Shown here: in pieces, positions 1 through 64,000 of the stretch
Layout: every line of letters starts with the position of its first letter
How positions within the stretch are numbered: position 1 is the first letter of the stretch
NCBI RefSeq assembly: GCF_002571385.2
Contig: NW_019217799.1
Coordinates: 925,711 to 989,710 of the forward strand
Length of the DNA stretch: 64,000 nt
Reading direction: 5' to 3'
Source: Stylophora pistillata
Taxonomy: Eukaryota
Notes under the pieces: model-generated
What the model was told of the DNA's origin: nothing
Seen by the model: the letters and a program-made list of their open reading frames with translations, nothing else
Database searches by the model: none
Translations under genes and position numbers: made by a program

Positions 1-649
1 GGGGGGGGGGGGCTATCCAAGAGGGGTAGAGGGGTGGTTGTTTGATGCTTTGTCCAAGGGGTGGGTGCTTACTCAAGGAAATATGGTGCACTTGAATTTT
101 GGATTTACAAGTGTTGATTTGGATCTTGTAATGTTGAATATTTTGAGATGGTTTTGTGGAAGAAGTATCTGGCATGCTGAAAATCTGAAAGGCATGTTTC
201 AGTTCAAATTCCGTCCCCTCATAAAATGAATTGGCCGCTAGTGCCATGTGCACTACATAATATTATGTTTGATCAGCAAGAAAGTGCAAATGTGTAAAGT
301 GTATCTGCACATGGGCCTGTAAATATATATTGACTTGTACTGGCAGCTGATATGATACAATAATGTATATGTTATTTAGGAGTTGAGTTGAGCATATATT
401 GTAAGTGATGTTCTTTGTGGACCTATTTGCTGCATGGCCATATGCAAGGTCAAAACACACAGTTTGTAAGTTTGGCTGTGTCAAGGTTGATTCTCAGCCA
501 ATTGTTTCCTTTGGATCCAATTTGATAGAGCATTCTTCAATTCCTCTTGGAATCGTAATTGTACAGGAATGCTCTGTAATGCTTTCAGTTCTTTGTTCAT
601 TTACTGGAGTTATTATTTACACGCTATGCTGGATTTGTTTACTCCACAG

Positions 650-3600
650 CTGGCCTAGGTTCTCTTCTTGGCCTGGGAGTCATTTCACCTAATCCTGCCT
701 TTGCTACTATGGTAACCACATTCTCTCTAGCCGGTGTGATTGGTTACAAGGTTGTTTGGGGTGTGACACCTGCACTGCACTCCCCCCTGATGTCTGTCAC
801 TAATGCTATATCAGGTATCACAGCTGCAGGAGGGTTGGTGCTAATGGGTGGAGGGGTGTTACCTAACAACACTGCAACCTCCCTTGCTGCAATGGCAACT
901 TTGGTGTCCAGTATAAACATCACGGGTGGATTTATCATCACTAAGCGCATGTTGGATATGTTTAGGAGGCCAGGTATGAATGCTTCACAGATTTACTAAA
1001 AGCATGAGATACTTTTGTTTTGTGACATGTAGGCAGCTGTAAGAATGCATCAGCACTGCACTGAAAGTTCTTTTATCCTTTTTTTCTTTTTTTTCATCAC
1101 TGTGATGATCTTTTCTTTTTTAAAAATCTTTCCTCTGCAGCTCAAATTTGATTTTAAAATATTTTCATCAATACGGTGAAAGTTGATTTGGGAATTAGCT
1201 AACTAGCTTTGAAGTCGACTTAGCCCAGGACTGTATCAGAGAGAACCCAGTCTCGAATGCTATTAACTGACCAAAATTTACCTCTCAGTGGGCTACACCA
1301 GTTCACAATAATCCAGTTGTATCTGTATAAAACTATTGATAAACATACATGTACCATAGATGGTAAGACAGTACATTTTTCGCAAAGATGACCCTCCTGA
1401 ATACACCTACCTGTATGCCATTCCTGGGGCAGCTGTTCTTGGTGGTTATGCTGCGGGTAAGATGGCTGGGTATCCTGATATCGATCAGATGGCATACCTG
1501 GCTTCCTCTCTGTGCTGTGTTGGTGCTCTTGGAGGCCTCTCCACTCAGACTACGGCCAGACAAGGAAATGCTCTTGGTATGTTTATTTATTTATTTATTT
1601 ATTTACAAGATTTGCCAACAGGCAGGGACACCGCAACAGCTTTGCGCCAATCACTGCGGGCTCAGTAACCCACCCATCCCACCCCAGGGGAGGACATCCA
1701 TCACACAGTAATCTCGTGCGTGGGAAATTAACGTCTCCCACCCCTAACGCTGCAGGAACGGGACCTCCATTTATGATTATTCTTGTACAATACCTTGCAG
1801 AAGTGAGGTGAAAGTTCCTTGAAACTCAAAACACGATATTCGATTGTCGAAATGCTCGAAGATCGAGGCTCGAGGCAAGAAAACAAGAGAAGAAAACAAA
1901 GAACAACAACAACAACAACCTTTATTTATTCTAATTTCTAATGACTATTTTAACAAATTGGACATGCCTACAGGTAGCTAGCTAATCTAGGTGGGTCATG
2001 TCTTAACTAAGAAAAAAAAGTTAGTATACAAGTTCACGGAAATCTGGAAATTAATTAGAGAGAATAAGTATACAGGTTTACAGAAATCAGGAAGTTAAAT
2101 AAAAAGAGTAGGTATAAAAACAAAGATACTACAAAAATAAAAAAATAGTACAATTAAGGCTATACTTGTTATTCTAGAAATACATTAAAAACCTTAAGAA
2201 AATTTGACCTTTTAACTGATGTTTCGTATGTCGAGATAGGAGTCTTCCGAAGACAGAATATTGAAAAGTACTCTTTTAATTTTTCTCTTAGAGTCGTATT
2301 TTGAGAGATTCCTTCATGTAAGAGGCATCTCGTTCGAAATTTTTGTTCCAAGAAAAGTTTAATTTATTTAGCTCCCGGCACTGGACTGTGGTTCTTAGGG
2401 AGAGTTGTATGGTTAAGTGCAGCCTTTGTACCGGTGAAACCGGTCTTTGATAAAGAAGAACTGGATGCAAAGAAGAAAGAGACTGTTTCATTAACTTTCC
2501 AGCGCTTTGATTGTACCTCTCCCATTTTAGGCTGTATTGTTTGAGCAGCAATACTTTATATTAGGAATTACATGTAGAGTCTTTATGAAAACTTTTCTCC
2601 TATTGGCCTTGACTGTAAACGTTTAGCCAGTGTCGGTAATTGCACATCTTCAGTTTGATAGTATCTAATTCAGTATTTATTGATTGTTTACAGGTATTAT
2701 CGGTATAGGTACTGGTATGACAGCCACCATGGGTGCTTTGGCACCTTCCCATGATGTGCTGACACAGATGGGTGCTATGATGGGTGTGGGTGGCACCATT
2801 GGGGCCATTATCTCTAGCCGCATTGCTGTTAGCGATCTCCCGCAGCTGGTTGCGGCATTCCACAGTTTTGTTGGCTTGGCTGCAGTTCTTACCGCCATTG
2901 CTAAGTACTTAGCTGATGTGGACCTTTTTGCCGACGATCCTTCAGGGAATGTCCATAAAGCAGCTATCTTTCTCGGCACCTATATTGGTGGGGTGACGTT
3001 CACGGGGTCTCTGGTGGCATTTGGCAAGCTTCATGGGCTGCTTGACTCCAAGGCATTGAATTTACCACTAAAAAACCAACTAAATATCGCCATGGCATTG
3101 GCAAATGTTGCAGCTATGGGCTGGTATATGGGTACCGACAGTGCTGCAGTCGGAATACCAATGCTGGGTTAGTAGGTTTGAATTTTTTTTTTATGTCACA
3201 GTTTATCTTTTTCGCAAGGTGTGTCTTAAGCACGACTGTCTGTTTGGTTATATCTGTAACTTATGGCACAAAACACCTGTTTGTAGGTTGAACTTTACTT
3301 GACCATGTAGTATAAAGGCGTTTCTTTGTCACAGCTGCTAATACGCTTTAGATACTTTATGCCTTTGACCCCCTAACATGAGTATGCATATTCTCCATAC
3401 TGTTGTCTGTACATTTCCTAAGGTGCTGACAAGGAGAATTTGTCTAAAGAGCTTCTTTAGTTGGTGATCATTTCATTTATTCTCATAACCTTAGATTCTT
3501 GTTAGGGGTCAAGGAACTGCGCCCTCCTTAAGTTTACCATGTGTTGTGAATACATGTACCTCACTCCACTTAAAAAAAAATTTATTTTGTTTTTTTAATT

Positions 3601-6600
3601 TATATTGGTTTACTCTAGTTTCCCTCGTCGACCAAGAATGGAAAAAAACCATTTTTGAAAGGCAAATTGATATCATAGAGCCGTTAAGGGTCCTAAGCAT
3701 GATGCAGAACATGTTTATCAATTATCCTGATTAGTGTTTGCTTGTGAACTGTAGGTACTACGGCCGCGCTGTCCTCCATCATGGGTGTGCACATGACAGC
3801 ATCGATTGGCGGAGCAGACATGCCTGTGGTTATCACTGTCCTTAACAGCTACAGTGGCTGGGCCCTCTGTGCAGAAGGGTTCATGTTGAACAACGATTTG
3901 CTCACCATCGTGGGAGCCCTTGTGGGATTCTCTGGAGGAATCTTGTCGTATATCATGTGCAAGGCTATGAATCGCTCCTTATCTAATGTTCTGTTTGGTG
4001 GTTACGGAACATTGTCTACTGGTAAGTCTGCGCAGTTTTATCGATATTGTTCTCGTTGACCTTAAAGTGCCGTTAACTGCCGCTTATAACCTCCTGTAAA
4101 CAAAAAAATTACATCCGATTGTAGGGCCCCCCACTCCCCCCTCGATGTAAGCCCATCATCTAGGTTTTCTTGTTTTTAGCGTACTACTTCAAACAACATA
4201 TTTAAATTAGTGCAGGACAGGTTTGTTCGTGTTGTTGGCTTTAATTCTGTTCCAAATGTATTGTCATGAATTCGTTTTATTGTGACATTTTGAAGCTTCA
4301 TTAAAAACCAGTGAATGCTTAACCTATTTTCACCAGCACTTCTATGACTCGTTTAGAAGCGTTTTATTTTTATATTCCGCATATAAGCCTATCCATTTTA
4401 TAAGCCCTCCTAAAACCCCTTTCGAAGATGCACAAGCGACAGTTCACAGTACTCGCTGTGTATAGTTTAAAAGTAAACCTTGTAGCGGGCTACAAGAGAA
4501 CTCTTATACTCTCTTCTAACGCAAAATTAAAGGTTCGTACGGCATGTACATATATGACACACGTTGTTGTATTGGCGAAAAAGGACTCACTCTAACACGC
4601 AAAAAAATTCGTATCCTGTTTACTCCGCAACGCGTATATTACGGCGAACTATGTCAGAACAGTGATCAAACTACTCCTCCCCCAATCATCTTGGCGAAAA
4701 GTTCTTACAGCCAGGTAGGTATCAGCGAGGCTATAATCAACAAAGAAGGGTTTGGGAAGAAAACGCTTAGTCAAAGATGCATCTCGGTATTTGCGCGTAC
4801 TTTGTTGAAGTGTCTCAAGCCAAGAAAGTTTTTGTCATTTCAATTTCCGGTGTTCGATTTGTGTAGAGGAAGCTCCTTTACTTTAAACTGAATCTGAAAT
4901 TATTTTTATCTGCTACTTTGCAAGACGTGAAGTTTGTGCTCCTCGAGGTTGCGAAATGCAAATAAAGTTGTGATAATTACGAACTTCATGTTCATTGATC
5001 GGGAGACTTTTCGAAGAGTTAAGTAAAGCAATGACCCTCGTGGGTGTGCTGCAATTTAAGCAACTCGATCGGCAATTGCTTAAATCGCGGCTCGCTTGCG
5101 AGGATCATTGCCTTACTTGATTTTCATCTGAAGGCAAAAGGGAATTTATTTCGATAAGAACTTATCGAAGAGTGTAATCAAGAAAAACTTGTCCGAAAAT
5201 AACCTAAATTTGACGAAACATCAAGATTTCTTAGTCTCAAAATCGTAGTTCTTTTTTTCTTGGTTACTTTACCAAATTCGAAATGTAAGCTCATTTACAC
5301 TCGATAATTTGGTTAAAGAGCGAAGGCTAACGCTCAAAACATCAGGTTTAGAATCTGTTAACGCTGGCCAATTTACATTATCAAGTTGATAAACCAAATA
5401 ATCATGTATTACCCCACCGACGCAGCAACAGTTTGTTTGGAAACAACCCACCCCCCACTCCCTTACTTATTTGCGCTCGGTTGAGCGAGGCGAGTAAGAA
5501 CGTCAGGGTATTATCCTCACTTTCCCCATTTGCATAGAACTGCACGATTTCAAGGGTGCAGTGGACACGTTGTTAAAGCGTTATTAATGAAAGATTTTGA
5601 AACATAGGTTTAGGTTATTTATTGAGAAAGAAGGACAACGGTTGGCCAAACATGTGAAATTCTAACTCACTGATTCGATTATCGGGTAAAGGTAGGAACA
5701 ATTACTGCACCAGAAAACCTGTATATGAACACGAGACAGTACTATCCTTAAACAGATTGTCTTGAAGTCACCCGAACATGTCCGATGATGTCGATGCAAC
5801 ATCCGATAAAAGGAGATGGCTAACAGTTTCTTCGGCCACCTTTTCCACTACACTTTTCCGCCGTCCGCTTTCTTCTCCTTCCGTGAGTGTTATCGCTCTG
5901 CACACATGCAACGCTGTTAGCCCGCCTGGTCCTCTTCCTTGTATCGTCTCCTCGCCCCGCACCGGAAGTTCCTTCGGATGGAAGTTTCGTCTTCTTTTGA
6001 ACCACGACTGGACCAACCATGGCAGACGCAGAATCACCTGAGCGCTTAGAAAGTCTAGTCGAGTGACGCCGCCTCAACACGGTCGGCTCGACAACAACGT
6101 CGGGATTTCCTCGGTAAAAGTCGGCACTGTACGATCTGTGGGTGAATTGTTGTCTTGATTGGCCAGTATTTGGAACTTGAATAATCGGAGGATCGAGCGT
6201 TGGTTTGATAAAGAATTGCGATGCAGCGCTTTGTCCGCCGGTGGCAATGTCGTTGTGAAACGATTCGTCAAAAAGAAATTGGAGCGAGGATTTTTCGCCG
6301 AAGTCAGTTTCGTCGGTTTTCATAGAGCAGTCAGAGATATCTTTGCTTTCGGTTTTATTCGGCTGAACTTCAGCGAAGAGTATTTCAAGCGATGACTTGT
6401 CGCTTGCATTTGATTGTTTCTCAGCGAACAAAAACCCATGAGAAGTTTTTTCATTCAGATATGTATTTTCAGTGCGTGAGGAACATCCCGGCGCTGCAGA
6501 AGTATCTTTAGCATTGTCACTGAATTGCGATTCCTTGGCCTCAGGCAAGGTTTGAAGAGACGGAACACGTCTACCCTCTTGTGCAAACTCGCCATGGTTC

Positions 6601-8854
6601 GGTATTTCTTCAATCAATACCCAATCGTCTTCTATAACCTTGGAGTCGTCGAACACCTGATCGCTGTTCACACCCTCTGGGTTTCCCTCCGACGATCCCC
6701 AAACAAGGCTGGAGAAAGAAGAAAACATCACTTCAAGGAGAATTCATTTGTTGTTAGAATCAACGGCGAATCATTTCACACTTAATTGTGACCCAAATGT
6801 ACGCCTACTATTATGACGCAAATCTTCTAACGAGCCACCGATTATTAGAGACTTTGTTCTAATTGCTTAATGGATACCATTCTTCATTGCCACGATTATT
6901 CTTATGTCACTGAACCAACTATTTATAATAAGCAAGGTCTTTTAACGCTGTCGCATTTTCACTTCAGTGAATCCCACAACCTATGCGCAAAATGTCTCAA
7001 TGCAGTGTACTGTTAATAGGCTTTATTTTCCTCGGATTGTTGAATTAAGTTTTCAGTTTTGAAACTGCGGCGGTGAAAACATTTAAAACATCATGAATTA
7101 CCAAGTCCTTAACGTGTAATTCTCGTACCGCGCGCGCTTAATCGTCGATATTTATTTGGTTACGTAACAAACTGGTCAAACCGGAATATCACTTGAAAAA
7201 ACGCGCGCGCTTGTTACTAACTCTCAGCGACTAGCGGTACTTAGTTTTTACCTCAAATCGTCATCGATAGCCTCCGGCTTGGAGACGTTTGAACCTCTCC
7301 CTTTGGTTTCTGCGTTGAAGGAATTCTCTGACCTATTTATTGTTTTCTGTTGTAATAGGGACAGGAGAAAGGGAGAAGATCACTGGAACTCACACAGAGA
7401 TTAACGCAGAAGGCGCTGTGGAAATGCTGACATCTTCTAAGAATGTAATCATCACACCGGGATACGGACTGGCCGTGGCGAAGGCGCAGTACGCTATCGC
7501 TGACATGGTTAAAGAGCTTAAACAAAGGGGACTCAACGTACGCTTCGGGATCCATCCCGTCGCGGGACGTATGCCGGGACAGCTGAACGTATTACTGGGT
7601 GAGCCAACTTAAGTTTCGTGGAAACAGTTTTCTTTTACAGCGGTCCAAACATAATGGATGAAAGAAAACGTTTGTGAGAAAATCTACAATCTGAGGAGCT
7701 TTATCTCCTTTACTTTTGAGCGCTTTTAGTAGGGAATGGACTCAACGCTCGGAAGATTTCTTCGTTTGTAAAGATAGTCTGCCATCAACTTCTCATTTTT
7801 CTCGCGCGAGTATGTAGCCTTATTGCTATTAGCAATTCAGTCTTATTTGAGCAGTTGAAATAATGAAGAGATGATTTTTACTTCTTCAACAGCAGAAATT
7901 AAGAGCTTGAAAACTTCATGCCCAAAACAAGTTAGTCAGGTTTACGTTCAATGCCTCCGATTCACTCTTCTCGAAGTAGCGGGGTAAAAATCTTAATATT
8001 TTTTAATTAATAATTTAATTATAACACGTGTCAATTCATCTTTGAAGCTGAGGCTGGAGTACCATATGACGTCGTATTAGAAATGGACGAAATTAATGAA
8101 GACTTTCCTGAAACTGACCTTGCTCTGGTAATCGGTGCGAACGATACAGTCAACTCCGCTGCCCAAGACGATCCCAACTCTGTGATTGCGGGTATGCCTG
8201 TTCTGGAAGTTTGGAAAGCAAAGCAGGCAAGTTGCTTACAGAGTTTTGTATATTTGACTTTTTTTACTAGATATGTGATTAAACAAACCGTTTATGCCGT
8301 GTCTACGTAAGGTTTCGAGAATGGCCGGGCAAATTATTTTGTCAATGTTTTCTTGCTAAGCGCGGCATATGAAGCGAAGTTTTCTCACTTTCAGGTTTTG
8401 TTTTGGTCGTGAAGATCTTCCGAAGCTAAAAACGAGTTTCCCTGAAAGATTTGCGTTGTTTTCTCTTGCGAGATCCCAGTACAAATTGTCGTCACTGAAT
8501 GAACAAACCAGCGAAGATTTTAAACACCAAGTAACCTTATTACTCTATTGACAGGGGTGATGGAAAATAATTGGTATATTTTTACTCAACACCCCTTCTA
8601 AGTGAGACACGAATACTCGAATAAGCCTAGTGTATGGTATAAGCCTAGTTCAGTGCTACTGTAAAACTTTGAAATTAAGAACCGAATTCGTTTCTGATTG
8701 ACAGGTGATCGTGATGAAGCGCACGCTGGGCACTGGGTACGCAGACGTGGATAACCCAGTGTTCTACAAACCCAACACTTGCATGCTCTTGGGTGACGCT
8801 AAAACCATGTGTGATGCTCTTCTAAACAAGGTTAAGGAACACTACGGCAGTTAA
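650..8854 (+). CDS. NNT: Mitochondrial NAD(P) transhydrogenase, 3' part (domains II and III); 5' exons lie upstream of the window
   Basis: Exons 650-973, 1388-1576, 2694-3167, 3755-4021, 7359-7598, 8048-8226, 8705-8854 join in phase. Hallmark motifs: [113 protein letters not shown]; ends KEHYGS*. Confidence 0.97.
1582..1773 (-). mobile_element. 5'-truncated SINE (3' part of the family at 16383 and 18374) with (TAAA)n tail
   Basis: 1670-1773 is the reverse complement of about 16555-16660 and 18855-18960; (ttta)n at 1582-1604. Confidence 0.75.
1903..2560 (-). mobile_element. Probable 3' fragment of a LINE with simple-repeat tail
   Basis: (caa)n-ctttattt tail followed by broken ORF-like sequence; no diagnostic domain seen. 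Confidence 0.35.
3362..3510 (+). repeat. Interspersed repeat also present at about 46100-46320
   Basis: Shared ccc(t)aacat..gtatgcatattctcc...catttcc...agagcttct.tagttggtgatcattt. Confidence 0.7.
5317..5450 (+). mobile_element. Degenerate Penelope-like element terminus
   Basis: ggctaacgctcaaaac..ggccaattta..cccaccgacgcagc matches 52292-52400. Confidence 0.65.
5820..6731 (-). CDS. Intronless nested antisense gene, TP53INP1/TP53INP2 (DOR)-like autophagy adaptor, 303 aa
   Basis: Uninterrupted 912-nt ORF inside NNT intron 4022-7358. N-terminus [12 protein letters not shown]...EDDWVLIE resembles the TP53INP/DOR start and acidic W-x-x-I LIR; basic C-terminus. TATA-like TATAAATAG at 6919-6927 (-) and AATAAA at 5618-5623 (-). 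Confidence 0.7.
   Translation of the reverse strand: MMFSSFSSLVWGSSEGNPEGVNSDQVFDDSKVIEDDWVLIEEIPNHGEFAQEGRRVPSLQTLPEAKESQFSDNAKDTSAAPGCSSRTENTYLNEKTSHGFLFAEKQSNASDKSSLEILFAEVQPNKTESKDISDCSMKTDETDFGEKSSLQFLFDESFHNDIATGGQSAASQFFIKPTLDPPIIQVPNTGQSRQQFTHRSYSADFYRGNPDVVVEPTVLRRRHSTRLSKRSGDSASAMVGPVVVQKKTKLPSEGTSGAGRGDDTRKRTRRANSVACVQSDNTHGRRRKRTAEKCSGKGGRRNC
6919..6927 (-). promoter_or_regulatory. TATA-like box of the nested gene
   Basis: TATAAATAG on the minus strand about 190 nt upstream of the ATG at 6731, next to a CpG-rich stretch. Confidence 0.4.
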
Positions 8855-9585
8855 CGATTGTCTCGGAAGTCGTCACGCTGAATTAGCTATGCAATTTTGT
8901 ATCTGAAATTCGGCTGAAGTTTTTTAAACGGTTAACTTACAGTTCGTCTTCTCTGTTTTCTATAATAGTATGGTATGAATTTATATGGTGTTGGTTAAGG
9001 TAGAAGGGTTTGACACGGCCCTTATGAAAGAAGCATGAAGTCGTAGCACGTCTATTCATGGCGTTTGCTCAGTGATACTTTGTCTTTTAACTGCCCTCTC
9101 TTTTTCAAATGGTCTTTCCTAAACTGCAGACACCGGCTTTTAGCCTCACGGTAGAAGAAAAAGTAACGCAAGAAGCCAGTTAGACTCTGTATCAATTTTC
9201 TTCAAGTAGTAATATCGACTGCATAATAGTAACACTATTTTATCAAACTTCATACGCCCTGAGTAGTGATTGGTTAATCTTTCAAGGGCCAATTTAATTG
9301 GCCATCGAAGGTTTTACGAATTGCTACATGTGTCTGGCTCAACCAACGGATCGGTTTTGAATGAGTTGCATAAAGTAGCAATATCTAAATGTGAAGTGTA
9401 GCAGTTTAAGTTCAGGTCGTTCGTCATGAAATGTGAAACATTTTCCATATGGAATCATCGATGTTGAAGTGTTGTTTTTAAAGGAGTGTCATAAAAAATG
9501 TTTTTGGAACAGGTTTTCAAAATAGGAAAACAGATTTCCAGAATAGGTCTTCCTTTTACAGAGTGCTAATGTATCGGTTGTGAGA

Positions 9586-9591
9586 AATAAA
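9586..9591 (+). terminator. Candidate polyadenylation signal of NNT
   Basis: AATAAA about 730 nt after the NNT stop, followed by a T/GT-rich tract. Confidence 0.5.
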
Positions 9592-10144
9592 ACGTGCCTT
9601 TTGAAGGATGTTTTGTTTTTAGTGATTTCATGCAGCGTCAACATACATGGAACCAGTAGGGAGATTTTGTCAAACTTTCCTTTTAGGTTGTTCGTCCCAT
9701 AGGAAATTTAGAGGGAAAGTGAATTTTTGAGACATTTTTGTATTTCACATATAGACGTAAGATGCGTTTTGCATAGGACTTTTTACTACAGTGAAAAATG
9801 ATTCAGTTATTCAAACCTGTTGTACTAAACCACGCAATATTTTACTGTTTCACAAGCCAGTTTGTTTAAAAGTGTAACTGGAAGTAGATGCGATTCGAAG
9901 CAAAAAAATTTAATGCGATTCTTGGGTAAATCGTACTTCTGAGAGCCTATCAGATCTCAAAGATACGTACTAGACGAATAGCACCTGTTAAAGAACCTGA
10001 CTAGCTTATCTTCCCAGTAAATACCGATTACGTATTTATCAGAAACCCCTTGACGATAACTTTGAGAAGTGCAGGTTCCTGTTCGCAATTTTTTCTTTTG
10101 TTGTATTGCACTTATGGCTTGGAGGTGGGGGTGAGTATGATTGA

Positions 10145-10640
10145 AAATTGAATGGTTGCAAAAACAATAGCTTCCATTTGGCGCGAAAGTACGCACGGAT
10201 TTTTATCCGCGGACGTTATCCGTTCCGAAATACGAGCTGTGAGCTTCGAGGAACAGGTAATGACCAAGGACAAATTTACAAGCATATTTTCGCGCCAAAT
10301 GCAGGCTATCGTGTTTATTATCCTTCAAATATTTTTCAACACGCGGGATAACTGTTTACGAACAGCTTACCGTTTACGGGGTTGGATGTTCACTTTTCAG
10401 TGTTCTGTGATACGATTTTATGAACAAAAAACAGCATATTCCTCCTATAACAATCACGTTTCTCATCTTGAATTCAATTTTAATCGCAGAGTTTTTCGTA
10501 ATAAACGAAAGGTTTGAAAATTGGGAATATCACATGATGTATATCCTGGATATCCCCTAGTTTTAGATGGGATTTATCGGGCATGCGATGCGTTTTGACC
10601 AATTACGCACGAGCAAAAACATTTACTGGATTATAAATAA
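10145..10640. repeat. Interspersed repeat with internal ~155-bp imperfect palindrome
   Basis: aacaatagcttccatttggcgcgaaa (about 10163) versus ttttcgcgccaaatgcaggctatcgtgtt (about 10287-10315). Confidence 0.6.
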
Positions 10641-10938
10641 TGATATTCTCGCGTGTTGAAAGGAAACGGCCAACTGGCTAAGTGTCAACGTCAAATGTAC
10701 ATCGGCGAACAAAAATAATCTTTATTACGACACCCGTTTTCCAAGGGCACATCCCACAAATAATACACCTAGTGCGACACCAGTATGATTCTGTTCCTAG
10801 TCATTATATTCAGGGAAAGTTTATTGTCTCTGACCATTTGAGTTTCAAAGTTATTCCCTTGATGTATGTGGTATTAACATCTGTTTCAGTTGCAAATTAA
10901 AAACACTTTCTGGAGGCACAAGAAGCTGCATGCAATCA

Positions 10939-48243: not shown

Positions 48244-49964
48244 TAAAAGGAGGAGCTCAGTCCGTATTTTAAATCACAGAAGAGAGGAAAGTTTCGCAAT
48301 TGTTTGCAGAATAAAAGAAATTAATTCCATGGCTTTTGCAATTGTCCGGGGAAGAAACTAAGGGATAGCTCGTTTCCAATCGTTTCAATCAGAATAAATC
48401 TGTCTGTTTATCTGTCTTACCTTAATAAGTAGAATTCCTCCTTTTTCTTTGAAGCAACCCTCTTTCCACGCCAAACACAGGATTTTGGACAAGCCTTCAT
48501 TTCTGTGATCGACTTTTAAGGTGATAAACTGAATCTGATTAGATTTACGGAAACCAATCAACCTTCCACCGCCTGCAGCAAGCAATGATCCTAAAGGTTG
48601 GGTGCGGATACAACGGAAGGAAGTGCAGACATCAAACTTATTTCCCTTTCTAAGCAAGGAATCAATCCATGAAATTTATAGATGTAGCAAATCGTCCTTC
48701 ATTTGCTTTATAGATGTTGCCTATTCAAAACAACCATTGGTAAATTTGTGTCAATGAGAATTTTATAATTTTTGAGTCGCAAAAAAGAAACATATTTTTG
48801 TTTTCGGGCATTTCTACCGCTCCAGTTAAAGACTTTAAAGAGCAATTCGAAGGAGCAATTAAGACCACACGCGATCATGAATTAACAGATTTGATGGGCG
48901 GACTGTTACACTGAAGAAGGTGAAGATGATAGATATATTGAAACATCCGGAATTAGAAATATCTTTGGGTTTCCATGGGTGTTAAACATCATAATTTAAA
49001 ATCACTTTTATCACTGATTTCTCTGTGTGCTATTTCAAGAGTGGAAGTCGAAAATAGTTCTGTTGAGAACAAAACAGGTTGTGACAAGGTTGATTGAAGA
49101 TTCCCACATTCATGAATAGTTTTTTACTTTTCTGAGGTAAAAAGTAATTTTCTCGAACAAAAGGGAATGATATTGCTCACCATCTGGATGAGAAGTCATC
49201 ATCGAGGTCGAAATTCACAGCGTGAAACATGGTTGAAATCAATTTCACAAGTAAAGCGATGAAATTAATCTTTGAATAAGCGGAAGTTATTCAATGATGC
49301 AAGAAACTCAAATCTTAGAATTTCTTTTACAAGGTTTTAAAAAGATGATTATTTATTTTTTTTGACATGAAGAAAAAGCTTCGTTCTTTCCTAACCAGCG
49401 AGCTTAAAATTCATCACTCTTTCCTATGCTACAATCTTTATTGACTATTGACAGGAACAAAAACAGACATCGCACATCTTCCACAGCGATGTGTCAGGTG
49501 ATAAAATACCGGTAATGAAATTTAATAATCAAATTAGTCTTTACCCGACATTCAGCCTTGCAACATTGTTCATATCAATCTTTCTTCAGCCCAAAGTAAA
49601 TGCCATATGTGCAACAACTCGTCTCAAGAAGGCATTAATTTTCTGCCTCAAATTAAACCAACTTTTCGAAAAGGAAGCTATAACGAATTCAAATTAGAGT
49701 ATTATTGTTGTCTAAGTGAGAAATCTTGACTACGTACTAAAATGAAATGGAAATTTAAGAAAAATTAAATTGTGCGTTTGTTTCTAAATTTCTTGCGTTT
49801 GTAATATTCCGACGGGAATAAAGGAATCTAGGTCGAATACTTCACGTCGAGGCTCACATGTGGAGTTTCCATGATTTTAAGAGTTTCGTCCTGGCTGATA
49901 CTGTGTTCAAAAAGGTCCTACCTTGAGTGTTTTTCGTTTTGGTTTTGCGATTTGACGTTGGGAA

Positions 49965-50375
49965 ATATCCTGGTTCAAGACCTAGACCGACACCTAGTAC
50001 AAGACTTAGACCGAGAGCTAGTCCAAGACCTAGACTTAGACCTGGAACTAGTTCTAGACGTAGATCTAGAACTAGAATTAGAACTAATAAAAGGCGTACC
50101 AAGAACTAAGACGAGACCTAGACCTAGAACTACCAAGTGACAGGACCGAGAACTAGACCTGATACAAGACCTAGACCTACACCTCGTACAAGACTTAGAC
50201 CGAGAGCTAGAACTGGTCCACGATTTAGACCTAGACCTAGAACTAGTATAAGACTTGGACCTAGACCTAGTGCAAGACCTAGACCTAGAACCAGTGCAAG
50301 ACCTAGACCTGGACCTAGAACTAGAACAAGAGCTAGTACAAGACCTAGACCCAGACCTTCTACAAAACCTAGTCA
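49965..50375 (+). repeat. Degenerate hexamer array (AGACCT/AGAACT/AGACTT) with Arg-Pro coding potential
   Basis: About 410 bp of 6-nt periodicity; reads RPRPRTS.. in one + frame, DLDLEL.. in another, and SRSRSC.. on the minus strand. Confidence 0.85.
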
Positions 50376-51238
50376 AGAGGAAAGTTTACGGAGGTGACCA
50401 CGAATCGTGCGAAAATACATACTCGGCACGTAAATGGAAAATCAATCCCAACTTGAAATACCCAGTATTACTCGGTCATGTTCAGTCGTTGCAGTGTGAT
50501 TCATATAAAGGAATGGGAAAAACCAGATTCAGAATTTGATTCTTTGAAATTTACAATCCCAGAGGAAAAATGAATGAGGTGCAAATTGGGACTTTGGGCG
50601 GAGGAGCTCTCTTTTCGTTTTTGTAATGGAATTCCTTTTTAATTACCACCTACCAGCTCGGAAGAAAGGCACAGCCAAAGGATCGTGATCATTATCGTGC
50701 TTAAATTTTATTTATCATAAGTGCACAATTAGCAAAATTTTTTTTGACTAGTTCCCACAGGAAAATATAAAGCAAAGATAAAAACACACAATTTATGAGC
50801 CGGCTTTAGCCAGATAGGGTTAGATTAGCAAATTGAAAGCGTCTCTCTAACGCGGGTTTAGGTTCCTCCTAACTTATTTTTTACCAGCTATAAGTGATTA
50901 AAACTCGTAGTAAGCGATTCTAGTTAACTGAAGTATTTGGAGAAGATTCTCAGGTTGGCCAGAGGTCAGTTGACTTCAGATCTGTGGATAAGAGAATATT
51001 GTTAGTTGAGACAACGAGTATACTCTATAAACCATATAATTTTATCTCTACCTTTTTAATAATATATAAGAATACGACACTGACCGCATTTTCGGCTTCT
51101 TTAGACCTTCTAACATGGTAAAATATTCATAAAGAATCTTTGTCACGAACCGATCTCGTCTCAAACAGTATCCGGGTTTGAAGGCCAAGGCTTCACAGCT
51201 TACCCCTCTAAGATTCCCTTTGATGCCCCACCCTCCCT

Positions 51239-51665
51239 NNNNNNNNNNNNNNNNNNNNNNNNNNNNNNNNNNNNNNNNNNNNNNNNNNNNNNNNNNNNNN
51301 NNNNNNNNNNNNNNNNNNNNNNNNNNNNNNNNNNNNNNNNNNNNNNNNNNNNNNNNNNNNNNNNNNNNNNNNNNNNNNNNNNNNNNNNNNNNNNNNNNNN
51401 NNNNNNNNNNNNNNNNNNNNNNNNNNNNNNNNNNNNNNNNNNNNNNNNNNNNNNNNNNNNNNNNNNNNNNNNNNNNNNNNNNNNNNNNNNNNNNNNNNNN
51501 NNNNNNNNNNNNNNNNNNNNNNNNNNNNNNNNNNNNNNNNNNNNNNNNNNNNNNNNNNNNNNNNNNNNNNNNNNNNNNNNNNNNNNNNNNNNNNNNNNNN
51601 NNNNNNNNNNNNNNNNNNNNNNNNNNNNNNNNNNNNNNNNNNNNNNNNNNNNNNNNNNNNNNNNN
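51239..51665. other. Assembly gap (N run)
   Basis: 427 Ns. Confidence 1.
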
Positions 51666-52432
51666 GCACTATCTTTTCGCAGCCTCCGCTCATTTCATTC
51701 AAACGCGACAAAAACTTAGGCAATTTTTTGGTCAGAAGTTCTTTTCAGACTAATGAGCAACCAGGCACTTTTAAATGCGCTCGTGCACGATGCAAAACGT
51801 GTCCTTTCATTCACAACACTGATAAAATATCGGGACCTAAACGATCCATTAAGATCACCGATCACTTCACGTGCACCTCCGCTAATGTAATCTATTGCAT
51901 AACTTGCACTTATTGCAAAAAGATATACATCGGCGAAACAGGCAGAAGACTAGGTGACCGATTCCGAGAACACCTTCGAGACGTGGAAAGGAATGACAAG
52001 GACACATCGAAACCAGTCGCTAGACATTTTTAATTTACCCAATCATTCTAAGCAACATATGGCAATCTGCGGTCTTTCCTTGCACTTAGGTGGCACGGAA
52101 AGCCGTAAAAATCTTGAACAAAAGCTCATCTTTCAAACCGGCAGTCTAAATCCCACAGGGATCAATGAACGCTTTTCATTCCACTAATTTATTCATGTTT
52201 TTCTCGTTGCCATGCACCCACCAATAACGTAGCTCCATTTTCTGCCTTTAAAAGCACACACAACCCACAATTCCTCTATTCGCTCCGACGAAGGGCTAAC
52301 GCTCGAAACGTCAGCTTTTGTAATCATTACGGTGGCCAATTTACCATTTCAACTTTGTTGATATATCCAAATTATTTCGTTACTCCCACCGACGCAGCTC
52401 CAAACAGTTTCTTTCGAAACTATCAGCCTTTA
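51666..52432 (+). mobile_element. 3' end of a Penelope-like element (GIY-YIG endonuclease + terminal repeat)
   Basis: C..RCKTCP, CTSANVIYCITC..CKKIYIGETGRRLGDRFREH, VARHF(fs)NLPNHS, LEQKLIFQ.G.L.P.GIN; follows the N gap. Confidence 0.92.
52282..52315 (+). ncRNA. Minimal hammerhead ribozyme motif, core variant CCGACGA
   Basis: GCT-CCGACGA-A-GGGC(TAAC)GCTC-GAAA-CG-TC-AGC in the PLE terminus; U-to-C change relative to the CUGANGA consensus. Confidence 0.55.
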
Positions 52433-55400
52433 TCAATTTTAACCTTCATTGAGTTAACACTGAATTAATGGCTTCTACTACTCATTTGCAAATGTTACAT
52501 AGATGAAAGCAGATGATAGTTTAAAACCAGAAACCAGTTTGAGTTTTCAAACCAGAGTACATAAGTGAATGCTCATATAAGAAATTGATGAATGGCCGGT
52601 GAAGCCACCTGCAAGTTGAAGTAACGTTCATTATGCGTCATTTCATTTCACCAAGGAACATGTGTAGGATGCTCAGCATCTCATAGGTCAAGGTCAAAAG
52701 CCGAATTTTTCATGAGCTCAACCTTGATACCTTGTGTCAAGCACTTGAAAAGTTAGGTGGTTTGACCTGCCTGTACTTCTCGCTTGGCTCGGCCGGGAAA
52801 TTTCGACTTAAAAACAGTTTTTGTTTAGACGCCAACGAAATCATGAACCTAACCTAAGGCATAAATGATGATAGCGTTTTTTTCCTAAAACTTCCAAAGC
52901 CCTGGAAATATTAAGGAACGCTCAAGGCAAATGTGTTAAAGAAGTAAACCTGTCTTAACTGGAATACGCAGTAAATCAGTTGTTAAAGGGGTATCAAAAA
53001 AAAAACTACCGGACATTACATCTTACATTTTTACACAAACTGCTATCAAGAGATATTTCTCTCTGTATTCTAAGTAAAATCGAGAAAAAAAAACATGTTT
53101 TTACGTTTGCAAGATAACGTGATACTTATAACTGAGGATAAGGCTAGCCTCGGTTCTCGAGATTCAAAAAGTGTGAAAGTTACGATCCCAGAATGCATTT
53201 GATCCGAAGTCGGAAAATTTAACATACAAACTGCATGAAGTTTTCCTCTGCGGTTAAAACAGATTTTGGCTGGGCTTTTCGAGTATCCAGGAAATTAGCC
53301 TACATTCCTTAATTTGTTTGATTCAAAGGGCTACTGCTGAGAAATTTAATTGTCTTAAGGGTGTAATCCTTCGTGCGCCTCTACGGTCAACTGTATCAAC
53401 AGAAGTCAACGTCGCGCATAGCCGAGCCTTGTTCAAACTTGTCCTAAGACTAGGGCTGAATAGAACTTCAAAAGCGGCCACTATTACTTTTTCTCTTGAG
53501 TCGATTGCTTAGAGGGACCATGAAATTATAGTTTGATTCACATGAAACTTTTCCTTTCCAAACGGATAAATAAATGATAGAACAAATCATGACTTGTTGA
53601 AATTTAGGCATCTTTTACTAACCCAGTGGCAGATTTCTTAAACGTCTTCTTCAATGTCAGTGAGACGTGTAAACATGGTAGCAGAGGGAGCCCTCTAAAC
53701 TCCCGTGGAGTTTCAATAACCTGGCAACCTTTCCAACAGTGAAGTACTTTGTATTTGTTCCCTTGAACTAACAGGCTCGCGTTATCGATTCAAGGCAAAA
53801 GAAACGATTGTTACACCAAGAACTTGAAATGCGTGATTCATGTTGTAAGTCGAACGGAGAAAGGCCCGCAGTTAATAAACGAAAACAATTTTCCAAATAG
53901 GTTGAAAATTTTCCGTTTTGCAAGGACTTAACTACTTATCACCTGCCGTTGATAACAACAATCTTATAAAGGATTTTCGATCCTTGTTGAGCTCAAAAGG
54001 TTTGATAAGAAGCACTTTAAGATAAAATCGAATATGAACGATTTTAAACGTCAATTGGTAAATTAATTAGAAGAGAGGAATGACTCGCCCACAAATCTCT
54101 AACGAAGATTAAGTTATTACACTCAAACATCAGACACAAATTCATCTTAAATGCAAGTTCAAGTCACTGTATATGACTTGTAAAGCTTAATAAAACGCAC
54201 GTAAACAAGTTAAACCTTCATACATACGTTAATTTGAGATCCAAGGAGAAGCCTTTAGACGCCTTGTGTGAAACAAAGTAATAAAAAGTGCTGTAAACTA
54301 GCCGGTTTTAAGCCAACCTTTCCGCATAGATTACAGAAGCGGAAATGAGTATCGCTTTTTCACTGAAGAACCTTTCATCAGGAGATTGGTTTTGTAGACC
54401 ACACAAAATAGAAAATAGTCGCCTTTTTACCTGGTAGACTTCCTTCAATAAAATCAATTGACTCACCGATGTGCTTTCATTGGTTCATAAAATTTAATTA
54501 CGTGCTCAATACGGGGTGCTAGTGGAATATCATGGTGCTTAATGGAATATCATTAAAGGTGATCCCTCCAAAATATGTTATCGGTCATAATTATGAGTTA
54601 TCTTGTAATGGTGCCGCGCACTTAACATAAGCAACAAAACGTGAGTTAGTTCCTGAGTACCCTGAGGCTAAACTGAAAGATACGACAGCAGCAATCAGGA
54701 AATGAAACGATATGGTTATTGTTTACCATAACGACGCACGCAGTTCAATTATTAGAGCTCTTTTTTGACATCACTGCCGTTGGATTTTACAAAATCTCCC
54801 TAAATTCATAGATTACAGCTGACTGATGTGTTACGTTTTTTTTTTTAACAGAGAGGTTAATCAAGCTAACGCCAAACGGCTAAAAGTGTTCTTCTTTCAG
54901 ATGGGTTTGCGTTTCGTAGAAAATATTTGCATTCGCGGTTTTGAACACGGAATTTGTTGCTATTTCTTGAAGGGTAATTTTGAGAATCACAGGATGAACA
55001 AATAAAATCAGAGGTCATTTTAGCCCTGACGTCAGCCCTCTTGCTGAAATTCACTACTATTCCATGAGACCACAAGGGTTCGTGCTTCTAAAAACATCAC
55101 ATTGTCTGTTTTCAATCTCTCTTTCAACAATTGCATCTTTCATTCAATCTTATTACAGGCATATGTTCGAAAAACCTTTATTAAACTCGCGTTCAGACTC
55201 ATACTTTGTGGTTTCATCGGGGCAAATTTTGATCTAGAGTTTTTTTATTAAAGAAAAGAAAAAAGACAGTAGAAAATCTCTCGGGACATGATTGTCGCTG
55301 ACAGCTTCCCTGCTCTAAAGAGGAAACTACAACATTTAGAACCGGATGAAAGAAAATAATGATAAAAAACACGTTGTATTTCACAATCATGATTATCTTG

Positions 55401-56954
55401 ATTATAAGGTCAGACTTATAAGTTTCTTTAGACAGGTATTCACTGACTGTATCAAAATACACTTTTTTTATCTTCCTCAGTAAATATTGAGAAATTAGAA
55501 TCCCTGATAAGGTGGCATTATCGGCAATGATGAAAATTATTTTACGCCCTTTCACACGATATATAAATCGATATTTTCTCTTCCAGTCTGACAATTCTCT
55601 CTTTCAAAGAGATGTGCAACATATTTTCTTAAAATAAAGTGAATCAGTTACTTTAAATAATTTGACAAACACGCCTGCATCTCGAGATCTCGGCGTCTAA
55701 AACATTATTCATATATTCATGTGTTAGTAGTGTTTTTGCTCCCTGCGGAATGATGCTAACACCATAATTATTTCATGGCTTCCAACGGCAACGTTTTCTT
55801 TGCTCAATTAAGATTATTTTCGGCTCAAACCACAGAATGAAAAATATACTACATAATTAAAAGAATGAAATAAGACACGATTCATATGTCGACGCCCCAG
55901 AAGAGGAAAATAATAATAATAATAATAATAATTAACAGCGGGGATATCTTTACCAGGCTACGTGATCTGGCTGCAAAACTAAACAGCCAGGCATAGACGT
56001 GTTCTTACGTAGATTCATCTTAATGTGGGGTTAGGTCTTGAAACCTTCTAAGGCTATAAATTGTCACTAAAAATTCCAGAAGCATCTTATTTATTGAATA
56101 TCAGTAAACAGGTTAATTTGTTGAATATTTTTCACCCGCTGGGGGAGGAGAGAATAATGTGCACCGCCCCGCTTCAATTCGATTTAAACACTCCGGGCAC
56201 GAACGTTTAGCCTCAGGAAATTACAAAGATCGGTAAGACGCTATTAACCTTGCGAACTAAATTTTCAATGATCGACTTCCTCGGTTTCGATGCGGAAGAG
56301 AAATGTAAAGAATATTTCATGAACTTAAAGCAAAGAGGGGAATATCAGACATGGCTGTGATGTTGATAATATACAAAGGACTGACGCAATACAATTTTTT
56401 TTTTATTTAGAGGTGAAAATTTAATAAAAATCTTTAAATAGATTAAGACAGACGTAAGACTTGGTTCAAAATATTGAATATCTATGAGTTTGAGTCTCAA
56501 TTCTTTCAGGATTTCGCGCGTATTTTTCTACTGAAAAATTCGGTTTTTTTTTCACTCAGTGAAAGTTACAGTTCATGGAAGAGAGTCTGAATATTTAGAT
56601 ATTTGGAGGAACCAGCTCGTTAAAGTCGATTTTTCAGAGCTCGGGCATATTATTATTCGACGGTTATTTTTTGTTTCTCTTGAAGGCTAATACAATTAAT
56701 TTGAAGTACATGACAAATATGTTTATTATGTGGCGCTGGCTTTAGATGATTTAGGAGACTATAGTTCACCAGTATTTATCTATTTTGTAATGGTCTGATG
56801 AGGAGAATTAATAAATTGATTTTCAATAACTAAACCAGTGCTTTTTTGAAGTCGTGCTCTCATTAAACTTCGAATTTTGGAAAAATTTGAAATAAATGCC
56901 ATGTCCGAGTCATACAAAACCTCTATAAAGAACAAAACAATTTTAGATCGACAT

Positions 56955-58985
56955 GTTGAAGTCTTGAATGTACTAACCCTCCTAAATGTAATGAAGTCCT
57001 AAATGTAATACCATTTGGTCCGAAATGTAATAAGCCCCCCATGAAATAGTTTAACTGCGCTTGCACATCCTCATTGAGACGTTAAAGCGACAACTATTGC
57101 ACCAGAGAATCTTCTGGACAAAATGTATGGCGTATTGCGGGCTCACTCGCTGATTTTCATCAGGGTTTTTTTTGCTTGAGAGATAGGCCGAGAAGCATTG
57201 GCTACAAACCTTTCTACCGATGTGCTTTTGGCATCAAATTGACAGATCTCAAAATTATAGAACGCTGACCAATCCGGCCATCTTGACCGAACAGGCTTGG
57301 TCAAGAGATTTTATATTTTCGGCAAGTAAATTTTCACCGAAAAAAATGCGTTTCCTTTTCAGTAATCACGAATAATGGAAAATAGATTCTTTGTTTCACT
57401 TATCATGACTGGCATATCGTTCACAGTTCACGGATTTTAACTTTTCACTCTCACGAGCCACGGCAATTAAAAACAGCCGAACACGTTTCATGGAAAACAC
57501 CCACATTTACATTTAGAAATGGAGACGAGACGGACGAGACGAAATTATTTGTTTGACCATTTACCAGTGCAGATTAAAAAAAAAAAAAAAAAAAAACTGC
57601 GACTAGTTGTCGAAGAATCATGGCATGAAAACTGACAATTCTTAACCTTGGGATCGATATTAAATTATTAATTAAAATATTAAATTATTATTATTATCAT
57701 TATTATTATTAACTATTAAATTAATGTTATTCTTATTATTGTTATTGATCCTAAAGTAATTTATGAAAAGAAATATCCGAATTTGCGGAAGCATTGTAGC
57801 GGTTGGAAACGAATGATGTAGTACTTTAATATTACCACTAGTGTCGTTTACCCATTCAGACTGGAACGATCTGGTCCGTATGAAAGAACTGAAGCAGAAA
57901 CTGTGTCCAAACAGAATCTGCATAAACTTCAACATTGCCTGTATTCTGGGATACAACTCGTTAATCGACGGCAGATAAAGGCGTATTCTTTGCATTTTCT
58001 TCTCAATATATAGGACATTGTATTTTAATTTCTCCTCAGCGTCTTCCAAATTATACCACAAGGTGCGGTGGACATTATATTAGAAGAAATCGGAAAGTGA
58101 TGACGCAGGAGTATTGGCAGCTGAAGGCGTTTGAAAAGTCCCACAGTATTAGTCTTTAACTCTTAAAACTCATTAAATGGTCTTCAATGCAACGCTTTGC
58201 CTCTACTTTAAGTTAGACTTTGAGAGATATTTCTTTTACTGTGCGAAAAGGTTGGAAAATGTCTTTGTTTTCCGGGTTGAGCGATCGTTTCGGTATTTGG
58301 TGAAGGTATTTGCTTTCTCTTTTCTGTTGGGACTGTTTAAAAAGGGACTAACAAGGGACATCGATCAGAAAGCGACGACATGTAGCGATCTTTCTTGTCC
58401 TGTCAAGAAAGATGCCGTTTCCGTACGCATTGGTTAGTCTTGTTATATACCTACTTTGTTATATACCTACCTCAAGTTTCTTGACGGTACGCAACGGAGG
58501 GTGATCAGCGAAATGATTTATACATCTGGAATGCTCAATTATATCGCATAATAACATAAGTGGGGACAATTATGTCCTCTTGATCCTGGAATGCATGCAA
58601 CAAATCCAAAAAACATTTAAAAAAACCGCACATCAATGTTCGCTGATCGATGTTCAGCCACCTTAACGAGTTCTGTTTGGAAACAGTTTCCGCTTCACTT
58701 CTTTCATACGCTCTAGATCGTTCCAGTCTGAATGGGTAAACAACATTAGTGGTAATATTAAAGTAACTACATCGTTCGTTTCCAACTTCTACAATGCTAC
58801 CGCAAATTCGGATTTGCCTCAGTTCATAGACTACTTTAGGATCCCAAGGTTAAAGTTTTTCAGTTACATGCTATGATTCTTCGACAACTAGTCGCAAGTT
58901 TTTTTTTGTTTTGTTTTTTTTAATCTGCATTAGTAAATGGTCAGGCAAATAATTTCGGAAAGTTAGTACATTTAGGACTTCAACG
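56955..58985. repeat. Long diverged inverted repeat (foldback-like element)
   Basis: 57540-57915 versus 58671-58957 are reverse complements (e.g. tttacccattcagactggaacgatct / agatcgttccagtctgaatgggtaaa); 56955-56978 pairs with about 58962-58984. Confidence 0.85.
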
Positions 58986-60208
58986 CGACATCCTTCCGAT
59001 GATATGTGTCACCTTTGTTGTATTTTCAGGATGTAATCTTTACAGCTTTCATCATGAAATTTCTTGCCATCAAAGAAGAAATCTTTGAATTCAGTGACCT
59101 GTTTTATTCTTAGCCTCTCCTTCATTTTTCCTCGACAATTCAAAGCCCAACGTTTTCATAAGGACACTCCGGTCACATAGCTTATTTCGAAGAGCGATCA
59201 TTTTATCAACACCGCGTCAAAAACTGCATTTTTAACTTATGGGAGGGAAAAATTGCATGCAAATGGCAACTTAATATCAACATTGCTATGTCGGAAATTG
59301 TCCACGAGAAGGGAGCACTCGAAGATCAAGGAAAGGTGAAAGAAAATTCTGACTGTAGTTTTGTTGAAAGGCTGAGTTGGCAACCGCTAGTCCTTAGATT
59401 CTTTTTGTAGAAATTTCAATCATTGATCGACGATTGCTTCCCTTCATTATAAATTTCAAACTGGATCCCTGGAGGCCATGTGATTGATAACCTTTACGAG
59501 TAGAATTCCCAGAAAAACCAAGGTCAACGTCGATTTTTCAAACAAACACAAGGATCTGAGCGATGAGGTAAATTTTTAGTGTTGTTGTAAGACAAACATA
59601 ATGCCTCAATACTCACAGGTCACATAGAAGTCTTGTGAATGTGTCTCAAATATTCTCGTTGGTTCGAGTCAAACCACTATCGAACTCTAACACTTTAAAT
59701 ATATTGGAATATGTTTCAATATATCGAAGACTTCAAAAATATTAAAGAACAAGTTAGTATAGTCGAAACTGAATGAAAAACACACTAGCTCGAATTTGGT
59801 AATTATAGTCCGCTTGTCTAGATACATCTAAGACAAAAAATGTATTCTCCAATCCGAAACCATTCAACATATGAAACCAAATGTATCCATTTCGTACGTA
59901 AAATGACACTGAAGCAGTTTCAAACTCAAATTATAAGTATTCTCAGAACCAATAAATTTACTGTCATATAAACTAAAATCAAAATTTTTCATATTACTCT
60001 TAGTTAAAAGTAACATTGCAGAGCAACTTGATTGAAGATACAACTTTTATTCAGGTTCTGTTAAAATGAAGGCTTCTATAACTAAAAAGACATTATAAAG
60101 TCATGCTTTACAGTGCGAAGTTAAGCTACAGAATAATGTGAGATCTGTACCACAGCGATAATCTTTACAATGTTATCAGGTGGAAGTGAAATATCCAAAA
60201 CTGCAAAC

Positions 60209-64000: not shown

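Follow-up and report, generated by a model that had tools for sequence, protein, structure and literature searches.

The window analysed here is a 64,000-nucleotide stretch of the Stylophora pistillata genome (contig NW_019217799.1), in which one intron of a plus-strand NNT gene holds a second, protein-coding gene on the opposite strand. The features of the locus, in positions of the window, are:

3755..4021, plus strand: NNT exon preceding the host intron (Pfam PNTB, E = 3e-39; RNA joints)
4022..7358, plus strand: host NNT intron, 3337 nt, GT..AG (joint in 4/4 RNA runs)
7359..7598, plus strand: NNT exon following the host intron (Pfam PNTB, E = 2.4e-32; RNA joints)
6709..7251, minus strand: rare GT-AG intron (joint 6708/7252 in run X5 only, 1/8 runs)
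6920..6927, minus strand: TATA-like TATAAATA, unlikely to be the main promoter (the main contig ends lie about 120 nt below it)
6811..6818, minus strand: conserved CGTCATAA, candidate promoter element (position conserved in related loci)
6729..6805, minus strand: main 5' UTR with two short uORFs, ATG at 6774 and 6747 (contig ends of X7, X8, X10 and X12)
5820..6728, minus strand: coding sequence, 302 aa, of a probable DOR/TP53INP paralog without region 2 (ORF, collinear RNA contigs, homologs, dN/dS)
6606..6728, minus strand: DOR-type N-terminus and region 1, aa 1-41 (hhalign to cnidarian canonical DOR N-termini)
6612..6632, minus strand: acidic LIR-type motif EDDWVLI, aa 33-39, predicted ATG8 binding (aligns with the canonical DOR LIR)
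6540..6560, minus strand: first S-L-x-x-L repeat, aa 57-63 (fits LxxLxE)
6264..6443, minus strand: acidic Ser-rich middle with K-S-S-L-x-x-L-F repeats, at the place of region 2 (3-4 repeats in 36/40 members)
5823..5954, minus strand: basic C-terminal tail, aa 259-302, with an RRRKR cluster as predicted NLS (hhalign to cnidarian DOR tails)
5605..5623, minus strand: poly(A) signal AATAAA (5623-5618) and cleavage site near 5605 (loose poly-T, contig ends)

The host intron is spliced in 4/4 runs, and in four further runs loose ends at 7358 continue into the upstream exon (4/4). A first-pass annotation, made from the letters alone, had placed an intronless ORF at 5820..6731 wholly within this intron and antisense to NNT. 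The placement was correct and the frame is open, but the codon at 6731 is GTG; translation from the earliest ATG, at 6728, gives 302 aa up to the stop at 5820. 'Intronless' likewise holds for the main transcript, which has a single coding exon, but not for the form with the rare intron in run X5. The antisense nesting was kept in all five related loci whose sequence extends into an NNT exon (L006-L010). When the host intron was shuffled 1000 times with its dinucleotides kept, no ORF reached 302 codons (longest ORF 89 codons on average, 214 at most), and dN/dS was 0.136-0.153 for the window against L005-L008 and 0.17-0.32 between related loci. The coral sequences over which selection has kept the gene fall to about 50% identity, with a single set at 30%. 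The gene is single copy in the Stylophora pistillata genome, and the family has so far been found in coral-type sequences only. No relatives were found in prokaryote genomes, and a phage search with a query of 138 nt, of little use at that length, returned none. An Rfam scan of the window returned only a tRNA. The nested ORF is confirmed as a real gene, with its own opposite-strand transcript lying wholly inside a spliced host intron and the arrangement conserved.

Minus-strand transcripts were found in the RNA contigs, polyadenylated and running from about 6800 to 5605; contigs of X10 and X9 were confined to 5605-6800 or 6950. Loose poly-T stands immediately before 5605 in run X10, and contigs end at 5605 (X8 and X9) or 5608 (X12), in keeping with the AATAAA annotated at 5618-5623, which has a counterpart 172-197 nt downstream of the stop in 5/5 related loci. 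The apparent 5' end lies at about 6780-6805 in contigs of four runs (X7, X8, X10, X12), although a contig end is no proof of a start site. The window and 5/5 related loci share a short uORF at -40 to -46. The CRE/bZIP-like CGTCATAA element stands 88-90 nt upstream of the ATG, both in the window and in 4/4 related loci whose upstream DNA is long enough (two of these loci are near-identical), and has 8 copies in total within 106,227 nt. The TATA-like box proposed at 6919-6927 exists, as TATAAATA at 6927-6920, but is probably not the promoter, because the contigs of the four runs stop about 120 nt below it and no TATA[AT]A occurs upstream of the gene in 4/4 related loci with long upstream sequence; contigs of X9 and X3, which extend to 6950 and 6991, speak against dismissing it. 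The acceptor of the rare intron lies inside codons 1-7, and splicing removes the ATG. This form was rejected as an N-terminal extension, since no in-frame ATG occurs in its upstream exon before the next stop and the other 7 runs do not have it; blastn found nothing upstream in related loci that matches the X5 spliced exon. Homologs of 290-297 aa that start 'MWG' were also considered as a splice isoform; a simpler and probable account is that their gene calls begin at the GTG/Val codon. RNA contigs cannot rank genes, and depth was left out as a gauge of expression or of anti-correlation with NNT; the absence of the sequence words from runs X21-X24 likewise carries no weight.

The two ends of the protein resemble cnidarian DOR. 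In hhalign, the N-terminus matched cnidarian canonical DOR N-termini with P = 98.4% (E = 4.6e-15; reversed control P = 2.8%) and the C-terminal tail matched the cnidarian DOR tail with P = 95.1% (E = 3.1e-8; 4.9e-4 for the cut segment without context); other segment pairs and the reversed controls scored near zero. Anemone DORs begin MFSSL[TS]SYIWG and the nested family MFSS[FL]S[SN][YL]VWG, while the nested tail ends GGRRNC and the cnidarian DOR tail GKRGC. Among the 40 full-length members, GKGGRRNC closes 35 and the basic cluster is found in 38. The acidic LIR-type motif that the first-pass annotation had picked out was borne out as [DE][DEG]WxxV/I in 40/40; the acidic LIR pattern turns up in 5% of query shuffles. 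The first repeat has E in last place in 39/40 members, and LxxLxE, the PP2A-B56 docking pattern, arises somewhere in 29% of query shuffles. Further repeats lie at aa 96-103 (degenerate), 112-120 and 147-155; self-repeat exceeded shuffles in 5/7 proteins tested (<=4/300), the query giving 13/300. The region-2 helix was rejected, as unproven, as a source of the S-L-x-x-L-F repeats, with best-site scores not above shuffles in 7/7 proteins (p 0.08-0.6) and the sum of the top three reaching p < 0.05 in 1/7. Approximately 215 of the 302 residues align with nothing in DOR or in the ESM Atlas, where the top three matches are DOR clusters (0.90, 0.90, 0.89; recognition score flagged low). The product was modelled as disordered by AlphaFold (mean pLDDT 47, pTM 0.11), a model that is unusable at these values, and a PDB sequence search gave 0 matches.

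A canonical DOR gene lies on another contig of the same genome (C320). It scores 102 bits against Pfam DOR (cut-off 25), has a 274-nt intron after the LIR exon, and its two exons yield 199/200 residues of P0144; this spliced gene is the candidate intron-containing parent. The nested query had no hit to Pfam DOR (PF14839) and fell below the gathering cut-off; 1/32 members appeared at E = 0.12, and 0/7 further nested proteins matched, with the control P0144 at 99 bits. The region 2 motif (TPPxCF...EHPSMSVY) was present in 118/120 canonical hits vs 0/40 nested members, and a region 2 profile matched none of four segments of the nested protein. Both conserved regions are reported in every DOR family member, with one DOR gene in invertebrates (PMC3314686). 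Scores of single sequences against a cnidarian DOR profile were modest, 10.6 bits for P0002 vs 10.4 for the best of 2000 shuffles, and 22 bits for the best members. In tblastx of the host intron against the 20 kb that surround canonical DOR, matches were limited to the LIR and to the final codons plus stop, both weak (E = 0.093). A tree built from the two ends (39 rows, 89 columns) united the nested family in one clade (98/98) on a long stem whose attachment is not fixed. The relation to TP53INP/DOR first assigned to the gene holds; what that reading missed is that the protein fails Pfam DOR, lacks region 2 and is a paralog beside canonical DOR. Because canonical DOR lies elsewhere, homology to cnidarian DORs is confined to the ends and region 2 is missing, we infer a second, region-2-less DOR paralog and not the coral's own DOR gene; its derivation from DOR is very probable.

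As to its origin, we lean towards retroposition of canonical coral DOR, for which one missing coding intron speaks. The position of that intron borders unalignable sequence. The earlier 'possibly retroposed' fits the missing intron and the spliced candidate parent. No genomic poly(A) tract follows the AATAAA, by eye, in the window or in 4 loci, and decay is expected at this age. A less probable course is duplication at the DNA level, followed by loss of the intron or its read-through into coding sequence. The unalignable middle does start at the canonical intron site (after codon 43), exceeds the canonical middle by about 100 aa, and the canonical intron measures 274 nt; yet internal repeats also account for the extra length, today's intron length is uninformative after saturation, no flanking DNA is shared beyond two matches of 33-36 nt at the LIR and just upstream of it, and the nested copy sits within an unrelated gene on a different contig. 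It is very improbable that an unrelated disordered protein converged on a LIR and a basic tail: short motifs recur by chance, the middle is unrelated and Pfam DOR fails, but the match is collinear, covering 41 residues that begin with the initiator Met and then the final 43 to the stop. The idea that there is no gene here, just an ORF arisen by chance, an NNT intron left unspliced or the remnant of a transposon, to which low cover over much of the intron in runs X1, X5 and X7 might point, can be set aside in view of the shuffles, dN/dS far below 1, the minus-strand poly(A) tail, the confined contigs and a Pfam search of the protein and its homologs that found no transposon family.

Overall, it is fairly probable that the NNT intron harbours an expressed, conserved second DOR gene, likely a retrocopy, with a LIR, a basic tail and new leucine repeats. 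An mRNA copy of DOR would have inserted into the intron in an early stony coral and acquired its own promoter, and its middle would have been rebuilt through internal repeats. The product is predicted to bind ATG8/GABARAP via the N-terminal LIR and to enter the nucleus via the basic tail, and like DOR it may shuttle between nucleus and autophagic membranes. Binding of ATG8 by the nested LIR is quite likely from its sequence; the LIRs of human DOR and TP53INP1 bind all six LC3/GABARAP proteins tested (PMC3314686), and the DOR NLS is located C-terminally (PMC12752491). ATG8 in the Stylophora pistillata genome was seen as exons only. The S-L-x-x-L-F repeats might recruit other partners through acidic activation-domain-like contacts, possibly including PP2A-B56, and the conserved CRE-like element and uORFs could confer a stress response, although regulation by stress is a tentative suggestion. 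Alternatively, the protein could be a natural competitor of canonical DOR that occupies ATG8 with its LIR and dampens autophagosome formation. Absence of region 2 from 40/40 members would suit such a role, but we consider it unlikely: conservation extends to the new middle (aa 111-160, pN 0.13-0.15), something a pure decoy could do without, and the over-expression data come from HeLa cells, not coral. More speculative still is an autophagy regulator private to stony corals, a DOR retrocopy that would keep the ATG8 hook, carry a multivalent leucine-repeat platform in place of region 2 and be turned on through the conserved CRE-like element and uORFs from within NNT, a mitochondrial NADPH gene. 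If true, a single locus would balance redox supply against autophagy that depends on ATG8, the removal of symbionts during bleaching included.

On the reading as a DOR paralog, this coral has two DOR genes, one of them a natural region-2 deletion under selection, and thus a natural test of the role of region 2 as well as a candidate coral-specific ATG8 partner. The family has likely been overlooked in coral stress datasets, because Pfam misses it and, of 20 clusters looked up, just one had a descriptive name ('hypothetical protein', Acropora cervicornis). In themselves, antisense nesting and retrocopies are ordinary, and the function of this one is predicted.

Intron-nested antisense retrogenes are a known general class, and similar to them the coral gene has a single coding exon, antisense orientation, its own poly(A) signal and a spliced candidate parent elsewhere; it differs in being too old for a visible poly(A) remnant. 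With cnidarian DOR/TP53INP2 (PF14839; Nematostella P0169, Exaiptasia P0172, Orbicella P0148 and the C320 gene) it shares the MFSS..S..WG N-terminus, an acidic W-x-x-V/I LIR at equal position, a basic tail ending G-[KR]-R-x-C and predicted disorder. Compared to those proteins it is longer (about 300 aa vs about 200), has S-L-x-x-L-F repeats, lacks the coding intron and lies within NNT. Vertebrates likewise have two DOR-family genes per genome via duplication, but TP53INP1 and TP53INP2 have both kept region 1, region 2 and their exon structure (PMC3314686), whereas the coral duplication is asymmetric and was probably separate from the vertebrate one.

We confirmed the 5820-6731 reading frame as open on the minus strand, but not with the start given in the first-pass annotation: the codon at 6731 is GTG and the ATG lies only at 6728, so the nested protein has 302 aa. 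No ORF of this length arose in 1000 shuffles of the 3337-nt host intron (4022-7358). Its placement within NNT also stood, as the plus-strand flanking exons encode NAD(P) transhydrogenase (Pfam PNTB); the host intron was removed by splicing in 4/4 runs of one contig set. A ~130-bp interspersed repeat at 3362-3495, in the preceding NNT intron, has 3281 candidates genome-wide (86-90% identity among those scored) and accounts for a summed contig depth near 12,000. Other features of the window were:

13041-13113, minus strand: tRNA-like match (48.9 bits)
15038-19459, minus strand: downstream of NNT, exons of astacin metalloprotease type (Pfam Astacin matched two of the three scanned frames)
32465-33797, plus strand: RING-variant (MARCH-type) E3 ligase exons (Pfam RINGv)
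36747-45461 and 51650-52033: degenerate reverse-transcriptase elements in both orientations, plus a GIY-YIG fragment adjoining an assembly gap

Most of the stretch was contained in 20 of the 24 listed sequencing runs, eight of these being recorded as RNA; eight runs were aligned as assembled contigs, not raw reads, five of them typed as RNA by an automated guess. Minus-strand transcription of the nested gene was borne out by run X10, in which a single contig spans 5605-6798 and the loose T run before 5605 represents the poly(A) tail of a minus-strand RNA, 13 nt beyond the AATAAA. Similar spans were found in three further runs:

5605-6780: X8 contig
5605-6950: X9 contig
5608-6797: X12 contig

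NNT and nested-gene transcripts were both found in the same bulk samples, and low cover over other intron parts in X1, X5 and X7 is consistent with NNT pre-mRNA. X5 alone among the eight runs carried a 6708/7252 joint with CT..AC ends, corresponding to a minus-strand GT-AG intron. This splice deletes the nested ATG and leaves no in-frame substitute, which makes the X5 transcript a rare and probably non-coding form. The codons at the ORF start (6709-6728) also serve as its polypyrimidine tract and splice acceptor.

Homologs of the nested protein numbered 42 at E<=1, of which 38 were near full length (51-100% identity); P0140 (42-48%), P0143 (30%) and two fragments came in addition from searches with a profile and with representatives. 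P0143, whose 16-member cluster is the most divergent of the family, has the nested ORF as its best match within this genome; it lacks the MFSS..WG start, keeps the LC3/ATG8-interacting motif (LIR) and repeats, and terminates in GGRRGC, which is nearer to the canonical DOR ending. The sole descriptive name in 20 clusters, among the members listed (<=40 each), was 'hypothetical protein', from Acropora cervicornis. Within the limited reach of the search, none of the matches was a named anemone protein, even though the collection includes DORs from anemones. NNT exons occur in five of eight metagenome loci, in 5/5 on the opposite strand to the nested gene and on the expected sides (both flanking exons in L009 and L010), and the other three had no NNT exon within their 1.3-2.0 kb. 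L007 and L008 are near-identical, and the L010 nested copy is broken. dN/dS (Nei-Gojobori, own script) was 0.136-0.153 between the window and L005-L008; comparisons among related loci gave 0.17-0.32, and that with L009 was saturated. L010:163-12062 is a faster-evolving NNT copy, with five exons 74-91% identical to those of the window and one 46%; none of the six exon matches that were read contains a stop codon. In the intron of this copy the nested gene has lost its 5' part and is frameshifted near the 3' end. This locus is perhaps a decaying segmental duplicate.

Upstream of the ATG, the window, L005, L007, L008 and L009 carry CGTCATAA, a CRE/bZIP-like element, at -88 to -90; the L006 sequence does not extend far enough to be scored. 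All six sequences (window and L005-L009) have a short uORF at -40 to -46, and five of six have a second at -17 or -19; uORFs are linked to stress translation. AATAAA follows the stop codon by 172-197 nt in 6/6; the TATA-like box previously assigned to the gene was found in the window only, among the window and related loci compared. Upstream of canonical DOR, CACGTG and ACGTCA sequences (L002:2928-2940 and about 2868-2880) form an E-box and a CRE-like half site.

The proposed TP53INP/DOR-like identity stood in part. The query had no Pfam match and one of 32 members reached DOR at E=0.12, and in the ESM Atlas DOR clusters ranked top but with recognition flagged low. An intron-containing DOR gene does exist elsewhere in the genome (G000:C320; 102 bits in the PF14839 search). 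A 20-row profile of the nested proteins (A3) was compared with a 22-row profile of canonical DORs from cnidarians (A2; the segment test omitted five rows with wrong starts). The N-termini matched each other (P=98.4%, E=4.6e-15), as did the C-termini (E=4.9e-4 as segments; P=95.1%, E=3.1e-8 when the full alignments were used). Of the 16 segment pairs, the remaining 14 gave P<1%, as did 15/16 reversed controls (top 2.8%). Motifs of region 2, the second conserved DOR-family region, were found in 0/40 nested proteins (P0002-P0039, P0140, P0143; P0040-P0043, P0141 and P0142 were excluded as partial or broken) versus 118/120 canonical matches, the latter picked with a region-2-containing query; 36/40 carry three to four S-L-x-x-L-F repeats in the middle. 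The nested gene is a gene in its own right, under selection and with a single coding exon, and its two ends derive from DOR; it is a real variant derived from that family, although its protein falls outside it by the two-region or Pfam definition. It is apparently undescribed: the literature listings searched described no second cnidarian DOR or gene nested in NNT, though subscription journals and coral-transcriptome supplements may carry one by locus tag.

An mRNA copy of DOR probably inserted antisense into the NNT intron before the sampled lineages split, the middle then being rebuilt through repeats. Human DOR binds LC3/GABARAP-type proteins through its LIR and requires region 2 for full autophagic and transcriptional activity (PMC3314686), and its NLS is located C-terminally (PMC12752491); the intron position across the family follows the wording of the text of PMC3314686, not its figure. 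The nested protein likely works through the same LIR, and by analogy with human DOR its product, disordered in the predicted model, would shuttle between the nucleus and ATG8-coated membranes; lacking region 2, it would rely on other partners or compete with canonical DOR. In canonical DOR, a 274-nt intron separates the 130-nt coding exon that carries the LIR and ends after it from the exon encoding region 2, whereas the nested gene has a single coding exon and encodes a protein with S-L-x-x-L-F repeats in its middle and without region 2.
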